Source: a virus
Taxonomy: Duplodnaviria; Caudoviricetes
DNA length: 59,509 bases
Virus record (IMG/VR): IMGVR_UViG_3300017781_000007
Location: 1-59,509 of that record
Strand: one strand, 5' to 3'
Shown here: positions 1 through 59,509 of the stretch, in pieces
Layout: every line of letters starts with the position of its first letter
Position numbering within the stretch: position 1 is the first letter of the stretch
Made by a program: the position numbers and the translations under genes
Notes under the pieces: model-generated
Database searches by the model: none
What the model was told of the DNA's origin: nothing
What the model saw: only the letters and a program-made list of their open reading frames with translations

Positions 1-198
1 AAATCTTTGTAATACATTTAATTTTTCTTCAGCTTGTGCAATTTTATCTATTTGTTTGTCTACTTCATCAATATGTTGCGGATGTTCACCAATTCCGACT
101 GATTTACTCAGGTATATAGTTATTGTTGCATGAGCTTCTGATACTTGAGCATTATACTTATCTTCTAATGCTTTTATTATTAGATTTCTAAACTCCAC
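1..198 (-). CDS. Small conserved phage protein, partial (runs off window start)
   Basis: Hand translation from GTG at 198: MEFRNLIIKALEDKYNAQ...SVGIGEHPQHIDEVDKQI...; overlaps the stop of the upstream gene; no stop before position 1. Confidence 0.65.
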   Translation of the reverse strand, partial: MEFRNLIIKALEDKYNAQVSEAHATITIYLSKSVGIGEHPQHIDEVDKQIDKIAQAEEKLNVLQRF

Positions 199-994
199 AA
201 AGGCCTTCGCATTCTTGATTGAAGAGATCTGGCCCGTCATCATTTTTAAATTTAACTTCGTCTAAAGGTACACACTGTCTATGTACAAAATTTTTTACTT
301 TAGGATTATGCATACGCATCTTTTTATCAAATTCTACAGCAGATGCAAATTCTTTCGGTCTGTTATTTCTCATATCTATCCAAAAGTTGTCATCATGAAA
401 AGGACAGCCAATACACGCAGACTTAACTGGTATTTTAAATCCTTTACCTTCATACCATTTTAAACAATCTGTTCTTGACATCTTCTTATCAATTAATGGC
501 CATACATTTTTTTGCCACCAAAATCTAGATGGTTTCATACGCATGATTTCATCAGTTGATATACCAACCCAAACTTCTATGTGTTCAGTTTTTGGAAATC
601 TCTGTCTTGGTTTAAGTCCACATAGTTCTCTAATCTTTTTTGCAATTGGAGTTATCTTGTATTCTCTCGTGCATTGTCTACGACCCATACCTTTTTTACC
701 TTGATCATTTAAAGTATAAAACGGTGCGGAAGCAAATTGGTTACCGCCTGGTGCGAGAGCCGTGAGGATGTCATCTTGAATATTACCTTTCTTAACAATG
801 TGTACAGGGTAACTTAGAACGCTTCTAAGGTACTCAAGGTGTTTTATTACTGGTTCAGGTTCCCAACCCGTATCAGCAAATACAGCTGCATCAGGTTTTA
901 CACCAAACTCTCCAGCATCTGCCATCAAGGCCATTGTAGAGCTCTGTACGCCCGCTCCAAGGCTAAGAATTCTTAGTCTAGGTTCTTTTTCCAT
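188..994 (-). CDS. PAPS reductase-like / PP-loop adenine-nucleotide alpha-hydrolase family protein
   Basis: LSLGAGVQSS PP-loop variant, FADTGWE, RQCTREYKI, KSACIGCPF, C-terminal CEGLCGV; GGAG RBS before ATG at 994 (start trimmed from 1039). Confidence 0.75.
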   Translation of the reverse strand: MEKEPRLRILSLGAGVQSSTMALMADAGEFGVKPDAAVFADTGWEPEPVIKHLEYLRSVLSYPVHIVKKGNIQDDILTALAPGGNQFASAPFYTLNDQGKKGMGRRQCTREYKITPIAKKIRELCGLKPRQRFPKTEHIEVWVGISTDEIMRMKPSRFWWQKNVWPLIDKKMSRTDCLKWYEGKGFKIPVKSACIGCPFHDDNFWIDMRNNRPKEFASAVEFDKKMRMHNPKVKNFVHRQCVPLDEVKFKNDDGPDLFNQECEGLCGV

Positions 995-1187
995 AACGTC
1001 TCCTTCCGAATAAAGTTCTCCAGCACCAGCTTCTGCCAATACTTATTACTGTAAATATAACAGCTATATGAAAACTCTCCCACACTGTTGGATACATACC
1101 AAAATATGGAAAGATCCAAAGCTGTATCAATGTTGATAGAATCAAACCGCTGCCAACATCTATACAAGTTTCAAATAAATTTCTCAT
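978..1187 (-). CDS. Small two-TM membrane protein
   Basis: 69 aa, two hydrophobic stretches, coupled to both neighbours. Confidence 0.6.
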   Translation of the reverse strand: MRNLFETCIDVGSGLILSTLIQLWIFPYFGMYPTVWESFHIAVIFTVISIGRSWCWRTLFGRRRYGKRT

Positions 1188-2185
1188 GCTAATACTTTCA
1201 TTATTGATCTTCCAATTTCTTCTGCGATTTTCGGGACGATAGCATTCCCCAATCCTCTAAGTCTGTGTGCCCTGCCGGGTACCCCATTAACCACTCTACC
1301 CACATTGGGTTCAGAGAGCCAATTTGCCTCCCGCAATGTCCAGCTACTACTTCCTCTAGATTTGATTTGTTCCTGTTCGCTAGTTTCTCCCGGTTGTTCT
1401 CTGTAATATTTGGAAATACTTTGTTCGCTCTTGGTGTTGGCCACATTAGATGCGGATTCGCTACTTGATCGTTCAAACTTATTGGCATTTTCTTTTTTAA
1501 TTTCATCTTCATTCTTTTCTCTGACGCTGGACCTCTCATGCAATTTGCGTCTGGTGTTCTCCATAATCTCATTGTCTCTGGATCTACCTGCTCTCTCAGG
1601 TTTGAAGGTCGTGTCCTCCCTTTCCTCTGTCCTGTCATTAATTTTATTGTCCCCTCTTTTGATCTCGGAGGTAAGTGATCCATTGTGTTTGGAGTAGCCC
1701 ACAACCCAGAATCGCTCTCTTTTGTGCGGAGCACCGACGCCTGCAGCTGGAATAATAAACGTTTGGATTTCGAAGCCTTCACTTTCCAAGTCAGAGCATA
1801 CTGTTTCGAATACCATGCCGTCTTGGATGTTAATAATACCTCTGACATTTTCTGCAATAACGAAGGTGGGTTGGACTTCTTTAATGACTCTAAACATTTC
1901 AGGCCAGAGATATCTATCGTCTGCTGTGCCTTTTTGTTTTCCTGCAACGCTGTATGGCTGGCACGGGAACCCACCTGTGAGTATATCAACTCTTCCATAG
2001 GTTTCTTTAATCTCTTTCCCTTTACACTCTTTAATGTCATTGTATATCTTAACCCCTTTCCAATGTTTTTGCAGCAACATTCTGCAGTAATCTTCTTTCT
2101 CACAGAAGGCTATTGTATTAAAGCCAACCTTTTCTAATCCAATACTGAACCCACCAATACCACTAAATAAATCAAGATGGTTCAT
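1184..2185 (-). CDS. dcm: DNA (cytosine-5)-methyltransferase, alpha-like chain
   Basis: Motif I DLFSGIGG, IV GGFPCQ, VI ENV, VIII PHKRER, X RLRGLGNAIVP; no motif IX in this frame. Confidence 0.92.
   Translation of the reverse strand: MNHLDLFSGIGGFSIGLEKVGFNTIAFCEKEDYCRMLLQKHWKGVKIYNDIKECKGKEIKETYGRVDILTGGFPCQPYSVAGKQKGTADDRYLWPEMFRVIKEVQPTFVIAENVRGIINIQDGMVFETVCSDLESEGFEIQTFIIPAAGVGAPHKRERFWVVGYSKHNGSLTSEIKRGDNKINDRTEEREDTTFKPERAGRSRDNEIMENTRRKLHERSSVREKNEDEIKKENANKFERSSSESASNVANTKSEQSISKYYREQPGETSEQEQIKSRGSSSWTLREANWLSEPNVGRVVNGVPGRAHRLRGLGNAIVPKIAEEIGRSIMKVLA
1201..2103 (-). CDS. Nested alternative-frame ORF, putative methyltransferase beta chain (motif IX plus WxTP repeats); true start uncertain
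   Basis: 300-codon open frame inside dcm; three W-x-T-P...L-x-[ED]-[QV]-V repeats; LNPMWVEWLMGYPAGHT resembles motif IX. Confidence 0.65.
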   Translation of the reverse strand: MRKKITAECCCKNIGKGLRYTMTLKSVKGKRLKKPMEELIYSQVGSRASHTALQENKKAQQTIDISGLKCLESLKKSNPPSLLQKMSEVLLTSKTAWYSKQYALTWKVKASKSKRLLFQLQASVLRTKESDSGLWATPNTMDHLPPRSKEGTIKLMTGQRKGRTRPSNLREQVDPETMRLWRTPDANCMRGPASEKRMKMKLKKKMPISLNDQVANPHLMWPTPRANKVFPNITENNREKLANRNKSNLEEVVAGHCGRQIGSLNPMWVEWLMGYPAGHTDLEDWGMLSSRKSQKKLEDQ

Positions 2186-3825
2186 TTGTTGCCCTGTACA
2201 TATACTAAATAATCTTCACCAATTGGATAATGATATTTATAATCTGTGCTTAATAAATGTAAACTATCTCTTGCTCTTGTTACTCCTGTATACCAAACTT
2301 TTTTTTCATTTGATTTTTCACCCTTATCTTTGTGTCTGTAACTTGATGGCCAATTTGCTTTTGAGTACAACAATACATGATTTGCCTCGTCACCTTTGAC
2401 AGAGTGTATTGTATCTATAATAACATTTGGAGGTTGATCTAGTTTAGTTTGTTTATATCTTTTAAGTAGTCGTAAAAAGTAAATCACTTGCCTTGGCTTA
2501 AAGTTTCTTCTTAAGATCCACCACCAAGCTTTCTTTTGTGCTTCATCAGGTAAATCTAAACCACACCATTCTTTCAAAGCTGTAAAATTATATCGTTTAT
2601 AGTCTGGTTCCCTTGACCAAAATTTACTTGTTCTATAATCTGAATCAGTAACTTCTCTTATGTATTTGAACATAGCTTCAGCTTCTTTCTTCATAATTTC
2701 TCTACCATTAGATATTGCAGTCCATGATTTTATAGCTAACCATTGGTTTTGATCAAATGACTTTTGTCCTTTGTTGTCAGAAAAATATATACCTGCATCT
2801 TTAGCTAGAGCTTTTAATTCGTTTACTGATGTGTGTATTCTTCCTAATAAAAACCATTTACCTTTTTCTTTTTCGAATGGTATCTCTTTGAAGCTTAAAT
2901 ATCTTTTTACCAATCCCTCTTTGACTAATGGTTCAAATGATTTATCTACACTATCAAGAATTCCTTTACGAACAATTTGTGAGAACTGATGTATTGCTTG
3001 TCCAAATCTTCTTGTTTTACGCAGCACAACCTTTCTTCCTGGAAAGTACTTTGTAAAGTATCGTGTGTCAGCGCCATTCCATTGATAGATTGCTTGGTCA
3101 TCATCACCTGCTAAATAAATTCTTTTTACTTTGTCAGACATTTTATAAATCAAAGACCATTGCAACGGAGTAAAATCTTGTGCTTCATCAAGAATCAAAA
3201 CATCAAGCTCTGGAAATTCTACTTCATGCAAAGCTCTTTCAATCATGTCTGTAAAATCTAAAAAAGATCTTTCTCCTCCTGCAGTTTTGTAATGTTCATA
3301 TGTGCTTATCTTTCTGGTATAAACATCTAAGCTGTCTTTCTTTTGTGATTCTCTTTTGTAGACAAGAACAGGATCTTCTAATAAGTTTCTAGCCTTATCG
3401 TATATACCCAATGACCAGTCAGAATAAGTAAAGTTATCTTGTGATAATCTGTTGTCTGATCTCTTAACAAAGTTATTTGTCAGAGCATAGTCAATCATAC
3501 AATCTTTAGTATCAAATATTTCTTCTTCAAAATATCGTCTGCAATAAGAGTGTAGTGTTCTAAATCTTGAGAATGATTTATTATCTAAATGTGGAAAAGC
3601 ATCTAATGCTCTAAGCTTTGCAGTATCAACGGCTTTGTTTGTAAATGATACGAAGGCTATCTTCTCTGGGTCAACACCTTTTTTTAAATATTTTTTGACA
3701 ACCTTTTCAATTAATGTCCAAGTCTTACCTGTACCAGGTGGACCAAAGATTTTAATTGTTTTGTGGTGTATCTGTTTTTGTTTCTGGAGTCCTAAATTTG
3801 TTGTGGTACTCATCATCCATCTCAC
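2182..3825 (-). CDS. UvrD/Rep-family SF1 DNA helicase
   Basis: GPPGTGKT, DEAQD, GDDDQAIY, TIHSVKGDE, YTGVTRAR. Confidence 0.93.
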   Translation of the reverse strand: MRWMMSTTTNLGLQKQKQIHHKTIKIFGPPGTGKTWTLIEKVVKKYLKKGVDPEKIAFVSFTNKAVDTAKLRALDAFPHLDNKSFSRFRTLHSYCRRYFEEEIFDTKDCMIDYALTNNFVKRSDNRLSQDNFTYSDWSLGIYDKARNLLEDPVLVYKRESQKKDSLDVYTRKISTYEHYKTAGGERSFLDFTDMIERALHEVEFPELDVLILDEAQDFTPLQWSLIYKMSDKVKRIYLAGDDDQAIYQWNGADTRYFTKYFPGRKVVLRKTRRFGQAIHQFSQIVRKGILDSVDKSFEPLVKEGLVKRYLSFKEIPFEKEKGKWFLLGRIHTSVNELKALAKDAGIYFSDNKGQKSFDQNQWLAIKSWTAISNGREIMKKEAEAMFKYIREVTDSDYRTSKFWSREPDYKRYNFTALKEWCGLDLPDEAQKKAWWWILRRNFKPRQVIYFLRLLKRYKQTKLDQPPNVIIDTIHSVKGDEANHVLLYSKANWPSSYRHKDKGEKSNEKKVWYTGVTRARDSLHLLSTDYKYHYPIGEDYLVYVQGNK

Positions 3826-5344
3826 TAAGTTCGTTAGTTTGTTGTTTTGGTTTTATCTTTTGGTGATTAACAAACTCAGGCATAGTTACATACCATACAT
3901 TTCTTTCACCTTCAAAGAAATCATGTTTCTCGCAATCCAAAAGCCTAACAGCTTGGTTTACGCTCTTAAATGGTGTCTTTCTTTTCTCTAAAAAATCATG
4001 CAAGGTATTACGTTTAAAGTAACAAATATTGTCTTTACTATCTAACACAGTGTAACCATCTTTGAGTTTGGTAAAATCGTCTTGCTCAATGGTGCTTTCA
4101 AAAAATATTTTAAGTGTATTGTATTTCTCTTCTTCTTTGGTATCTTCATATTTAAATGCGGTATTCTCTGTGGCAGATTCTAATAAGTGTTTCATCAGCA
4201 GCTCAAACGGACTTGGTCCTTTTTTTGGTCTTGGTAATGTTAACCAAAATATTCTGTATTTAGCTAGACAGACTCTCCAAGATTTTTCGTCTTTTGTATC
4301 TTCTGGTTTAAATGTAATGTGTCTATCTCTAAAGTCACATTCATAAATAATACCCTTTGAATCCTCAGTGTAAATTAAATTACCAAATTCATTTTTAATG
4401 TCTGGTGCCTGTACTCCAATACCTAACTTTCTAAGTTTACAAGTTTCCTTATCACATATTGAAGCTACAAAGTTATGCTTTGGTGGACAGAAATATTCGT
4501 AACCTTTATTGTGTACAGACTGAGCAGTGCCATCACTTTCATTTCTTTTTAATGGTCCCTTAGGATGTGTTGCAAAGATTGTCTTCTGTCTTTCCCAAGC
4601 AACGTCTTTCAGTTGTTTAACAGTTAGGTTACCTTCAGCTTTTTTCATTTCAGTAACACAAACATTGAATAGCATATTGTTTCTGTCTCCCGTCCATCCC
4701 TCTTGAATTACTTTCTGTACACAAGGTGGATAGTCTCTCCAATCTGTTTCTGCGTTGTATTCTGTAACTTTATATTTGTAGAATTCTTCTGGCTTTAGTG
4801 TTTTTTCTTTTGCTAATTGCAAAAAACCACCTAGCATCAATGGTGTATTAGTATCATCAAATGCATACTCAACTGCAGCATTGGCATTGAAGTATGGCAT
4901 ACCAACACCTTTGTTTAATGGAAATACTTCTTTTGATAAAAAATATTCTTTGTTAATCTCTTCTAACTTATCTTTTACTTTTTGTTTGTCAGCCCAATCG
5001 CTGAAGAAAATAAATAAATGTAATCCACCTGACTTTGATTTAACAGGTACAAGTGGTAATTCGAAATCTCTTATTATGTCTACGTATTTTTTAGATGTGT
5101 ATTCTTTGTAATTTGCTGGATCGATATCTATGCATGACCATTTTAACTTATCACCATTCTCTGGTCTGATACCTATTTGTGCTTTACCTTCAACATGTCC
5201 CTTCCACAGTTCCTCTGTGACTGGTTCGTGTATCGTGGAGTATGAAGCTTTTCTCTTGCCCCTCTCATCCATCTCTCCCGTCAGAGAGATGGACAAGTAT
5301 TGGGAAGAGTCTCCTTCAAATAATTGAAGTAGCTCTTTTTGCAT
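3752..5344 (-). CDS. AEP-type primase / primase-polymerase with PriCT-like region
   Basis: CIDID acidic motif, KSKSGGLHLFI His motif, PPC...RNNMLFN; lies in the replication module. Confidence 0.7.
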   Translation of the reverse strand: MQKELLQLFEGDSSQYLSISLTGEMDERGKRKASYSTIHEPVTEELWKGHVEGKAQIGIRPENGDKLKWSCIDIDPANYKEYTSKKYVDIIRDFELPLVPVKSKSGGLHLFIFFSDWADKQKVKDKLEEINKEYFLSKEVFPLNKGVGMPYFNANAAVEYAFDDTNTPLMLGGFLQLAKEKTLKPEEFYKYKVTEYNAETDWRDYPPCVQKVIQEGWTGDRNNMLFNVCVTEMKKAEGNLTVKQLKDVAWERQKTIFATHPKGPLKRNESDGTAQSVHNKGYEYFCPPKHNFVASICDKETCKLRKLGIGVQAPDIKNEFGNLIYTEDSKGIIYECDFRDRHITFKPEDTKDEKSWRVCLAKYRIFWLTLPRPKKGPSPFELLMKHLLESATENTAFKYEDTKEEEKYNTLKIFFESTIEQDDFTKLKDGYTVLDSKDNICYFKRNTLHDFLEKRKTPFKSVNQAVRLLDCEKHDFFEGERNVWYVTMPEFVNHQKIKPKQQTNELSEMDDEYHNKFRTPETKTDTPQNN

Positions 5345-6168
5345 TAGAACGGTGTACTTTGATCTTGAACCTGCTTAGCATCAGCAGATCCTTCCTTACC
5401 GAAGTCAACCTTACCAAAGATGTCGCTTTTCTTAGCGGACTCATAAAACGCCTTTGTCGACTCTAATGTACTCGACAAACTTGGATCATCTAGATATCTA
5501 TCGAATTCGACGACCCAACCGTACCAAGAGTTCTGTGAGTTACTTTCTTTAGTGGTCTTTAGTCTATAGGCTGTAGCCCAAGACGGTGGTGTAAAGAAAC
5601 CTTTCTTACCTTTCATTCTACGACTCTGCATCATAGAATTCCAAGTCTTACTCTTTTTCTTCTGAGTAGATTTCATAGAGATTAGCGCAGTCTCAACTGG
5701 TGCATAATCTTTATCTAAGACATAAACAAAATGGTTACCTGTATCTTCTACATAGTTTCCATTCTCTAGTCTGTCTTTACCATCATCACCTCTACTTGTT
5801 GTAGACATGATTGCTGGATCCATATGGATACCAACTGGTCTTCCAGGACTATCGCCTCTGTCTTTCCACTCATTAAACGTGTTTATATATAAACATGGTA
5901 CAACGATTAATCCTTCTTTACCTTTAAAAAGATTTCCAGACGTTTCGTTGTAAATGTCTCCTTGTTTAGCAGACTCAATATACTTGCCGTCTGAGTCGTC
6001 AAGTACAGCTGAATTGCTATAAAGGATTTTTAAGATAGGGAGTTTAGTATCCCTTGCAGTTACGAACTCTTGTCCTTGTCCTGCTAACTCTTCCAAATTA
6101 AATTGCGTTGGAACACCCGCTTCTTTTTTAACAGCTACATTATTAGCTGCATCTTTTGCTTGTTGCAT
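5344..6168 (-). CDS. Putative ssDNA-binding protein
   Basis: Position in the replication module, aromatic beta-rich core, C-terminus ending in PF. Confidence 0.5.
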   Translation of the reverse strand: MQQAKDAANNVAVKKEAGVPTQFNLEELAGQGQEFVTARDTKLPILKILYSNSAVLDDSDGKYIESAKQGDIYNETSGNLFKGKEGLIVVPCLYINTFNEWKDRGDSPGRPVGIHMDPAIMSTTSRGDDGKDRLENGNYVEDTGNHFVYVLDKDYAPVETALISMKSTQKKKSKTWNSMMQSRRMKGKKGFFTPPSWATAYRLKTTKESNSQNSWYGWVVEFDRYLDDPSLSSTLESTKAFYESAKKSDIFGKVDFGKEGSADAKQVQDQSTPF

Positions 6169-6169
6169 G

Positions 6170-6715
6170 TTACTCCTTCGTTGTTAACTTTGTGCGTGTT
6201 GCTACATAAACACCGAATAAATCGGCAGGAACGTCTTTCCCCTTTTCTATTTGCTCTCTTACGAAAGCTTTAAGAGTCATCGGTTCTACCTTTTCGGCTT
6301 GCTTAACATTATGCCCTTTATTTCGTAAATCGTCAACTAGAGATTTCGCCATGTTGTCTTCATTACGACCAAAGGTTAATGTTACATTGTTTTTAATTAG
6401 ATCCGCATAATTATTTTCACGGAGCCAATCAAAAGCTTCTTCCGTTCGAGAGGCAGGTATTCTCGCACCATAATATGGTTTGATTTCTACTGCTGTACCG
6501 TCGGTTAGTTTGATAGAAGCTGCACCAGCTTTCTGCATTAAGTTTGGTATGTCTTGTTCAGAAAGTTTCAGCTCTTGTTCTTTTTTCTTTTTTAATTGAT
6601 CTTCTAACGCTGATACTTCTTTCTGAATGTCCAATAACTTATTACAGGCAGTGGCAATATCTTCCATCGCTGTTGTGTCGAGAGTAATATTCTTCGACAT
6701 TTGTTCTAAGTCCAT
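6170..6715 (-). CDS. Conserved phage replication-module protein
   Basis: 181 aa, N-terminal coiled coil, AFDWLRENNYADLIKN and VEPMTLKAFVRE; GGAGG RBS. Confidence 0.6.
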   Translation of the reverse strand: MDLEQMSKNITLDTTAMEDIATACNKLLDIQKEVSALEDQLKKKKEQELKLSEQDIPNLMQKAGAASIKLTDGTAVEIKPYYGARIPASRTEEAFDWLRENNYADLIKNNVTLTFGRNEDNMAKSLVDDLRNKGHNVKQAEKVEPMTLKAFVREQIEKGKDVPADLFGVYVATRTKLTTKE

Positions 6716-6748
6716 AGTGACCTCCTTGATGCCATGTAATCTAATAAT

Positions 6749-6783
6749 TTGACATCGTCAAGAAAAAAATATATTGATGGGAT
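6749..6783 (+). promoter_or_regulatory. Divergent promoter region with TTGAC-atc-GTCAA palindrome and TATATTgATGGGAT motif
   Basis: TTGACA at 6749 and TATATT at 6770 (15-nt spacer, short); TTGACG on the minus strand; lies between divergent genes. Confidence 0.55.
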
Positions 6784-6786
6784 TAA

Positions 6787-8199
6787 ATGAAATTTCAATA
6801 TAAAACACAACCTTTCCAACATCAAAGGGATGCATTGATAGCAGGAGCTAAACATCGTGATTATGCATATTTTATGGAAATGGGTACAGGTAAAACAAAA
6901 GTTGCAATTGATAACGCAAATTATTTTTTTAGAAATTCTTGGATAGATTGGGCAATAGTAATTGCACCTAATTCAGTATATCGTAATTGGATAAAAGAAA
7001 TTCAAACACACAGTCATGGAGCTGTCATACACGTACACAAAGACAAAGAAGTATATGGTGATAAACGTCATCCTGAAAGACATTTAAAATGGTTTTTAAT
7101 AAACGTAGAAGCACTATCCCATAAGTCTGGTGTAGAAAAACTAAGAGATATACTTTCTAGAAAGAATGTTAATCATCTGATGATTCTAGACGAATCCACC
7201 ACGATAAAAAACAGATCAGCAAAACGAACACGAAACATTTGTAAACTAGGGAAACTAGCAAACTACCGAAGAATCCTAACAGGATCACCAATAACAAAAT
7301 CTCCATTGGATCTATATACACAATGTGAATTCTTAAGTCCACAGCTTTTAGGTTTCGATTCATATTTTACTTTTAGAGCTAGATACGCAGTAATGCAGCA
7401 GATTGAAATGGGTGGCAAACAAATGCTTTTCCCTAAATATTATACTAATCTTGAGGAACTAACAGATAAACTTAGACACTTTTCATTCAGAGTACAGAAG
7501 AAAGATTGCCTAGATCTCCCCGATAAACTCTACACAATAAGAAAAATACAGCTTACGCTTAAACAAGCAGAGGTATACAACAGATTAAAGAAGTTTGCAT
7601 ATGCAGTAATCAATGATGATGAGGTAAGCTTTCAAAATAAACTTACAGAGATATTAAGACTGCACCAGGTAGCAAACGGGTTTGTTAATGCTGACGATGG
7701 TTCTGTACAGGTATTTGATGATTGTCCTAAGATCAAAGAATTAATGACCATATTGGATGAGTCCGAGGGTAAGTTTATAATATGGGCTAATTATGTACAA
7801 AATATAAAAACTATTATTAACAAATTGAAGGAGAAGTACGGTGCTGACTCTGTGGTTTCGATTTTTGGAGAAGTTTCAACTAAAGATAGGCAACAAGCTG
7901 TCGCCCGTTTTCAGGATGATGATAGCTGCCGTTTTTTTGTTGGTAATCCTTCCACTGGTGGTTATGGCCTCACCCTTACATCTGCTTCTTACGTGGTGTA
8001 TTTCAGCAATTCGTATAACCTGGAAGTACGTGAACAAAGTGAAGATAGAGCTCATAGGATCGGGCAAGACAAGAATGTAACTTACATAGATCTTATAGCT
8101 GATAATACTATCGATGAATTTATTGTTGGTGCTTTAGATAAGAAGATGAAACTATCAGCTCAAACTCTTGGTGAAGAAGTTAAGAAGTGGATAAAGTAG
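6787..8199 (+). CDS. SNF2-family (SF2) helicase
   Basis: MEMGTGKT, LDES, LTGSP, GYGLTL, QSEDRAHRIGQ. Confidence 0.92.
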   Translation: MKFQYKTQPFQHQRDALIAGAKHRDYAYFMEMGTGKTKVAIDNANYFFRNSWIDWAIVIAPNSVYRNWIKEIQTHSHGAVIHVHKDKEVYGDKRHPERHLKWFLINVEALSHKSGVEKLRDILSRKNVNHLMILDESTTIKNRSAKRTRNICKLGKLANYRRILTGSPITKSPLDLYTQCEFLSPQLLGFDSYFTFRARYAVMQQIEMGGKQMLFPKYYTNLEELTDKLRHFSFRVQKKDCLDLPDKLYTIRKIQLTLKQAEVYNRLKKFAYAVINDDEVSFQNKLTEILRLHQVANGFVNADDGSVQVFDDCPKIKELMTILDESEGKFIIWANYVQNIKTIINKLKEKYGADSVVSIFGEVSTKDRQQAVARFQDDDSCRFFVGNPSTGGYGLTLTSASYVVYFSNSYNLEVREQSEDRAHRIGQDKNVTYIDLIADNTIDEFIVGALDKKMKLSAQTLGEEVKKWIK

Positions 8200-8902
8200 A
8201 ATAGTATTGTTCTACCTTTTTAAACCATTTATCTTCATACTCAGATAACTTTGCTTGATCCATTTTAAAACCTTGAAACAATAAATCCTTAGTGCATACC
8301 GCTATAAATCCTTGCAAGATCTCGCCATGTTGTTTCTTATGTGCTAAACTATATGCTGCAATTTGATAGAAATAGTCCTCTATCCACTCTTCTCTCTTAG
8401 GTTTATTTGATTGTTTGAAGTCAATTATTGTAGGTTTATCATCAAAGATACCTACTAAATCTGTAGATCCTGCCCATTTATCCTCGTATGCTAGGTTTAC
8501 CTCGCTCCCATATATGGTCTTTAAAGGCCCTAAGCCGTCCTCTATGACATGATGAGCCATTAACCTGGCCTGAGCACCCTCTTTGGACAAATTGAAGTAT
8601 CCTACGCCGTTTATGTAATTTTCTAGTACATAGTGCATTTCTGTGCCTCTAGTGGCTGCCTGATTCATGATTCGTTGAGCTTCTTGATGACCAACTCTTT
8701 CTCTCCATGCATCGAGTCCTGCTTTCTTTTCTGGGCTTTGTGTTGCTGAAAGTATTGTTGTAACTGATGGAACTTTCTTTTCGCCTACTTTGTAGGTTCT
8801 TGGTCCGTTATCATCGTCTCGAAAGTAATTGCTATAAGAGTATTTATTATCCCACTTATAATCTGTAATCGTAAACTTATTCTCTTCTCGGATTATCTTC
8901 AT
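8180..8902 (-). CDS. PD-(D/E)xK exonuclease
   Basis: PSVTTIL, RGTEMH, GSTD...IIDFK, QIAAY. Confidence 0.85.
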   Translation of the reverse strand: MKIIREENKFTITDYKWDNKYSYSNYFRDDDNGPRTYKVGEKKVPSVTTILSATQSPEKKAGLDAWRERVGHQEAQRIMNQAATRGTEMHYVLENYINGVGYFNLSKEGAQARLMAHHVIEDGLGPLKTIYGSEVNLAYEDKWAGSTDLVGIFDDKPTIIDFKQSNKPKREEWIEDYFYQIAAYSLAHKKQHGEILQGFIAVCTKDLLFQGFKMDQAKLSEYEDKWFKKVEQYYSTLSTS

Positions 8903-8914
8903 CCGAGATCTATA

Positions 8915-9091
8915 CTACATATGATTTGAAAGTACAGCTAAAAGAATTGCACCTAATCCGCCTACAATAAACTTTTCCATTCTAGCGATTCGTGCTTCCA
9001 TTCTGTCTATTCTATCAAATGTTTGTTTTTGCATGTATCTGCAAATTTTTTCATGATGTTCTATCTTTTGTAATGCTGATTTTTTAGCCAT
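8915..9091 (-). CDS. Small coiled-coil protein with C-terminal TM helix (58 aa)
   Basis: Hand translation MAKKSALQKIEHHEKIC...FIVGGLGAILLAVLSNHM; start overlaps the upstream stop. Confidence 0.6.
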   Translation of the reverse strand: MAKKSALQKIEHHEKICRYMQKQTFDRIDRMEARIARMEKFIVGGLGAILLAVLSNHM

Positions 9092-12000
9092 TATTGTTGT
9101 CCCCTTTCTGCTATTGCTGCACTTAATGCATCGTTAGGGAATAAACTTTGAAATTGTTGTTTTCGATTAGCTTGTGGTTGAAAAACTTGCGGTGCCATTT
9201 TTGTATATGCAGGTGAACCAAAATTAGGTGTTGTTGTATTAGCTACGTTTGGAACACTTACATTATTTTGTGCAGGTGGCACAAAATTAACAGTTTGATT
9301 CGCAACATTTACACCCTCATCAGATCCTTTGATATAATTTACACCACCAATAGCCGCTTCGTTTGTACCCTCTTTGACAGTTTTCAGTTCAGGATAAAAC
9401 CTATCTTTTAATTTTGAGTTTATTGCATTCATACTAAAACCATATTGGGGTATTAGAATATCTTTATTTAATAAGTAATCAGTAACTTCCTCAAAATCTA
9501 TTTTCTTAGGGTCAACTTGTGGAAAGTCTTTATCTTCTTGAGCTGCCCAATTTAGTAATTTGAACATAGATTTAGGAACATTTTGAGGTGTAGCTCTTCT
9601 CCCTAATTTTTCCATTCTTTCAAGATCTGTGTAAACATCTAATAAAAATTTTAAACTTTTAGGGTTTGCTAAATAATATCCACCTGCTGCAAGAATAAAA
9701 GTAAGAGGTATTGCACCCATAATACCACCAGACGCTGCGGCACCCGCAAACAATCCACCCGCAATGACCGATTGGCCAGGTCCTGAAAGCATAATTCTTC
9801 TCATTAGATATGAGTTTGAATCAGATATAACTTTACCATATTCTGCTTCCATCAAATCAATTAACTTACCAAGGTTTTGTGCAGCCTCTTTTCCTTGTCT
9901 GCCACCTCCGTACATTTCTGTCCACTTAGCAATAGACGCTTGTTTACTTGCGCTATCAAAATAACCCATGTTGTTTCTAAATTTTACTATATTAAATTGA
10001 CCTGCATCTTTTGCAGTCGCTTTAAGAGCTTGTGTATCTATTTCTCCAAGACCATATCGTAATGCTTTTTCGGGATCAAATCTTTTTACAGCTTCTAAAT
10101 TTTCTGTACCCGCAGCTTTAAATATATCTTTCATACCTTTAAAATCGACTACTCCTGTTTTCTTTGCATCATTTATGTATTCACCTAAAGTTTTTGCAAC
10201 ACCAGGTGGTTGTTGGTCGAAAGATTTAATTATTGATTCCCACAAGTAATTTGTTCGTGCTCTATTAAATAACTCTTGGCCTGCTTTGTTACCTTGATTG
10301 ACGCCTAATATAAATTTTAATTGTTCCATTGCTTGAGGAGCCATAGAATCATTTTGCGTAAATACATTTCTTATTGCATTTTCCCACATAGCACTCTCAC
10401 CTGTTCTTCCAGGGTTAAGCACACCTGCCATTGCTTTTGTTGCGAAAATATTAGCTTCAGAGTTTTTTAATTTTTTTGCTACAGGACTGTTAAAAGCACT
10501 TACTGTAGTTGAGAAATATTTATTAGCATAAAACAAAGAATCACCAAATTGTTTCATGTCGTTAACAGTTTTTGTCAAAAATTCATCTGCAGTTTGTTTT
10601 CCTGAGGATGCAATTAATTCATCATATTGTTCTTTGAACACTGGACTTTTCATATAGCCATCAATTGCTGCTGGATTACCTACTTTGTTAAAACCATTCT
10701 TCATATTAGTTTGTAAAGCCCAAAACATATTTAAAGGATCATCAAGTCCACTATTAGCAAAATCTCTCATAATTGTTTTCATCAAACCTTGATATTCAGT
10801 AGGTGTAATGTAGTCATCTATACCTCTAAGTTTGTTTATAGTATCTACAAAAGGATCTCCAAACTCAGAGCCTTTTTTAAAGGCTGCACCATATTCAGGT
10901 ATTCTAGCACCATCTTTAACTACCTTACCTGTAAATGGTTCTAATGAACTTTTTTCAAACCCTTCCATAATTTCAGTTGCTGCTTTTTTAACATCAGCTG
11001 TTGGTATGATTCTTGGATTACCCATTTTTTCAGTAAGTTTATCAACTACTGTGTAGTTAGCTCTTATACTTTCAAAAAATTGATTTAAATTATTTCTCAT
11101 TACTGGTAAGAATTGCAAATTCATAATACCAACATGTTGAATTGGTGCCTTATCAGTCACCTCTGCTAACATAGCCTCAAAAGCTTGTTTCTCAAATTTT
11201 TGTCTTTGTTTCTTTGCAAAGGTGTTAACGATAGGAATAACACCAAATATTTTTTCGTATGCAGTTATTATTCTTCCCCCAATTGATCCTGTCTTAGCTA
11301 CAGCTGGTATAGTCATTTCTATGTTTTTCTTTTGTGCAAACTCAGCTAATTCTTTTGACTCTTTACTTCCTAATCCTAATGGCCCTTTCATTCCTCTCAT
11401 TACAGTTCCTAATATAGGAGCAATTGATGAACCAATTAAATTATAGAACAAAGCATTCTGCATTGCTTCTGCTCCGTGAACAAATACTTGTTGTGCGTAA
11501 GGTAACTTTTTAATATCATTGTTAGATACCTCAGATAGATCTTGTAGAACTGCACCATTAAAATCCGTAGCCATGTTTGCAGCATCGTAGAGAACAGATC
11601 CAGCTCCAGCACCCGCAGAACTTACTAGTTGTGATTTTACTTCAGTTGCTAATAATTGAGAGGGAAACTTACTTAAATTTCTAAATCCATCAGCTACATT
11701 ACCAGCCACTCTTGCAGCACGATTTAATATTTTTACATTTTTTACAATAGGTAATTTGTTTGCAATAGCTTTAAAACCATCAAACTTATCTGCTGCCGCC
11801 ATGTACTTATTTGCACCATAACCCTGCATAGGATCTCTTCTAAACTCTTCAATAATTTTTGGCATGTCTTTTATATAAACATATCCTGCACCTGCAACGT
11901 CTCCAATTAATTCTAAATCTGATCTTTTAATTCCTCTATCTTCACTGGCGAACGGGATCATTCCTTTAGTTGCAGTAGTAAATGGTTGAGCCTTTTCTGT

Positions 12001-12186
12001 TTTTTCTTTTGCAATAAGCTTAGAACCGATTCTTCTTTCCTTTTCTATTTCAGTTACACTTGAGTAACCTTTAAGAACACCTTGTTGAAAAGCCATATCA
12101 ACTGCATCTCTTTGTGTGGCATTAAGCTCTTCTGGATTAAATGTTTTATTATCTAATCTTGTCTGTAATTCTTTGATACTTGCCAT
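9091..12186 (-). CDS. Large internal virion / DNA ejection protein (putative)
   Basis: 1031 aa, helical Ala/Gly-rich, last of three such genes after the tail module (positional inference). Confidence 0.55.
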   Translation of the reverse strand: MASIKELQTRLDNKTFNPEELNATQRDAVDMAFQQGVLKGYSSVTEIEKERRIGSKLIAKEKTEKAQPFTTATKGMIPFASEDRGIKRSDLELIGDVAGAGYVYIKDMPKIIEEFRRDPMQGYGANKYMAAADKFDGFKAIANKLPIVKNVKILNRAARVAGNVADGFRNLSKFPSQLLATEVKSQLVSSAGAGAGSVLYDAANMATDFNGAVLQDLSEVSNNDIKKLPYAQQVFVHGAEAMQNALFYNLIGSSIAPILGTVMRGMKGPLGLGSKESKELAEFAQKKNIEMTIPAVAKTGSIGGRIITAYEKIFGVIPIVNTFAKKQRQKFEKQAFEAMLAEVTDKAPIQHVGIMNLQFLPVMRNNLNQFFESIRANYTVVDKLTEKMGNPRIIPTADVKKAATEIMEGFEKSSLEPFTGKVVKDGARIPEYGAAFKKGSEFGDPFVDTINKLRGIDDYITPTEYQGLMKTIMRDFANSGLDDPLNMFWALQTNMKNGFNKVGNPAAIDGYMKSPVFKEQYDELIASSGKQTADEFLTKTVNDMKQFGDSLFYANKYFSTTVSAFNSPVAKKLKNSEANIFATKAMAGVLNPGRTGESAMWENAIRNVFTQNDSMAPQAMEQLKFILGVNQGNKAGQELFNRARTNYLWESIIKSFDQQPPGVAKTLGEYINDAKKTGVVDFKGMKDIFKAAGTENLEAVKRFDPEKALRYGLGEIDTQALKATAKDAGQFNIVKFRNNMGYFDSASKQASIAKWTEMYGGGRQGKEAAQNLGKLIDLMEAEYGKVISDSNSYLMRRIMLSGPGQSVIAGGLFAGAAASGGIMGAIPLTFILAAGGYYLANPKSLKFLLDVYTDLERMEKLGRRATPQNVPKSMFKLLNWAAQEDKDFPQVDPKKIDFEEVTDYLLNKDILIPQYGFSMNAINSKLKDRFYPELKTVKEGTNEAAIGGVNYIKGSDEGVNVANQTVNFVPPAQNNVSVPNVANTTTPNFGSPAYTKMAPQVFQPQANRKQQFQSLFPNDALSAAIAERGQQ

Positions 12187-14396
12187 TACTTAATACTTTC
12201 AAGGTTTGTATTCATGTTTTGAATAACACTTTCACCCGCCATTTGCATTGCTTGTTTATTTAAGTAAGAAGCCACCTCTGGCATAAATGAAAAGTTAGTT
12301 GTTAGATATCTTGTGTTACCACCCAAAGCTATAAATTGTTGTGCTTTGTTTTTAAATTGATCTTGAAGTTCTCTGTTAAGATCCTTGTACTGACTTCTAA
12401 TTTTCCTATCTGATGTAAGTACTTTAAATATTTCCGTACGATTCGCTGCATCTTCAATGTCAGCTCTTGTTAATCTATCTTCATCTTTGTTTGCGTTTGC
12501 AAGAATATATTTCATCCTTGTTTCGATTAATGCTGCTCTTGTTATTTCACTTAAAGTACCATCTGAAGTAACGTTATCTAAAATACCTCTTATTTCTTTT
12601 CTAAATTCTCCTACAAGCTCGTCTTGTTCTTTTTTTTCTTCTTCATTAAGAGATCTTATTTCACCACTCTGTTTATCTAAAGCATCACCCATAATCATGT
12701 CATTTACTATTATATCGTCAATTTCAGTATTTTGAGCTGAGCTTATATCGCCAAAGCCAAACATTTCAGCAAAGTTAGAAACCGCACCACCAAGATTTTC
12801 AACACCTAAAGATATTAAACCAGATCCACCAACTGCTTTGTTTGAAAGTTTTTGTATTTCGTTTGTCATCTTATAACCAAGTGCAATACTTCCTAATTGT
12901 GCTCTCTTTTTATCTAATCTAGTTGTGCTTGGTTTCACTACGTTATACTCAGCATATTTCATAGGAACATATTCTGTCCCTATTTCTTGACCTTGTTCAT
13001 TGTATTTTGGAATCATAATTGCATCTGTTCCAGAGTTCTTAAATACATCTTTGTCATACGCAACTCTTCCAAATAATGCATTTGGATCTTCAACAAGAAT
13101 TCTTTGTCTTGTACCTGTTACAGGACCAAAGCCTCTATTAATACCATCATCTTTACCTTTTTCTTTTGATTTTAAAAATGCAACAGCTAAATCATTTCTC
13201 CTGTCTGCCTCTTTTGAATACAATGCCATAGCAGTATCTACTGTTTCACCACCAGCTTTACCAAGAACATCTAAAAATCCTTTTATTCCTGACTCTGATG
13301 TTTTACCTTGCATCAATCCTGACGCTAATTTCATAAGAATTAAATCATTTGTTTTATCATTACCACCTGTAAGGTTTTGTATTCTGTCATAAAATCTATT
13401 GAATTGTTCTGCTTCTGCTGCATTTGCTTCTGATAATGCTTTATCTTTTAATTTTTTACCTGCTGAAGCAGCACCCTCTTGCATTTTGGCTGTGTCTGCA
13501 ATTTCATCATCAGACATAATTGTTCCTGATATTTGTCCGTTATCTTTAGGAAGTTTTGTTTCGTCAATAACATTACCTTTAAGATTTGGATCATTTGTTT
13601 GGAATGAGAATGTTTCAGCTATTTGGTCAGCAGTAATAGCTGATTTAATTCCGGCTTCATCTGCTTGTTCATAAGCCATTGTTAATATTTCTTGAGCTTG
13701 TTTTTTGTACTCAGGTTTTGTTGTATCAATGTTTGGATTTTTCTTATCATTTTCAATTGCATTAATAACAATTCTTACAGGATCATCACCAATTACTTGT
13801 GGTTCTCCCGCTTGTGCTCCGCCTGTTCTATCTCTAGTTAATTCTCCGCCGACTATTCCACCAAAACCAACAAGAGAAGTACCTGCTGGAATTCTGTCAT
13901 AAACTTGTTTACCTGTTTGTTTAAAAGCTTTGGCTGTTTCAGGGAATTTCTTTGCGAAAGTTCTTTGTCCTCCAGCCATTCTTAATCCTCTTGCTACTAA
14001 AGGTGTACCTAACAACACTGATCCTATTCCAGAAACCATTGCTCCCATATCTCCCTCTCTTGCACCTTCTATAATATCTGAAGTACCTTGTCCTGCTACT
14101 TGTAAACCAAACCCACCTTCTAAAGTACCTGTTGTACCTGGATTTCTTTTAGCAAATCTTGTTGCTAAACCTTGTAGGCCTGAGCCACTGCTTAAACCTT
14201 TTCCTCTTGAACCAATAATTCTTTGTGCTGCAGTTCCTTGATACCCTAATGGAAAACCACCTCCGCCTGCTTGAGCAGCTTTTGATGTACCTAGCCCACC
14301 AACTTGTCTAGCTTTTTTAAAAGTTTTATAACCTCTATATGCTGCCGGAGCTAATCGAGCTAGACCTGCGCCTATTCCGTAAATTATTGGTAGCAT
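12186..14396 (-). CDS. Internal virion / ejection protein (putative)
   Basis: 736 aa, Gly/Ala-rich amphipathic N-terminus, coupled to neighbours. Confidence 0.5.
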   Translation of the reverse strand: MLPIIYGIGAGLARLAPAAYRGYKTFKKARQVGGLGTSKAAQAGGGGFPLGYQGTAAQRIIGSRGKGLSSGSGLQGLATRFAKRNPGTTGTLEGGFGLQVAGQGTSDIIEGAREGDMGAMVSGIGSVLLGTPLVARGLRMAGGQRTFAKKFPETAKAFKQTGKQVYDRIPAGTSLVGFGGIVGGELTRDRTGGAQAGEPQVIGDDPVRIVINAIENDKKNPNIDTTKPEYKKQAQEILTMAYEQADEAGIKSAITADQIAETFSFQTNDPNLKGNVIDETKLPKDNGQISGTIMSDDEIADTAKMQEGAASAGKKLKDKALSEANAAEAEQFNRFYDRIQNLTGGNDKTNDLILMKLASGLMQGKTSESGIKGFLDVLGKAGGETVDTAMALYSKEADRRNDLAVAFLKSKEKGKDDGINRGFGPVTGTRQRILVEDPNALFGRVAYDKDVFKNSGTDAIMIPKYNEQGQEIGTEYVPMKYAEYNVVKPSTTRLDKKRAQLGSIALGYKMTNEIQKLSNKAVGGSGLISLGVENLGGAVSNFAEMFGFGDISSAQNTEIDDIIVNDMIMGDALDKQSGEIRSLNEEEKKEQDELVGEFRKEIRGILDNVTSDGTLSEITRAALIETRMKYILANANKDEDRLTRADIEDAANRTEIFKVLTSDRKIRSQYKDLNRELQDQFKNKAQQFIALGGNTRYLTTNFSFMPEVASYLNKQAMQMAGESVIQNMNTNLESIK

Positions 14397-14398
14397 TG

Positions 14399-15244
14399 TT
14401 ATTTCCCCCTGTTAGCTAAATTATAAGCGGCATATGCACTAATACCTGTTCCTGCAGCCTGAGCTAAAGGATTACTACCTGGTGCCGTGGTCGCTGTTAC
14501 GGCTGACTGTGATGTTGGCATATTTGTCATGATGCCTTTTAAGAATTCTAATCTTTGATATGGTTCGTAAGATCTAGATAAATCTGTTTGTCTTTGTGCA
14601 TCTAATGCTTGTTGGCCTAAAGCTCTTTGAACACCGCCTGCTTGTAATAAACTTGCAATGTCTGCTTGTTGCATGGCTTGTTGTTGACCACCCAAAGCAC
14701 CAAGAAGCTGTCCCCCAGCTTGTTGAATACCTTGTTGTTGAGCTGCCAAACCTGCAGCAGTTTGGAATCCTTGTGCCATAGATTGACCAATGTTTGCTTG
14801 TCTTGCTCTTTCTATCTCAGCTTGTTGAATACCTTCTCTTGCTCCACCAAAGGCACCTGCTCCTACTGCATTAGCTGATAATTGATTCGAAGCCATGTTT
14901 GCTTGTCTTGTAATCTCATCTGTTACATATGATTGATATGGATTTAAAAATTGATTTATGTTCGGAGCTTGCATTGAACCAAGCACTGAACCAATACCTG
15001 CAGCTGTAGTTTGTGCTCCAACTCCTGTCGCTCCTGCTTGTTGAAATCCTGCTTGTTCTAATCCTGTTGGAGCTGCAACTTGAAACGCAGGTAGACCTAC
15101 AGGTGTAGATGCTAACTTAGCTGCCTGATCGTAGAGTGCGAGTTTTCGGCTTTCTACTTCTGGTGCTTCTCTAGCAATTGAGACTTGTGTTCCTGAAGTG
15201 GAGCCGCCTCCGCCGCCACCTCCTCCTCCGAAGATGAAACTCAT
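14399..15244 (-). CDS. Internal virion / pilot-like ejection protein (putative)
   Basis: Poly-Gly N-terminus, Gln/Ala/Gly-rich, NPYQSYV and GAGAFGGAR motifs. Confidence 0.55.
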   Translation of the reverse strand: MSFIFGGGGGGGGGSTSGTQVSIAREAPEVESRKLALYDQAAKLASTPVGLPAFQVAAPTGLEQAGFQQAGATGVGAQTTAAGIGSVLGSMQAPNINQFLNPYQSYVTDEITRQANMASNQLSANAVGAGAFGGAREGIQQAEIERARQANIGQSMAQGFQTAAGLAAQQQGIQQAGGQLLGALGGQQQAMQQADIASLLQAGGVQRALGQQALDAQRQTDLSRSYEPYQRLEFLKGIMTNMPTSQSAVTATTAPGSNPLAQAAGTGISAYAAYNLANRGK

Positions 15245-15245
15245 A

Positions 15246-15707
15246 TTATTTTAGCTCCTTTGTATATAAATATCTTTTTACTTTCCATTCTTTCGTACCC
15301 AAAAATCCTTTCCAACCCGGTCTTGCATGCACTGCTATCTTCTTGCAACCCTCTGATCTCGCTAGATCCTCTATAGTTTCTGCAGCTTCGTCTTGCCATA
15401 GTTGTCTTTTTTCTCCTTTTAACAATATTACTTCACACTGTTTGTAGTTCGGTAAAACCATTATACGAGTGACAAATACACCGAACACTTTGTACTTCTC
15501 ACCATCGTCAGAGCCAAACATCATAAATAATTGAAAGGCTCCTTGTTCAATTCCTTCTTTAAGATCTTCAATACTCATGGGGTCTCCATCATATTTCAGA
15601 CCTTCTCTTAACATAAACTCTACAAGCGACCAGTACTCGTCGAGCTTTTTAGCTTCGATGTATAATACACCGACTTCTTTTTTAATTTGCTTTTTTTCTG
15701 GACGCAT
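15246..15707 (-). CDS. Conserved protein, possible GNAT-like fold
   Basis: ARSEGCKKIAVHARPGW; adjacent to ejection genes. Confidence 0.45.
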   Translation of the reverse strand: MRPEKKQIKKEVGVLYIEAKKLDEYWSLVEFMLREGLKYDGDPMSIEDLKEGIEQGAFQLFMMFGSDDGEKYKVFGVFVTRIMVLPNYKQCEVILLKGEKRQLWQDEAAETIEDLARSEGCKKIAVHARPGWKGFLGTKEWKVKRYLYTKELK

Positions 15708-16647
15708 CTAGCAAATCAAAAATTCTTTTAAACTTCGCCTGTTGGTCATAAAAGAATGCAGCACCTTTTTTACGCATATCTTTATAACTCTTAGGGTTAC
15801 CACCTTCCATGATACCTGCACCAAGTATAGCATCTGCTCTTGAAACAAACTCACCATCAGCTAGTTGTGCTAACATAGTATCTTCGTCTTTGTCTCCTAC
15901 ACCTGCTCCATCCTCTACATATCCAGAAGCTCTTATATAGTTATTTGTGTCTTGTTCATCGTGGTCAATTTTAGATGGTAAGTAATTTATACCACCTTCG
16001 TTAAATTTTCTTACTTCTGCAATTCCACCTTTGCTAAATGTATAAAGAGAATTACCTTGCTGATATGAATAAGGACTCATACCTGACTGACTCATTGCAT
16101 TTGAATCATCGTATTGATATGTATCTAAAAGATTTGCTAATTGATCATCAGCTTTTTTCTTTGCTTTCTCATAATCTTCAGGTCTTGTACCTTCAGGCAT
16201 TTCTGTAGGTTCGTCTTCACCTAATAAACTTGTTGCTGCTAAACCAACACCTAGTTTTCCACCTGTACCTAAGCTCATAAATCCAGATCCTTTCATCAAA
16301 GCTTCTTTACCACCGCCTGCTGCAATTTCTTCTGCCGACATTGCTTTTACTTGGTCTGTAGTCATAGGGCTTTTTCCAACTAAGCCTGATATACCTTGAC
16401 CTGCAAGTGTATTACCTAATTGAGATCTTAAAAGAGCTCCTCCTGTACCTTGGCCTGCTATCGTATTACCAATAGAACCAAAAGCTTGTGGTGCAAATGA
16501 TCCCATAGTTCCTTGACCTACACCTGCCATACCTGCAAATTGTCCAAGACCGCCTGCTATTGCTGCATCTCTTAATGATCTTTTTGTTGATTTACCTCTA
16601 AGCTTTTGTATGCCAAAGGTTGCTAATGCTATAGTAAATGGATCCAT
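15682..16647 (-). CDS. Virion-associated Gly/Ala-rich protein
   Basis: FSKGG and FNEGG motifs; GDKDEDTMLAQLADGEFV resembles the GxGxSDxIPAxLSxGEFV motif of phage virion proteins. Confidence 0.5.
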   Translation of the reverse strand: MDPFTIALATFGIQKLRGKSTKRSLRDAAIAGGLGQFAGMAGVGQGTMGSFAPQAFGSIGNTIAGQGTGGALLRSQLGNTLAGQGISGLVGKSPMTTDQVKAMSAEEIAAGGGKEALMKGSGFMSLGTGGKLGVGLAATSLLGEDEPTEMPEGTRPEDYEKAKKKADDQLANLLDTYQYDDSNAMSQSGMSPYSYQQGNSLYTFSKGGIAEVRKFNEGGINYLPSKIDHDEQDTNNYIRASGYVEDGAGVGDKDEDTMLAQLADGEFVSRADAILGAGIMEGGNPKSYKDMRKKGAAFFYDQQAKFKRIFDLLDASRKKAN

Positions 16648-16702
16648 AATATTTTAACTAGTTATTATGGTATTTTAACTTATATATGAGGTTTCTTCAA
16701 TA

Positions 16703-17461
16703 TCAGTCGATTTTATAGAATTCGTCCTTAACTTTACCAGTATACTTATACTCTCCAATATGGCTTATTTCTTCGTCACATAGAGCAAAAATCTTACCAC
16801 CAATAGCTCTCCAAAGTTGGCAGAAATAAAAATCTTCACCCATATAAGTTTTCTTAGACGGACTCCAATATGTATCAAAAAAGTTATAATAGTTTGGTCT
16901 ATCTATAAGCTCACCATTCATTAGAGTTTTTTGTTTAATAACAAGCTCTTTGTAGTGTTCTTTAAGCTTTTCAAATACAGATTTCTTTATCATCATCATG
17001 CCTGTAGGTCCTTTAATAACTTCAATATACCCATCCACAGGTCTAATATCTTTTGTATCTGGTATCTCAATAGGAAACAAATGACCCATAGTATTTATGT
17101 CATCATCAGGTCTTGTTTCAAAATCTTTTCTAAACTTAGCATCAGTCTTTTGTTTTATAGGATAAGGTATCAAAGATACGTCATGTGGTGATTTCATTAA
17201 TCTCATGACAGATCTAGTTGTAAACTCTACATCAGAATCAATGAACAACATATACTCTGCATCAGAATTCATAAAAGCAGAAGCACATAAGTTTCTACCT
17301 TGAGTTACGAGAGAAGACTTCATTAATTGAAAAGTAATTTTAATTTTATTTAAAATACATTCTTTTTGTAGATCTAGACAAGCTTTCATATAATGTATCG
17401 ATACATCAGAATGCACAGGTGTGCATATCATAATATGATTTTTATTTGTTTCGTTTGACAT
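16703..17461 (-). CDS. GT-A-like glycosyltransferase
   Basis: ICTP, GRN, LFIDSD (DxD), GEDFYFC, H-x-G. Confidence 0.7.
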   Translation of the reverse strand: MSNETNKNHIMICTPVHSDVSIHYMKACLDLQKECILNKIKITFQLMKSSLVTQGRNLCASAFMNSDAEYMLFIDSDVEFTTRSVMRLMKSPHDVSLIPYPIKQKTDAKFRKDFETRPDDDINTMGHLFPIEIPDTKDIRPVDGYIEVIKGPTGMMMIKKSVFEKLKEHYKELVIKQKTLMNGELIDRPNYYNFFDTYWSPSKKTYMGEDFYFCQLWRAIGGKIFALCDEEISHIGEYKYTGKVKDEFYKID

Positions 17462-18380
17462 GAATTGCTCCTTTTAAAAAGTTTGCCCAACTATTTGCAA
17501 TATACTTCCAATCATAAAATCTTCTGTAATACTCTTGTTGAAATTTTAAATGGCTCGATAAATCATTAGATAATATTTTTTTGGTTTGTAAAATACATTC
17601 TACTAATTGTGTCGTTAGTTTATCTTTGTTTTGTGTAAACGGTATATATATTGGAAACTCACAACAAGTTTCAGGTAAAGCACCTAGATCTGTAGTAACT
17701 AACATCTGACCTGCAGCTAATGATTCCATAGCTGATATACAAAAAGTCTCTTCCCAAATACTAGGAAAACAATTTACATCGTAATCTTTTAGTTTAGTTA
17801 ATAATGTTTTGTGATCGCAATAACCCATGTAATTAACATTAGGTAAGCTTTTTGCTTTTTCATATAATTTTTCATAACTTTTGTCATTATGATCATGAAA
17901 TTGTTTACCGTATATAATAGTGCTTGAATAAACATCTAATGTAATATCAGGATCATTTATCTTCTCCATCGCATTTAGAGCTACCTCAAGACCTCTCCAG
18001 GGTGTTGAGATATAGCACATTTTAATTTTTTGTTTTGGTGTGAAATCTGTTTTTAATTGCAACTCATCATAATCAATAGCATTTTTAATTACAGTACATT
18101 TATCTTCAGGTATCTTAAAAAAATATCTATACTTCTCAAAACTCCAATGAGAATTAAATACATACCAATCATACTTCTCATGGTTGTCCTTGTTTTGAAA
18201 CCATGGTGCTAGATTAGGCTGATCGTAAGAATTTTTTAGCCAAAGAATATTAGGTTTTAATGGATCTAAAGGTTCTTTCTCTGGTATTGAAGTTGTTATT
18301 TGGACTGAAGAAAGCACACCTTCGTCAACGTACTTTTTAAGATATCCGAGTTGTATTTCAGTACCGCCTGCTGGTTGCAT
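17442..18380 (-). CDS. GT-B (GT4-like) glycosyltransferase
   Basis: AGGTE, STPWRGL, ETFCISAMES (E-x7-E), DLGALPE. Confidence 0.8.
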   Translation of the reverse strand: MQPAGGTEIQLGYLKKYVDEGVLSSVQITTSIPEKEPLDPLKPNILWLKNSYDQPNLAPWFQNKDNHEKYDWYVFNSHWSFEKYRYFFKIPEDKCTVIKNAIDYDELQLKTDFTPKQKIKMCYISTPWRGLEVALNAMEKINDPDITLDVYSSTIIYGKQFHDHNDKSYEKLYEKAKSLPNVNYMGYCDHKTLLTKLKDYDVNCFPSIWEETFCISAMESLAAGQMLVTTDLGALPETCCEFPIYIPFTQNKDKLTTQLVECILQTKKILSNDLSSHLKFQQEYYRRFYDWKYIANSWANFLKGAIHVKRNK

Positions 18381-18610
18381 TATGATTTGGTTTTACCAAA
18401 TACTTCAAGAGATGCAACTGTTATTTTCTGATTAATTTGTAAATCATCTGAAGTAGTATCAGTACCGGGATCAGCAACATCAGAATCAAAATGATCTTTG
18501 CTATCATATTTTTGTCCTGTTCTTTTGTTTACGACCTCTTCTTCTGCTTTCGCTGGAAAAACTGGTACTTCTTCTCCATTGATAATTACTGTTTTTTGTT
18601 TTTCACTCAT
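18380..18610 (-). CDS. Hypothetical protein
   Basis: 76 aa, coupled to neighbours. Confidence 0.55.
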   Translation of the reverse strand: MSEKQKTVIINGEEVPVFPAKAEEEVVNKRTGQKYDSKDHFDSDVADPGTDTTSDDLQINQKITVASLEVFGKTKS

Positions 18611-18738
18611 TATCGTCCTTGTCGGTTATATTTCTTATAACATCTTTTCTTGTGTTTGTTAAGAGTCTTAGTATGGCGACGTGGCCTTTTCCTAGGTTTT
18701 GGCCTAGGCACGAAGTGGGTAAATTTAACTCTAGCCAT
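18610..18738 (-). CDS. Very basic 42-aa protein
   Basis: Hand translation MARVKFTHFVPRPKPRKRPRRHTKTLNKHKKRCYKKYNRQGR; fills the gap, overlapping both neighbours. Confidence 0.6.
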   Translation of the reverse strand: MARVKFTHFVPRPKPRKRPRRHTKTLNKHKKRCYKKYNRQGR

Positions 18739-19081
18739 TTTCCTGTGATCTATCTATTAGTGCATATGTTATAGCACCTTGGATTTTATTACTGCCTGTA
18801 GCTGCTTGAACTGTAACTGCATCACCAGCCTCTAAATTTAATGTTTGTGGTGTAGCATTTACTTGAGTTTTAGCTCCAACATCATCTCTAAAAAATTCGT
18901 ACTCAGCACTCGAATCAGAAGAATCTACTAAATTCATGTTTACAAGAATTGCTGAAGAAGCATCATTGTTTGCAACATAGATACTTTTTACAATAATTGT
19001 TGCATTTGCTGGACATGTCAGCACTGTCGTTTTTGTTGTGCCCGATTGTTTGTATCCTTGGTTTTTATATTGAATTGTCAT
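18731..19081 (-). CDS. Small beta-rich tail/virion protein
   Basis: 116 aa; apparent paralogue of 26995-27360. Confidence 0.55.
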   Translation of the reverse strand: MTIQYKNQGYKQSGTTKTTVLTCPANATIIVKSIYVANNDASSAILVNMNLVDSSDSSAEYEFFRDDVGAKTQVNATPQTLNLEAGDAVTVQAATGSNKIQGAITYALIDRSQENG

Positions 19082-19242
19082 GATAAAAAATAATTAAAAG
19101 CTTCGCTATCGTTTTTTTGTTCTCTTTGGTAAGATGTATTTAATTGATTCTGTAATGTTTCCAAAGCCAAATTGATTTGTCTAAAAGAATCAGTGCTAAA
19201 CTCTATTGGCGGTTCAGGTAAAAATACTTGTACTTTAGCCAT
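19078..19242 (-). CDS. Small tail-associated protein (54 aa)
   Basis: Hand translation MAKVQVFLPEPP...AFNYFLS; TAATG and ATGA overlaps at its ends. Confidence 0.6.
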   Translation of the reverse strand: MAKVQVFLPEPPIEFSTDSFRQINLALETLQNQLNTSYQREQKNDSEAFNYFLS

Positions 19243-21161
19243 TATCTTCTTCCATCAGGTTGTATGTCAAATCTAAATTGTCCAAATCTCCAACTTTGAT
19301 TAACTCCATCATTTTCTACTTTTACTGCTGCAAGCCTAGCTCTTGCTCTTGTGTCTACCTTACTCGTAGATGAGTTAACTGTAAATGGCCCTAAGGGTGA
19401 GCTAGCCTGTGTTTGAGATGGAAAATCTCTTAATGTAAGCGTTACTTTTGCATTGCCATTTATGTATTTAAAATCTGGTATAAATCTTCTTATCTTAATA
19501 AAGAACTCACCATCACCTTGAGAATCTAAATCAAAATCTCCAGAAAGAATAAATGCAGGAATTGCGTTAATAGTTCCATTCGCTAGAACTTCGTTTCTAC
19601 CAACTTCATGGTTAAATACCTGTGAGGAACCTTCAGAGACACCTTGAATTACAGGTGTTGTTGGTGCAACATTGTTTGTAAACTCTGTAGCTATTGGATC
19701 GTTAAATACTTTTGTATCAGTATATGTTGTTCTTGCTAAGGTGCTAGTGTACCAAGTTTGCTCAGCATAGTTATACGCAACTAATTTATTTACGAAATTT
19801 GAATTAGATGCTGCATAAAACCAATAGATTTCAGAGTACAAACTATTTTGTGAAGCATAGCAAAGTTCACTTCCACTAGCAAAATTAAATCCGGGTGCAT
19901 TATCTTCTGTAGTAAATACAAAATCTTCAACAAGTGATGGTAAAGCTTTTACCGTTCCGTCAAACATAAAGAAACCACCTGAGTTCCCTATCCAATATAC
20001 TGCACCGTTTGCATATACAATTGCGTGTTGACCGACACATCCACAATTAGAACCAACTTGTCGAATACTAAATGTAAATGGTGGACCTACAAACTGCATT
20101 AAGTATGCGGATGTATCTGTAAGAATTAGAGTATAGTCCTTACCTTTTACAGCACCAACAATTTTTGTTCCGCTGTCGATTCGCATCGAACCTGCAGTAT
20201 TTGTAGAAGTCGCTGTGTAGGTAGTAAGACTCTCTTGGTCTGAGAATCTTATGAACATTTTATCTTGTGTTGCTATATTACCAATTGTTGTTTCTGTTCC
20301 TAAATGTATTAGGTGTCTATCTTTGTCAGAAACCAAAGTCATTACAGATTTAGTTGGAGCTCCCGATAATACAACTGCTCTTGTATTAATACCGTTACCG
20401 CTATCTGGATCCCATTGTAATGTTACTCCATTCTTTACTGTTGCAATAAGCAACTCACCATAATTATCTAATGACCAAGAACCTGGATCTAAAACTGCAG
20501 ACGAAGTTGATCTAGGTGTACCCCAAGTTGATCCACCCCATAGTGCAGTTCCCCAACCAAAACCGAAACCTTGTAGTAATGGACCTATTTGAAAATAAGC
20601 TTTAAGATCTAATGTTCCGTTGTTTGTAGTGCCTGAACCTGATTCTGCACTAGGCATTAAAATTGTAAAAGTTGTAGATGTTGGAGCTAACTGTACTTCA
20701 AATAATACATTATCAAAATCAGATGCAACAAATCCTGTTTGTGCTGCATTGAAAGATCCAGCGTTAACAAACGATACGATGTCGCCTGGTTCGAGGTTGT
20801 GGGGCGCTGAAGAAGTAATCGTTACAGTTCTTGAAGCGCTAGTTGTTGTGATGTTACAACCTGACTGAGCCAAGGCTGTGTTGAAAGGTGTGATGTCATA
20901 ATAATCATCACCATTGTAAATGTACAAAGCTTTGTTTGTACCGATAGCAAGGTATCTTCTTCCTGCTAAATCTGACCAACTGTGAATATCTCTTCCTGCA
21001 CCTACTAGTTTAGAGTCTTTAATCTCATCCCAACCACCAATCTTTTCAGGCATTCCGTATCTAAATCTTACAAAGTCTCCGTCAACCCATTGGTTTTCGG
21101 CTCCTGACTCAGAAGCTTGTTTATTGAAACCAGGTGCAAAATTTACTTTAGTTAATGGCAT
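19242..21161 (-). CDS. Tail tubular / nozzle (packaged-DNA stabilisation) protein
   Basis: 639 aa, beta-rich, WVDGDFVRFRYG...KIGGW, RFSDQE, C-terminal QPDGRR; podovirus position. Confidence 0.65.
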   Translation of the reverse strand: MPLTKVNFAPGFNKQASESGAENQWVDGDFVRFRYGMPEKIGGWDEIKDSKLVGAGRDIHSWSDLAGRRYLAIGTNKALYIYNGDDYYDITPFNTALAQSGCNITTTSASRTVTITSSAPHNLEPGDIVSFVNAGSFNAAQTGFVASDFDNVLFEVQLAPTSTTFTILMPSAESGSGTTNNGTLDLKAYFQIGPLLQGFGFGWGTALWGGSTWGTPRSTSSAVLDPGSWSLDNYGELLIATVKNGVTLQWDPDSGNGINTRAVVLSGAPTKSVMTLVSDKDRHLIHLGTETTIGNIATQDKMFIRFSDQESLTTYTATSTNTAGSMRIDSGTKIVGAVKGKDYTLILTDTSAYLMQFVGPPFTFSIRQVGSNCGCVGQHAIVYANGAVYWIGNSGGFFMFDGTVKALPSLVEDFVFTTEDNAPGFNFASGSELCYASQNSLYSEIYWFYAASNSNFVNKLVAYNYAEQTWYTSTLARTTYTDTKVFNDPIATEFTNNVAPTTPVIQGVSEGSSQVFNHEVGRNEVLANGTINAIPAFILSGDFDLDSQGDGEFFIKIRRFIPDFKYINGNAKVTLTLRDFPSQTQASSPLGPFTVNSSTSKVDTRARARLAAVKVENDGVNQSWRFGQFRFDIQPDGRR

Positions 21162-21193
21162 AAGCGTATTTTACACCATTATGTAAGGTTTGT

Positions 21194-21751
21194 CTAAATG
21201 GTTAAAGAACTGATATTGTCCATAAATGTATTATTTATATTAAAATTTATAATACATCGTACAGATTTTGTTGGTTGGTAAGCTGTATGCAGGATAGACC
21301 CATCAAAGATAGCAACCCGCCCTTGTTTAGGCATAACTTTTTTAATGACCTTGTTTTTAGAGTTAAAAAATATTGTTTCTCCTTCTGAATCACATACATA
21401 ATATAAAACTATCGTATAAGGTTTGTCATATTTTGGCATGTCTATATGTGGAGTATCGTACTCCTTATACAAAGGATTTGGAAACTGTAAAAATGAATTA
21501 GCTCTCAATACAAGAAGATCTGATCTGTTAAACTTTTTGACAACAGGTAAAATATTTTCAAGATAATTAGAGTTTAAACCTTTTATATAATTAAAAAACT
21601 CATGTTGCACTGCAGGTCTATTTTGATCTCCTGCATTTGTTACATCCTGAATGAAGAACCAAGGAAATATTCTTTCTCTACCAATCATTAAATCTTTCAA
21701 TTCGTTTTGTGTTTGTAATGGTATAAAATTATCTATTACTTTAATGTTCAT
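21194..21751 (-). CDS. 2OG-Fe(II) oxygenase
   Basis: PHID...FDGSILH...R (HxD...H...R). Confidence 0.8.
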   Translation of the reverse strand: MNIKVIDNFIPLQTQNELKDLMIGRERIFPWFFIQDVTNAGDQNRPAVQHEFFNYIKGLNSNYLENILPVVKKFNRSDLLVLRANSFLQFPNPLYKEYDTPHIDMPKYDKPYTIVLYYVCDSEGETIFFNSKNKVIKKVMPKQGRVAIFDGSILHTAYQPTKSVRCIINFNINNTFMDNISSLTI

Positions 21752-22365
21752 GATAATTTGAAATCTAAGTTAAGAGTTTGTCTTGTGCCCTTAGTTTGTG
21801 GATATGATCCATGCCATAACCATATAGGAAATATAATAAGATCTCCTATTTTTGGTTTGTATGAATAATATTTTATGTATTCATTATTTAGAACGCAATA
21901 AAAATTGTTGGCATCTTTATGTTTCTTCTCATACTTAGGCACGTCTAAATAGACTACAGAGGCTACCTCTAAATTTTTCTTTTCAACACTTATTTTGTTT
22001 TTGTAATTATGTTTGTGCAAAGTATGATATGTATGCTCTTCTCCTATTACAGTCCAACCTGAAATATATTGTAAGTTAAAATTATGGTTGAATTTTAAAT
22101 GTAAAGCTTTTTGTACTTCATCTCTAATGTAGTGAAAATATTTTTGTGATGGTGTAGGTAACCCTGCATTATATTTTATTTGTGAAAAGATATCGTATTG
22201 TTTTGATAATCCTCCCGAAGTAGATCGTTCTCCAACATTTACTTCGATTGATTTTTTTGTAAGTTTATTAATTTGTGTCTTCAAACCTTTTACATTTATA
22301 TTACTTATAATTATCCAATCTGTGCTAAATGTAGAAGAGATTGAAGGATAATGCGTATTTGTCAT
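21748..22365 (-). CDS. Putative 2OG-Fe(II) oxygenase (HxH type)
   Basis: LHKH, SVVYL, FPIWLWHGS, R-x-T-LN. Confidence 0.75.
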   Translation of the reverse strand: MTNTHYPSISSTFSTDWIIISNINVKGLKTQINKLTKKSIEVNVGERSTSGGLSKQYDIFSQIKYNAGLPTPSQKYFHYIRDEVQKALHLKFNHNFNLQYISGWTVIGEEHTYHTLHKHNYKNKISVEKKNLEVASVVYLDVPKYEKKHKDANNFYCVLNNEYIKYYSYKPKIGDLIIFPIWLWHGSYPQTKGTRQTLNLDFKLS

Positions 22366-22831
22366 TTGATTTATTCCTGGTTGTGTAATGGCTTAAAAGA
22401 CCAGAGAACAATACTAACAAACCCTTTTGAGGTTTGATAACCTGATCTATTTGATCAAAATGTAATTCTTGATCACAATCATCTAAATAGACAACACCTG
22501 AAGCAAAGCTTGGTCTGTGATTATGATCTATTGTTCTCTCATCGTAGCATTGTTTTATTCCCCATGCATTGTGTAATTTCCATTTACCTTCATTTGTTTT
22601 CTTTTCTATTATGTCTCTTACAGGACGAAAAATTTGTTTGGTGAATACCTCATCATCACAGAAAAAATTCCAAGCTGTCATTTTAGATTGAACGTTTGAT
22701 TGATAATTTCTATTTGATTTGTGTGCAATACCTTCTTCAATTCTATGCTTAAAATATTTAATATCAATTTTTATTTTATCTACAAATAAAAATACAGGTT
22801 GTTCAATATAAGTTTTAATCTCTTTTTGCAT
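22325..22831 (-). CDS. Putative 2OG-Fe(II) oxygenase (HxH type)
   Basis: DHNH, SGVVYL, FSGLLSH, KYALSFN. Confidence 0.75.
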   Translation of the reverse strand: MQKEIKTYIEQPVFLFVDKIKIDIKYFKHRIEEGIAHKSNRNYQSNVQSKMTAWNFFCDDEVFTKQIFRPVRDIIEKKTNEGKWKLHNAWGIKQCYDERTIDHNHRPSFASGVVYLDDCDQELHFDQIDQVIKPQKGLLVLFSGLLSHYTTRNKSNDKYALSFNLFYI

Positions 22832-24341
22832 GTATTTTTGTTAGCACATCAATTAATTTTGGTTTAGTCAATGCAACTTCTTTCCATCTTTTTATTGCTC
22901 GTTCTCTTTCTGTTATATCTTTACCATATTTATCTACAAGCCAATCATTAGTTTTTTCTTTCAAATAATTTTCTGCAGCTAATGCAATATCATCTGTTGG
23001 AAATCTATACATACCAGTCGCAATACATTGCAGTCCTGTTTCACTATAATAGTTATAATTATTTTTATGTTCAATTAATCTTTCAATATCATAGCTACCC
23101 ATCTTTTCTTTAGCTATAGATTTGTTTGTAAGATCTCTCCAATATTGAGTATCATCTCTTGCTGACATGTAATAATGCACAGCTACAAATTCTGCAAAAC
23201 GATCAAAGGTACCTTTACAGCAATGGTTAAACTCATCTCTATCTAATTGATTTACATTAGGTCTTCTTAATGTTCTTGCTAATTCAATAAGAAATTCATG
23301 TACAGTAAACAAACCATTACTTTCTAACGGTTCAATGAAACCTGCAGATAATCCTATTGCAACTACATTTTTTACAAAAATCTTTTCATGCATACCTATT
23401 CTCATTTTAATATTGTTAGCTTCTATATCTTCTTTACCTAAATGTTTTTTAAATTGTGCCAAAGCATCTTCATCACTTATGTATTTATCCGAATAAACAT
23501 AACCTGTGCCAATTCTATTCCAACTTGGTATTGTCCAAATCCAGCCGTTCTCTACAGCTTTGCAATTTGTATAAGGCACTAATTGTTTTTCTTTATCCTC
23601 GTAAGGTATTCTTGTAGCCCATGCGCTATTGTTTGGTAAAAGGTTTTCATAACTTTTAAAAGGTACTTTTAAATTTTCTCCGAGTAATAATGATTTGAAA
23701 CCTGTGCAATCAATATATAAATCAGCCTTGTATTTATTGTTTAGAGATACAACACCATTTTCATCTTGTTCTACAGAATCAATATCATCGATTATGTGCT
23801 CAACGCCTTCAGGTATACATATTTTTTCTTTAAGCCATTGTCCAAACTTTGTTGCATCAAAATGATAAGCCGTATCGTCGGCAAATGAAAAATTACCAAG
23901 TTCTCCATCTTTGTTTATACCTATTCTATTATATTTAACTAATTGCATTTGTGGATATAAAAAGTTTGCATAATTCGAAACCATTGTGTTTCGTTTTAAC
24001 ATTTTTTTAAAATACCAAGTGTTCTTTCCAGACCATAAATTATCTTCGCAAGGTAGTCCAAACGGATAATGAAAACTCTCGTCCTTCCTATAGAAGTCTT
24101 CAAACCTTATACTTAGTTTATAACTTCCATCTGTATATGGTAAAAAATCTTTATCTTTAATTTTAAGTAAAGATAACCATTGGTTTATTGTTCCTAATGT
24201 GCTCTCTCCTACACCAACTATTTTATGATTTTTAGATTCTATCAATGTAATCTTTTTACTAGGAAACAATTTAATAAGGGTTGCAGCGGTCATCCATCCA
24301 GATGAACCACCTCCTACGATAACAATTTTATTAATCTTCAT
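22815..24341 (-). CDS. Flavin-dependent halogenase (tryptophan halogenase family)
   Basis: GGGSSG, VGVGES, conserved Lys in GSYKLSIRF, YHFDA, WIWTIP, FIEPLESNG; start trimmed to MKINK. Confidence 0.9.
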   Translation of the reverse strand: MKINKIVIVGGGSSGWMTAATLIKLFPSKKITLIESKNHKIVGVGESTLGTINQWLSLLKIKDKDFLPYTDGSYKLSIRFEDFYRKDESFHYPFGLPCEDNLWSGKNTWYFKKMLKRNTMVSNYANFLYPQMQLVKYNRIGINKDGELGNFSFADDTAYHFDATKFGQWLKEKICIPEGVEHIIDDIDSVEQDENGVVSLNNKYKADLYIDCTGFKSLLLGENLKVPFKSYENLLPNNSAWATRIPYEDKEKQLVPYTNCKAVENGWIWTIPSWNRIGTGYVYSDKYISDEDALAQFKKHLGKEDIEANNIKMRIGMHEKIFVKNVVAIGLSAGFIEPLESNGLFTVHEFLIELARTLRRPNVNQLDRDEFNHCCKGTFDRFAEFVAVHYYMSARDDTQYWRDLTNKSIAKEKMGSYDIERLIEHKNNYNYYSETGLQCIATGMYRFPTDDIALAAENYLKEKTNDWLVDKYGKDITERERAIKRWKEVALTKPKLIDVLTKIHAKRD

Positions 24342-25017
24342 TAGTTTTTCTGTAGAATGCTGGAAAACCTGGTGCAGGTCTGCCATCAAATTTATTAGCT
24401 AAACCTCTTTGTGTATTTTCCTGGTAATGTAAAAATACTTGACCACATTTCTCTCCTTTGAACTCTTCTCTCCAATGCTCACAATCAATACCATTATAAA
24501 CCAACATATCCCCAGGTGCTAAATTAACTTTTACACCTTTACTATCACTCATAATATATTTACCTTCAGGTGATTTATTTCCGTAAGTGCTATCAGGCTC
24601 AATGTATATTGGCCATGGATCCCCACCAAGATTGAGTGTAGTTGATATACCACAACTAAATCTGTCTTTGTGTTTAGGTAAGATAGACCCCCTTCTATAC
24701 AATCTTGTGTAAGAATAATTAGGTATTAGTTGAAGCTTTGTAAGCTTTTCCATTTTACCTTTTAATTTTAGTAATAATGTTTCCATTACAAAATCACCAT
24801 AACAACAATATGTCTCTGGTATATTCACTTGTTCGTTAGTACCAAAGGTACCTAAATCTGTATTAAATGGTTCAAGGTATTTATCCTTAAATAGATTATC
24901 TACAACGTTTGATTTTAGAACAAGATAGTTATAAATAAATTCTGCAAACTCTTTGCTTATTGCTTTCTTAATTACAAAATAATTTTTTTGTTTAAATTGG
25001 TTCATTTGAATGGCCAT
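24331..25017 (-). CDS. 2OG-Fe(II) oxygenase
   Basis: LPKHKDR, PGDMLVY, EHWRE, QVFLHY; start may be 25005. Confidence 0.8.
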   Translation of the reverse strand: MAIQMNQFKQKNYFVIKKAISKEFAEFIYNYLVLKSNVVDNLFKDKYLEPFNTDLGTFGTNEQVNIPETYCCYGDFVMETLLLKLKGKMEKLTKLQLIPNYSYTRLYRRGSILPKHKDRFSCGISTTLNLGGDPWPIYIEPDSTYGNKSPEGKYIMSDSKGVKVNLAPGDMLVYNGIDCEHWREEFKGEKCGQVFLHYQENTQRGLANKFDGRPAPGFPAFYRKTNED

Positions 25018-25601
25018 CCTACACTCCACATTACTAGAGAGTATCTTGTTCCATGTGTTACAGGTCTTATCTTGTGTAATAAATCAGCTGGAAACACTAC
25101 AGCATCTCCTGCGTTTTGCATTTCATAAACAGTTCTTGTAGGTTCTTTTCTATTGCCGAAGTCCACTTCGAACTCTCCACCTTTGTATTCATTGAAATCA
25201 CTTAATAACACTGACATAGATAATTTTCTAGCCTTACCGTTTAAATAAGGTTTGTCTTGTTTTTCATAAGCACCTACAAAAGCATCTTCATGCCAATCAT
25301 AATGCATACCTGGTTTATAGATTGTAAATTGTACAGGTTCAGCAGAATCAATTTGAAAATTCCAATTTGCTAATCTGTTTGCATTTTCAATAATTCTGTA
25401 AAGTTTAATATTTAACCATTTCTCTTCAAGCCAATCTACATTGCTTTTTCTTATTACAGGATTGACAACCTTACCCCGTTTATTATCCCCAACTTCAGCA
25501 TCATGAGATTGCCCTTTTGCTAAACCATATTTAATTATGTTTTGACAAAGATGTTTAGGAAATGCGTTTCTAAAATAGATATATTTGTGCTTTAAGACCA
25601 T
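25002..25601 (-). CDS. 2OG-Fe(II) oxygenase (PKHD / prolyl-hydroxylase-like)
   Basis: YDWHED, RKLS, YKGGEF, FPADLLHKIRPVTHGTRYSLV. Confidence 0.88.
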   Translation of the reverse strand: MVLKHKYIYFRNAFPKHLCQNIIKYGLAKGQSHDAEVGDNKRGKVVNPVIRKSNVDWLEEKWLNIKLYRIIENANRLANWNFQIDSAEPVQFTIYKPGMHYDWHEDAFVGAYEKQDKPYLNGKARKLSMSVLLSDFNEYKGGEFEVDFGNRKEPTRTVYEMQNAGDAVVFPADLLHKIRPVTHGTRYSLVMWSVGWPFK

Positions 25602-25642
25602 GCAGAACTTTAGCACTTATACTAAAGTTAATCAAACAACAA

Positions 25643-26506
25643 TTAACTGCTTGACCAATTACCTGCTGCAACTAAATCTAAAACTTCAGATAAAGTCCAT
25701 ACTCCAGAAGCTCCAGCAAATCCACCTGGTTCTTTGAATACTGCATATCCACCTTGGCCTGAATAAGATCCTGACCTTACAGGTCCGTGGCTTCCTCCGC
25801 CACCGCCTTGGTTGTTACCACCCGCTGCAGTTGAGCCTCCTCCAGGAGTTGGGGGACCTGATCCTCTTCCGCCTGCTCCTCCAGAAGCATAGTGTGTTTG
25901 TGATGGTGAATCTGTTGGACTCGCTATATCAAATTGTTTTCCTTGGCCTCCTGTGTTTCTAGGAGAGGCTGTACCGCCTGATCCGCCTCCTCCAGCTCCG
26001 GGGTCTCCACCCGATCCGCCTGGATTTCCGTGTCCTGTAAAAGGACCACTTGGACTTTGTTGACCTGGACCTGGAGATCCTGGACCTCCTGCGTGTCCTG
26101 CTCCTCCGCCCGATCCTCCAGCGCCGCCACCAGAGTTTCCTCCGTGTCCCGCACCGAAACCACCGCCAAGTGCAGTGTGTCCATCAAATGTAGATTGTCC
26201 TCCAGCTGAACCTGGAAAGTTTTGTGGGCCGCCACCGCCGCCTCCGCCACCGCCTCCAATTGAAACTGGATAAGGTGATCCATTAAGTGGGTGCTCAGGA
26301 GAGTGCAATAAGCCTCCCGCTCCGCCTCCACCACCTCGGTTTGGGCCTGCTCCACCGCCACCGCCAATTAATAAAACTTCGGCAGTTGCTGCAGATGGGT
26401 TAAAAGTACCTGATGAAGTAAAAGTTGTAATTTGTTCTGCTGATACTTGTGGATCGTTGTTTGGACCAATGACACCACCATTATTAAAATATTGTCTATT
26501 TGGCAT
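25643..26506 (-). CDS. Glycine-rich tail fibre / receptor-binding protein
   Basis: TFTSSGTF, GGGGAGG repeats, Pro-rich, SGVWTL C-terminus. Confidence 0.65.
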   Translation of the reverse strand: MPNRQYFNNGGVIGPNNDPQVSAEQITTFTSSGTFNPSAATAEVLLIGGGGGAGPNRGGGGGAGGLLHSPEHPLNGSPYPVSIGGGGGGGGGGPQNFPGSAGGQSTFDGHTALGGGFGAGHGGNSGGGAGGSGGGAGHAGGPGSPGPGQQSPSGPFTGHGNPGGSGGDPGAGGGGSGGTASPRNTGGQGKQFDIASPTDSPSQTHYASGGAGGRGSGPPTPGGGSTAAGGNNQGGGGGSHGPVRSGSYSGQGGYAVFKEPGGFAGASGVWTLSEVLDLVAAGNWSSS

Positions 26507-26976
26507 TATTCATTCTCCCATGTGTTACTTGAAGTATTATACACTTGAACTACTTCAGGTGTAATAATATCTCCTTCTGAATCTATTTGCTTTCTAATCA
26601 GTCTCATTGGATCTTCTTCCCAAGTAACTTCGTATTCATTTCCGCTTTCATCAGTTGATAATGATTGGTCGATTAATGGCCATGGTTCTGGTGGACCATA
26701 AATCAAATCAGTTCCATCTAACTTCCAAGTGTTTGGAAAAGTATTGACGTTTGCAAACTTGGACATGGCAGGAATATAAAAACCATTTATCCAATGTTTA
26801 CCTTCTTCTGCTTCGATGTATGAATGTCCATCATTTTGGAAAGATTCAACAAACTCAACTGTAGCGTCATCCTCAAATAAGACACTATTAAGCACTTGTT
26901 TACCAGTAATAGAACCTGTGTCCCTTAAAGGTAATGTAGTTTCGTTGTTGTCTATCTTAACAAAGATTTTGGCCAT
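26506..26976 (-). CDS. Tail fibre-associated protein
   Basis: 156 aa, acidic, PPEPWP; coupled to the Gly-rich gene. Confidence 0.5.
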   Translation of the reverse strand: MAKIFVKIDNNETTLPLRDTGSITGKQVLNSVLFEDDATVEFVESFQNDGHSYIEAEEGKHWINGFYIPAMSKFANVNTFPNTWKLDGTDLIYGPPEPWPLIDQSLSTDESGNEYEVTWEEDPMRLIRKQIDSEGDIITPEVVQVYNTSSNTWENE

Positions 26977-26994
26977 AACGATTACGACCTCCTA

Positions 26995-27360
26995 TTAACT
27001 TAATTCTTCGTAATTAATAGTGATCACTAAATCTGAGTTTGCTCCTGCGCCTGCTTCAATGTTATCGCCTTCTTCAAGATAAAGAGAAGTGTTTTTATCG
27101 ATAACTGTTAAAGTAGAGTCTGCTGGTACAGAAATTGTAGAAGCAATTGCTATTGGTGATCCACCTGACTTTGTAATAAATACAGATGCATCAGCAGCAT
27201 TTGTTCCATCAATGTTTGCTACTAAGATATTGTTAATTTTAAACACTTTGTTTGAAGATCCTGCATTAGCAAGAATCTCAGTTGTAAGTGTTGTATCCAA
27301 CGCAGCTTGTTTTGATTTCGCTGTGATCGTTGCTACGTTTACTAGGTTTGGTGCCGCCAT
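26995..27360 (-). CDS. Tail fibre-associated structural protein
   Basis: MAAPNLVNV...LYLEEGD...INYEELS; GGAG RBS. Confidence 0.6.
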   Translation of the reverse strand: MAAPNLVNVATITAKSKQAALDTTLTTEILANAGSSNKVFKINNILVANIDGTNAADASVFITKSGGSPIAIASTISVPADSTLTVIDKNTSLYLEEGDNIEAGAGANSDLVITINYEELS

Positions 27361-27385
27361 GTTTTATACTCCTTTATTATTAATA

Positions 27386-28036
27386 TTAACCAAAAACTAA
27401 AGCCATTGCAATGGCTTTACCTGTTGTTGCGACGTCGCCGAAAGATAAATTTCCAGCTCCATCTGTTTTTAAACCATTTCCTGATGAACCATCAGCAGTA
27501 GGTAGATTTAAAGTAAAGCTTGATCCGACAGTTGCCGCAGCTCTTAGGCCAACATACTCACCACCTGTAGCGTCTTCAAATCTCACTTCATTTCTGTTTA
27601 CTAGATTTACTCCAGACGATTTGCTTAAGATATCATTTACATTTGTACCATCAGCAAAAAGAATTTTAGTTCCTTTGTCTGTTGTAGAAAAAGTTGGACC
27701 TGTTCCTGATACAGTTTTAAACTGAACCGTGAAAGCTCCTGTTGTTCCATTCTCAACGATGTAAGTTTTTTCAATTGAATCTGGAATAGTTACAATTTGG
27801 TTTCCTGTAATAGTACCTGTTAATTTAATAACTGCATTTCTTGCGTTTGAAATCGTTCCATTAGTCATCACTAAGGCAGTAGTTTGAGCTCCACCTGCAA
27901 TTGATATTGATTCAAATCCAGCAACTGCTTGTTGTACTAGGTTTAAGTTTGCGTTAGTTTTATCTCCCCATGTTCCAGAGTTTTCCCCTGTTACCATTAG
28001 TTCGAGTTTTAAATCTGTCGAATAACTTGATGCCAT
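27386..28036 (-). CDS. Tail fibre / tail structural protein
   Basis: GENSGTWG, LPTADG, LKTDGAGNLSF, GKAIAMALVFG. Confidence 0.65.
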   Translation of the reverse strand: MASSYSTDLKLELMVTGENSGTWGDKTNANLNLVQQAVAGFESISIAGGAQTTALVMTNGTISNARNAVIKLTGTITGNQIVTIPDSIEKTYIVENGTTGAFTVQFKTVSGTGPTFSTTDKGTKILFADGTNVNDILSKSSGVNLVNRNEVRFEDATGGEYVGLRAAATVGSSFTLNLPTADGSSGNGLKTDGAGNLSFGDVATTGKAIAMALVFG

Positions 28037-28074
28037 AATTTATATCCTTTATTAAATACTTAATTTTATTTGCC

Positions 28075-29592
28075 TTACGCTGCCTTGTCAACTACCGTCC
28101 ATGTTGGACTCGCTCCAGGGTCAACAACAGCCCATGCATTTATCCCCATTATACCAGCTGTTACTGTTCCTGTCACTCCTGTTGGAGTTGCAGTAATACT
28201 TATTCCTGCTAAATAATCACCAATAACTATAGGGCCTAATGCTTGACCTGTTACAGAAACCCTTACATTAGTAAATGCATCTTCGTCACCTAATGCTGTT
28301 TGTAATAATCCAGCAGTTGTAACAACAACATTTGCGTCTGCTTTAATTGATTCCTGACCAACACTGATTGCAAGAGTTACTGGTGTAACATCTACTTCTA
28401 CTGATGGGACAGCTACTTCCTCACCACCTTGTGAAATATCAGTTCCTACACCTTGACCCCATTCTCCTACGCCCCAAATTTGTTCACCCCAACGTGAAGC
28501 TGATGCAGTTGTAACAGGAACAATTACTAACTCTCCACCAAATGCACTATTTTGAGCAACGGTTGCTTGAGCTCCTGTAAATTCATATATTGAAGCTTGA
28601 CCTAGAGTTCCTAACGATCCTGTTGCCGATACTCCAGTTGGTGAAGCTGTTGCTGCACCCGTTTGAACTGTATCTGTTCCAACAAATATTGTGATTCCGT
28701 CTCCAACTCCCCAGAAACCTTGACCCCAAGATTCAGTGCCCCATTCATCATTAACAGGACTTGTTACTTCAACTACAACTAACTCACCTGCAAAAGCACT
28801 TGTTTGTTGTGCAGCAAGAGTTACTCCTGTGATGTTTGGATCTACCGAAGTTCCTGCAACAGCGTTAGTTAATGCAATGGTTCTACCGATACCTGTTACA
28901 CTAACATTTGCGTCTGCCGTGTTTGATTCATCTCCTAGTGAAACTGATAATTGTCGACCTGTGACACCGACAGTAGGGTTAGCTAAATCTCCCCAATTGT
29001 TTGCACCCCAAGTTAATCCACCCCAACCAATATTAATTTCATTTGTAATAGAAACTGAAGCGAGTGTTAAAGTTAACGCTTGGCCTGTTGCTTCAGCATC
29101 AGGTTCAGGATCTGCATTACCTTGAGTGATTGTTAAATTTTGACTTGCAGCGACTACAGCTACATCGATCTGAACACCTTCGTTACCAACCGAAGAAGCT
29201 ATTGAAAGCGCTGTTGGACTTATGTCTGCATCTGCAGTTGTAGTTACACTTTGAACAGCAGATTGAATTAATTGTGAACCTGCAAGAACATCACCAAATA
29301 TACCCCAACCATTTTCGCCCCAAGCACTTCCGCCCCAACCAGCATTGATTTCACCTGTTACGGATTCGTCTCCTTGAGATATAGTTAATTGGACTCCTGA
29401 AGGTTGTCCGAAAGCATCTGTTAGGTTACCCCAAACGTTAAATCCCCACGTTTGTCCACCCCAACCATCAACGTTGAAGGCGTCTTCTGTTCCTATTGAT
29501 AAAGATATGACGTTGCCACTTGGGGCTACAGAGTTAACATCACTCTGCCATGAGTTCGATCCCCATACATTAGTCCCCCAAGTAGACGCCAT
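28075..29592 (-). CDS. Virion protein with WG-x3-WG repeats
   Basis: Six clusters of W-G-x3-W-G-x3-W in a Thr/Ala/Val/Ser-rich sequence. Confidence 0.6.
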   Translation of the reverse strand: MASTWGTNVWGSNSWQSDVNSVAPSGNVISLSIGTEDAFNVDGWGGQTWGFNVWGNLTDAFGQPSGVQLTISQGDESVTGEINAGWGGSAWGENGWGIFGDVLAGSQLIQSAVQSVTTTADADISPTALSIASSVGNEGVQIDVAVVAASQNLTITQGNADPEPDAEATGQALTLTLASVSITNEINIGWGGLTWGANNWGDLANPTVGVTGRQLSVSLGDESNTADANVSVTGIGRTIALTNAVAGTSVDPNITGVTLAAQQTSAFAGELVVVEVTSPVNDEWGTESWGQGFWGVGDGITIFVGTDTVQTGAATASPTGVSATGSLGTLGQASIYEFTGAQATVAQNSAFGGELVIVPVTTASASRWGEQIWGVGEWGQGVGTDISQGGEEVAVPSVEVDVTPVTLAISVGQESIKADANVVVTTAGLLQTALGDEDAFTNVRVSVTGQALGPIVIGDYLAGISITATPTGVTGTVTAGIMGINAWAVVDPGASPTWTVVDKAA

Positions 29593-29607
29593 TCATAACT
29601 CCCTCGA

Positions 29608-30039
29608 TTACGCGATTCTTAAAATAGCTGCTGAGGAAGTAAAGTTTGGAAATTGAATTGTAAAAGTTCCAGAAGTCGCTGTTTTATCTGCTCCGAAGTC
29701 CAAAGCACAAACTGCTTTGTTAGCTTCTGTTGAGTTGTAAATAAGCGCTCCTCTAGCAGTTAACGTTACACCTGTAAAAGATAAATCTGCAAAATCTACA
29801 ATCGCTACTCCACCTGTTGCTAATGAAGTTTGTTGTGATGCTAAAGTTCCACCTTTAGCCGCGTATTGACCTGACGCCGATACTTCACCTGTTGCTGTGT
29901 ATGCTGCCGTTGCAGCATTGATTGTTGCTGTAGATTTGTATAATGCTAATTTAAAAACGTCACCACCATTTTCTAAGTCGTGAACTCCTTCAAGAATTTC
30001 TTTCTTAAAGCTGTTGCAAACTGCTTGTGTTATTGCCAT
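29608..30039 (-). CDS. Virion structural protein
   Basis: FKLALY, ARGALIYN, LDFG; GGAG RBS. Confidence 0.6.
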   Translation of the reverse strand: MAITQAVCNSFKKEILEGVHDLENGGDVFKLALYKSTATINAATAAYTATGEVSASGQYAAKGGTLASQQTSLATGGVAIVDFADLSFTGVTLTARGALIYNSTEANKAVCALDFGADKTATSGTFTIQFPNFTSSAAILRIA

Positions 30040-30062
30040 GTTATTTCTCCTTAATTAAATCT

Positions 30063-30767
30063 TTAATTATTTGGTGAAGGCGAAGGAATTTTGACCCTTG
30101 GCACTCCATCCATATACTCGTCTCTACGTCTTCTGCCCATTTGCTCCAACGCAAAACTTTGTATAGCTACATTATACTTGTCTGAATAGATTTTGTACAT
30201 ATCCATCGGGCCTTTTAAGAATTCATAAGCTTGTTGCATAACCGCATAAAATAGTAGGTCAGGCACATTTAAAGATAAGTATGTAGTAGTATTTGTAGAT
30301 GTAAGAGCATCTGGCGTGTAGATATAGCTCAACTGCACTAGGTATTGTTTATCTGGAGCAGGAGCCATTATCAAAGTTGTTTCTTTCCAATTTGCATAAT
30401 ATTTAGGAAGACCTGTAGCTGATGTGCTGTTGTATTCAAATATGAATGTCGAATCTCTCTTATCTAAAAAATCTTTAGTTGTTGAGTTTGTTGTAGATGT
30501 ATTATCATAAACCAAGAATGATCTAACGATTATTGATCTTCTAGTCGTAGAGCCTCCAGATGTGCCGGGTGCATTTGGAAGATCGAGGTAAGGTGATCCA
30601 GTGTTCAAGTTTGCTGTTGCATACTCTCTTGTGTAATCAGCATCTACTTCTCTAAATATACGAAGCTCAGCATCTCTAATCATGCTTCCAATAATAGAAT
30701 CTGTTAAAACAGTAGAATCTACCTCTGTATAATCTCTTACCTTTTGTACTAATTCTGCAAACGTCAT
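30063..30767 (-). CDS. Head-tail adaptor / tail tubular protein A-like
   Basis: AELRI, GLPKYYA, APAPD, PDLLFYA; position. Confidence 0.55.
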   Translation of the reverse strand: MTFAELVQKVRDYTEVDSTVLTDSIIGSMIRDAELRIFREVDADYTREYATANLNTGSPYLDLPNAPGTSGGSTTRRSIIVRSFLVYDNTSTTNSTTKDFLDKRDSTFIFEYNSTSATGLPKYYANWKETTLIMAPAPDKQYLVQLSYIYTPDALTSTNTTTYLSLNVPDLLFYAVMQQAYEFLKGPMDMYKIYSDKYNVAIQSFALEQMGRRRRDEYMDGVPRVKIPSPSPNN

Positions 30768-31108
30768 GATATTGTTATTGTAACACCTCCTGAGCTTACT
30801 CGTAACTCTCTTTTCTTATTTTCTTCATTGGCATTTGTAGATGGCTGCATATTATTACTTGTAAATTGACCAGGCCATAATGCAGGATCAAGATCGACTA
30901 CAACAGGTGCACTTCTCATTGGTCTTGAGTTGTACAAAGCAATAGGATCTGCTCTATGTGGTTTTGGATCTAATTGTGGATGTTTCTTTTCAAATTCTGA
31001 AATATGTACTAATGAACCATTCCATTCTTTTACCATTTCTCTATACGGAAATTCTTGTCCTGATCTGTCAGATATTGACTTTGCGAATTTTCCTCTTGCG
31101 TATGCCAT
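30764..31108 (-). CDS. Conserved phage protein
   Basis: SDRSGQEFPY...EFEKKHPQL. Confidence 0.55.
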   Translation of the reverse strand: MAYARGKFAKSISDRSGQEFPYREMVKEWNGSLVHISEFEKKHPQLDPKPHRADPIALYNSRPMRSAPVVVDLDPALWPGQFTSNNMQPSTNANEENKKRELRVSSGGVTITIS

Positions 31109-31110
31109 AA

Positions 31111-31782
31111 TTATCCTTGTGGGTAATAAACATTAGGAGTGATATACACAGAGGTTCTTTGTCCATCTTCTTCTAATGCTCTTTTAAGTTCATCTTCATA
31201 TAATAGTTTCATTGCCTGTATTCTTTCAGGTGCAATTTTTTGTGCTAGGTAAAAAGCTAATCCAGATACCATACATGGAAAGAATCTAAATGGCATATCA
31301 GATGAGTTTGTATAAGCTCCAGCATCTTCAATTCTTGCAAGATAATAATAAAATATATTAGTCACCGCACTCGTATCAGGAGCTAAATATAAACTTATAG
31401 TTGGTGTTATTTGTCTATCAACATAATACTGAGAAGGAGTTCCTGCCTGTGTCTTGTTAGGAATCGCAATATACTCAGATCGAGATACTTTTGTTAAAGT
31501 TTGTTGATTGCCTCCAGAAACAGTTACAACAGCTTCAAGAACATCATTACAATCACTTGGTGTTGTATATGTTACCTGGTTGTTTACTAAAGTTTCTGTT
31601 TTAGATTTGACTTTCCAAAGGTTAATACCTCTGTTACCCCATTCAGAAAAAAGTAAATTTAAACTTCTTCTAGCTGACTTGATGTCATGACCAGAATTTA
31701 CTCTTACACCACATCTTTCGTAAGCTTCATTAATGACTTCATCAATTGTGATGTTAAAACTTGTAGTTCCTGAACTAGCCAT
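31111..31782 (-). CDS. Head completion / adaptor protein
   Basis: ARRSLNLLFSEWGNRG, GTPSQYYVDR, MVSGLAFYL; position. Confidence 0.55.
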   Translation of the reverse strand: MASSGTTSFNITIDEVINEAYERCGVRVNSGHDIKSARRSLNLLFSEWGNRGINLWKVKSKTETLVNNQVTYTTPSDCNDVLEAVVTVSGGNQQTLTKVSRSEYIAIPNKTQAGTPSQYYVDRQITPTISLYLAPDTSAVTNIFYYYLARIEDAGAYTNSSDMPFRFFPCMVSGLAFYLAQKIAPERIQAMKLLYEDELKRALEEDGQRTSVYITPNVYYPQG

Positions 31783-31789
31783 TTCATCC

Positions 31790-31978
31790 TTACGCTAAGA
31801 TTGCTTTTTGTAAATGTTTTGGTAGATTTTTTTGACCACCAACTAATTTACCTGTTTTTGCCATCATTGGTTTATTCATTTGTCCACCGCCCATTTTACC
31901 TTCAGCTTTTAATTTTTTAGTAGCACCCATAAGACCGCCACCCATTTTTGTATGTACTTTTATTCTTCCATTCTTCAT
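31790..31978 (-). CDS. Small basic Gly/Met-rich protein
   Basis: KMGGG twice; GGAG RBS. Confidence 0.6.
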   Translation of the reverse strand: MKNGRIKVHTKMGGGLMGATKKLKAEGKMGGGQMNKPMMAKTGKLVGGQKNLPKHLQKAILA

Positions 31979-31979
31979 A

Positions 31980-32135
31980 TTATTTTACTCCTTCAAATTT
32001 TCCGCCTTTGACAGCAATACCCATGCCACCACAAGCAAGTTCTTTTGGTTTTACTGGTTTAGGTTTTTTCTTACCCTCTTCAGTTGCTTTTTTTAAAGCT
32101 TCTAAATATTTTTTGTATTCTGTTGCTTCTTCCAT
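31980..32135 (-). CDS. Small basic protein (51 aa)
   Basis: Hand translation MEEATEYKKY...LACGGMGIAVKGGKFEGVK; GGAG RBS. Confidence 0.6.
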   Translation of the reverse strand: MEEATEYKKYLEALKKATEEGKKKPKPVKPKELACGGMGIAVKGGKFEGVK

Positions 32136-32143
32136 AGTATCTC

Positions 32144-32539
32144 CTAGTAATCTATCATACCACCATAGTATAATTTAGTAAACGCACCTTTCGATGCAAA
32201 AGTCTTAACATTTGTTGGTTTTCCGCCAACTCCTTGAGCTCTACTTCTTTTCCTCACAACGGCACTCCGTCTCTGGGAGTCTGTCATCCTTGCCGCTTTT
32301 GCAGCAGGGACGCACTTTGGATACTTCCGTTTCTTGTCCGCTTTGAGTTTTGAACGACCACAAGGTGCGTACGAACCATCTGCTCGTTTGCTTCCAATAT
32401 CTACCCATTTTTGTGAAAACCATTTTTTAAGTCCTCCCTCTTTCATACCTGCAGGAACACAATTAGGAACCATACGATTCCCTTTTTTCTTCATGCCCTT
32501 TTGGACATAACCTTCCCAACAAGTACCTCGTTCACTCAT
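32144..32539 (-). CDS. Basic Cys-containing protein
   Basis: CWEGY...VPNCVP, GLKKWFSQKWVDI, YPKCVP. Confidence 0.6.
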   Translation of the reverse strand: MSERGTCWEGYVQKGMKKKGNRMVPNCVPAGMKEGGLKKWFSQKWVDIGSKRADGSYAPCGRSKLKADKKRKYPKCVPAAKAARMTDSQRRSAVVRKRSRAQGVGGKPTNVKTFASKGAFTKLYYGGMIDY

Positions 32540-33027
32540 TTTAATAAATCGCCGTAATAATTGACTAAGCTCTCATTGGACATCTTAATGCCTGCTGAGT
32601 CATGCTTAATAAATTTACCTTGATAAGCTTTAATTGATTCTAGTGTCTTTGCTTGTTTCTTATGTAATGCAGATGCTTTGTGTAATCCTTTTGCAACTTT
32701 ACTTATTTTTGCTTCTGCACCTTTATTTGCAGCAGTATATTTTAATTTTCCTTTTTTATCATATTCAGAAATTGGATTTTGAATATCTATTAGTTGTTTT
32801 CTTCTTTTGTTTGGATCACCCTCTACAATAGTTTTTTTCTTTTTTGTTTCAGCATGTAAACCTTTATTTGCAGGTTTAGGTCCTTTAAAGTCTTTTCTTT
32901 TTACACCTGAAGGATCTTTAATTTTACCTGCACAAATTTTACTAGCATATGCATTAGCATATGCACTTGGATATACTTTGAATTTTCTTTTTGCGGCCGC
33001 TTTGCCTCTAGCACATAGTTTTGTCAT
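32536..33027 (-). CDS. Basic protein
   Basis: KFKVYPSAYANAYASKIC; very Lys-rich. Confidence 0.6.
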   Translation of the reverse strand: MTKLCARGKAAAKRKFKVYPSAYANAYASKICAGKIKDPSGVKRKDFKGPKPANKGLHAETKKKKTIVEGDPNKRRKQLIDIQNPISEYDKKGKLKYTAANKGAEAKISKVAKGLHKASALHKKQAKTLESIKAYQGKFIKHDSAGIKMSNESLVNYYGDLLK

Positions 33028-33163
33028 TGTCTTTTAGCCTTTTTCGGTTGTACAACTTCTTCGATTGTATCACTTTGGGGCTAAACAGTAAATGTCCTAG
33101 CGAGAGGATTCTTTTTATTGGATTTTTTAGCGTATATTTTCTTTTTTTGTTTTTTCTTTTCAT
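33008..33163 (-). CDS. Small basic protein with weak ArfA-like pattern
   Basis: NPIKRILSLGHLLFSPKVIQSKKLYNRK; start trimmed to MKRK. Confidence 0.45.
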   Translation of the reverse strand: MKRKNKKRKYTLKNPIKRILSLGHLLFSPKVIQSKKLYNRKRLKDNDKTMC

Positions 33164-33224
33164 CTTTAGCACCACGTAATTTGCCATCAATTTGTTGTGT
33201 CATTTGTGATCTTGATATCGTCAT
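33081..33224 (-). CDS. Small basic protein (47 aa) with capsid-like N-terminus
   Basis: Hand translation MTISRSQMTQQIDGKLRGAK...; ATGA overlap with the endolysin stop; GGAG RBS. Confidence 0.55.
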   Translation of the reverse strand: MTISRSQMTQQIDGKLRGAKDEKKKQKKKIYAKKSNKKNPLARTFTV

Positions 33225-33697
33225 ACTATCTCCTTTGCACTTCCCATTATTGGTTTATATTTAGTTTTTCCTTCTGATTTATAAGCGTGTAAAAATGATG
33301 CTCTTGGTGTTCCCTCAATCCAGCTACAATGTATCCAACCGCTGTTTGGTTCACCCGGAGTGTAGAACTCAAGGATGAGCTGGTCTGGTGAAAGATTATT
33401 TTTAATCCAATCAAATAGTTCAGCGTTGTCTGTGCCAACACATTCGAAATCCGCCGCCTCAGCTTTTGCATGCTGGCTGTTTACTGAGCTACCGATGGCA
33501 GCACAAAGCTCAGGACTTCGATAGCCCGACGTTATCTTTACTCTGCCGAAATGATCACGGACAGGTTGCAAGATATTTTCACATAATGCTTTTAATTTTT
33601 CTATTTGTTCTGCATTAGGATTATTGTTTATACCCTTCCTAATTGCAGTATCTGATTTGGTAAGCTCAGACAAAGTGAAATTTCGTGAAAGATTCAT
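33221..33697 (-). CDS. Peptidase M15A family endolysin
   Basis: LSRNFTLSEL, ITSGYR, SQH-x6-D, WIH. Confidence 0.88.
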   Translation of the reverse strand: MNLSRNFTLSELTKSDTAIRKGINNNPNAEQIEKLKALCENILQPVRDHFGRVKITSGYRSPELCAAIGSSVNSQHAKAEAADFECVGTDNAELFDWIKNNLSPDQLILEFYTPGEPNSGWIHCSWIEGTPRASFLHAYKSEGKTKYKPIMGSAKEIV

Positions 33698-33699
33698 AA

Positions 33700-33915
33700 T
33701 TACTCCAATATTAGTTTTTTAATAGATAATGATCCATCTATATTTTTTTCAAGTTCTGCCATTGACTTGATGCAAGTATAATTTATGTTATTATTTTTAT
33801 TAGTTCTCATCGCGATGCGTTTCCCCTTAAGGCAATCTGACATAGATTCTTGTATTCTGTGTTCCTTGATCTCTCCGTTGACAATCATAAGTAAGGCAAT
33901 AATTAACTCTGTCAC
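33700..33915 (-). CDS. Small hypothetical protein with hydrophobic N-terminus
   Basis: 71 aa, GTG start, two Cys. Confidence 0.5.
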   Translation of the reverse strand: MTELIIALLMIVNGEIKEHRIQESMSDCLKGKRIAMRTNKNNNINYTCIKSMAELEKNIDGSLSIKKLILE

Positions 33916-34079
33916 AATATCTTACCTTTGTTTTCACCTTTTTTAATAATATATTTTTGTGTACCATGTTTGCCGTGTTCAACAGACTTTTTTAAATTCT
34001 TAATAAAGTTCATTTGTTTAGCTTTCTTTTCCATGTCAGAAATATATTGCACAACTTGTCTAGTAATTCTTTGATCCAT
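33912..34079 (-). CDS. Hypothetical protein (55 aa)
   Basis: Hand translation MDQRITRQVVQY...KKGENKGKIL; fills the gap. Confidence 0.5.
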   Translation of the reverse strand: MDQRITRQVVQYISDMEKKAKQMNFIKNLKKSVEHGKHGTQKYIIKKGENKGKIL

Positions 34080-34440
34080 TTTCTCTAACCTTATCTTTTA
34101 ATTTTTCAATATCTTCCAATGCTTTATCTAACTGTTCTCTTAAAAATTCTATATTAACTTTATTAGTCATATTCATTTCTTGAGTTTCTTCCATTTTTTC
34201 TACAGTCTTATAAAGATCCTCTATCAAAAAATGTTGTTCTTGATCCGTAGGGACTTGCTCACTTTTTTTAAGCAAATCATTTGTAAATAATTCTCTTGAT
34301 GTCTCTAACGATACCAACCTCGCCGTCAGCTCTGTGTAACCGAGCACGCCCATTCCAACAAGAATTATAAGGCTAGCAACCGTTTTCATCGGCATCTGTA
34401 CTGCAGCCGACTCCGATATATTTAAAGGTTTTTTACTCAT
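34060..34440 (-). CDS. Membrane-anchored coiled-coil protein (possible lysis accessory)
   Basis: One TM helix then coiled coil, near the endolysin; start trimmed to MSKKP. Confidence 0.5.
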   Translation of the reverse strand: MSKKPLNISESAAVQMPMKTVASLIILVGMGVLGYTELTARLVSLETSRELFTNDLLKKSEQVPTDQEQHFLIEDLYKTVEKMEETQEMNMTNKVNIEFLREQLDKALEDIEKLKDKVRENGSKNY

Positions 34441-35083
34441 CTTTCTTTTTATGATACATCTCGTAAAACATATTGTCACTATCCTCGGTTACAAATTCCG
34501 AATCTTCTGCATCCCAATAAGTATTTTGGACTTTATAGTCAGGCCAGCTGTTATCAGTAGTATAGCTATTAATGTGCCACAAAAGGCGATTATTAGGCTG
34601 AGCTGCATAATTGCCGTTATCAAGCTCCAATATATGTGCACACTTATGTTCTTGAGGAATTTCAGAGTGTTCAGTATCCAATATGTTAACGTCTGGATGT
34701 GCCCAATCAATCGTAAATAAATATTTACCATGGTAAAATTTTTTATCTAAACCTAGGTATTTGCCCTTTACACCATCCAGCCAATCAAAACAAGTAACAC
34801 TAGGCCAATAACTAAAACAGTTCCACAGTTCCAATTCATGTACTTGCATATTCGGCACGTTGGATCTATCAAAAGTTTTTTGATAAAACGCTGATATAGG
34901 GAGACGCCAGTAACACGCACCGTTTGGTAACATGATATTAAATAAGAGCGCACGCCCTGATATTGATGTAAGACCGAAGATAACACAGTCTTCACTTTCT
35001 CCGTGATGTTTTTTAAGATCATAAAGATACTCCTTTCTAATTTTGCAATATATTGGTGGAAGGTTTGCGTTTAGATATGACAT
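34433..35083 (-). CDS. Conserved phage protein
   Basis: 216 aa, ELWNCFSY, YLFTIDW, QEHKCAH, AAQPNNR. Confidence 0.6.
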   Translation of the reverse strand: MSYLNANLPPIYCKIRKEYLYDLKKHHGESEDCVIFGLTSISGRALLFNIMLPNGACYWRLPISAFYQKTFDRSNVPNMQVHELELWNCFSYWPSVTCFDWLDGVKGKYLGLDKKFYHGKYLFTIDWAHPDVNILDTEHSEIPQEHKCAHILELDNGNYAAQPNNRLLWHINSYTTDNSWPDYKVQNTYWDAEDSEFVTEDSDNMFYEMYHKKKDE

Positions 35084-35173
35084 GCTTATATTTTTCTTTC
35101 CAATATTTTTCTCTTTCTAAAACTCTAATTCTATATTCGATTTTATCAATACCTAATATTTTTTTCAACCAAT

Positions 35174-35494
35174 TTAACATTTCCATCTTCTTCTTGCTGC
35201 ACATATTCGTTTTTCAGGAGTCTTGCTACAATTGATATTGTGCATCTTCATCTGACCTTTTGATCTTCTACAATAAGAAGATCTTCTTTTTGCAGCTTTT
35301 GAACCTTTCTTAACTTTTCCTGTTACTGCTGTCTTAAGTTTAGAACCAGGATTCATTCGTCTGTATGCACGAACCCCTGCAGAAGTCATACCTGCACCTG
35401 ATTTAGTAGATCTAAAGTTTCTTTTATTCTTTGAAGGCATTCCACCTTTAGCGAAACCATCAATCTCTATACCTAGATCAGCATAGTAATCCAT
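35174..35494 (-). CDS. Basic protein
   Basis: FAKGG, YRRMNPGSKLKTAVT, RRSSYCRRS, ARRRWKC. Confidence 0.6.
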   Translation of the reverse strand: MDYYADLGIEIDGFAKGGMPSKNKRNFRSTKSGAGMTSAGVRAYRRMNPGSKLKTAVTGKVKKGSKAAKRRSSYCRRSKGQMKMHNINCSKTPEKRICAARRRWKC

Positions 35495-35501
35495 CTAAAA
35501 C

Positions 35502-35822
35502 CTATACTGTTAATCCAGGTCCTGAATACTTATCTGTAAGCAAAGTATAAGCAGTTACTTTAGTTTTGGTTTTACAAAAAAGTCCTTTTGGAAAAAGAAT
35601 TCCATCTTCAGGAAAGTTAAAATTAATAACATCTCCAGATGGTACATCAGCTTGAAACAAAGTTGCTCCAGCATTTGATGTAGTTGTAAGCTCCAAAGTT
35701 CCAGCTCCTGTGCCGTCAGATGCAACAATAATTCCTCTTAGTCTTATTGGTTGCTCTATAATAGCTGTGGCACCTGCCGCAGCGACAGATCTTGTTGCTT
35801 GTATATCACTTTTAAAACTCAT
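35502..35822 (-). CDS. Small virion protein
   Basis: RLRGI, FPEDGILF; GGAG RBS. Confidence 0.55.
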   Translation of the reverse strand: MSFKSDIQATRSVAAAGATAIIEQPIRLRGIIVASDGTGAGTLELTTTSNAGATLFQADVPSGDVINFNFPEDGILFPKGLFCKTKTKVTAYTLLTDKYSGPGLTV

Positions 35823-35837
35823 GTGTTCTCCTAGTTC

Positions 35838-35857
35838 GTGGCTCCCGAAGGAGCCAC
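35838..35857 (-). other. Stable hairpin (8-bp stem, cUUCGg loop on the minus strand)
   Basis: GTGGCTCC-CGAA-GGAGCCAC, intergenic, no U-tract. Confidence 0.6.
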
Positions 35858-35867
35858 TAATTATTTA

Positions 35868-36425
35868 TTAGCTCCAAGGGTTAGCGAATGTACCGTTACC
35901 GATTAGTTGTGCACTAACTTGCCAAATTAAACCATCAACTGCTTGACATTCAATTTGAGCACCCATTAGTCCACCTTTTGTAGTGGCTGTAAGTGTTAAT
36001 GTATCCGTGTTACTTCCGTTAAAAGCTGTTACAGCTCCTGGATCAGTTGCTGTATTATTATAGATAGCCATACCTTTAAATACATCAGCTGTGTTTCTAC
36101 CTGCTGCAGTTCCTGCGTTTAAAACAAAAGTGTTACCACCTGTTAGATTTGCAGTTAAAACAAAATGATACTTTATTCCTACTCTGTTTAAGTTAGCTGG
36201 ATCACTTGCACCTGCTGTAGCTCCGTTAGCCGTGTCTATGATTGAGGGTAAATTAAATACAGTGTTTGCGTTTCCTACCTGTATAATTTTTCCTTGATAT
36301 TGATCAATACCTGCAATGTCTGTTCCACCATCTACAGTTCCTGTAATTGATTGTGCCATGTTTGGACCTGTTCCTAAAAATCCATTTAAAGATCTTACTG
36401 GTCCATCAAACGTTGTTCTTGCCAT
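35868..36425 (-). CDS. Capsid-associated / decoration protein (putative)
   Basis: MARTTFDGPVRS N-terminus; directly after the capsid gene. Confidence 0.55.
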   Translation of the reverse strand: MARTTFDGPVRSLNGFLGTGPNMAQSITGTVDGGTDIAGIDQYQGKIIQVGNANTVFNLPSIIDTANGATAGASDPANLNRVGIKYHFVLTANLTGGNTFVLNAGTAAGRNTADVFKGMAIYNNTATDPGAVTAFNGSNTDTLTLTATTKGGLMGAQIECQAVDGLIWQVSAQLIGNGTFANPWS

Positions 36426-36432
36426 AATGTTT

Positions 36433-36510
36433 CTCCTCTATAGCGGTTAAATTTTGTAGTCTCTATAGCGTCTGCCTAGCCAGTCTACAAAATTATAATT
36501 TTCTAGGTTG
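36433..36510 (-). ncRNA. Candidate structured 5' leader RNA
   Basis: 10-bp inverted repeat 36450-36459/36485-36494; 10-nt direct repeat 36436-36445/36461-36470 abutting the SD. Confidence 0.4.
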
Positions 36511-36524
36511 TTTACATTATATAT

Positions 36525-36557
36525 AAAAAAAGGGGCAGAGTAAACTCCGCCCCTTTT
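36525..36557 (-). terminator. Rho-independent terminator after the major capsid gene
   Basis: Minus strand AAAAGGGGCGGAG-TTTA-CTCTGCCCC-TTTTTTT. Confidence 0.88.
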
Positions 36558-36578
36558 AGATTGTTAGGTAATTAGATA

Positions 36579-37496
36579 TTACGCAGCACCTGGAGAACCA
36601 AAGATTCCTCTAGGGTCAGAGAAGCCGAAGCTGTATCTTTCTCTAGCTTTGAATCTAACGTTTCCTGTGTCGAAATCACCTTCAATCGCAGTTTTAATTG
36701 GCGATCTTACGAAGTGTTTCATACCATTTGGTGCGTCAGTCATAATGAAGAATGCATCAGTATCATTTAAGAAATGGTTAATTCTATAACCTTCTGGTAT
36801 CATTCCCATGTTTGCCATTGCGTTGATATCGTTATCTGCAGTTCCGACTCTTTGAGGTGATCTCATGATTCTCTCAGCAGTAAATTGTAATTCTTTTGGA
36901 ATTATTAATTTTCTACCTTGAAGAGCGATCTTTAATCCTCTTTCGTCTACGAACGCAGCGATGTCAATCAATGATTGTTCTAACGATGTTTCTGACAAGT
37001 CAGCAGCAGTAGATAATTCATTTCTGAATGTTCCACCGTTTGCTAATGGGTGGTCAGTAGTACAAAGTGCTTTACCGTCACCTCCATTAAAGCTTCCGCC
37101 TGTATCAAACGCATTGTTTAATACATTCGCCGCTGTGATTTGTTTTGATTGCGCCATTGATCTTGCAAGAGCTCTTGTGTATCTGCCTGCTAATCTGTCG
37201 TATAAGTTATCTTCAATTGCCTCTTCTGTGATAGCAAATGCTAACGCCACAGTATTGTGAGTGTATCTTGAAGTGTATACTTCAGAAGCTTGGTCAAAAG
37301 TGACCATAGCACCTTCAGCTTTATTTGCTGCTGTGCCAAAGCCAGATAACATTACTTCTTCTTCAAACGCTCTGTCTGAAGTTTCAGTATTGAATATCTC
37401 TGCATGCTCATTGTCGTATCTGTTGTATTCCAGGCCAAACAGTGCGTTTAATCCTGGCTCTAGTTCTTTAACTAGTTGTGATCGTGATATAGCCAT
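36579..37496 (-). CDS. Major capsid protein
   Basis: 305 aa, SDRAFEEE, DGKALC...HP, KARERYSFGFSDPRG; follows the scaffold gene; strong terminator. Confidence 0.85.
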   Translation of the reverse strand: MAISRSQLVKELEPGLNALFGLEYNRYDNEHAEIFNTETSDRAFEEEVMLSGFGTAANKAEGAMVTFDQASEVYTSRYTHNTVALAFAITEEAIEDNLYDRLAGRYTRALARSMAQSKQITAANVLNNAFDTGGSFNGGDGKALCTTDHPLANGGTFRNELSTAADLSETSLEQSLIDIAAFVDERGLKIALQGRKLIIPKELQFTAERIMRSPQRVGTADNDINAMANMGMIPEGYRINHFLNDTDAFFIMTDAPNGMKHFVRSPIKTAIEGDFDTGNVRFKARERYSFGFSDPRGIFGSPGAA

Positions 37497-37499
37497 AAA

Positions 37500-38078
37500 T
37501 TATACTCCTGTTCCTTGGTCGTAGAAGTGGTTAACAATTCTAACCAAAACATCTACGTTAGCACTTCCAGCTTCGCTATTTTGCGTATCTTGCGAAATAT
37601 CAACTGCTTGAAGTACAGTACCACTTACTGTTAATCCAGAAACACTGTGATCCAATTGAACCTCAGATATTCCAGATAAAGTGTTACCTGTTACGTTTGT
37701 TATTGCAAAGTTCTTAAAGATGTCTGCTACCGCAAACGCTCCATCAGAATCTACTGAATAAACTACACTCGGGTCGTCGATGATGTTAGCGATAATATCA
37801 CTAGCAGCAACTCCACCTGGATAGTTGTTTCTAAAAGTAGGCTTCTGAGTAGTAGGGTCTGTGTAGAACACTCCGTTAAAAACGCCCACGACAAGATCAG
37901 AGGTATTTGCTACCGCTCTTTCGATCCCGCCACCAGTTACAGGTTTTACCAAGTCACCTTGGAAAATTGCAGTTGCGTATCCGCTTGCAATTCTGTATCT
38001 GTTTTGTGCGTTAATAAATGGAGAGCCATCTAACTTTCTTACTGGTCTTAGACCATATTTTTCAGCTACATTAGCCAT
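37500..38078 (-). CDS. Head structural / capsid cement protein (putative)
   Basis: YGLRPV, IFQGDLV, VGVFNG; next to the capsid gene. Confidence 0.55.
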   Translation of the reverse strand: MANVAEKYGLRPVRKLDGSPFINAQNRYRIASGYATAIFQGDLVKPVTGGGIERAVANTSDLVVGVFNGVFYTDPTTQKPTFRNNYPGGVAASDIIANIIDDPSVVYSVDSDGAFAVADIFKNFAITNVTGNTLSGISEVQLDHSVSGLTVSGTVLQAVDISQDTQNSEAGSANVDVLVRIVNHFYDQGTGV

Positions 38079-38133
38079 AGTTGTTTTCTCCTTTATTGTT
38101 TAACATTTACTTAGAGTGGTGATTACCAAAAAA

Positions 38134-38604
38134 TTAATTTTTGTTTCCTCCACCAAAAGTTACGCGAGATTGTCGACTAATATTCATCGGCATCTCAGGT
38201 CGTTGTTCCTTCAAGACATCGTTATCCACCGAGTCAACTTGATCTTGAGTAATTTTTTTAAAATACTCAGCACGGCTTTTTGCGATCTCTTCAGGTATCC
38301 TTCCCAACACAAGGCCAGCAACCCCGATCAAACCTGCGTAAGTTCCCTGAGCAATGATTGGATAAGCATGATCACCTAATTGATTTTTAATCTCTTCGGC
38401 TCTCACAAATTCCCAACCTTCTCTCATTTTTTTGGATACATTAGCTGTATCCTGAAAACCCATACTCTCGGTTCTTATCCATCTATGAACAAAACCGTCT
38501 GGCGCAGGTGGTGCATCCAGAGATGATGGTGGCGTCCAAGGTTTAGTTCTAACCTCTTTTTTTTCTTCTGACGCGCGTGAAGTTCTATTTATTTTATCGC
38601 TCAT
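38134..38604 (-). CDS. Conserved head-module protein
   Basis: WTPPSSLDAP, HRWIR, REGWEFV. Confidence 0.6.
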   Translation of the reverse strand: MSDKINRTSRASEEKKEVRTKPWTPPSSLDAPPAPDGFVHRWIRTESMGFQDTANVSKKMREGWEFVRAEEIKNQLGDHAYPIIAQGTYAGLIGVAGLVLGRIPEEIAKSRAEYFKKITQDQVDSVDNDVLKEQRPEMPMNISRQSRVTFGGGNKN

Positions 38605-38605
38605 T

Positions 38606-39637
38606 CTATACCTCCTTCACGAATTTAGCGTATTCTTCTAGTGGCACCCCTAATTTTTTGGCAATCGCCACCTGTGATTTGGTGAGTCTCACAGATCTAC
38701 GTCCCTGCTGAGTTCTTCCAGCAGAAGCAACTTTTTGGACGGGTCTTCGTTGCTCTGTACTAGCAAAACGATGAGGGAAGTTATCCTTCATTCGCTTGTC
38801 TATTTCATTATAATACTCATCACTTTCTACATCAATACCCATGCCCACTAGATCTTCGTGCACAGTCATTGCTGCGTTTGTCATGATTTTATCGTTACCA
38901 AACCAAGCGTTTTTAGACGCCCAACCTCTAGCTCTTTCGCTAGGTTCTGATTGTGCAACCTGTTGTTCTTGAGTTGGTTCTTCTTTTGGTGCGTTTTTCT
39001 GCTCTTCAAGCTGTTTCAATCTAGCTTCTCTATCAGCCATTTTGATTCTAGCTTTTTCTTTTTCAACAGTTAATTGAGTAAGTTCGTCGTTCGCCTCCAT
39101 GATTTTATCTGCATCATTAGATTCAATCGCTTCTTTTAACTTACGCTTTACCTGCTCTCTTTGAGCATCTACTCTCGCATCAAACTCTTTCAGATATTTT
39201 TCATCTGTAGAGTCAAACTTAGTTTGAGTATCATCATATTTCTTCTGTAGACCTTTAGCAAAATCTAAAGCAGCTTGTTCTCTTCTCTCAGCTTCTCTAA
39301 ATTTCCTTGTCAGTTTATCTATTCTTTTCTTAACTGACTCAGATACTTGAGTAAGGTCTTCAGGATCTTCTCTCTTATCTAACTTAGTTTCTCTTTCGTT
39401 TTCGAAAGTTTTATCTTCCGCAGGTCGTTCGTCCGGGATCTCTTGTACATCGACTTCTTCTTTTGGTTTGTCTTTGTCATGATCCGCATAACCTAAATCA
39501 ACTTCACCAACATTTAAATTTGGTTCTTTTGACTCTTCCTTTTGTTGTTCTTCAACTTCGACTTTAGTTTCTTTTACATCGTCTAAATCAAGTTCAACTT
39601 CAGGTTGTGTTTTAGCTTGTTCTTGTGCATCAGCCAT
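38606..39637 (-). CDS. Capsid scaffolding protein (putative)
   Basis: Acidic coiled coil; C-terminal LTKSQVAIAKKLGVPLEEYAK; upstream of the capsid gene. Confidence 0.7.
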   Translation of the reverse strand: MADAQEQAKTQPEVELDLDDVKETKVEVEEQQKEESKEPNLNVGEVDLGYADHDKDKPKEEVDVQEIPDERPAEDKTFENERETKLDKREDPEDLTQVSESVKKRIDKLTRKFREAERREQAALDFAKGLQKKYDDTQTKFDSTDEKYLKEFDARVDAQREQVKRKLKEAIESNDADKIMEANDELTQLTVEKEKARIKMADREARLKQLEEQKNAPKEEPTQEQQVAQSEPSERARGWASKNAWFGNDKIMTNAAMTVHEDLVGMGIDVESDEYYNEIDKRMKDNFPHRFASTEQRRPVQKVASAGRTQQGRRSVRLTKSQVAIAKKLGVPLEEYAKFVKEV

Positions 39638-39649
39638 GATGTTTCCTCC

Positions 39650-40108
39650 TTAATATAAATGCAGAATATCTTCTGGTTTACTTATTGTTGCGATGATTTC
39701 ATCATCATTCAAAATACGGTGCTCACCATACTTTGTTTTAAATCTAGAACCGGCATATCTGCCGTAGATTACAAATTGACCTTTCTTACACCAAGGACCC
39801 TTTGGAAATTTATCTTTGTCTGCATAACACAGATCACCCATCTCAACGACAAGACCTACAACGGTTGTCATCTGAATAGTTTCAGCAGCGGTATCGGTAA
39901 AGATTATTCCACCTTTAGTTTTTTTAGGACCTGAATAAGGTCTTACTAAAAGTCTGTAACCAACAGGTTTTGGTATTAGATCAAGATATTTTTTAATACC
40001 CTCTGGGTCTGTGGGTATTGCTGTTTCTTGTGAATCAGGTGCAGCATCACCTTTTTTTGTTTTGACTCCAACTAATTTAGAGTCAGGTGTTATTATCGTC
40101 ATCGACAT
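39650..40108 (-). CDS. groES: Co-chaperonin GroES-like protein
   Basis: PVGYRLLVRP, KTKGGII mobile loop, VVEMG, RYAG, ILNDDEIIA. Confidence 0.85.
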   Translation of the reverse strand: MSMTIITPDSKLVGVKTKKGDAAPDSQETAIPTDPEGIKKYLDLIPKPVGYRLLVRPYSGPKKTKGGIIFTDTAAETIQMTTVVGLVVEMGDLCYADKDKFPKGPWCKKGQFVIYGRYAGSRFKTKYGEHRILNDDEIIATISKPEDILHLY

Positions 40109-40292
40109 TCTCCTCGTTTCTCTGCAGGTCTTTAAGATCCTGTAGCAGCGTTTCTAATGCGCTGAGTTTTCCTCTAGAATACGATAGGTTGTCGATTGTG
40201 TCTACATGGTACACCAGATCCTCTTTTGTCTTTTCGATCTGTTTTTTTATGTAGTGTCTAATTGATTGTAATGTATCTAAATCAAGATTCAT
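40083..40292 (-). CDS. Small coiled-coil protein
   Basis: 69 aa, upstream of groES. Confidence 0.55.
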   Translation of the reverse strand: MNLDLDTLQSIRHYIKKQIEKTKEDLVYHVDTIDNLSYSRGKLSALETLLQDLKDLQRNEENVDDDNNT

Positions 40293-40326
40293 TGAGCATT
40301 TATAGCTGATTGGGTCTTAGATGCAA

Positions 40327-40710
40327 CTACTTCTTACCCTTGAATATTTGCGTTCCCTTAATACCATAAACACTCGCTACGACGAGAATCCAGAGATTTG
40401 TGAACCAGCTCGGAAGCTGCCCAAAATATTCGAAGAATAATTTCACTTTGTCCATAGAAGTTGGATCATCACTTAGAACTGCCCAAGCCAGCACCAAAAC
40501 GGGGGCTGAGAGAATAATTAAAATAAATTCGTCCTTATAGTCTGCTTGACGAGCTTCTAACAGTTTGCCCTGGTAAGCTTCCTCTCCTGCTGCCATCTTT
40601 TGTGCATGCATCAGTTGTGCATCTGACATTGCTTGTTTTGTCTTCTGACGGTTCGAGTAAATATGCGTTGCCGTCTTTGCTGCCATCCCTAATAAGTTGA
40701 ACCATGCCAT
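40327..40710 (-). CDS. Holin-like membrane protein
   Basis: YKDEF followed by TM helices, LPSWF...VYGIK, basic C-terminus. Confidence 0.6.
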   Translation of the reverse strand: MAWFNLLGMAAKTATHIYSNRQKTKQAMSDAQLMHAQKMAAGEEAYQGKLLEARQADYKDEFILIILSAPVLVLAWAVLSDDPTSMDKVKLFFEYFGQLPSWFTNLWILVVASVYGIKGTQIFKGKK

Positions 40711-41029
40711 AATATTGTTCCTGTCTTCGTTTACATAGATAAGGTAACATTAAATGCAAAATTTTTAAACCCTTTAGCCCAGAAACCTTCCATCTATACG
40801 AAGTTTTATAGTGATTTTCGAAAGTTCGTACATAAACGTTACCTAAATTAAAATGTGTATGAAACAGATCAACGACATCCCTGTCAGTCATTTCAACAGA
40901 TACCTCTATCTTTCTTCTGACTCTACCATCTCTGTACAATCCTGCTTTGAAATTACCGAAGGTTCCTTCACCCTCAAATATACCTGAAAGAAAAATTAAT
41001 TTTTCTTTTTTAGATAGAAATTGAAACAT
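40535..41029 (-). CDS. Free-standing LAGLIDADG homing endonuclease-like protein
   Basis: FLSGIFEGEG, VEMTDRDVV, YRWKVSG, PYL-x-KR. Confidence 0.7.
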   Translation of the reverse strand: MFQFLSKKEKLIFLSGIFEGEGTFGNFKAGLYRDGRVRRKIEVSVEMTDRDVVDLFHTHFNLGNVYVRTFENHYKTSYRWKVSGLKGLKILHLMLPYLCKRRQEQYYGMVQLIRDGSKDGNAYLLEPSEDKTSNVRCTTDACTKDGSRRGSLPGQTVRSSSSRL

Positions 41030-41212
41030 TTACAAAAGATCGCTTGTATAACCGCCACCTTTTACTAATACAACTTCTGCTTCTTCTATTTCTCCACCTT
41101 TTGCTCTTTTTTCTTTAAATAGATCGCTTTCTATTTCTTTAACTTTGTCACTATCACCTTTTTCTTTTGCTTCTTCAAGCAATTGTAATAGTTGTTGATA
41201 TCTACTAGGCAT
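41030..41212 (-). CDS. Small protein
   Basis: RAKGGEI, KGGGYTSDLL; GGAG RBS. Confidence 0.55.
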   Translation of the reverse strand: MPSRYQQLLQLLEEAKEKGDSDKVKEIESDLFKEKRAKGGEIEEAEVVLVKGGGYTSDLL

Positions 41213-41351
41213 TTAGACTCCTACATGTTGGGCAACCCTTTTTGAAAACTTCATGTTTCCAACAAGGATCTGGTTTATAAGTTGGTTTTGATTCGTACAC
41301 TTTTTCTTTAAAAAGTAATGTTTTAATTAAATTAAATATCCATCTTAACAT
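41205..41351 (-). CDS. Small protein with C-x2-H-x6-C-x2-C motif (48 aa)
   Basis: Hand translation MLRWIFNLIK...CWKHEVFKKGCPTCRSLNA. Confidence 0.55.
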   Translation of the reverse strand: MLRWIFNLIKTLLFKEKVYESKPTYKPDPCWKHEVFKKGCPTCRSLNA

Positions 41352-41530
41352 TATCTGACTCCTATAAATTTAAAACCTTTTACTTGTATGTTGTTATTTC
41401 CAGGATAGACATTTTTATCTGTAGATTCTCTATGCGGACATGGCATTCCACCTGAACCAAACTTAACTGGTGGTATGCTTGAGTTAGGCCCCTTCTTTGG
41501 TGGTGGTCCTGATTTTTTACCTATCGTCAT
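41351..41530 (-). CDS. Small Pro/Gly-rich basic protein (59 aa)
   Basis: Hand translation MTIGKKSGPPPKKGPN...QVKGFKFIGVR. Confidence 0.55.
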   Translation of the reverse strand: MTIGKKSGPPPKKGPNSSIPPVKFGSGGMPCPHRESTDKNVYPGNNNIQVKGFKFIGVR

Positions 41531-41599
41531 ATTCTCTTACCTTTAATAAAACATATAAAACAATTATGGAAAAAGGAATTCCTATAATAAATAAATCTA

Positions 41600-42262
41600 T
41601 CATAGTAAACTTTTATCCACGTTAGATGATATCACAACTTCACCACCATCGTCATATGCTTGAAAACCAGATAGAAAAGTATTTGGTTTTGAAACTGGTT
41701 TTTTTATTTGAGTTACAGGAGTTTTACATGGTGGATAAGTTCCATCAGGACATAATTGTTGTCCACCTCCCCCACCAGTATTAGGTGTTGTTACTTTAGG
41801 TGGTTTAATTAATCCAGCATCTTTCATGTAGTTCACACCTGTTTTACTCATCACATCAAGTGGTTTACCTGTTGCTCTGTAAAAATCTCTTGTTGCAGGT
41901 AAATCTTTTGGTTTACCAAAAAAAGTTTCACCTTTTGCTTTTTGTTGTCTTGAACGTTTTACTAACGGATCAATTACTAATGCTTTTGCAAGCTGTAATG
42001 TGATAGGCATGAAAGTAGTCTTTGATCCTGTATTTGTATTTGTATTTTGACTGCCTGCAGGAGGCACATTTGTTTTAGTAGTTCCCGCACCGCCCTTATT
42101 TGTTACTGGTTCTCCATAATATCCAGAACCTGATTCGAATCTTGAATGCGAATGGTCGGATCCTTTGTTGGCAGTGTTTGTTGATGGGGAACTAAAGTCT
42201 GCTTTTGAGGCATCCATGCCTCCGCCTTTATAACCCTTAATTTTTCTTTTCTTGATTGCCAC
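41600..42262 (-). CDS. Low-complexity basic protein
   Basis: 220 aa, YKGGGMD, YDDGGEV. Confidence 0.55.
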   Translation of the reverse strand: MAIKKRKIKGYKGGGMDASKADFSSPSTNTANKGSDHSHSRFESGSGYYGEPVTNKGGAGTTKTNVPPAGSQNTNTNTGSKTTFMPITLQLAKALVIDPLVKRSRQQKAKGETFFGKPKDLPATRDFYRATGKPLDVMSKTGVNYMKDAGLIKPPKVTTPNTGGGGGQQLCPDGTYPPCKTPVTQIKKPVSKPNTFLSGFQAYDDGGEVVISSNVDKSLL

Positions 42263-44570
42263 TTTGTTTCTCCCTATTTAAATCAATTTTTTCTTCAGCT
42301 ATTCTAATTCTTTCTCCAGCTTGTTCTTCAGCCGATTCTAATTTCATTTTATCTAGGTCGATTCTCTCTTCAAACTCACCAGTTTTTCTTTCTTCTTGCA
42401 TCATTGCTTCTTGAGCTTTTCTTTGCATATCCAAAGCTCTTAAATCTAATTCTCTTTGTTTCAATGCAACAAGAGGATCTTGTTTTTGTCCTTGTTCTTC
42501 TTGTGCTAATCTAGTTGTGATCTCTGCAATTCTTTTTGCAACCAATGAATCAAATAAAATTTTAAATCCTTGAGGATCCATTTGTGCTTGTTGTGCCATT
42601 TCAGGTGAATTTTGCACCATGTCACCTACTTCACCATGCGCCTGTAATGCAATGTGATCAGATATATGTCCTTGTAACAAAGCGTACACCATAGGATTGA
42701 TTTGAACCATTCTTGAAGCCATAAACGCTCTGTGTGCAGCAATATGTGACTCATGATCTTGTTCAGGAAACGCTTTTAGCATTTGCATTTGTAAAGCTTT
42801 TGCATTTTCAGTTGCAGGATCTTCAGGTTGTGGCATTGGCTCAGGTTTTAACAATGCATCGATATGTTTTGTACCTAAAGCTTCGTAAACTCTTCTATAT
42901 GCCTCTCTTAGATTGTGCATTTGTGGATTTGACATCGCAATTTTTAAATTTTCGTTTGCTAATGTAACTCTTTGAGCCATACTCATGATATTTGGGTCTG
43001 CAACAGGAATTACATCGACTCTATCGTCAAAATCTTTCAATTTTACAAATCTATCTGCGTTTGTAACAGCGTATGGATATACAGGAGGCAGATAATCTGC
43101 AAAAACTTTTGCTAAAAGTCTAAATTCTTGTCTCATTGCATAGTAACAACGCTTATGAATAGCACTCATCACCCTAGAACCACGTTCTAAGAGTGCAATT
43201 GTAGTTCCAACTGCTCTGTTTTGTGCATCTTCACCCATTTGCATGTCTGCAATAGCTGCAAAACGCTGTCCTGCTTGTACTACGAAACCTAAAAGTTGAA
43301 ATAAAGTTCCACTTGGCTCTTTGAAAGGTAAAATTTGGAACTGATCTTTAATATTTCCACCGGGTGCATCGACATCTCGGAACTCTCCAGGTTGAAAAGG
43401 TTGGTCATCGTCACGAATTCTTATACCTCTAGACTTAAACCCTGCTGGAAGGTTCGCTAAAGTACCTGCATCAAGCAATTGTCTTAATGCTTGTGTTGCA
43501 GATCTTGATAATCCACCGATCATATGTATTAAACCGAAGCCATAAAACCCTAAACCAGGTAAAAACTTGTAATGCACAAAGTATTCTTTTCTTGCTTCTG
43601 TATCATCATCTTGATTATAGTTTCTGTAGATAGATAAAATTTGTCCTGAGCCTTCATCAATTGAAATTATGTATGGAAGTTTAACTTTTTTCTCAGAGCT
43701 TTCCATTTCAAACTCTTCTAAGTTGCAATCTACATGCATCTCTAAAATATCATATTGGTATTCTTTGTTACCTGAAGGTTTGACACCTTCTAATTCATTT
43801 AGTTTATCTTGTATTGGACTTTTCTCTGCTTGTTTCGCAATAAGCTCTACGTCTCTATAGAACCCTGCTTTCTGTTGTTTAAGAACATCATTCTCTGACA
43901 TCTTAACAACATGTGTAATTCTTTCACAATCTTTTAAATCTGTTGCGTAATATGGTACAACTAAATCTTCCGCAGGTACAAACTTTGCAACTGCTCTTTG
44001 TTTGATTTCGTCAAAGTAAATTTTTTTAAATGCTGATCCAGCAAGTGGTAAGTAAAACAACAACTGATCTGTGTCTGGTGTGTACTCTTCCATTTGTTCC
44101 ATTAACATATAGTTCATGAAATCTTTTACACGTGTTGCTTGGTCTTCAACTTCTTTTGTTGATGAACCTATGATCGCTGTTCTTACAGGACCATCACTTG
44201 GTAATAATTCTTTGTAGGCTTGTGCCTGAAACTGAGTTACAGCTTCCGATAGTAACGGATGGGTAACACCACTTGCACCTTGAAAAGGTCTAGTAGCAGT
44301 TACATACTTAAATCCTAATAAATCTAGACCTTCTTTATAAGCCTGTTCCCAATCTGATCTTGAAACTTTATCTTTTTTGTAATCCTGAATTAGTTGAGCA
44401 GACATACGACCAAGAACACGGTCATCCATGTCTTCAGCTAAGTTTCTAAAGAAATCTTCTTCAGGTTGTTCTTCCTCAGGAGCTTGCTCCTCAGTACCCT
44501 CAACTTCTACGTCAACTTCTTCTGTCTCAACTTCTTCAGGAAGTTCATTTTGTTTTTCTACTTCAGCCAT
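42237..44570 (-). CDS. Portal protein
   Basis: 777 aa, HPLLSEAVTQF, GSAFKK, PGLGFYGFGL, GTTIALLE, long C-terminal coiled coil; between TerL and the head genes. Confidence 0.85.
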   Translation of the reverse strand: MAEVEKQNELPEEVETEEVDVEVEGTEEQAPEEEQPEEDFFRNLAEDMDDRVLGRMSAQLIQDYKKDKVSRSDWEQAYKEGLDLLGFKYVTATRPFQGASGVTHPLLSEAVTQFQAQAYKELLPSDGPVRTAIIGSSTKEVEDQATRVKDFMNYMLMEQMEEYTPDTDQLLFYLPLAGSAFKKIYFDEIKQRAVAKFVPAEDLVVPYYATDLKDCERITHVVKMSENDVLKQQKAGFYRDVELIAKQAEKSPIQDKLNELEGVKPSGNKEYQYDILEMHVDCNLEEFEMESSEKKVKLPYIISIDEGSGQILSIYRNYNQDDDTEARKEYFVHYKFLPGLGFYGFGLIHMIGGLSRSATQALRQLLDAGTLANLPAGFKSRGIRIRDDDQPFQPGEFRDVDAPGGNIKDQFQILPFKEPSGTLFQLLGFVVQAGQRFAAIADMQMGEDAQNRAVGTTIALLERGSRVMSAIHKRCYYAMRQEFRLLAKVFADYLPPVYPYAVTNADRFVKLKDFDDRVDVIPVADPNIMSMAQRVTLANENLKIAMSNPQMHNLREAYRRVYEALGTKHIDALLKPEPMPQPEDPATENAKALQMQMLKAFPEQDHESHIAAHRAFMASRMVQINPMVYALLQGHISDHIALQAHGEVGDMVQNSPEMAQQAQMDPQGFKILFDSLVAKRIAEITTRLAQEEQGQKQDPLVALKQRELDLRALDMQRKAQEAMMQEERKTGEFEERIDLDKMKLESAEEQAGERIRIAEEKIDLNREKQSGNQEKKN

Positions 44571-44574
44571 TTAT

Positions 44575-44955
44575 TTAATATAGTTTAGTTGGTTTCAAAC
44601 TTACAAGTTTTCCACCTCTAGCCTTTATCATTTTACCTGCTTTAGCTCCGTCCATTTCTCCTAAACCGAATGTATCTTTACCTAAAGTTGCAAGAGTATC
44701 AGTTTTTTTGATATTTGGACCTCTACCTAAATCAATATTTTCTCTAAATACTTTTTTTGTAGCTGCAATTGCCTTATCTTTAAAACTAGATTTTGCTTTT
44801 TTGGTAATGTAGTTTTTTTTCATATTACCGAAACCAAATTCTTTGGCTTCGTTATTTGCTATACTTGCAGCTCTTGCTTTGCCTGCTAAAAGTTTAGCTC
44901 CAGCTAATCCGACAACTCCTGCCATAATAGCTTTTTTAAGTTTTTTACTTGCCAT
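44575..44955 (-). CDS. Small basic protein
   Basis: Hydrophobic N-terminal segment, KARGGKLV; GGAG RBS. Confidence 0.55.
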   Translation of the reverse strand: MASKKLKKAIMAGVVGLAGAKLLAGKARAASIANNEAKEFGFGNMKKNYITKKAKSSFKDKAIAATKKVFRENIDLGRGPNIKKTDTLATLGKDTFGLGEMDGAKAGKMIKARGGKLVSLKPTKLY

Positions 44956-44991
44956 GATAATTATCTCCTTTGTTATAACAGGATTATCTTA

Positions 44992-47265
44992 TCATGCAAA
45001 TATATTTACGACTAGACCACCACTCTGATATGCTTTGAAGGGTTTAGTAGCCATTTCAGGGCTTACTTTAATTGCAAAAGCATCAAGGTATAATCTAGTA
45101 TCACCCGCCTGCATTTCAATAACTTCACCACCATATCTAGATTTATAGTTCTCAGCTTCTTTTAATGTTCTGAAAGCAGCCATGTGTTCTGTACCTGCTT
45201 TGTCTGGATTAAGACCATAAACCTTTTTAGTATTGTCAACTTTACTTACTACTTTAAAAGGTTTGTTTGGGTCTGATTTTGCTACAGGAATCGTTTTTAC
45301 TTCTGAATTATATTGTTTTGAGAGTTTCTCCATAGCTGCAGGTAACGTCGCTTTTTTATTTGGATCCGTCATACCTTGTATGGGTTCCTCTACATCATTA
45401 CCTTTTTTTCTTACAACGCCTTGTCTTCCACCGTAACCTTTAAATCCTGCTTTTCCGAATCTGTTACCATAAAATTCTAAGTCACCTAAATATTTTGTTC
45501 TCTTCGCATGGTGTAGATATTCAACAGGAGATATAGCTACCCAATCAATACCTCTATCCGCTGCATCTTTAATTTGGTTTTTTAATGCGTGTGTTCCCCA
45601 ATTTTCTTTTCCATACAAAGGTAAAAAAGGTATACCATCTCCCGCTTGTGTTTTTGTAATATTAGCTAAGTTTAAAGAATTGTTTTTTAGCTCATCAAAG
45701 TCAGAAGATAATTTCTTAAATCGTGCAAGATCTTCTGCTGTTTTAGCTGTACCTCTTTTTGAAATATCCATCATCTCTTCTACAATCTTATCAAGCTTTC
45801 TGTTTGCAGAAAAAAATTCTATTTCATTACCAAAAGCATTTACAACTTTTTCTCTAGTAGGATTTACCTTTCTAAGTTTTTGATGATAGTCAGATTGTAT
45901 CTCATCAATCATCATTACTTTTTGATTTTGATTTGTACCACCTGCTCTTATACTTCCTCTTGTATGATACACCTGGTTCGGTATTGCTTTCGTAGCACCA
46001 TAGTCACTTGTGTAGTGTTTGTTATATTCTGATCCTAGTCTTTGACCCATTGGTAATGGTTTAGGGTAATACACAACGTTTTCAAAATATTCATCACCAC
46101 CTTTAATTCTATACTCGTTATAAGAACCATACTTAGGTAAGTAACCCTGTTGTTTTTGTAAACTAAATAATCTTGATAATTCTCTATCTTTGTTTGAAGC
46201 TAAACTTGTAATTCTTGTAACTTCATTTGCATCCACAGCAACCCCAAGTCCTCGTGCCTTTTGAGCTAAATTTTTATAAGCTTGAATATCACTTGCAAAT
46301 ATATTCGAAAAGTCATCATAGTCATCACCATCAACACTCCTGAATTGTTTTGTTAATCTAGAATTAATTTTTAAAAGAGAGTTCTGTGTAGCAGCAATAT
46401 CAGTAACTATATCACCTGCTTCGTCACCGCCTTTGGCAACAACCTTATCTCTTAAATCTTGTAAACCTAAATTCATTTGTCGAGTAACATCTTCAGCCTC
46501 ATCAACAAGTTTTACATTAGTTTGTAGTTTTCTCATTTTAAGATTATTAACAGGAGCCTTTTCTACAATGTAAAGTAAATCCATTTTACTTAGTGGCAAA
46601 CCTTTTTCAGCTGCTGTTTTAAGAAAGCCTCCTACTACTTCTCCTTGTTTATTAAGTTGAAGTAAATTTGAATCCCACATCTCTTCTTTCTTTACTGCTT
46701 GTGAAATATTTTTAAAGTCAGGGTTACCTGTTTTAAATGATCCGGGGCCTGTAGATTTTAAATCTTTGATCCACTCATCAGCTTTTCTTGAACCTGAAAC
46801 CGGGTGTCTTGCAATGTAATCATACAAAGATGAACCTATTCTGTTTGTCTTACCCCCTCTGGATAGAGGTTGTAGATAAGCAATTTTTTTTAATTCATTC
46901 GATCTTGCTATTGCTTCTTGTCTGATTTGTTCTTGTTGAGTTATCTGAGGTCTCTTCATCAATTGACCTCTTTCAATTTTTGTTGGAGCTATTGTTAAAA
47001 CTTCTTCTACTTCATCAACTGGTGCCGTGGTTCGTGATACGCTTAGCTTTGGTTTTCTTAGACCTACGAGTTTATTAAGAGCTCTTGCGATAGGGTTCCT
47101 AGCAGCCACAGCTCCAATACCCACGGCTGCCATCCCAGCAAAACCTTTTAGAGCAGATGGATCATATTTTTCTTTTTCAAAGCTGTTGTCATTATCTCCT
47201 GGAACTGAAGATGTCTTATCATCTTCAAACTTCCCTGAGTCGATTAATTCTTTTAGTCCAGCCAT
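44992..47265 (-). CDS. Large protein with IDEIQSD motif
   Basis: 757 aa; H...HTR...MIDEIQSDYHQ; C-terminal YQSGGLV. Confidence 0.55.
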   Translation of the reverse strand: MAGLKELIDSGKFEDDKTSSVPGDNDNSFEKEKYDPSALKGFAGMAAVGIGAVAARNPIARALNKLVGLRKPKLSVSRTTAPVDEVEEVLTIAPTKIERGQLMKRPQITQQEQIRQEAIARSNELKKIAYLQPLSRGGKTNRIGSSLYDYIARHPVSGSRKADEWIKDLKSTGPGSFKTGNPDFKNISQAVKKEEMWDSNLLQLNKQGEVVGGFLKTAAEKGLPLSKMDLLYIVEKAPVNNLKMRKLQTNVKLVDEAEDVTRQMNLGLQDLRDKVVAKGGDEAGDIVTDIAATQNSLLKINSRLTKQFRSVDGDDYDDFSNIFASDIQAYKNLAQKARGLGVAVDANEVTRITSLASNKDRELSRLFSLQKQQGYLPKYGSYNEYRIKGGDEYFENVVYYPKPLPMGQRLGSEYNKHYTSDYGATKAIPNQVYHTRGSIRAGGTNQNQKVMMIDEIQSDYHQKLRKVNPTREKVVNAFGNEIEFFSANRKLDKIVEEMMDISKRGTAKTAEDLARFKKLSSDFDELKNNSLNLANITKTQAGDGIPFLPLYGKENWGTHALKNQIKDAADRGIDWVAISPVEYLHHAKRTKYLGDLEFYGNRFGKAGFKGYGGRQGVVRKKGNDVEEPIQGMTDPNKKATLPAAMEKLSKQYNSEVKTIPVAKSDPNKPFKVVSKVDNTKKVYGLNPDKAGTEHMAAFRTLKEAENYKSRYGGEVIEMQAGDTRLYLDAFAIKVSPEMATKPFKAYQSGGLVVNIFA

Positions 47266-47516
47266 TACTTGATAAGATCTTTAATATAATCTCCACCCTT
47301 CATAACTTCGACTTCTCCGCCACTATTCATCTTTGCAGTTTCTTGTTTTGTAGCTTTCTGATAAAGATCAGTAACCATATTTTTTTTATTACTTACATAT
47401 TCTGTATCGTTCGGTGTAGCTATAGCTGTTTTCTTTTTTGCTTTACTAAATGCTTTTGCTCCAAGTGCTCCTAGTGCAAGAACACCTAAGACTGCTTTAA
47501 TTGGTTTTTTATCCAT
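47265..47516 (-). CDS. Small basic protein
   Basis: MNSGGEVEVMKGGDYIKDLIK; start trimmed to MDKKP. Confidence 0.55.
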   Translation of the reverse strand: MDKKPIKAVLGVLALGALGAKAFSKAKKKTAIATPNDTEYVSNKKNMVTDLYQKATKQETAKMNSGGEVEVMKGGDYIKDLIK

Positions 47517-48987
47517 AATATTTATGCTCCTTTGGAATGTTATAACTTTCCTCCTCATAGTCACTTAACATATCTATGAAGTTTCCTTGTCGATATCTTA
47601 ACACAGCTTGTGTGGTGCTATCTACATAGTCGTCATTGGCTCCGTGAGGAAAGGCAGCGCATTCTTCAATAACTTCTTCTGCATATTTTTCACCCTCTGG
47701 ATAATAAATCTGACCCCCTTCAAAGACTGGGGCGGTAGCGTTGACCCGTGAGTGTTTGTCTTTTCCCCGTGATGGTACGAATGGAATGACAGGAATACCC
47801 ATTCGTCTGAACTCTTGCATGAGTGGTTCCCCTGTAGCCTTAGCCTCAATAATCACGGTCTCCGGCTCCCAGTATTTATATTGATCCATTGCAATTGCTT
47901 TAAGTTCTGGAAAATCATATTTACCCTTGATCGCATCAAGTAGAATCATTGCAGGTTTACCGTCTTCTTGTGGAAAAAATATACCCCATGTTGTGATAGC
48001 AGAATAGTCAGCAGTTTCTTTTGCACTAAAAGCAGTATCATATGATTGTATTACATGCTGCAGTTTTGGAATTCTTTCATGTTCCCATACTTGCCACCAT
48101 TCTCTTTTGAGAATAGCTCCTTCTTCAGATGTAGGGTTTTGCATATATTGAGCAGACCAGTTCCTGATCGGTAAAGATGCTTTTACTTTTTCTAATTCTT
48201 CTAGTTCCCAATACTCAGGCCAAACAGGATTCCCTGAATCTAGTATTGCAGGAAATGAAATTACATTCCATTTGTCAGCTTTAGGTTCTTTTTGAGACTT
48301 AATTAATCGACCTGTCAAATCATCCTCTGCCCATCTTGTCATTACAACAACAATTGAGCCTCCCGGTTGTAAACGCTGTCTCGGTCCTGACACATACCAA
48401 TCGAAAGCACGTTCCATTGCAGACTCAGACATCGCATCTTGTTCAGTATGTGGATCGTCGATAATAAGTAAGTCCGCCCCTCGTCCTGTGATAGAACCGC
48501 CTACCCCCGCTGCAAAATATTCTCCACCATGATTGGTCTCCCATCGTCCTTTGGCCTTACTATCTTCTCGTAGTTTAACATCCCCAAATATATTTTTATA
48601 CTCTTTCTGTTCCATTAGGTTACGAACCTTAGAACCGAACCTTGATGATAGTTCTGCGTTGTGTGATACCTGCATAATTTTTAAATTTGGATACTTCCCT
48701 ATCATCCAAGCAGGAAACAAATAGGATGCAAATTCTGATTTAGTATGCCTAGGAGGCATATTTATTATGAGCCTCCCTTTTTTCTTGGAAGAAATTTTTG
48801 TAAACTCGGCTGCTATGTGTTGATGGTGTCCCCATCTTTTTGGTTCAGGATCCAATCTACAAATGAAATCAGGCCAGACTTCTTTAACAAAATATATAAA
48901 ATTATCTTGGCACAACTTTATGTGTTCAATCCACTTAGCTTCGACTGCTAATCTTAGTTGTTCATTCGTTAGTAATTCTTTTTGCAT
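47509..48987 (-). CDS. terL: Terminase large subunit
   Basis: MPPRHTKS Walker A variant, ITGRGADLLIIDD, MTRW, SYDTA, NDDYVDS nuclease motif. Confidence 0.93.
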   Translation of the reverse strand: MQKELLTNEQLRLAVEAKWIEHIKLCQDNFIYFVKEVWPDFICRLDPEPKRWGHHQHIAAEFTKISSKKKGRLIINMPPRHTKSEFASYLFPAWMIGKYPNLKIMQVSHNAELSSRFGSKVRNLMEQKEYKNIFGDVKLREDSKAKGRWETNHGGEYFAAGVGGSITGRGADLLIIDDPHTEQDAMSESAMERAFDWYVSGPRQRLQPGGSIVVVMTRWAEDDLTGRLIKSQKEPKADKWNVISFPAILDSGNPVWPEYWELEELEKVKASLPIRNWSAQYMQNPTSEEGAILKREWWQVWEHERIPKLQHVIQSYDTAFSAKETADYSAITTWGIFFPQEDGKPAMILLDAIKGKYDFPELKAIAMDQYKYWEPETVIIEAKATGEPLMQEFRRMGIPVIPFVPSRGKDKHSRVNATAPVFEGGQIYYPEGEKYAEEVIEECAAFPHGANDDYVDSTTQAVLRYRQGNFIDMLSDYEEESYNIPKEHKYYG

Positions 48988-49186
48988 TGAGTCCCCTTTT
49001 TTATCTTAACTCATAATAAAAATATAGTCACTACATCTATGCGATCGAGTTTTTAGCACGGCTCTTGCTATAATCAGTTTTTGTGTGCGTGGCATCTAAA
49101 TCTTGTGTATTTGTTTGAGTTTGGAACTAGATTTGGTACCTCTATTCAGGTGGTGAAGGTGGTGGAGATGGTGGAGAAGGTAGCGT

Positions 49187-49214
49187 CACCTGTAACCCCG
49201 AAGGGTTACAGGTG
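49187..49214 (-). terminator. Perfect 12-bp hairpin after the early operon (atypical, no U-tract)
   Basis: CACCTGTAACCC-CGAA-GGGTTACAGGTG; cUUCGg loop on the minus strand; 7 nt after the stop at 49222. Confidence 0.5.
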
Positions 49215-49221
49215 TAGAACT

Positions 49222-49485
49222 TTACTGATTAAAGTCTTGATCTGGATTGTTTTGAATAATTTGTAAGATTGGTTTTAAATTATTCACTAACTTTTGTTTT
49301 AACTCATTCACGATAGGGTCATTAGGGTACTGAATAATAATTTCCTCAACAGCACTTTCTAATTGTTTATACATGAATTGATAGTTAAGAGTTGTTGCAC
49401 TTGAACTTGTACTTGCTTGTTCAACCTCATTTGAGTTTGCTTTGTTCTCAACTATCTCATTAACCATTTTGATTAAGTTGCTCAT
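49222..49485 (-). CDS. Hypothetical early protein
   Basis: 87 aa; coupled start/stop. Confidence 0.65.
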   Translation of the reverse strand: MSNLIKMVNEIVENKANSNEVEQASTSSSATTLNYQFMYKQLESAVEEIIIQYPNDPIVNELKQKLVNNLKPILQIIQNNPDQDFNQ

Positions 49486-49832
49486 TAGTTTGTTCCTTTC
49501 TCTTGAACTTTGATTTTAATTTCTTTTGTGTCCATATCAACTAAAAACTCCTCATACAATTTAGGGTGCTTTTCTTTGAATTTAGATACATCAAATCTTT
49601 TCATTGTTCGTTTGATTAATTGAGCAAACCCCTCAATGTTATCAACTTTATTTATAATGATTAGATTTGTTTTCAAAGTTTCAAACAACTCAACATGACT
49701 TGGTTTAATCAAATCATTTGCTTTCTTTTGTTGCTTAACTTGTTCAACTGAATAATGATAATTCACTATTCCTTGTTGCTCTTGCTTGTTAGCTTTCTTA
49801 ATAAGTCTAGTGACTTTTTTTAGATTGCTCAT
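49485..49832 (-). CDS. Hypothetical early protein
   Basis: 115 aa, RFDVSKFKEKHPKLYEEF; AAGGA RBS. Confidence 0.65.
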   Translation of the reverse strand: MSNLKKVTRLIKKANKQEQQGIVNYHYSVEQVKQQKKANDLIKPSHVELFETLKTNLIIINKVDNIEGFAQLIKRTMKRFDVSKFKEKHPKLYEEFLVDMDTKEIKIKVQEKGTN

Positions 49833-49861
49833 AACATTTTTCCTTTCATAAGTTAATTGTT

Positions 49862-49898
49862 ATCCCATGAATATAAGAAATTAAAAAAGATAATTCAA
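49862..49898 (-). promoter_or_regulatory. Sigma70-like promoter TTGAAT-N17-TATATT followed by cATGGGAT
   Basis: Spacing counted on the minus strand, upstream of 49832. Confidence 0.65.
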
Positions 49899-50030
49899 CA
49901 AATAAATTAATTAATTTAAAAATAAATTTAGAACTTCATTACTTATAATTAACCCTTGACTTTGAGAAATCCGAAGCACGACTGGTGTCTGGTGCTGGGC
50001 AGCTTCTGTTCATGTTCAAGAACTGACGCA

Positions 50031-50057
50031 GGGCGTGGGCGTGGGCGTGGGCGTGGG
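50031..50057 (+). repeat. Tandem repeat (GGGCGT)4-GGG
   Basis: Five G3 tracts with 3-nt spacers, read directly. Confidence 0.9.
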
Positions 50058-50079
50058 ACAATGCCCACGCCTCAACAAC

Positions 50080-50583
50080 CTAACAGATTTTAAATCCGTT
50101 TGAATCTTCGCAGAATTTTATGAACTCCTCTACATTTTCCATAGTGAATGGATAGGAACTTCCGTAAGAGTATTTGGATTGTATCCAATCCCAAGTATCG
50201 TGGTCGTCTTTTGGATAGTCAGCAGGTGCTAGGTTTTCTTTTCCTTGTTCTTTCTCAACCTTACTTGCTAACATCTTATGACATCTATCAACGAACTTGT
50301 TGTTCTCTTCGGCTTCTTTCATTTCTTCTTCGGTCTTTCTTATGACCTCTGAAACTTTACCACTCTTGATGAGTGTCTTTAGTTGTTTGGCAATTTGTTT
50401 AGCTTGTTCTTCGCTGACCTCGTGTCCGTCGTTGTGTTGCCAACTCTTCTTATCTTCTTCTTCAACGCAACCTGTTTCTTCACATACGAAGTCGGCAAGT
50501 CGTCGCCACCACCAAACATTATTTCTGAAGTATTCGCCATTTGCGTTCTTGTGATTTCCTAGACTATATAAATCAAAGCCCAT
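50080..50583 (-). CDS. Conserved early phage protein
   Basis: MGFDLY, YFRNNVWWWRRL, EFIKFCEDSNGFKIC; AAGGAG RBS. Confidence 0.7.
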   Translation of the reverse strand: MGFDLYSLGNHKNANGEYFRNNVWWWRRLADFVCEETGCVEEEDKKSWQHNDGHEVSEEQAKQIAKQLKTLIKSGKVSEVIRKTEEEMKEAEENNKFVDRCHKMLASKVEKEQGKENLAPADYPKDDHDTWDWIQSKYSYGSSYPFTMENVEEFIKFCEDSNGFKIC

Positions 50584-50852
50584 TTTGTTTCTCCTTTGTT
50601 AGTTGTTTTACCTTTCTTATCAAATCCCATGAGATATGCAAGAACTTTTTTTGGCAGGGCAGACCTGAAGAACTCCCGGTCTCGCCTGGCCAGCAGCTAA
50701 GTCCATTAGCTTTTTAATAACAGTCCGAGCTGTTTGCAGTCGTGGGCGTGGGAAACCCGTGCCTCTGACCAGCAGCCAGATCCCAGCCTGGCCAGCTCCT
50801 GATGCATGTCCAGCCACGTGGTGGTTCTGAGACGGCGGATGTGGGCGTGGGG

Positions 50853-50980
50853 CTAGAAGAGATAGGGAACTCCAGTGCATCCACGGACCAGCGCTGCCAG
50901 CAGGAAGATGTATATCCATCCTGCTGTTCTCGGAGCGAAAGCTAACGGGATTAGCAGCAATGCTATCCATAGCAATGTGT
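50853..50980 (-). CDS. Small membrane protein (start uncertain)
   Basis: LLWIALLLIPLAFAP...WIYIFLLAALV. Confidence 0.4.
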
Positions 50981-50985
50981 TACCA

Positions 50986-51282
50986 TCATCGTCCCCATGT
51001 GATGCCCTCCTCGTCAGTTCTGAACTTAACGACATCTCGCAACTTAAGCTTCGTTAAGATCTGTGGTACGTTATCTAAGGTCCCTTCTCCCTTGAGTCTA
51101 GATCCTTTGGTGATTCGCACCCACATCTTTTCGCTACGAGCTCTGTGCTTAAACCATACGTATACGTAGTCACGCATGTTCACTTGCCGTTCGAGCTGCT
51201 TTATTTTAAAATATGTTTCTTTACCGTGGTCAGGACAGCTGTAGACAATGTTGTCCTTATCTTCTTGTACATTTGCTACCAT
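50986..51282 (-). CDS. DUF2314/YegJ-like protein
   Basis: EKMWVRIT...GTLDNVP...LKLRDVVKF; AGGAG RBS before 51282. Confidence 0.55.
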   Translation of the reverse strand: MVANVQEDKDNIVYSCPDHGKETYFKIKQLERQVNMRDYVYVWFKHRARSEKMWVRITKGSRLKGEGTLDNVPQILTKLKLRDVVKFRTDEEGITWGR

Positions 51283-51356
51283 GTTATCACTCCTGTCCAA
51301 ACCAAGAGTCCGAAGACAATTGTACATACAGTTACTTCTGGAATTATCGTATTCAT
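51276..51356 (-). CDS. 26-aa single-TM peptide
   Basis: AAGGAG RBS then MNTIIPEVTVCTIVFGLLVWTGVITW. Confidence 0.5.
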   Translation of the reverse strand: MNTIIPEVTVCTIVFGLLVWTGVITW

Positions 51357-51380
51357 TTTTTCTCCTTAGTTAGTTAGTTC

Positions 51381-51467
51381 GCGGTAGTCAGGTACCAATC
51401 AGTTCATTCTTCTATCACCTGCCTTCAGACACCCAACGTGCACATCGGATATCAGTGGATCTACCGT
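51381..51467 (-). ncRNA. Candidate three-stem structured leader RNA
   Basis: Closing stem CGGUAG/CUACCG, 11-bp stem with G-U pairs valid only on the minus strand, CAGGU/ACCUG stem. Confidence 0.45.
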
Positions 51468-51873
51468 ACTAGTATAGATAAGACATCATGGGATCTTTGT
51501 CAACGGCAAAAATTAAAAAGATTCATCTTTCTCCAGCAGCATCAGGTTGCTGCCTGGCGTCACCAGCTGGCCACTTTTAGTTCAAACCCGACCATTTCGG
51601 TCGGGAATGGTCGTGGGGGCGTGGGTCGAGAAAGGAAAATGAAAATAAACCATACCCACACCCTAGCCAATCGTACCACGCTTCACCGCTGCTGGCCAGA
51701 GACCTGGCGAGCCCAGCTCCTGAAGGTAAGTTCAGTAATCCTTATCGTGGGCGTGGGTGCGTGGGCGTGGGGGTAGGCAGCTTCACGGCCGCGTAACCTT
51801 CGGTTCGCGGTCCCAGCACGTGGTTGATAGTTTAGCTATTAACGACGTGGGGGTGGGAGCACGGGCGTGGGCA

Positions 51874-52251
51874 TCAGGATCCCGGTGCAGGATGGCCAGC
51901 TGCTACGGTGATCAGTGTTTTAAGGTTCGTGTGGCGGGCAATGGGGGTCGGGGTTCGGGATTCCAGGCTCACGGCCAGAAGTTCATAAGGCTCGTGCAAG
52001 AGGGGCCTATTCAAGATATACGCTCTACCACCTGCTTTCAAGTATTTAATATGCCAATTGATTTGGTACTTCGATAGACCACAATTCTTGCTGGTGTTCG
52101 CTTTGAGTTCAAGCCAAAATACTTGCCTGTTTACTACACAATGCACATCAGGAATTCCATTAATTGTACTAGATTCTATGCGAGTAAAATGCCAATCTTT
52201 GTTAATATTTTTTATATCGTTCCACAGCTTTGATTCTTTGTTTTGAGCCAT
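51874..52251 (-). CDS. Holliday junction resolvase / VRR-NUC-like nuclease
   Basis: ESKLW, TRIES, GIPD, WLELK, QINWH. Confidence 0.75.
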   Translation of the reverse strand: MAQNKESKLWNDIKNINKDWHFTRIESSTINGIPDVHCVVNRQVFWLELKANTSKNCGLSKYQINWHIKYLKAGGRAYILNRPLLHEPYELLAVSLESRTPTPIARHTNLKTLITVAAGHPAPGS

Positions 52252-52262
52252 TATTTAATCGG

Positions 52263-52475
52263 TCAAGAATCGCAAATGCAGCCAACGAATTGACCTGTAT
52301 CATCATTCATCAAATGCACATTCCAAGGTACATCATGATATGTTGTTAAGTGTAATCTAAGGATATCGCACAAGTCAAAGCAGTCTACCTCAGCCATAAT
52401 TTCTATGCCTTCCATCATTTCTTTCGTAACAGCCACAAGCTGATACAAACCATCGTTCAGTAATATAAGATCCAT
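52263..52475 (-). CDS. Small Cys-containing protein
   Basis: 70 aa, CFDLCD, GCIC; coupled. Confidence 0.55.
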   Translation of the reverse strand: MDLILLNDGLYQLVAVTKEMMEGIEIMAEVDCFDLCDILRLHLTTYHDVPWNVHLMNDDTGQFVGCICDS

Positions 52476-52804
52476 TACAGCTTAACTATTTTTGTAATTA
52501 CTGAGTTCGGTATGATTGTTGTTCCACCAATTGTTTCGATATGACCTTCATCACCATCTCTTCCGTCCTTCAAGCCATAGTCAGCAAAGATTCTCGTAAT
52601 ACCTTTTTCACGGGAAACCATCCAACCTCTCGATATCATTCTACCAAGTTGTGACTTCTTCAGCTGCTCAAAAGTTTGCCAACCCGTCTCGCCTACGATA
52701 TCCAACCAATGAATCTCTACGAACGGATAGTGTTCTATCTTCTCTTTTGGAAATTTAATATTGACGTCTATGTGTTTTGTTTTTCTTAGTCTTCTGCTTT
52801 TCAT
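52475..52804 (-). CDS. Conserved phage protein
   Basis: VEIHWLDIVGETGW, TIIPNSVI. Confidence 0.6.
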   Translation of the reverse strand: MKSRRLRKTKHIDVNIKFPKEKIEHYPFVEIHWLDIVGETGWQTFEQLKKSQLGRMISRGWMVSREKGITRIFADYGLKDGRDGDEGHIETIGGTTIIPNSVITKIVKL

Positions 52805-52902
52805 TCTTAGTTCCCCTAGTTGTTATACTTACAGCACCGACTGATACAGTCAGAGTACTATTATGTACTTCGTTGAAAACTGTCAAGAAATTCTTCCAAT
52901 CT

Positions 52903-53415
52903 CTAGTTTTCAGTAACTTCTTTTGGCGTAACGTCAATAATATTTTTGGCTTCGCCGATCTTTGATTCAAGCTCCTCAAGTCTCTTCTCCAATTGTTCTC
53001 TGTTCATACCTTCTAAACCAATATGGCTTATTTCTTTTCTGTCTACAAAATGCCCAGCCATTTGATCTCTTCTAAACTGCGCATTGATAGCTGCTGTCAT
53101 CTGGCCTTTCTGCTCAGACTTATCTCTCATCCTAGAATAATGTTTATAGGATAATAGTTTATCTTTTTCTTCTTTCTCTAATTCTCTAGCCATTTGTTTC
53201 TCATAGTATCGAACAATATGTGGATTCTTGTCAGGATTTAATAGCCTACTCGCTTGATCAGTAGGTCCATATTTATTAGTTGAAGTAAAACCTGCTTGCT
53301 TAGCTGCTTCAACCTTCGTTATTTCGCCATAATTAGCAACATAGATATCTACAAACTTACGCTGTCTAGGTGTAAGTTCGGATATAGTTTTCAATTGATT
53401 AGCTTTCTTTGGCAC
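52903..53415 (-). CDS. terS: Terminase small subunit (putative)
   Basis: LTPRQRKFVDIY...EAAKQAGF...ASRLL HTH; C-terminal coiled coil; GTG start. Confidence 0.7.
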   Translation of the reverse strand: MPKKANQLKTISELTPRQRKFVDIYVANYGEITKVEAAKQAGFTSTNKYGPTDQASRLLNPDKNPHIVRYYEKQMARELEKEEKDKLLSYKHYSRMRDKSEQKGQMTAAINAQFRRDQMAGHFVDRKEISHIGLEGMNREQLEKRLEELESKIGEAKNIIDVTPKEVTEN

Positions 53416-53434
53416 TCAATTACTATATACCCTC

Positions 53435-53673
53435 CTCCTAGAAAAATAAATAGCAATAAGAAAATTCCCATAGTTTGCTCGTAAGGAGTACAAAACTCCT
53501 AGAAATTGCTAGGAGTAAAACTGGTTCTAGGAGTAAAACTAGGAGTAAATAAGTGTTGGTATATAAGGATAATATCTTAAAATTCCTAGACTCCTAGAAA
53601 AAAGGGCTTATTTTCCAAAAAAGTTTTTTTAAAAAATTATTTCTAAGCAATGGGTATATGCTGGTTCTAGGAG
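53435..53673. repeat. Iteron-like CTAGGAG/CTCCTAG array
   Basis: CTCCTAG at 53435, 53496, 53591; CTAGGAG at 53509, 53527, 53539, 53667; variants at 53482 and 53583. Confidence 0.8.
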
Positions 53674-53871
53674 CGTGTACCTTAGAACAATTCTAAACTG
53701 CACATTTTCCTTGCCTCACGCAGCCAGTTTGATAGGGTATCAAGGTGACTAATTCATTAAAAGCTCTCTTGAATCAACTAAGGAGGAAAAATGACTTGAC
53801 TACTCAATCATATTAAACTAATGGGAAGACTTGATTATGTTTCATAGTCAATCTTTCTAAGTTAGTTGGAA

Positions 53872-53908
53872 GAGGGCCAGACCGGGAGACTGAGCTGGCC
53901 CTTTTTTT
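53872..53908 (+). terminator. Rho-independent terminator (possibly bidirectional)
   Basis: AGGGCCAG...CTGGCCCT followed by a T-run. Confidence 0.75.
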
Positions 53909-53969
53909 ATGCATTAACTTCTCATGAGTATTACCCCCTTGATAGTTTAATACCCGCAACTTTTAATAA

Positions 53970-54401
53970 TTAAATAGCAGTAACTAAATTAGATATAAAA
54001 ATAGTGGTACACAGATCTACTGCGTGTCTTAGATGTTCTAAATGTTTTCGGTGATATTTTTTTGACTCAACTTCCCTACAATTACGATACTTTACGAATT
54101 GCTCTGAGTACTTCTTCCATGCAAAATTCCTAGGTGAGAACTGAATGTTTCCATCCATAATGGCTTTTTTATATTTTTCTTTTACATGCACAGGTTCAAA
54201 ACCTGCATAATAACAAACAGTATGGAAATCAGTAGTATTCGACATAATCCATGCATGAGCCTCGCATTTATATATTGAAGGTTTTCTCTCCTGGCTTTTC
54301 TGTCCTGCGTCTTCGATTGCATTGCACAGTACTCCTCTCCATAGTTTCTCTTCAGGTTCTACGTCTGTTGATAGTAACTGAGCTGCGAAACTAGTGCCCA
54401 T
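53970..54401 (-). CDS. Conserved phage protein
   Basis: PEEKLWRGVL-x-NAIED, AHAWI, DFHTVC-x2-AG; start trimmed to MGTSF. Confidence 0.6.
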   Translation of the reverse strand: MGTSFAAQLLSTDVEPEEKLWRGVLCNAIEDAGQKSQERKPSIYKCEAHAWIMSNTTDFHTVCYYAGFEPVHVKEKYKKAIMDGNIQFSPRNFAWKKYSEQFVKYRNCREVESKKYHRKHLEHLRHAVDLCTTIFISNLVTAI

Positions 54402-54609
54402 AAGTTTTAATAAGGAAAGAGAGTAAGTCACGATAGTATATTGTTCCTTCTATTTCACTTCTGTCTTTTTTAGATCGTTCATAGTCCAGATGTACACTAT
54501 TGATAACTCCGTGTATATCCTCGCCACTATGTTTTTCTTGTTCAGGAACTTTGTGAAAGATATCTCTTGCCATTAGTCTATTATAGTTATTTTTCGACAT
54601 CTTTTCCAC
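54391..54609 (-). CDS. Hypothetical protein
   Basis: 72 aa, overlapping neighbours. Confidence 0.5.
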   Translation of the reverse strand: MEKMSKNNYNRLMARDIFHKVPEQEKHSGEDIHGVINSVHLDYERSKKDRSEIEGTIYYRDLLSFLIKTYGH

Positions 54610-54856
54610 CTTTGACCAATTTAAATTTGTAAAGCTTAGCCTTCTTTTCTATCTTTTTTTCTTTCCTAAATTGCCACACAGCTGCAATGTCAGCCATAAA
54701 TTGCGGATCAAATGTATCTCTATAACCAAGCTTGTCCCCCATGTATAAGCGAAACATATTGTTGCTTACTAATTTATATTCTTTATGTGTTAACTTATCT
54801 GCTAACACATTTAAGCTTTGGATGAGTGGATTAATGAATCGTTCTTTTTTTGCCAC
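54587..54856 (-). CDS. Hypothetical protein
   Basis: 89 aa, GTG start, GAGGA RBS. Confidence 0.55.
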   Translation of the reverse strand: MAKKERFINPLIQSLNVLADKLTHKEYKLVSNNMFRLYMGDKLGYRDTFDPQFMADIAAVWQFRKEKKIEKKAKLYKFKLVKGGKDVEK

Positions 54857-55097
54857 GAATGAATTCCTCTAATATTTTTATTAGCGTTAAAACATAATCT
54901 GTTTCAATTACGTCTGGCTCGTGTTTCGTGGTTCTTTTTCCATGTTCAAAGTGACCTGCACCCTTACACTCTTTGCACGTTTGTGTCTCTGAATAAGGGA
55001 TAATTCTTACGTACCCATTACCATTACAATTCTTACAAATTTTATAAGGATCACCTAATTTCTGATTCATTTTCTTTTTATACTTCTTTTTTGGCAT
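54831..55097 (-). CDS. DnaJ-type zinc-finger protein
   Basis: CKNCNGNG...CKECKGAG; start trimmed to MPKKK. Confidence 0.65.
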   Translation of the reverse strand: MPKKKYKKKMNQKLGDPYKICKNCNGNGYVRIIPYSETQTCKECKGAGHFEHGKRTTKHEPDVIETDYVLTLIKILEEFIRGKKRTIH

Positions 55098-55329
55098 GAG
55101 TAAAGGGTTTTGTTCTTGGGTTTTTATTTTTAGGCCATCTGCACATGAACTTCTGCACAACTGTATTCTTCATATCCTTCTCGTCACCAGTCACAATAAG
55201 AATATCATGGCCATTTTCATGAGCATGTACATGATGAGTGATATAGTTATTCACAGGAATTTCTCTCGTGTTGGTTCTTAAATCATCGAGATAGTTTTCT
55301 AAATCAATACAATCTTTATCGGACATCAT
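55078..55329 (-). CDS. Hypothetical protein
   Basis: 83 aa; AGGAG RBS. Confidence 0.55.
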   Translation of the reverse strand: MMSDKDCIDLENYLDDLRTNTREIPVNNYITHHVHAHENGHDILIVTGDEKDMKNTVVQKFMCRWPKNKNPRTKPFTHAKKEV

Positions 55330-55420
55330 CTCTTGCTCCTAATAATTTTTGCTTGTTTTCTCCATGCCCATGCACTTATTGATCCTGTTATACCCATGAG
55401 CCATATGTAAAATTTTAACT

Positions 55421-55750
55421 TCACAGCTTATCTTTCCAACTATAATGTTTTTTAAGCTCCAATCTTTTCTGCTCAGTATAGTCTTCAGTATGCCCATACT
55501 CTTGTCCATCTCTCATAATTCGTAACATCTCTTCACAGGTAAGATTAACATTTTCTTTTAACTTCGCTAATTCTCGCTCTGTTTGGTTTAGTTTAGTTTG
55601 TATGTTCCTATTAATTTCTTTTAGCTTTCTGTTTTCTTGTTCTATACTAGGAAATACATCTATATTATTGAAAGCTTTTTCTAAATCTCCCATTGGATCC
55701 ATAGTGTCAGATTCTAAATCTGGTGTAAGTTTATCTTCTTGCATGACCAT
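55421..55750 (-). CDS. Coiled-coil hypothetical protein
   Basis: 109 aa; AAGGAAGG RBS. Confidence 0.55.
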   Translation of the reverse strand: MVMQEDKLTPDLESDTMDPMGDLEKAFNNIDVFPSIEQENRKLKEINRNIQTKLNQTERELAKLKENVNLTCEEMLRIMRDGQEYGHTEDYTEQKRLELKKHYSWKDKL

Positions 55751-55970
55751 TCCTTCCTTTAATTTTAGTTGGTATAATACTTGTCTTTAAAATTTTCTTT
55801 TTATACGAATCGATAGTCATACCAGTTTTTTTCGCCTGGAATTCTACATACTCGTTTACTAATTTTGATATCATAGATGCAGGTGATCTAAATTTTTCAT
55901 TACAAAGTCCTTGTAACAAATCATAGTCTGGTTTTCTTACTGCAACAGATTTAAATTTATTTATATCCAT
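55731..55970 (-). CDS. Ribbon-helix-helix-like DNA-binding protein (putative)
   Basis: FKSVAV strand, DYDLLQGLC helix, RSPASMISKLV helix. Confidence 0.55.
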   Translation of the reverse strand: MDINKFKSVAVRKPDYDLLQGLCNEKFRSPASMISKLVNEYVEFQAKKTGMTIDSYKKKILKTSIIPTKIKGRNGHARR

Positions 55971-56145
55971 GTTTCTTTAACTCCTTTTTCAATTGATCTT
56001 TGGTTTTAATACTCACCTTTGGTAAAAAGATGTAAGCTCTTTCAAAGTATGGATTGTTATCGCTAAAATCCCAACCCTTGCTTTTGCTCAATCTAGTTAT
56101 AGCTGCGTATTGTTTATCTTTCCAATCCATTTTTAAGAAAGCCAT
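55957..56145 (-). CDS. Hypothetical protein
   Basis: 62 aa; AGGAG RBS. Confidence 0.55.
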   Translation of the reverse strand: MAFLKMDWKDKQYAAITRLSKSKGWDFSDNNPYFERAYIFLPKVSIKTKDQLKKELKKHGYK

Positions 56146-56227
56146 ATTAAGGCTCCTAAAAATAATGTTAGTTTAGGAAACAAAATTGTAAAAATAATAA
56201 CAACTCCAAAAAATCTTAACCAAGCCA

Positions 56228-56425
56228 TTATCTATTCTCCAATTCATTCTTAGCTAACTGAGTACATAGATCTGTTGGTAAAGGTTTGACATACTCATCT
56301 CCGATTTTGATGTGTACATTTTTTAGTTTACCTGCAACCTCATCAAAGCTTGTGCCCTCTGATAATGCAATATCTATCTTCTCAACTAGACCTTTAAACA
56401 TTTTTGATTTACTTTTTAAGTTCAT
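56228..56425 (-). CDS. Hypothetical protein
   Basis: 65 aa; AGGAG RBS and promoter upstream. Confidence 0.6.
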   Translation of the reverse strand: MNLKSKSKMFKGLVEKIDIALSEGTSFDEVAGKLKNVHIKIGDEYVKPLPTDLCTQLAKNELENR

Positions 56426-56438
56426 TGTTTTTTCTCCT

Positions 56439-56474
56439 GTCCCATTAATATAGGAATTGATACCCTAGTGTCAA
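56439..56474 (-). promoter_or_regulatory. Sigma70-like promoter TTGACA-N16-TATATT followed by aATGGGAC
   Basis: Read on the minus strand, upstream of 56425. Confidence 0.65.
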
Positions 56475-56483
56475 CAAGTATTT

Positions 56484-56732
56484 TTGGTGCTATATTTAAT
56501 TATGAAAGAATTCTTTATGATGGGTATGTTATGCCTAATTAACCCAATGACAGGCCAGGAGCACTGCGCTATGCTGCATGAGGATCCAATAATATTTTAC
56601 CGGGAAGAAGTCTGCAAAGTCGAGGCAAGCAAAAAAGTCAATGAAATAGCGGTTCAAATGACCGAAAAAGGGTTTTACGTTACAAGAATTTTTATGAACT
56701 GCGTTGTTGACAAAGATAAACTAAACACTTGA
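56484..56732 (+). CDS. Small Cys-containing protein (probable start ATG 56502)
   Basis: Hydrophobic N-terminus, four Cys. Confidence 0.5.
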   Translation: MVLYLIMKEFFMMGMLCLINPMTGQEHCAMLHEDPIIFYREEVCKVEASKKVNEIAVQMTEKGFYVTRIFMNCVVDKDKLNT

Positions 56733-56757
56733 TTTTACACCAAATAGTTGATAAGAT
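56729..56757 (+). promoter_or_regulatory. Sigma70-like promoter TTGATT-N17-TAAGAT, likely leaderless transcript
   Basis: ATG at 56764 is 7 nt after the -10 box; no SD. Confidence 0.6.
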
Positions 56758-56763
56758 TATCCT

Positions 56764-57027
56764 ATGAAGCAATATCGCTTTCAATGTTATGTGGCTGGAC
56801 TATATATTACTAGTGTCGTAAACGCCAATGACGATGAAGCTGCGATCAATGGCTTTGTACAGAATCTGAATGATAAACAGTATTCTGTTAAACCTGATGG
56901 ATTCGGTCGTGGTATGCGTCGATTCCATATTACTTATGAGGAGCTAGACAATGGCACTACAGGAGTTAATATCGAAGAAGCTTCAGTTGGAGTCCAAATG
57001 GGCAACACAAGCGTTAGCACAGGGTAG
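56764..57027 (+). CDS. Hypothetical protein
   Basis: 87 aa; promoter directly upstream. Confidence 0.55.
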   Translation: MKQYRFQCYVAGLYITSVVNANDDEAAINGFVQNLNDKQYSVKPDGFGRGMRRFHITYEELDNGTTGVNIEEASVGVQMGNTSVSTG

Positions 57028-57136
57028 GGTTACACCTGATATGAAGTGGATCGATATTGAAATCAAAGGTCTTAGAGTTAAGATCAACGAGCAAAGCGTA
57101 GAAGACGCTGAGCGACTTTTTAAAAAAACTGGTTAA
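56951..57136 (+). CDS. Small coiled-coil protein
   Basis: 61 aa; GAGGAG RBS. Confidence 0.6.
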   Translation: MALQELISKKLQLESKWATQALAQGRVTPDMKWIDIEIKGLRVKINEQSVEDAERLFKKTG

Positions 57137-57197
57137 TTACTAGTTTTTATATTTTTTTCAAAAATCATTGATTTGGTACGGGGACTCTTGCTCTCTA

Positions 57198-57644
57198 TTA
57201 TTTTGGAACTACAGTTCTGACGTTTTCTGTAAATAAGTGAGTAACTTTTTCTGTGTATTTTTTCATTTTACCTTGCCACAGCTTCTCCATAAATCTCAAC
57301 ATGTTAGGATGTTCATCCCAAGTAAGATCATTTAATTTTTTAAAAAAAATTTTTTCATCTTTGTTTCTTGCTTTGTAAAAAAAGCTGCCTTTGATGTCTG
57401 CCTTCTGAAGTATTCTAAACCTATCACTGCCATCAGTTAGTTGATCATTCTCATCAATTACCATTGGACATAACAGACCATTCTTTTCTATGTCCTTTTT
57501 TAATAAGTCAGCATTGAATGCTATTTTCTTTTTTACATCATCAAATTTTTTTAAAACTAATCTTTCTTTGAAGATCATATATGTAGGCCAGGCTACAGAT
57601 CCAATACCTGCTACTTCGTTTTTATGAAGCTTGTCCAAAGTCAT
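57198..57644 (-). CDS. ParB/Sulfiredoxin-like N-terminal domain protein (start uncertain)
   Basis: LKKDIEKNGLLCPMVID...LTDGSDR (variant of DGxHR). Confidence 0.5.
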   Translation of the reverse strand: MTLDKLHKNEVAGIGSVAWPTYMIFKERLVLKKFDDVKKKIAFNADLLKKDIEKNGLLCPMVIDENDQLTDGSDRFRILQKADIKGSFFYKARNKDEKIFFKKLNDLTWDEHPNMLRFMEKLWQGKMKKYTEKVTHLFTENVRTVVPK

Positions 57645-59493
57645 CTCCTAAAGCTACATCTACTTTACTTGGTACTTTAAATTCCATACAAGTTTCCATT
57701 GTTTCCTTGATGTTCTTTATATCATCATCTGTTTTAATATCAAAACATAATTCATCATGTATTTGCACTTTTGGTAAATAACCTATTTCATTACAACTTA
57801 TAATTGCTTGCTTTGTTTGATCAGCTGCGGATCCTTGTATTAATCTATTCAAAGCTTTATAAGTGAAAGCTCTCTTAATATTGTTTTTACCATATTTTGC
57901 AACGGCGTTTTCAAATGTTTCTGGTGAATGAATACCAAAATCTTTAGGTTCCCACATGTCAAATCGACACTTCCTACCTTTTTTTGTTCTAATTACACCT
58001 TCATCATTTGCTTTTTTCATACATCTATCAGATAATAACTTCACAAATGGAACTTTACGATTATACTTGGATATTAGTGCCGATGCTTCTTCTGTGGACA
58101 ATCCAAGTGATATACCTAATTTATTTTTACCCATTCCATACATCAATCCTAAGCCTATTGTCTTGGCTTGTTTTCGCTCTATTCCTGCTAGATCTGCTAC
58201 TGTTTGGTGAAAGTCGGTTTCTGAATTAGCGTAAGCCTCTACAAGTTCGTTAGAACCTTCGTATCCGTCGCCTATAGAGGCTGCATAATGTACTACCATT
58301 CGTGGTTCTTGTTGACTATAGTCAAAGCTTCCCCATCTACAACCTTCTTCTGGTAAGAAGAGACCTCGGATTTTTGGTCCAAAATCTTTGTTACGTGCTG
58401 GTAACTGTTGAAGATTAGGATTAGCCATAGACAAACGGCCGCTGACAGTCCCACCACTGTCACTACGTAACTGATTGATCTCGCCATGTATTCTCCCATT
58501 GTGTTCGTATTTTAAAATTGAGTCCAGGAATGTACCATGAAACTTGTTGATCTCTCTAGCCTGTGCTATATATTTTGATATTTCGTGTTTCGAATTAGCT
58601 AACCAATTGGATGTAAAAGATGGCTCATGAGTTTTGTCAGTACGTGGATAATCTATGCCGAGTCGGTCGTAGGCTTCTCCTATTTGTCGTGCTGCCCATA
58701 TGTCTACTTCTTTGCCTGCTAATTGTTTTATTTTTATTAAATACTGCTTCTCCTGAGCTTGGAAGTCTTTTTTTAGTTGATGCGCCTTATCTACATCAAC
58801 TTTTACACCCCTCTCTCTCATCTTAATTAATATTGGAAGTAGTTTAGTTTCCATTCTCCAAACTGTTTCTAAATTTTGATTATGTAATTCTGGTTTAAAT
58901 CTCTGCCATAACAAATATGTTAGACGTGCATCTTGCTCAGCATAAAAACCAACATGCTCTGCAGGTAACCTCCACATTTCTCCTTTGGGATCAATGCCAT
59001 GATCCTTCGCAGCTTCTTTTAAATCGGTTTCGGACTTTAGCTCACCAAGATAATCTTTAGCTAATGCGTTTAGACTGTAAGACCATCTGTTTTCATCAAT
59101 TACTGCAGCTGTAATCATTGTATCTATTATCTCACCATTAACTTCAATACCCATTTGTCTCAACCACCCAATATCATACTGTGCATTATGAAATATTTTT
59201 CTACATGGTAACTTACAAACATCTTTCATGTAGTTTAAAACTTGTTCAGGTATCATGTTGCCACCACCCTCATGTTTAAATGGGTAGTATCCTTGCCAAC
59301 CTTCTACAGCTACAGCGAAACCAATAACATACCCATTACCAGTTGCCCAACCTGCACCAAGTTTATTATTAATACCTTCGTCTCTAGTTTCTAAATCTAT
59401 TGCTATCTCATCATAAGCACTTAAATCTTTATACTCTGATGGACAAGACCAAATATGTTTTTTAAAATTAAATGTAAATTGTAAACCCGTCAT
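57622..59493 (-). CDS. polA: Family A DNA polymerase with 3'-5' exonuclease domain
   Basis: AIDLET, FHNAQYD, GRLS...PNLQQ, motif A DYSQQEPR, motif B RKQAKTIGLGLMYG, motif C QIHDEL. Confidence 0.96.
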   Translation of the reverse strand: MTGLQFTFNFKKHIWSCPSEYKDLSAYDEIAIDLETRDEGINNKLGAGWATGNGYVIGFAVAVEGWQGYYPFKHEGGGNMIPEQVLNYMKDVCKLPCRKIFHNAQYDIGWLRQMGIEVNGEIIDTMITAAVIDENRWSYSLNALAKDYLGELKSETDLKEAAKDHGIDPKGEMWRLPAEHVGFYAEQDARLTYLLWQRFKPELHNQNLETVWRMETKLLPILIKMRERGVKVDVDKAHQLKKDFQAQEKQYLIKIKQLAGKEVDIWAARQIGEAYDRLGIDYPRTDKTHEPSFTSNWLANSKHEISKYIAQAREINKFHGTFLDSILKYEHNGRIHGEINQLRSDSGGTVSGRLSMANPNLQQLPARNKDFGPKIRGLFLPEEGCRWGSFDYSQQEPRMVVHYAASIGDGYEGSNELVEAYANSETDFHQTVADLAGIERKQAKTIGLGLMYGMGKNKLGISLGLSTEEASALISKYNRKVPFVKLLSDRCMKKANDEGVIRTKKGRKCRFDMWEPKDFGIHSPETFENAVAKYGKNNIKRAFTYKALNRLIQGSAADQTKQAIISCNEIGYLPKVQIHDELCFDIKTDDDIKNIKETMETCMEFKVPSKVDVALGDDFGQAS

Positions 59494-59509
59494 AATTTCT
59501 TTGGTTGAT

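Follow-up and report, generated by a model that had tools for sequence, protein, structure and literature searches.

Conserved nested reading frames in a phage cytosine-5 DNA methyltransferase gene point to a two-chain enzyme

Can one stretch of phage DNA, read in two frames of the same strand, supply both chains of a single DNA methyltransferase? The question is raised by a locus in the viral record IMGVR_UViG_3300017781_000007 (Caudoviricetes), of which positions 1 to 59,509 were analyzed (59,509 nucleotides, hereafter the window). On the minus strand, the ORF list of the window contains a 333-aa ORF at 1184-2185, here termed alpha, and the +1 frame of the same strand runs for 300 codons without a stop (1201-2103), compared with about 45 stops in the +2 frame of the same gene. 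A sequence-only reading of this locus had proposed that the phage makes two polypeptides from it, a methyltransferase chain with motifs I, IV, VI, VIII, and X and a second chain carrying motif IX, by internal initiation or frameshifting. Both ORFs hold at these coordinates. Among bacteria and their phages, long same-strand overlaps with selection on both products are rare, and reports of them are usually contested.

The alpha frame encodes a cytosine-5 (C5) DNA methyltransferase chain. PF00145 (Pfam, E 2.5e-53) matches it over residues 1-329, TIGR00675 (NCBIfam, E 9e-47) matches it with 160 bits where the cut-off is 100.65, and it has motifs I (FSGIGG), IV (PCQ), VI (ENV), VIII (RERF), and X (GNAIVP) in one chain, with the motif residues invariant among 57 sequences, including G313, N314, and P318 of motif X. 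Homology to M.HhaI detected by phmmer is restricted to the catalytic large domain, with M.HhaI residues 14-171 aligning only to alpha residues 3-164 (motifs I-VIII, E 5e-21), and residues 1-164 (1694-2185, minus strand) are modelled with pLDDT values mostly between 66 and 93. Residues 172-304 (1274-1672) have pLDDT values below 50 and no secondary structure. They are followed by a segment (residues 305-333, 1187-1273) with modelled helices at 306-313 and 318-332 and motif X (GLGNAIVP). The folded parts of alpha superpose on M.HhaI (PDB 1fjx and 2i9k; Z 20.5, rmsd 2.7 A), but only 187 of the 327 HhaI residues have a counterpart. The small domain that lies between motifs VIII and X, with the target-recognition region and motif IX, is absent from alpha, where residues 172-304 are disordered and unselected in the alpha frame; this agrees with the earlier description of the stretch as linker-like and devoid of motif IX. 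Modelled alone, alpha is predicted to form the large domain of M.HhaI only.

Both frames are open and conserved in related phages. We compared 80 related viral loci (alpha identity 38-88%); because these are related to one another, counts by locus are not independent observations. All 80 keep the +1 frame open, for 193 to 457 codons, against 9 to 49 stops in their +2 frames, and stops in the second frame of homologues, named in the sequence-only reading as grounds for rejecting a second gene, are thus not frequent. The pattern NPxxVE[WF][LMI]MG occurs in the +1 frame at 72 of the 80 loci and in the alpha frame at none. The proposed B gene (1201-2040) lies wholly within alpha (1184-2185) in its +1 frame, and the nested layout is kept in these 80 viral loci and in the 49 of a second lineage.

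The second frame is open beyond chance expectation. When the gene was shuffled synonymously 300 times with the alpha protein preserved, only 2.5-3 stops were expected per gene half, and a stop-free +1 frame appeared in 0.3% of shuffles for each half. For the N-terminal overlap the shuffle result is modest, with stop-free frames in no more than 1% of shuffles at only 16 of 44 loci. The reverse test, in which the B protein was preserved, concerns the alpha linker: it contains no stops in the window versus 5.6 expected, and over the loci, with a shuffle mean of 6.3 stops, the observed count or a lower one was reached in at most 5% of shuffles at 43 of 44 loci. The alpha linker thus stays open, yet it is unconserved as protein.

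Selection switches between the frames along the gene. Among 31 genes, alpha codon position 3 is the most variable at codons 1-165, alpha position 1 (equivalent to B position 3) at codons 166-300, where its diversity reaches 0.37-0.56 in the linker, and alpha position 3 again at codons 301-330. The same change from alpha to B and back to alpha was found in 30 genes of the second lineage. Diversity at fourfold-degenerate sites of alpha is 0.43 at codons 1-88 versus 0.24 at codons 89-165 (p 0.010), the lower value falling where the N-terminal domain of B overlaps alpha. Selection therefore acts on alpha as far as motif VIII and at motif X, and on B between them. The check on conservation of both frames suggested by the sequence-only reading is borne out, with purifying selection leaving the alpha frame past motif VIII and returning to it ahead of motif X.

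The product of the second frame belongs to a large protein family. The PHROGs v4 family phrog_1008, labelled 'DNA methyltransferase', matches B with E 4.7e-24; the alignment spans 255 residues (28-282 of the 300-aa ORF, profile positions 27-281 of 329). P0035 and P0122 match this family as well. However, phrog_1008 is described as a plain protein family, with no indication that its members sit in the second frame of another methyltransferase gene. Relatives of B number 4006 protein clusters at E<=1e-3 in a library of 1.84 billion proteins, and 1770 at E<=1e-5 among 2417 candidates. The family is retained down to about 30-40% identity in records of phages and plasmids that span several bacterial phyla. 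Searches of B yielded no Pfam match at E<=1 and no NCBIfam model, and a profile of the B alignment had 0 matches among PDB sequences at E<=10. AlphaFold models B alone poorly (pLDDT 60, pTM 0.30), and a Foldseek search of this poor model against the PDB returned nothing at E<=1e-3. Neighbours of B in a protein atlas are only viral 'hypothetical protein' clusters.

Three parts of B can be distinguished. An N-terminal domain (ISGLKC ... RLLFQLQASV; 1729-1917, minus strand) overlaps alpha motifs IV-VIII and is kept across the loci and in database proteins. It is followed, where B is the selected frame, by three WxTP repeats (WATP, WRTP, and WPTP; 1432-1701), which range in number from 1 to 6 among 55 relatives; this region is a candidate target-recognition part. 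The third part is the motif IX-like element LNPMWVEWLMGYPAGHT at 1264-1314, which in the DNA is superimposed on the alpha-frame sequence SEPNVGRVVNGVPGRAH. The sequence-only reading had cast the second chain as a carrier of motif IX, which underestimated it: with about 279 aa it would also include the WxTP repeats and an N-terminal part overlapping the catalytic core of alpha. The conserved tail of B past GHT (DLEDWGMLSS...) was considered as a functional part and rejected, because it is the +1 reading of alpha motif X and B stops directly after TDL-like residues in several relatives.

The position of a conserved ATG points to a separate start for B. The proposed chain would extend from the ATG at 2040-2038 to the TAA stop at 1203-1201 (279 aa); alternative starts are an ATG at 1998 (265 aa) and a GTG at 2103 (300 aa). 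A Shine-Dalgarno-like word, GAAAGGGG (2053-2060, minus strand), lies within the alpha codons for HWKG; in the window it is imperfect and its spacing to the ATG, 12 nt, is long. In relatives, AAGGAG or AGGAGG is placed 6-12 nt before the equivalent ATG. An ATG falls in the same zone at 54 of 55 loci and is accompanied by a Shine-Dalgarno-like word in 49 of these 54, compared with 304 of 988 (31%) other ATG triplets in the same purine-rich genes. In several lineages a +1-frame stop is found 0-2 codons ahead of the conserved ATG. Of the two routes left open by the sequence-only reading, internal initiation is favoured, because of the conserved ATG, the upstream Shine-Dalgarno-like word, and the stops directly before it, and frameshifting is disfavoured.

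Structural modelling, suggested earlier as a check on the two-chain idea, places B on alpha. Three runs of the alpha-B complex gave ipSAE values of 0.87, 0.87, and 0.90 versus 0.01 for the best control; 58 of 80 solved complexes attain the 0.87 mark, as do 2 of 110 mismatched pairs, counts that hold only roughly here, where our own alignments were used. Contacts agree between runs to at least 59%, with a partner pLDDT of at least 61. In the model, the N-terminal domain of B docks on alpha residues 139-156, and the motif IX-like element is placed against alpha residues 302-319. The model is consistent with association of alpha and B, and both chains would presumably be required for methylation. 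The contact between the element and motif X may, however, stem from the model's memory of single-chain methyltransferases.

The element itself (LNPxWVEWLMGxPxGxT) is the most conserved in B: among 67 sequences, P, M, and G never vary, and L, N, V, E, L, P, and T hardly do. We take it to resemble the motif IX consensus. In P0110, a natural chimera, PF00145 matches across the B-derived end, as far as profile position 293 of 324. The position proposed in the sequence-only reading (1314-1264) stands, and the identity of the element as a putative motif IX rests on pattern resemblance and the modelled contact with motif X, rather than on profile detection, as Pfam and PDB profile searches of B alone returned nothing.

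The second lineage supplies a natural control for the openness of the alpha linker. At 4 of its 49 loci (L085, L086, L088, and L120), motif X is read in the B frame; the alpha frame of these four contains 24-41 stops and ends 12 residues past motif VIII. At the other 45 loci, the alpha frame is stop-free in 44. Synonymous-site diversity in this lineage is high (0.39-0.51) over alpha codons 1-135, which implies at most weak constraint on the far N-terminus of B there.

These observations suggest that one stretch of phage DNA would be read in two same-strand frames into two proteins that form one C5 methyltransferase. Alpha would contribute motifs I-VIII in the catalytic large domain and, beyond a disordered tether of about 130 residues whose sole requirement would be the lack of a stop codon, motif X. 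B, of about 279 aa, would initiate in the +1 frame at an ATG that, like the ribosome-binding word serving it, lies within alpha; the N-terminal domain of B would dock on alpha, and its WxTP repeats and motif IX-like element would rebuild the small DNA-recognizing domain beside motif X. The enzyme is likely, in our view, to be a methyltransferase built like M.EcoHK31I from two chains, with the docking domain, the WxTP repeats, and the putative motif IX on B. The central claim of the sequence-only reading, two polypeptides from one stretch of DNA, is supported on comparative grounds by the open frames, the switch in selection, and the membership of B in a large family. B is probably translated, and it may set the target sequence.

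The same nested layout could arise in other ways. Codon composition, or descent from an ancestral frame, might keep a second frame open that is not translated; the gene is purine-rich and the shuffles predict few stops in either half. This is extremely improbable, given that the substitution pattern in the linker marks B as under purifying selection in two lineages and that its family is conserved across phage and plasmid records of several phyla. Alternatively, two programmed frameshifts could yield one canonical single-chain enzyme, with translation following alpha through motif VIII, moving +1 into B, and returning -1 for motif X. The arrangement of motifs I-VIII in the alpha frame, the IX-like element in +1, and motif X in the alpha frame is the order that a single chain needs, and in 11 of the 142 top database matches scanned a single chain combines PF00145 with B-like sequence. 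These frame-hopping chimeras were the only single-chain relatives with an in-frame recognition part found in that scan, and since their switch points differ they are read as sporadic indels or assembly errors, both frames being open. Frameshifting would leave unexplained the openness of the alpha frame through 130-330 unselected codons, as well as the open and conserved B frame 70-140 codons upstream of motif VIII, and B owns a conserved ATG with a Shine-Dalgarno-like word, sometimes right after a stop. A programmed-frameshift gene would be expected to close its zero frame shortly past the shift site and to lack a separate start in the second frame; here the alpha frame is instead open to motif X and the B frame has a conserved upstream ATG, and we regard this origin as very unlikely.

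B might also be translated and serve another purpose, for example as an unrelated DNA-binding or anti-defence protein overprinted on the gene. The lack of a Pfam or NCBIfam model, of a sequence or fold relative detectable among solved structures, and of atlas neighbours other than viral 'hypothetical protein' clusters is compatible with this. However, alpha is without a whole small domain, the most conserved element of B sits where motif IX is expected and is modelled against motif X, B itself bears an in-frame motif X in four relatives, and in all five annotated records examined (L001, L002, L003, L165, and L166) B-like sequence is found only inside methyltransferase genes. A separate function for B is thus unlikely, and the two-chain methyltransferase remains our preferred reading.

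The layout extends well beyond this phage. More than 550 viral stretches were matched for each of two query lineages, and an arrangement with a single description, in E. coli, thus occurs in hundreds of phages. The overlap is clean and very widespread, and it bears on the origin and persistence of overlapping genes. Standard annotation overlooks B, for which there is no NCBIfam or Pfam model; in the two plasmids whose RefSeq annotation was checked (Bacillus and Rhodoplanes), alpha alone is named. The recognition part may lie in this unannotated frame, and the layout therefore bears on the prediction of phage methyltransferase specificity. There are evenly balanced grounds for a wider proposal, that phages and phage-plasmids contain a large unannotated class of C5 methyltransferases made as two chains from two frames of the same 0.5-1.4 kb of DNA, in which B, with 1-6 WxTP modules, would evolve and set specificity and the 'variable region' of alpha would be only an open-frame tether.

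The closest described counterpart is M.EcoHK31I of E. coli, reportedly described as a two-chain C5 methyltransferase by Lee, Kam and Shaw in 1995. According to the available passages of two later papers, its beta chain is read from internal start codons in a different frame within the alpha gene, activity needs association of the two chains, and the predicted target-recognition domain is placed on alpha (PMC2836561, PMC3404938). The likeness to the window lies in the described layout, namely a second ORF in another frame within the alpha gene. In contrast to M.EcoHK31I as these passages present it, the nested chain of the window has about 279 aa with WxTP repeats and a conserved N-terminal part over the catalytic core of alpha, and the alpha variable region is disordered and unselected. 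The sources also differ, E. coli on one side and a marine phage related to Pelagibacter phage HTVC023P on the other, and E. coli genomes searched at the DNA level with the gene of phage C72C1 gave no match. M.AquI is described in part of PMC3404938 as two subunits split inside the variable region, the larger with motifs I-VIII and the smaller with the distal variable region and motifs IX-X. Relatives L085, L086, L088, and L120 show this same motif division, whereas the window keeps motif X on alpha, so that the M.AquI-type combination of IX and X on one chain is found in those four only; in L085, moreover, the first gene is overlapped along its full length by the second chain, read in a different frame, and no such overlap is mentioned in the passage on M.AquI. 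In the accessible parts of the literature searched, which included a review of frameshifting (PMC5009743) and had subscription journals and REBASE outside its scope, M.EcoHK31I and M.AquI were the only entries under nested two-frame C5 methyltransferases. Natural heterodimeric methyltransferases, such as the layout offers, have been used as platforms for targeted methylation, as stated in the available part of PMC2836561. If the wider class is real, M.EcoHK31I and M.AquI would no longer be the isolated oddities they are treated as but the two motif layouts of one family, and the placement of the M.EcoHK31I recognition domain on alpha would need re-examination.

The methyltransferase gene (1184 to 2185, minus strand) encodes a 333-aa chain, alpha, that matches PF00145 (E = 2.5e-53) and TIGR00675 (E = 9e-47). 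Against sequences of solved structures only residues 3 to 164 align, with residues 14 to 171 of the single-chain enzyme M.HhaI (E = 5e-21). An AlphaFold model from a 57-sequence alignment is confident for residues 1 to 171 and 305 to 333, and residues 172 to 304 have a pLDDT below 50 and no secondary structure. Its superposition on M.HhaI covers 187 residues of HhaI's 327 (Z 20.5, rmsd 2.7 Å). By this alignment, the AlphaFold confidence, and the superposition, alpha is the large catalytic domain with motifs I to VIII and X, in which a 133-residue tether takes the place of the small domain. The alignment and the disorder at 172 to 304 bear out the sequence-only reading, which saw a polar, linker-like stretch with no motif IX between motifs VIII and X. 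The second same-strand frame that it described is open for 300 codons (1201 to 2103, minus strand), is +1 relative to alpha, and carries the motif IX-like element LNPMWVEWLMGYPAGHT at 1314 to 1264 (minus strand); the third frame across the gene has about 45 stops.

The product of this second frame, B, matches no family in Pfam or NCBIfam, and phrog_1008 matches its residues 28 to 282 (E = 4.7e-24). Among 1.84 billion cluster representatives, the last 172 residues of B match 4006 proteins at E ≤ 1e-3 and 689 at 1e-10; the proposed 279-aa form matches 1770 of 2417 candidates at E ≤ 1e-5, and its named relatives are few and mostly labelled "hypothetical protein". In all annotated records inspected (Microbacterium phage vB_MoxS-R1, phages C72C1 and C75C1, Bacillus thuringiensis HD-771 plasmid p05, and a Rhodoplanes serenus plasmid), B-like sequence located by tblastn falls within genes annotated as methyltransferases, and coordinate arithmetic puts it in the +1 frame every time; alpha alone is annotated in both RefSeq plasmids. 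Aligned B frames share an N-terminal region (...SPAS...ISGxKC...LLTSKTAW...LTWKVK...RLLFQLQAS...) followed by WxTP repeats, with three units in the window and one to six among 55 relatives, and B ranges from about 195 to 502 aa. The alpha linker lengthens in step with B across loci, because both are the same DNA, and the sole conserved sequence between motifs VIII and X is carried by B. We infer that B consists of a small target-recognising domain and a docking module. Profile searches of B did not confirm its C-terminal element as motif IX; the one profile result supporting that identity comes from the natural chimera P0110, whose PF00145 match extends over the B-derived end as far as profile position 293 of 324.

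Eleven of 142 B-like database proteins scanned (P0025, P0028, P0040, P0053, P0090, P0097, P0103, P0110, P0117, P0132, and P0143) combine PF00145 and B sequence in one chain, with differing frame-switch points. Because neither frame is interrupted, every indel or assembly error produces a long chimeric ORF acceptable to gene callers. On the Rhodoplanes serenus plasmid (L166, 1048 to 2748), the B frame continues stop-free into the gene annotated after it ("site-specific DNA-methyltransferase"). The resulting 566-aa ORF may be due to chance, as the DNA is G+C-rich, or may reflect a genuine fusion between B and another methyltransferase.

Viral contigs scanned with alpha yielded more than 554 matching stretches, and the best 80 loci (38% to 88% identity) were kept as lineage 1. 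The +1 frame is open in all 80 (193 to 457 codons), and the +2 frame has 9 to 49 stops. The motif IX-like word NPxxVE[WF][LMI]MG is present in the +1 frame of 72 loci and in the alpha frame of none; in the other eight, either a contig end cuts the locus (four) or the pattern does not fit (four). Later analyses omitted eight incomplete loci, leaving 72 plus the window, with 67 distinct B sequences. The B frame starts between alpha codons 1 and 83 and ends 8 to 89 nt before the alpha stop, except in five loci (L004, L041, L065, L076, and L082) where it extends past that stop. Synonymous shuffles preserving the alpha protein (300 per locus in 44 loci; 23 were skipped because the motif VIII pattern failed) give 2.5 expected +1-frame stops in the N-terminal overlap and 3.1 in the linker, against none observed in 44 of 44. 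The +1 frame is stop-free in at most 5% of these shuffles in 35 of 44 loci for the N-terminal overlap and 41 of 44 for the linker. Conversely, B-preserving shuffles give 6.3 expected alpha-frame stops in the linker, and at most 5% of them reach the observed count or fewer in 43 of the 44 loci. The loci are related, so the counts of both tests are non-independent trials.

Diversity at each codon phase, computed in 30-codon windows from 31 lineage 1 genes aligned as nucleotides, indicates which frame is selected where. Position 3 is most variable in alpha codons 1 to 90 (0.29 to 0.39), the ordinary signature of alpha coding. In codons 91 to 165 it falls to 0.13 to 0.20, near position 1, which fits constraint from both frames. 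Fourfold-degenerate alpha sites at conserved residues have a diversity of 0.43 in codons 1 to 88 (n = 17) versus 0.24 in codons 89 to 165 (n = 24; one-sided Mann-Whitney p = 0.010). Across codons 166 to 300 the most variable phase is position 1 (0.37 to 0.56), corresponding to B position 3, and in codons 166 to 255 the least variable is position 3 (0.10 to 0.16), corresponding to B position 2. By this pattern B is the selected frame in codons 166 to 300, with alpha merely kept open. Position 3 is again most variable in codons 301 to 330.

A second set of loci provides a natural control. P0122 is a B-type database protein in which a single frame holds both a motif IX-like element and motif X; scanning with it gave 588 confirmed stretches, from which 80 loci were kept as lineage 2. 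Forty-nine were analysed, and 31 were excluded for a contig-end cut, a partial query match, or a score identical to another locus. The alpha frame, one base upstream of B, carries motifs IV and VI in all 49, motif VIII in 45, and motif I in 43; the remainder are pattern misses. The motif IX-like word occurs in the B frame of 45 of the 49 and in no alpha frame. For motif X, 44 loci have it in the alpha frame and four in the B frame (L085, L086, L088, and L120), and its pattern was not found in one of the 49. Where B carries motif X, the alpha frame has 24 to 41 stops; it is free of stops in 44 of the 45 other loci. The alpha chain of L085 is 180 aa and ends 12 residues past motif VIII, and its 463-aa B starts 2 nt before the alpha start. 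These stops and the early end of the L085 alpha show that a long open alpha linker exists only where alpha must reach motif X. Thirty lineage 2 genes repeat the switch of selected frame (alpha in codons 1 to 165, B in 166 to 330, and alpha from 331). Synonymous diversity in their alpha codons 1 to 135 is high (0.39 to 0.51), which points to weak constraint, if any, on the far N-terminus of B in this lineage.

The ISGxKC anchor is recognisable in 55 of the 67 distinct loci, and 54 of these have an ATG 28 to 46 codons upstream of it. A Shine-Dalgarno-like word precedes this conserved ATG by 5 to 15 nt in 49 of 54 loci, compared with 304 of the 988 remaining ATG triplets of these genes (31%). In several sublineages (L032, L048-L064, L061, and L075) a +1-frame stop lies 0 to 2 codons before the ATG, which excludes read-in from upstream there. 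The window equivalent is the candidate start ATG at 2040 to 2038 (minus strand), with the Shine-Dalgarno-like GAAAGGGG at 2060 to 2053 (minus strand), inside the alpha HWKG codons, and a 12-nt spacer; from it B would be 279 aa, ending at TAA 1203 to 1201 (minus strand). An alternative ATG at 1998 (minus strand) would give 265 aa. The conserved ATG, the word before it, and the preceding stops suggest that B is probably made by internal initiation. In L085 (1485 to 1510), AGGAG is followed after 6 nt by ATGTG, whose ATG opens the 463-aa B-type ORF and whose overlapping GTG opens the 180-aa alpha. Both chains may thus start behind one ribosome-binding word, which suggests a different way of making them in that lineage. 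The two ATGs of phage C75C1 (L003) are 7 nt apart, at 1313 and 1320.

A complex of alpha (57-row alignment) and the 265-aa B from ATG 1998 (67-row alignment) was modelled, and B was placed on alpha with ipSAE of 0.87, 0.87, and 0.90; the highest-scoring of three controls had 0.01. Of 80 solved complexes 58 attain this ipSAE mark, as do 2 of 110 mismatched pairs, counts that hold only roughly here because custom alignments were used. Runs shared at least 59% of contacts, with partner pLDDT of at least 61. Confident contacts join B 225 to 248, containing the motif IX-like element, to alpha 302 to 319 (a helix and motif X); B 80 to 87 (RLLFQLQA) to alpha strand 143 to 145; and B 46 to 69 to alpha 10 to 41, 118 to 130, and 323 to 332. 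The IX-X contact may be the model's recall of single-chain enzymes; we know of no solved counterpart for the docking of the B N-terminal domain. The coding nucleotides of alpha TFIIPAAG and B RLLFQLQA, the strands that pair in the model, overlap in the two frames (about 1738 to 1762, minus strand).

The virus record is 59,509 bases long and estimated to be 99% complete. The stop of a UvrD-type helicase gene (2182 to 3825, minus strand) overlaps the alpha ATG, and the ATG of a 69-aa DUF7220 ORF (978 to 1187, minus strand; E = 2e-15) overlaps the alpha TGA stop (ATGA); the three genes look translationally coupled. Further downstream, a 283-aa ORF (188 to 1039, minus strand) matches no Pfam family at E ≤ 1e-3. 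Phage C72C1 has a "phosphoadenosine phosphosulfate reductase" gene two positions beyond its homologous methyltransferase. The closest named relative is Pelagibacter phage HTVC023P (L084, 1 to 7517), whose helicase shares 64% identity with the one here; it lacks a methyltransferase at the corresponding place and has two small hypothetical genes between its helicase and DNA polymerase genes. This makes the alpha/B pair a possible accessory insertion.

The comparative evidence, with both frames open and selection switching between them, supports well the earlier proposal of a two-chain methyltransferase from one stretch of DNA, and we consider a nested enzyme of this kind likely. Alpha would be the catalytic large domain, its disordered tether kept open to reach motif X, and B, started at the ATG inside the alpha gene, would dock on alpha and supply the small target-recognising domain next to motif X. 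That B has an unrelated function is unlikely, fitting poorly with an alpha that lacks a small domain and with relatives in which B bears motif X. Internal initiation and frameshifting had both been offered as routes to the second chain; the conserved ATG with its Shine-Dalgarno-like word and the stops before it favour the former. A double frameshift yielding a single chain is quite improbable, as it would need neither an open alpha linker nor an upstream B frame with a start. Phase-specific selection contradicts an untranslated second frame, an idea we give hardly any credence.

Nearly all characterised C5 methyltransferases are monomers, according to two reports (PMC2836561, PMC3404938). As described there, the M.EcoHK31I beta chain is encoded wholly inside alpha in another frame; alpha has motifs I to VIII, X, and a predicted recognition domain, and beta has motif IX and is made from internal starts. 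In M.AquI, motifs I to VIII lie on one chain and IX and X on the other (PMC2836561, PMC3404938). Searches of the literature outside REBASE and subscription journals found no account of nested two-chain methyltransferases as a widespread phage family. The window is a further example of a design described for a single E. coli enzyme, to which this analysis adds the breadth of the family, how large the nested chain is and what it contains, and a natural control in which motif X has moved to the other chain. The window appears to have the layout published for M.EcoHK31I; however, the nested chain of the window is large, with an apparent recognition part, and the variable region of its alpha is an unselected tether. 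Relatives of the L085 type show the motif division described for M.AquI.

Follow-up and report, generated by a model that had tools for sequence, protein, structure and literature searches.

Tandem recognition-like modules in the nested gene of a two-gene C5 cytosine methyltransferase of a marine phage

The stretch of DNA analysed here, referred to as the window, comprises 59,509 nucleotides of a marine phage of the class Caudoviricetes (IMG/VR record IMGVR_UViG_3300017781_000007). On its minus strand, a C5 cytosine methyltransferase is encoded by two overlapping, out-of-frame genes, which we call alpha and beta (Table 1). The beta frame is nested, lying wholly within alpha in a different frame (2040-1201 inside 2185-1184).

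Table 1. Features of the methyltransferase locus, in window coordinates, in the order of transcription
Feature	Position	Strand	Description
alpha	1184..2185	-	333 aa, C5 cytosine methyltransferase catalytic subunit; Pfam PF00145
alpha motif I	2167-2150	-	FSGIGG
purine run	2053..2059	-	AAAGGGG, possible ribosome-binding site; 12 nt 5' of beta ATG, within alpha codons W-K-G
beta	1201..2040	-	279 aa, +1 frame inside alpha; ATG 2040-2038, stop 1203-1201 (ORF frame 1201..2103)
beta N-domain	1702..2040	-	residues 1-113 (SGLKCLE, LTWK); same bases as alpha motifs IV-VIII
alpha motif IV	1972-1958	-	GFPCQ
alpha motif VI	1852-1844	-	ENV
alpha motif VIII	1729-1712	-	PHKRER
module A	1564..1701	-	46 aa, WATPNTMDH...NLREQVDPETMRL
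alpha linker	1322..1693	-	residues 165-288; charged, low-complexity; other-frame reading of module DNA
module B	1444..1563	-	40 aa, WRTPDANC...SLNDQVANPHLM
module C	1315..1443	-	43 aa, WPTPRANKV...NLEEVVAGHCGRQIGS; ended at 1345 in the sequence-only reading
beta motif IX-like stretch	1258..1314	-	LNPMWVEWLMGYPAGHTDL
alpha C-terminal block	1232..1312	-	EPNVGRVVNGVPGRAHRLRGLGNAIVP, pre-X stretch + motif X; bases 1258-1312 common to beta IX-like stretch
alpha motif X	1249-1232	-	GNAIVP

The alpha product matched Pfam PF00145 over residues 1-329 (E 2.5e-53) and TIGR00675 (E 9e-47), and positions 2-161 of its profile aligned to residues 13-171 of M.HhaI (E 2.5e-34). It displays motifs I, IV, VI, VIII and X, as expected of the catalytic chain of a C5 methyltransferase. 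The target-recognition domain (TRD) and motif IX, which such enzymes carry between motifs VIII and X of one polypeptide, are absent from this chain, since residues 165-288 form an unconserved spacer and both the IX-like stretch and words resembling the TL consensus of TRDs lie in the +1 frame.

The beta product had 1836 database matches at E<=1e-3, and a second search returned 7613 relatives. Its best match is 80% identical and has the same N-terminus, and it was also matched to phrog_1008 (E 4.7e-24). Pfam and NCBIfam hold no family for the nested frame, the ESM Atlas returned unnamed viral clusters only, and most genome records annotate alpha alone. The purine run upstream of the beta ATG has counterparts elsewhere: where relatives have a beta-frame ATG at the same place, a purine word stands 5-20 nt upstream in 44 of 49, and GGAG or GAGG in 30 (raw counts). 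The N-domain of beta is conserved in relatives, with G46, C49, L62, W85 and K88 as invariant columns in alignment A2, and is absent from the single-chain relatives described below. A two-polypeptide system is found in M.EcoHK31I, an E. coli enzyme made of alpha and beta subunits with the target YGGCCR. By analogy, the N-domain probably docks beta to alpha, as N-terminal deletions of the M.EcoHK31I beta subunit weaken its association with alpha (PMC2836561, in excerpt).

Downstream of the N-domain, beta carries three units that the sequence-only reading had taken for possible interchangeable target-recognition units, and its description of them was borne out. The words WATP, WRTP and WPTP start at 1701, 1563 and 1443 of the minus strand, spaced 46 and 40 residues apart; the conserved ends LREQV, LNDQV and LEEVV finish at 1585, 1462 and 1345; the cores are basic, with net charges of +4, +6 and +3 for the three units; and the motif IX-like stretch (1314-1258) lies directly downstream, 43 residues after the last WPTP. 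Three W.TP words were obtained in none of 200,000 composition-preserving shuffles of the 279-residue beta, and the six-frame translation of the whole window (119,014 residues) contains five such words, three of them in the beta modules. TRDs follow the consensus P(STCA)PT(ILV)(TASV), located 10-50 residues before motif IX, and it was by this TL consensus that Trautner's group defined the TRDs of multispecific enzymes (PMC2413257, in excerpt). Each unit of beta opens with [W/Y/F]-x-T-P-x-[A/T/S], in which P-T is present and is followed by P where the TL consensus has I, L or V. At the DNA level no tandem repeat was found among the modules, the only recurrence being a 12-nt W-x-T-P codon word (1432-1443 and 1552-1563). 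Direct hhalign comparisons among the modules of the window were also weak (A-C 14%, B-C 8%, A-B 3%), and the case for their kinship is made instead by the end words they share and by module types of relatives that are intermediate between them (A-G 90%, C-D 93%, D-G 91%, C-G 74%).

The nested plan is shared by related viruses. Wherever the motif IV and IX-like words were both found, in 69 of 69 related viral loci, motifs IV and X share a frame and the IX-like word is shifted to +1. The alpha-frame ORF that crosses the IX site contains motif X in 71 of 75 loci, and motifs I, IV and X together in 60 of 75, the remainder being mostly cut by contig ends. The normal nested plan was found in 57 of the 58 loci of a second locus set, whose contigs are partly shared with the first. 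Metagenome proteins in which alpha is fused to beta (P0052 and others) were discounted as a separate arrangement, since the viral contigs closest to them show the usual nesting (57/58), and the odd locus L162 is accounted for by a single indel. We also rejected the idea of a broken gene, or of an alpha-beta-alpha reading restored by two compensating frameshifts, because nearly all relatives keep both frames open and because beta possesses an ATG, a purine run and a conserved region upstream of the modules.

Both frames are held open by selection. None of 5000 codon resamplings that kept the alpha protein left beta free of stops, and none of 5000 that kept the beta protein did so for alpha; the third frame has 34 stops. 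Resampling of the module stretch left the alpha linker stop-free in 0/5000 and 1/5000 cases. Within module types, identity amounts to 0.80-0.88 in the beta frame, 0.50-0.65 in the alpha frame and 0.52-0.67 in the unused third frame, with 0.81 for beta against 0.50 for alpha across the modules, and substitutions concentrate at the third codon position of beta: nucleotide differences at beta codon positions 1, 2 and 3 number 14484, 10030 and 32745 for module A, and 3168, 1309 and 6335 for module B. Hence, across the modules, protein conservation is limited to the beta frame, and alpha is there a sequence-free open spacer. The locus is an unusually clear case of overlapping genes, in which some 840 bases are read in two frames and the burden of selection shifts along the gene from alpha, with its catalytic motifs, to beta, with its modules.

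The proposal that the units are interchangeable agrees with the comparison of related phages, among which module number and kind vary and module order inverts. The related viral contigs gave 70 distinct betas, each with 2 to 8 modules, and these are combined in 41 different arrangements. A difference of one module was seen between backbones of at least 95% identity; module C, for example, is missing from backbones 96-98% identical (A-B-C in locus L008 versus A-B in L025). The natural variants close to the window also include A-B-K and A-B-N-C genes, such as those of L020 and L012. Five order inversions and four tandem duplications of modules were seen. Module B is present in 38 betas, mostly in second place, and the beta of a Microbacterium phage has one module before IX. 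The module A type stands first in 67 of 72 distinct betas, and in six of the eight single-chain relatives that have it, it lies after motif IX, between IX and X; module A may thus be a structural or general DNA-binding element rather than a recognition unit.

The IX-like word was matched in 75 of 80 related viral loci. In relatives that encode the IX-like stretch and motif X in one shared frame, the former lies 40-55 residues ahead of the latter, and in P0144, P0177, P0180 and others it is followed consecutively by the pre-X/X block. The beta segment LNPMWVEWLMGYP fits motif IX in pattern and in its position before X in these one-frame relatives, an assignment that no profile tool made. Single-chain relatives, with motifs I, IV, VIII, IX-like and X in one chain, make up 53 of the 111 proteins examined. 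Between VIII and IX of these 53, module-type HMMs matched F 18 times, E 11, C 7 and B once, so the modules occupy the normal TRD position there, as they do before the IX-like stretch of the window, where the sequence-only reading had placed them. These metagenomic relatives (P0353, P0373, P0376 and others) carry module types F, E, C, A and B, which also occur among the betas, and share with the window the IX-like stretch and the pre-X block, but differ from it in having all parts in one frame, no beta N-domain, and module A mostly between IX and X.

The AlphaFold2 model of the single-chain P0353 (alignment A3, 64 rows) has pLDDT values mostly of 82-96 in the core, 70-85 in the IX region and 73-88 in the X region, and VIA-align matched it to M.HhaI in the core only (Z 22, rmsd 2.8-2.9, 220-224 residues aligned). 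Its module stretch 198-368 (pLDDT 29-44) yielded no fold, and beta modelled alone (alignment A2, 40 rows) gave a mean pLDDT of 46 and a pTM of 0.21, with no confident module structure. A search of the PDB sequences with the beta profile returned nothing at E<=10.

Multispecific methyltransferases offer one parallel. The enzymes of the Bacillus subtilis phages SPR, phi3T, rho11 and SPbeta carry several short TRDs in tandem before motif IX, and those distant from motif IX are active. The enzyme of the window resembles them in being phage-borne and orphan and in its tandem short units before IX, three contiguous ones here; the opening word of each unit recalls the TL motif but departs from its consensus. 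This parallel, drawn in the sequence-only reading, stands as regards tandem units in the TRD slot with TL-variant starts; similarity in sequence to the SPbeta enzyme was not detected. That enzyme has the words SPTLT and AFTVNT and the motif IX LSPLECWRLQAF; the module HMMs and the beta profile gave a best E of 0.057 against it, on irrelevant stretches, with an hhalign probability of 0.05%, and the alignment of an IX-to-X profile with it was weak and confined to motif X (E 0.017). The Bacillus phage enzymes, moreover, are single polypeptides without a nested gene (no long second open frame is listed in the SPbeta gene), whereas the present family has up to eight modules and T-P in place of T-[ILV].

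M.EcoHK31I offers another parallel, as its beta lies wholly inside alpha in a different frame and both chains are required (PMC2836561 and PMC3404938, in excerpt). The window shares with it the nesting and the alpha side of the motif split (I-VIII plus X), a likeness of gene plan. The sequence-only reading had noted the nested frame without spelling out a separately translated subunit of this type. The excerpts of both papers place the TRD of M.EcoHK31I in alpha, credit its beta with motif IX only and report no tandem modules for it. In the window, by contrast, the alpha stretch from VIII to X is an unconserved spacer, its protein no better conserved than the unused frame, and the TL-like modules stand in tandem in beta.

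M.AquI is split after motif VIII (PMC3404938, in excerpt), and M.AquI-type and mycobacteriophage two-gene methylases (Obama12 gp80 + gp79) are, like the enzyme of the window, divided at that point. Obama12 gp79 contains three [L/F]PTP modules, followed by an IX-like stretch and motif X. In these systems the genes are consecutive with a short overlap and X accompanies the modules, whereas in the window beta is nested and X lies in alpha. A distant relative of beta is gp51, from the gp50 and gp51 pair of the Paenibacillus larvae phage Rani, annotated as 'g50 Internal gene', in the +1 frame and with GGGAGG upstream. It has the N-domain, three modules and LNPDWVECLMGFPIGWT, but its module types are others. 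The nested gene is also present in Lacticaseibacillus phage R23.9. Sequences like gp51 occur in 72 phage records, 54 of them from Paenibacillus, and the excerpts of PMC6070908 hold no discussion of the modules.

Based on these findings, we propose that the units are tandem recognition-type cassettes in the beta subunit of a two-subunit C5 methyltransferase, and that cassette content changes, and probably multiplies, the targets; we give this reading a probability of roughly 0.55. Motifs I-VIII and, beyond a spacer free of sequence constraint, motif X would come from alpha, and beta, translated from its own ATG at 2040, would contribute the docking N-domain, cassettes A-B-C and the IX-like stretch. 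The two chains would assemble into one enzyme, as has been demonstrated experimentally for M.EcoHK31I. Each cassette has a TL-like opening word, [W/Y]-x-T-P, and a type-specific basic core, and would form, together with motif IX, the small domain by which the major groove is read. Among related phages, cassettes are gained, lost, duplicated and reordered, and every such change has to leave both frames open, which the alpha spacer tolerates. With this turnover, a change in the sequences that the enzyme targets is most likely, and an increase in their number is probable. We infer that the cassettes contact DNA and that each has one specificity, and the sequences make multispecificity plausible. 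Evasion of several host restriction systems, the purpose proposed in the sequence-only reading, would be a conceivable use of the variation.

An enzyme of single specificity has to be weighed against tandem recognition, and we consider it the less likely of the two, though far from remote. Here, the module adjacent to IX would be the sole TRD, and those upstream would be scaffolds, non-specific DNA-binding arms or decayed 'pseudo' domains, whose number tunes affinity or reach and not the choice of target. The characterised TL motif lies 10-50 residues from IX (PMC2413257, in excerpt), a spacing that only the last module has. Types E, K, L, M and I are last only or mostly, with ends GG[SKQ] joined to LNP; A and B are nearly constant within the clade of the window; and the modules are basic and unstructured in the AlphaFold2 models. 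Nevertheless, purifying selection acts on internal module types as it does on the last, so they are not in decay; types C, F and I are found both last and internal, B is last in seven betas, and the TRDs of Bacillus phage enzymes work at a distance from IX.

Two further explanations dispense with a separate beta chain. Two programmed frameshifts, from alpha into the +1 modules and back by -1 before X, would yield a single polypeptide with the modules as its TRD region. Enzymes ordered I-VIII, modules, IX, X in one chain do exist among the relatives, and in Obama12 the I-VIII part reaches its stop 23 nt after the module-IX-X part has begun in the +1 frame. Frameshifting would not, however, need an alpha frame that stays open through the whole module stretch, as it does in nearly all relatives, nor does it fit a beta frame conserved for about 110 codons 5' of the modules, from the conserved ATG with its purine run. 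WATP and the end of motif VIII (RFWVVGY) are, moreover, written on the same bases, so they cannot both be in one chain. No slippery heptamer was seen at either junction when read by eye, and M.EcoHK31I, the precedent, consists of two separate chains (PMC2836561, in excerpt). We therefore hold frameshifting to be very unlikely. That the nested frame is untranslated, its openness and motifs being by-products of constraint on the alpha protein or the DNA, is barely credible to us. The lack of a Pfam or NCBIfam family and the annotation of alpha alone would suit this idea, but it is the beta protein, with changes at third positions, that is conserved across the modules, where the alpha-frame protein fares no better than the unused frame. 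The same module types also occur in-frame within one-chain methyltransferases, and beta runs past the alpha stop in five related loci.

Tandem recognition by beta may extend to the family as a whole. We suggest tentatively, at somewhat less than even odds, that multispecificity is the design principle of a very large family of phage C5 methyltransferases, most of it unannotated. A nested small-subunit gene would carry up to eight TL-type cassettes, out of dozens of available types, and phages would retarget or widen their self-methylation by gaining, losing and reordering them. Every cassette would fit both frames since the other frame across the cassettes is a mere open spacer. Were this true, the published placement of the M.EcoHK31I-type TRD in alpha would fail for this family.

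Multispecific methyltransferases, the textbook case of modular DNA recognition, are to our knowledge limited to a few Bacillus phages. In most records beta escapes standard annotation, which leaves the putative specificity-bearing part of these enzymes invisible in databases. Should every cassette read a target, modular recognition would be at work in thousands of phage genes of marine, gut, soil and dairy origin. Nature would thereby provide a collection of short recognition units, and pairing natural variants with methylomes could reveal what each of them recognises.

The methyltransferase region of the window encodes two proteins in two frames of the minus strand (table). The outer gene, alpha, is a C5 cytosine methyltransferase (PF00145, E 2.5e-53; TIGR00675), and the first 161 positions of its profile match M.HhaI residues 13-171 (E 2.5e-34). 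It runs through motifs I, IV, VI and VIII, continues with about 125 charged, low-complexity residues and ends with EPNVGRV...GLGNAIVP, which is motif X. The nested gene, beta, lies in the +1 frame, which is open for 300 codons, contains the three modules (A, B and C) and ends in a motif IX-like stretch, LNPMWVEWLMGYPAGHTDL. RFWVVGY (motif VIII) and WATPNTMD are two-frame readings of one set of bases, and the same holds for the IX-like stretch of beta and a conserved alpha block preceding motif X, EPNVGRVVNGVPGRAH. In several related proteins (P0144, P0177, P0180 and others), the IX-like stretch and the pre-X block are consecutive within one frame. The overlap between the alpha start codon and the stop codon of the helicase gene suggests that translation of these two genes is coupled.

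Features of the methyltransferase region and of a second nested ORF
Feature	Position	Strand	Remarks
PAPS-reductase-like gene	188-1039	-	PF01507, E 0.002 (under curated cut-off); just downstream of methyltransferase
Alpha	2185-1184	-	333 aa
Helicase stop/alpha start	2182-2185	-	ATGA; UvrD-type helicase
ORF in frame of modules	1201..2103	-
Beta	2040-1201	-	ATG 12 nt downstream of AAAGGGG
Module A	1701-1585	-	positions of the span WATP to LREQV
Module B	1563-1462	-	positions of the span WRTP to LNDQV
Module C	1443-1345	-	positions of the span WPTP to LEEVV
IX-like stretch/pre-X block	1258-1312	-	common bases, two frames
Second long same-strand nested ORF	25924-26367	-	147 aa; no PHROG match
Gene enclosing it	25643-26506	-	287 aa; phrog_2295

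The sequence-only reading had described three tandem W-x-T-P units with basic cores, spaced 46 and 40 residues apart, and translation bears out both the spacing and the basic character (net charges +4, +6 and +3). Three W.TP words arose in 0 of 200,000 shuffles of the beta protein, and a six-frame translation of the whole window contains five such words, three of them within beta. No DNA-level repeat was found among the units, the sole recurring piece being the 12-nt W-x-T-P codon word. Direct profile similarity between the modules is weak (A-C 14%, B-C 8%, A-B 3%); intermediate module types found in relatives bridge them (A-G 90%, D-G 91%, C-D 93%, C-G 74%), type B least of all.

Synonymous codons were redrawn in 5000 trials with the beta protein fixed and the alpha frame scored for stops, and in 5000 trials of the converse test. 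The alpha frame was never stop-free (on average 23.6 stops with window codon usage and 9.1 with within-gene permutation), nor was the beta frame when the alpha protein was kept; the third frame holds 34 stops. Among relatives, nucleotide differences in types A, B and C pile up at beta codon position 3 (for type A, 14484, 10030 and 32745 differences at positions 1, 2 and 3). Identity within these types is 0.81, 0.80 and 0.88 in the beta frame, 0.50, 0.52 and 0.65 in the alpha frame, and 0.52, 0.57 and 0.67 in the unused frame. Since the alpha frame is no better conserved than the unused one, and beta shows the third-position excess, beta is the selected protein in the module stretch and alpha is merely held open. 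Where the beta N-domain overlaps alpha motifs IV-VIII, conservation is 0.92 for alpha versus 0.85 for beta, and alpha wobble-site divergence falls from 0.33 per site in the alpha-only 5' part to 0.14 in the overlap (only four equal-length sequences).

The nested plan is widespread. Of 80 related viral-contig loci, 69 yielded both motif IV and the IX-like word, and in all 69 the latter lies in the +1 frame of the former. Of the 75 loci with the IX word, 71 have an alpha-frame ORF across the IX site that carries motif X; in 60 of the 75 that ORF combines motifs I, IV and X, most of the others being truncated by contig ends or missed by the word patterns. Another 80 loci, in part on the same contigs, displayed the plan in 57 of 58; one indel before motif IX accounts for the exception, L162. 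The plan also occurs in Lacticaseibacillus phage R23.9, Microbacterium phage vB_MoxS-R1, phages C72C1 and C75C1, plasmids of Paenibacillus polymyxa and Citrobacter freundii, and Paenibacillus phage Rani, whose inner gene carries the annotation 'g50 Internal gene'. Beta matches phrog_1008 (E 4.7e-24) and has 1836 related database proteins at E<=1e-3 and 7613 relatives among cluster representatives, 121 of them at E<=1e-30. Of 264 proteins examined, the majority contain none of motifs I, IV and X. Judged by these comparisons, beta is a genuine protein family. In five related loci it extends beyond the alpha stop with a further domain. This extension, about 150 residues with the words KKTTIDHWLR..YPT..W, appears in other relatives as an internal 'module' of 108-146 residues (one or the other form at L046, L051, L058, L060 and L066, and at L040, L042 and L073).

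The same parts occur in other arrangements. Beta, IX and X share one frame in P0144, P0177, P0180 and others, and 53 of 111 proteins examined are one-chain enzymes with motifs I, IV, VIII, IX-like and X. Mycobacteriophage Obama12 has two consecutive genes, one with motifs I-VIII and one with three PTP modules, an IX-like stretch and motif X; the second is in the +1 frame and begins 23 nt before the stop of the first. The N-terminal part of alpha was matched in 503 Mycobacterium phage records. Metagenome proteins that start as alpha and end as beta, or the reverse (P0038, P0048, P0052, P0057, P0060, P0066, P0205, P0361; P0110, P0126 and P0170), may be errors, decayed genes or working fusions; in L162, the single case inspected as DNA, the frame change stems from the indel named above.

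The window, an IMG/VR virus record, is 99% complete by CheckV and has one C5 methyltransferase gene, located in a replication block in the order PAPS-reductase-like gene, small ORF, methyltransferase, UvrD-type helicase and AEP primase. Outside this block the genome is a tailed-phage one, with a family-A polymerase, a terminase, a portal and a head protein alongside several auxiliary genes. A 'phosphoadenosine phosphosulfate reductase' gene also follows closely after the nested methyltransferase of phage C72C1.

Splitting 72 distinct betas at [WYF..]x[TS]P words gave 255 pieces, which single linkage at an arbitrary threshold of 45% identity grouped into 40 module types; cluster C joins the RANK-type module of the window with a SAAM-type module. 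Both number and identity of modules vary among related phages, as the proposal of interchangeable units had called to be checked: the 70 betas from viral loci and the window show 41 arrangements, with two modules in 8 betas, three in 32, four in 20, five in 4, six in 4, and seven and eight in one each. Module content can differ between backbones that share 95% identity or more over 136 residues, as in A-B-C versus A-B (L008 and L025, 98.5% identical), A-D-I versus A-Q-D-I (L051 and L058) and A-B-K versus A-B-G-F (L020 and L023). For five pairs of types both relative orders are seen, and in four betas a type is duplicated in tandem. Type A leads the array in 67 of 72 betas and type B takes second place in 28; types E, K, L and M are only or mostly last, ending in GG[SKQ] before LNP. 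The leading aromatic residue of the modules is lineage-specific (L005-L084): one lineage has W in every module, and another has Y or F except in module A, which retains W. This hints that modules change in concert or are exchanged mostly inside lineages.

The interval between motifs VIII and IX is the slot of the target-recognition domain (TRD) in C5 methyltransferases, and Bacillus phages are known to have TRDs in tandem. In one-chain relatives this interval consists of modules and spacer, nothing else; module HMMs from the nested genes match it in these 53 proteins (F in 18, E in 11, C in 7, D and J in 2 each, B and L in 1 each). Together with the IX-like stretch after WPTP, these matches uphold the earlier placement of the units at the TRD site, here ahead of a motif IX-like stretch. 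In the beta of the Microbacterium phage, a single module precedes IX. PMC2413257 gives a TRD consensus, ...P(STCA)PT(ILV)(TASV)..., the TL motif, which lies 10-50 residues ahead of motif IX, touches DNA in M.HhaI and M.HaeIII, and was used by Trautner's group to define TRDs in multispecific enzymes. Every module opens with x-P/x-T-P-x-[ATS], and the last one in the window lies 43 residues ahead of the IX-like stretch. Because, by the spacing given there (NNN x10 TL x3 CCC; PMC2413257), a module's upstream contact triplet would lie within the conserved L..QV tail of its predecessor, the working unit may straddle the boundaries originally drawn. We consider it somewhat more likely than not (roughly 55%) that the modules are TRDs recognizing more than one target. 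It is also conceivable, if distinctly less probable, that the last module is the single TRD and that the others are scaffolds or general DNA binders. In six of the eight one-chain relatives with type A, this module sits between IX and X, which counts against type A as an ordinary TRD. AlphaFold2 gave no confident module fold, and neither a PDB sequence match nor similarity to the SPbeta enzyme was found.

Regarding expression, the best beta database matches start with MILRNYKAK..., aligned with MTLKSVKGK... at the beta ATG, and 49 of 54 anchored relatives' loci have ATG at this site, 44 of the 49 with an upstream purine word and 30 with GGAG or GAGG (upstream words counted with no chance control). 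We regard double frameshifting as very improbable and an untranslated nested frame as scarcely credible. The nested alpha/beta plan is already known and sporadically annotated. According to two reports, M.EcoHK31I consists of alpha and a beta coded wholly inside it in another frame; alpha bears motifs I-VIII and X plus the predicted TRD, beta bears motif IX, and N-terminal deletions of beta reduce association (PMC2836561, PMC3404938). The beta of the window is likewise nested in another frame, but it is beta that holds the TL-like modules, over an unconserved stretch of alpha. In the open-access literature on EcoHK31I, multispecific enzymes and TRDs, Paenibacillus phage methyltransferases, overlapping genes and HhaI, we found no account of tandem TL-like modules in a nested subunit, their shuffling or the breadth of the family; subscription papers or REBASE may contain one. 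Following the M.EcoHK31I precedent, alpha and beta would assemble through the N-domain of beta; the TL literature and the slot position suggest that a module together with motif IX would form the DNA-reading small domain, and, as in the Bacillus phage enzymes, several modules may provide several targets.
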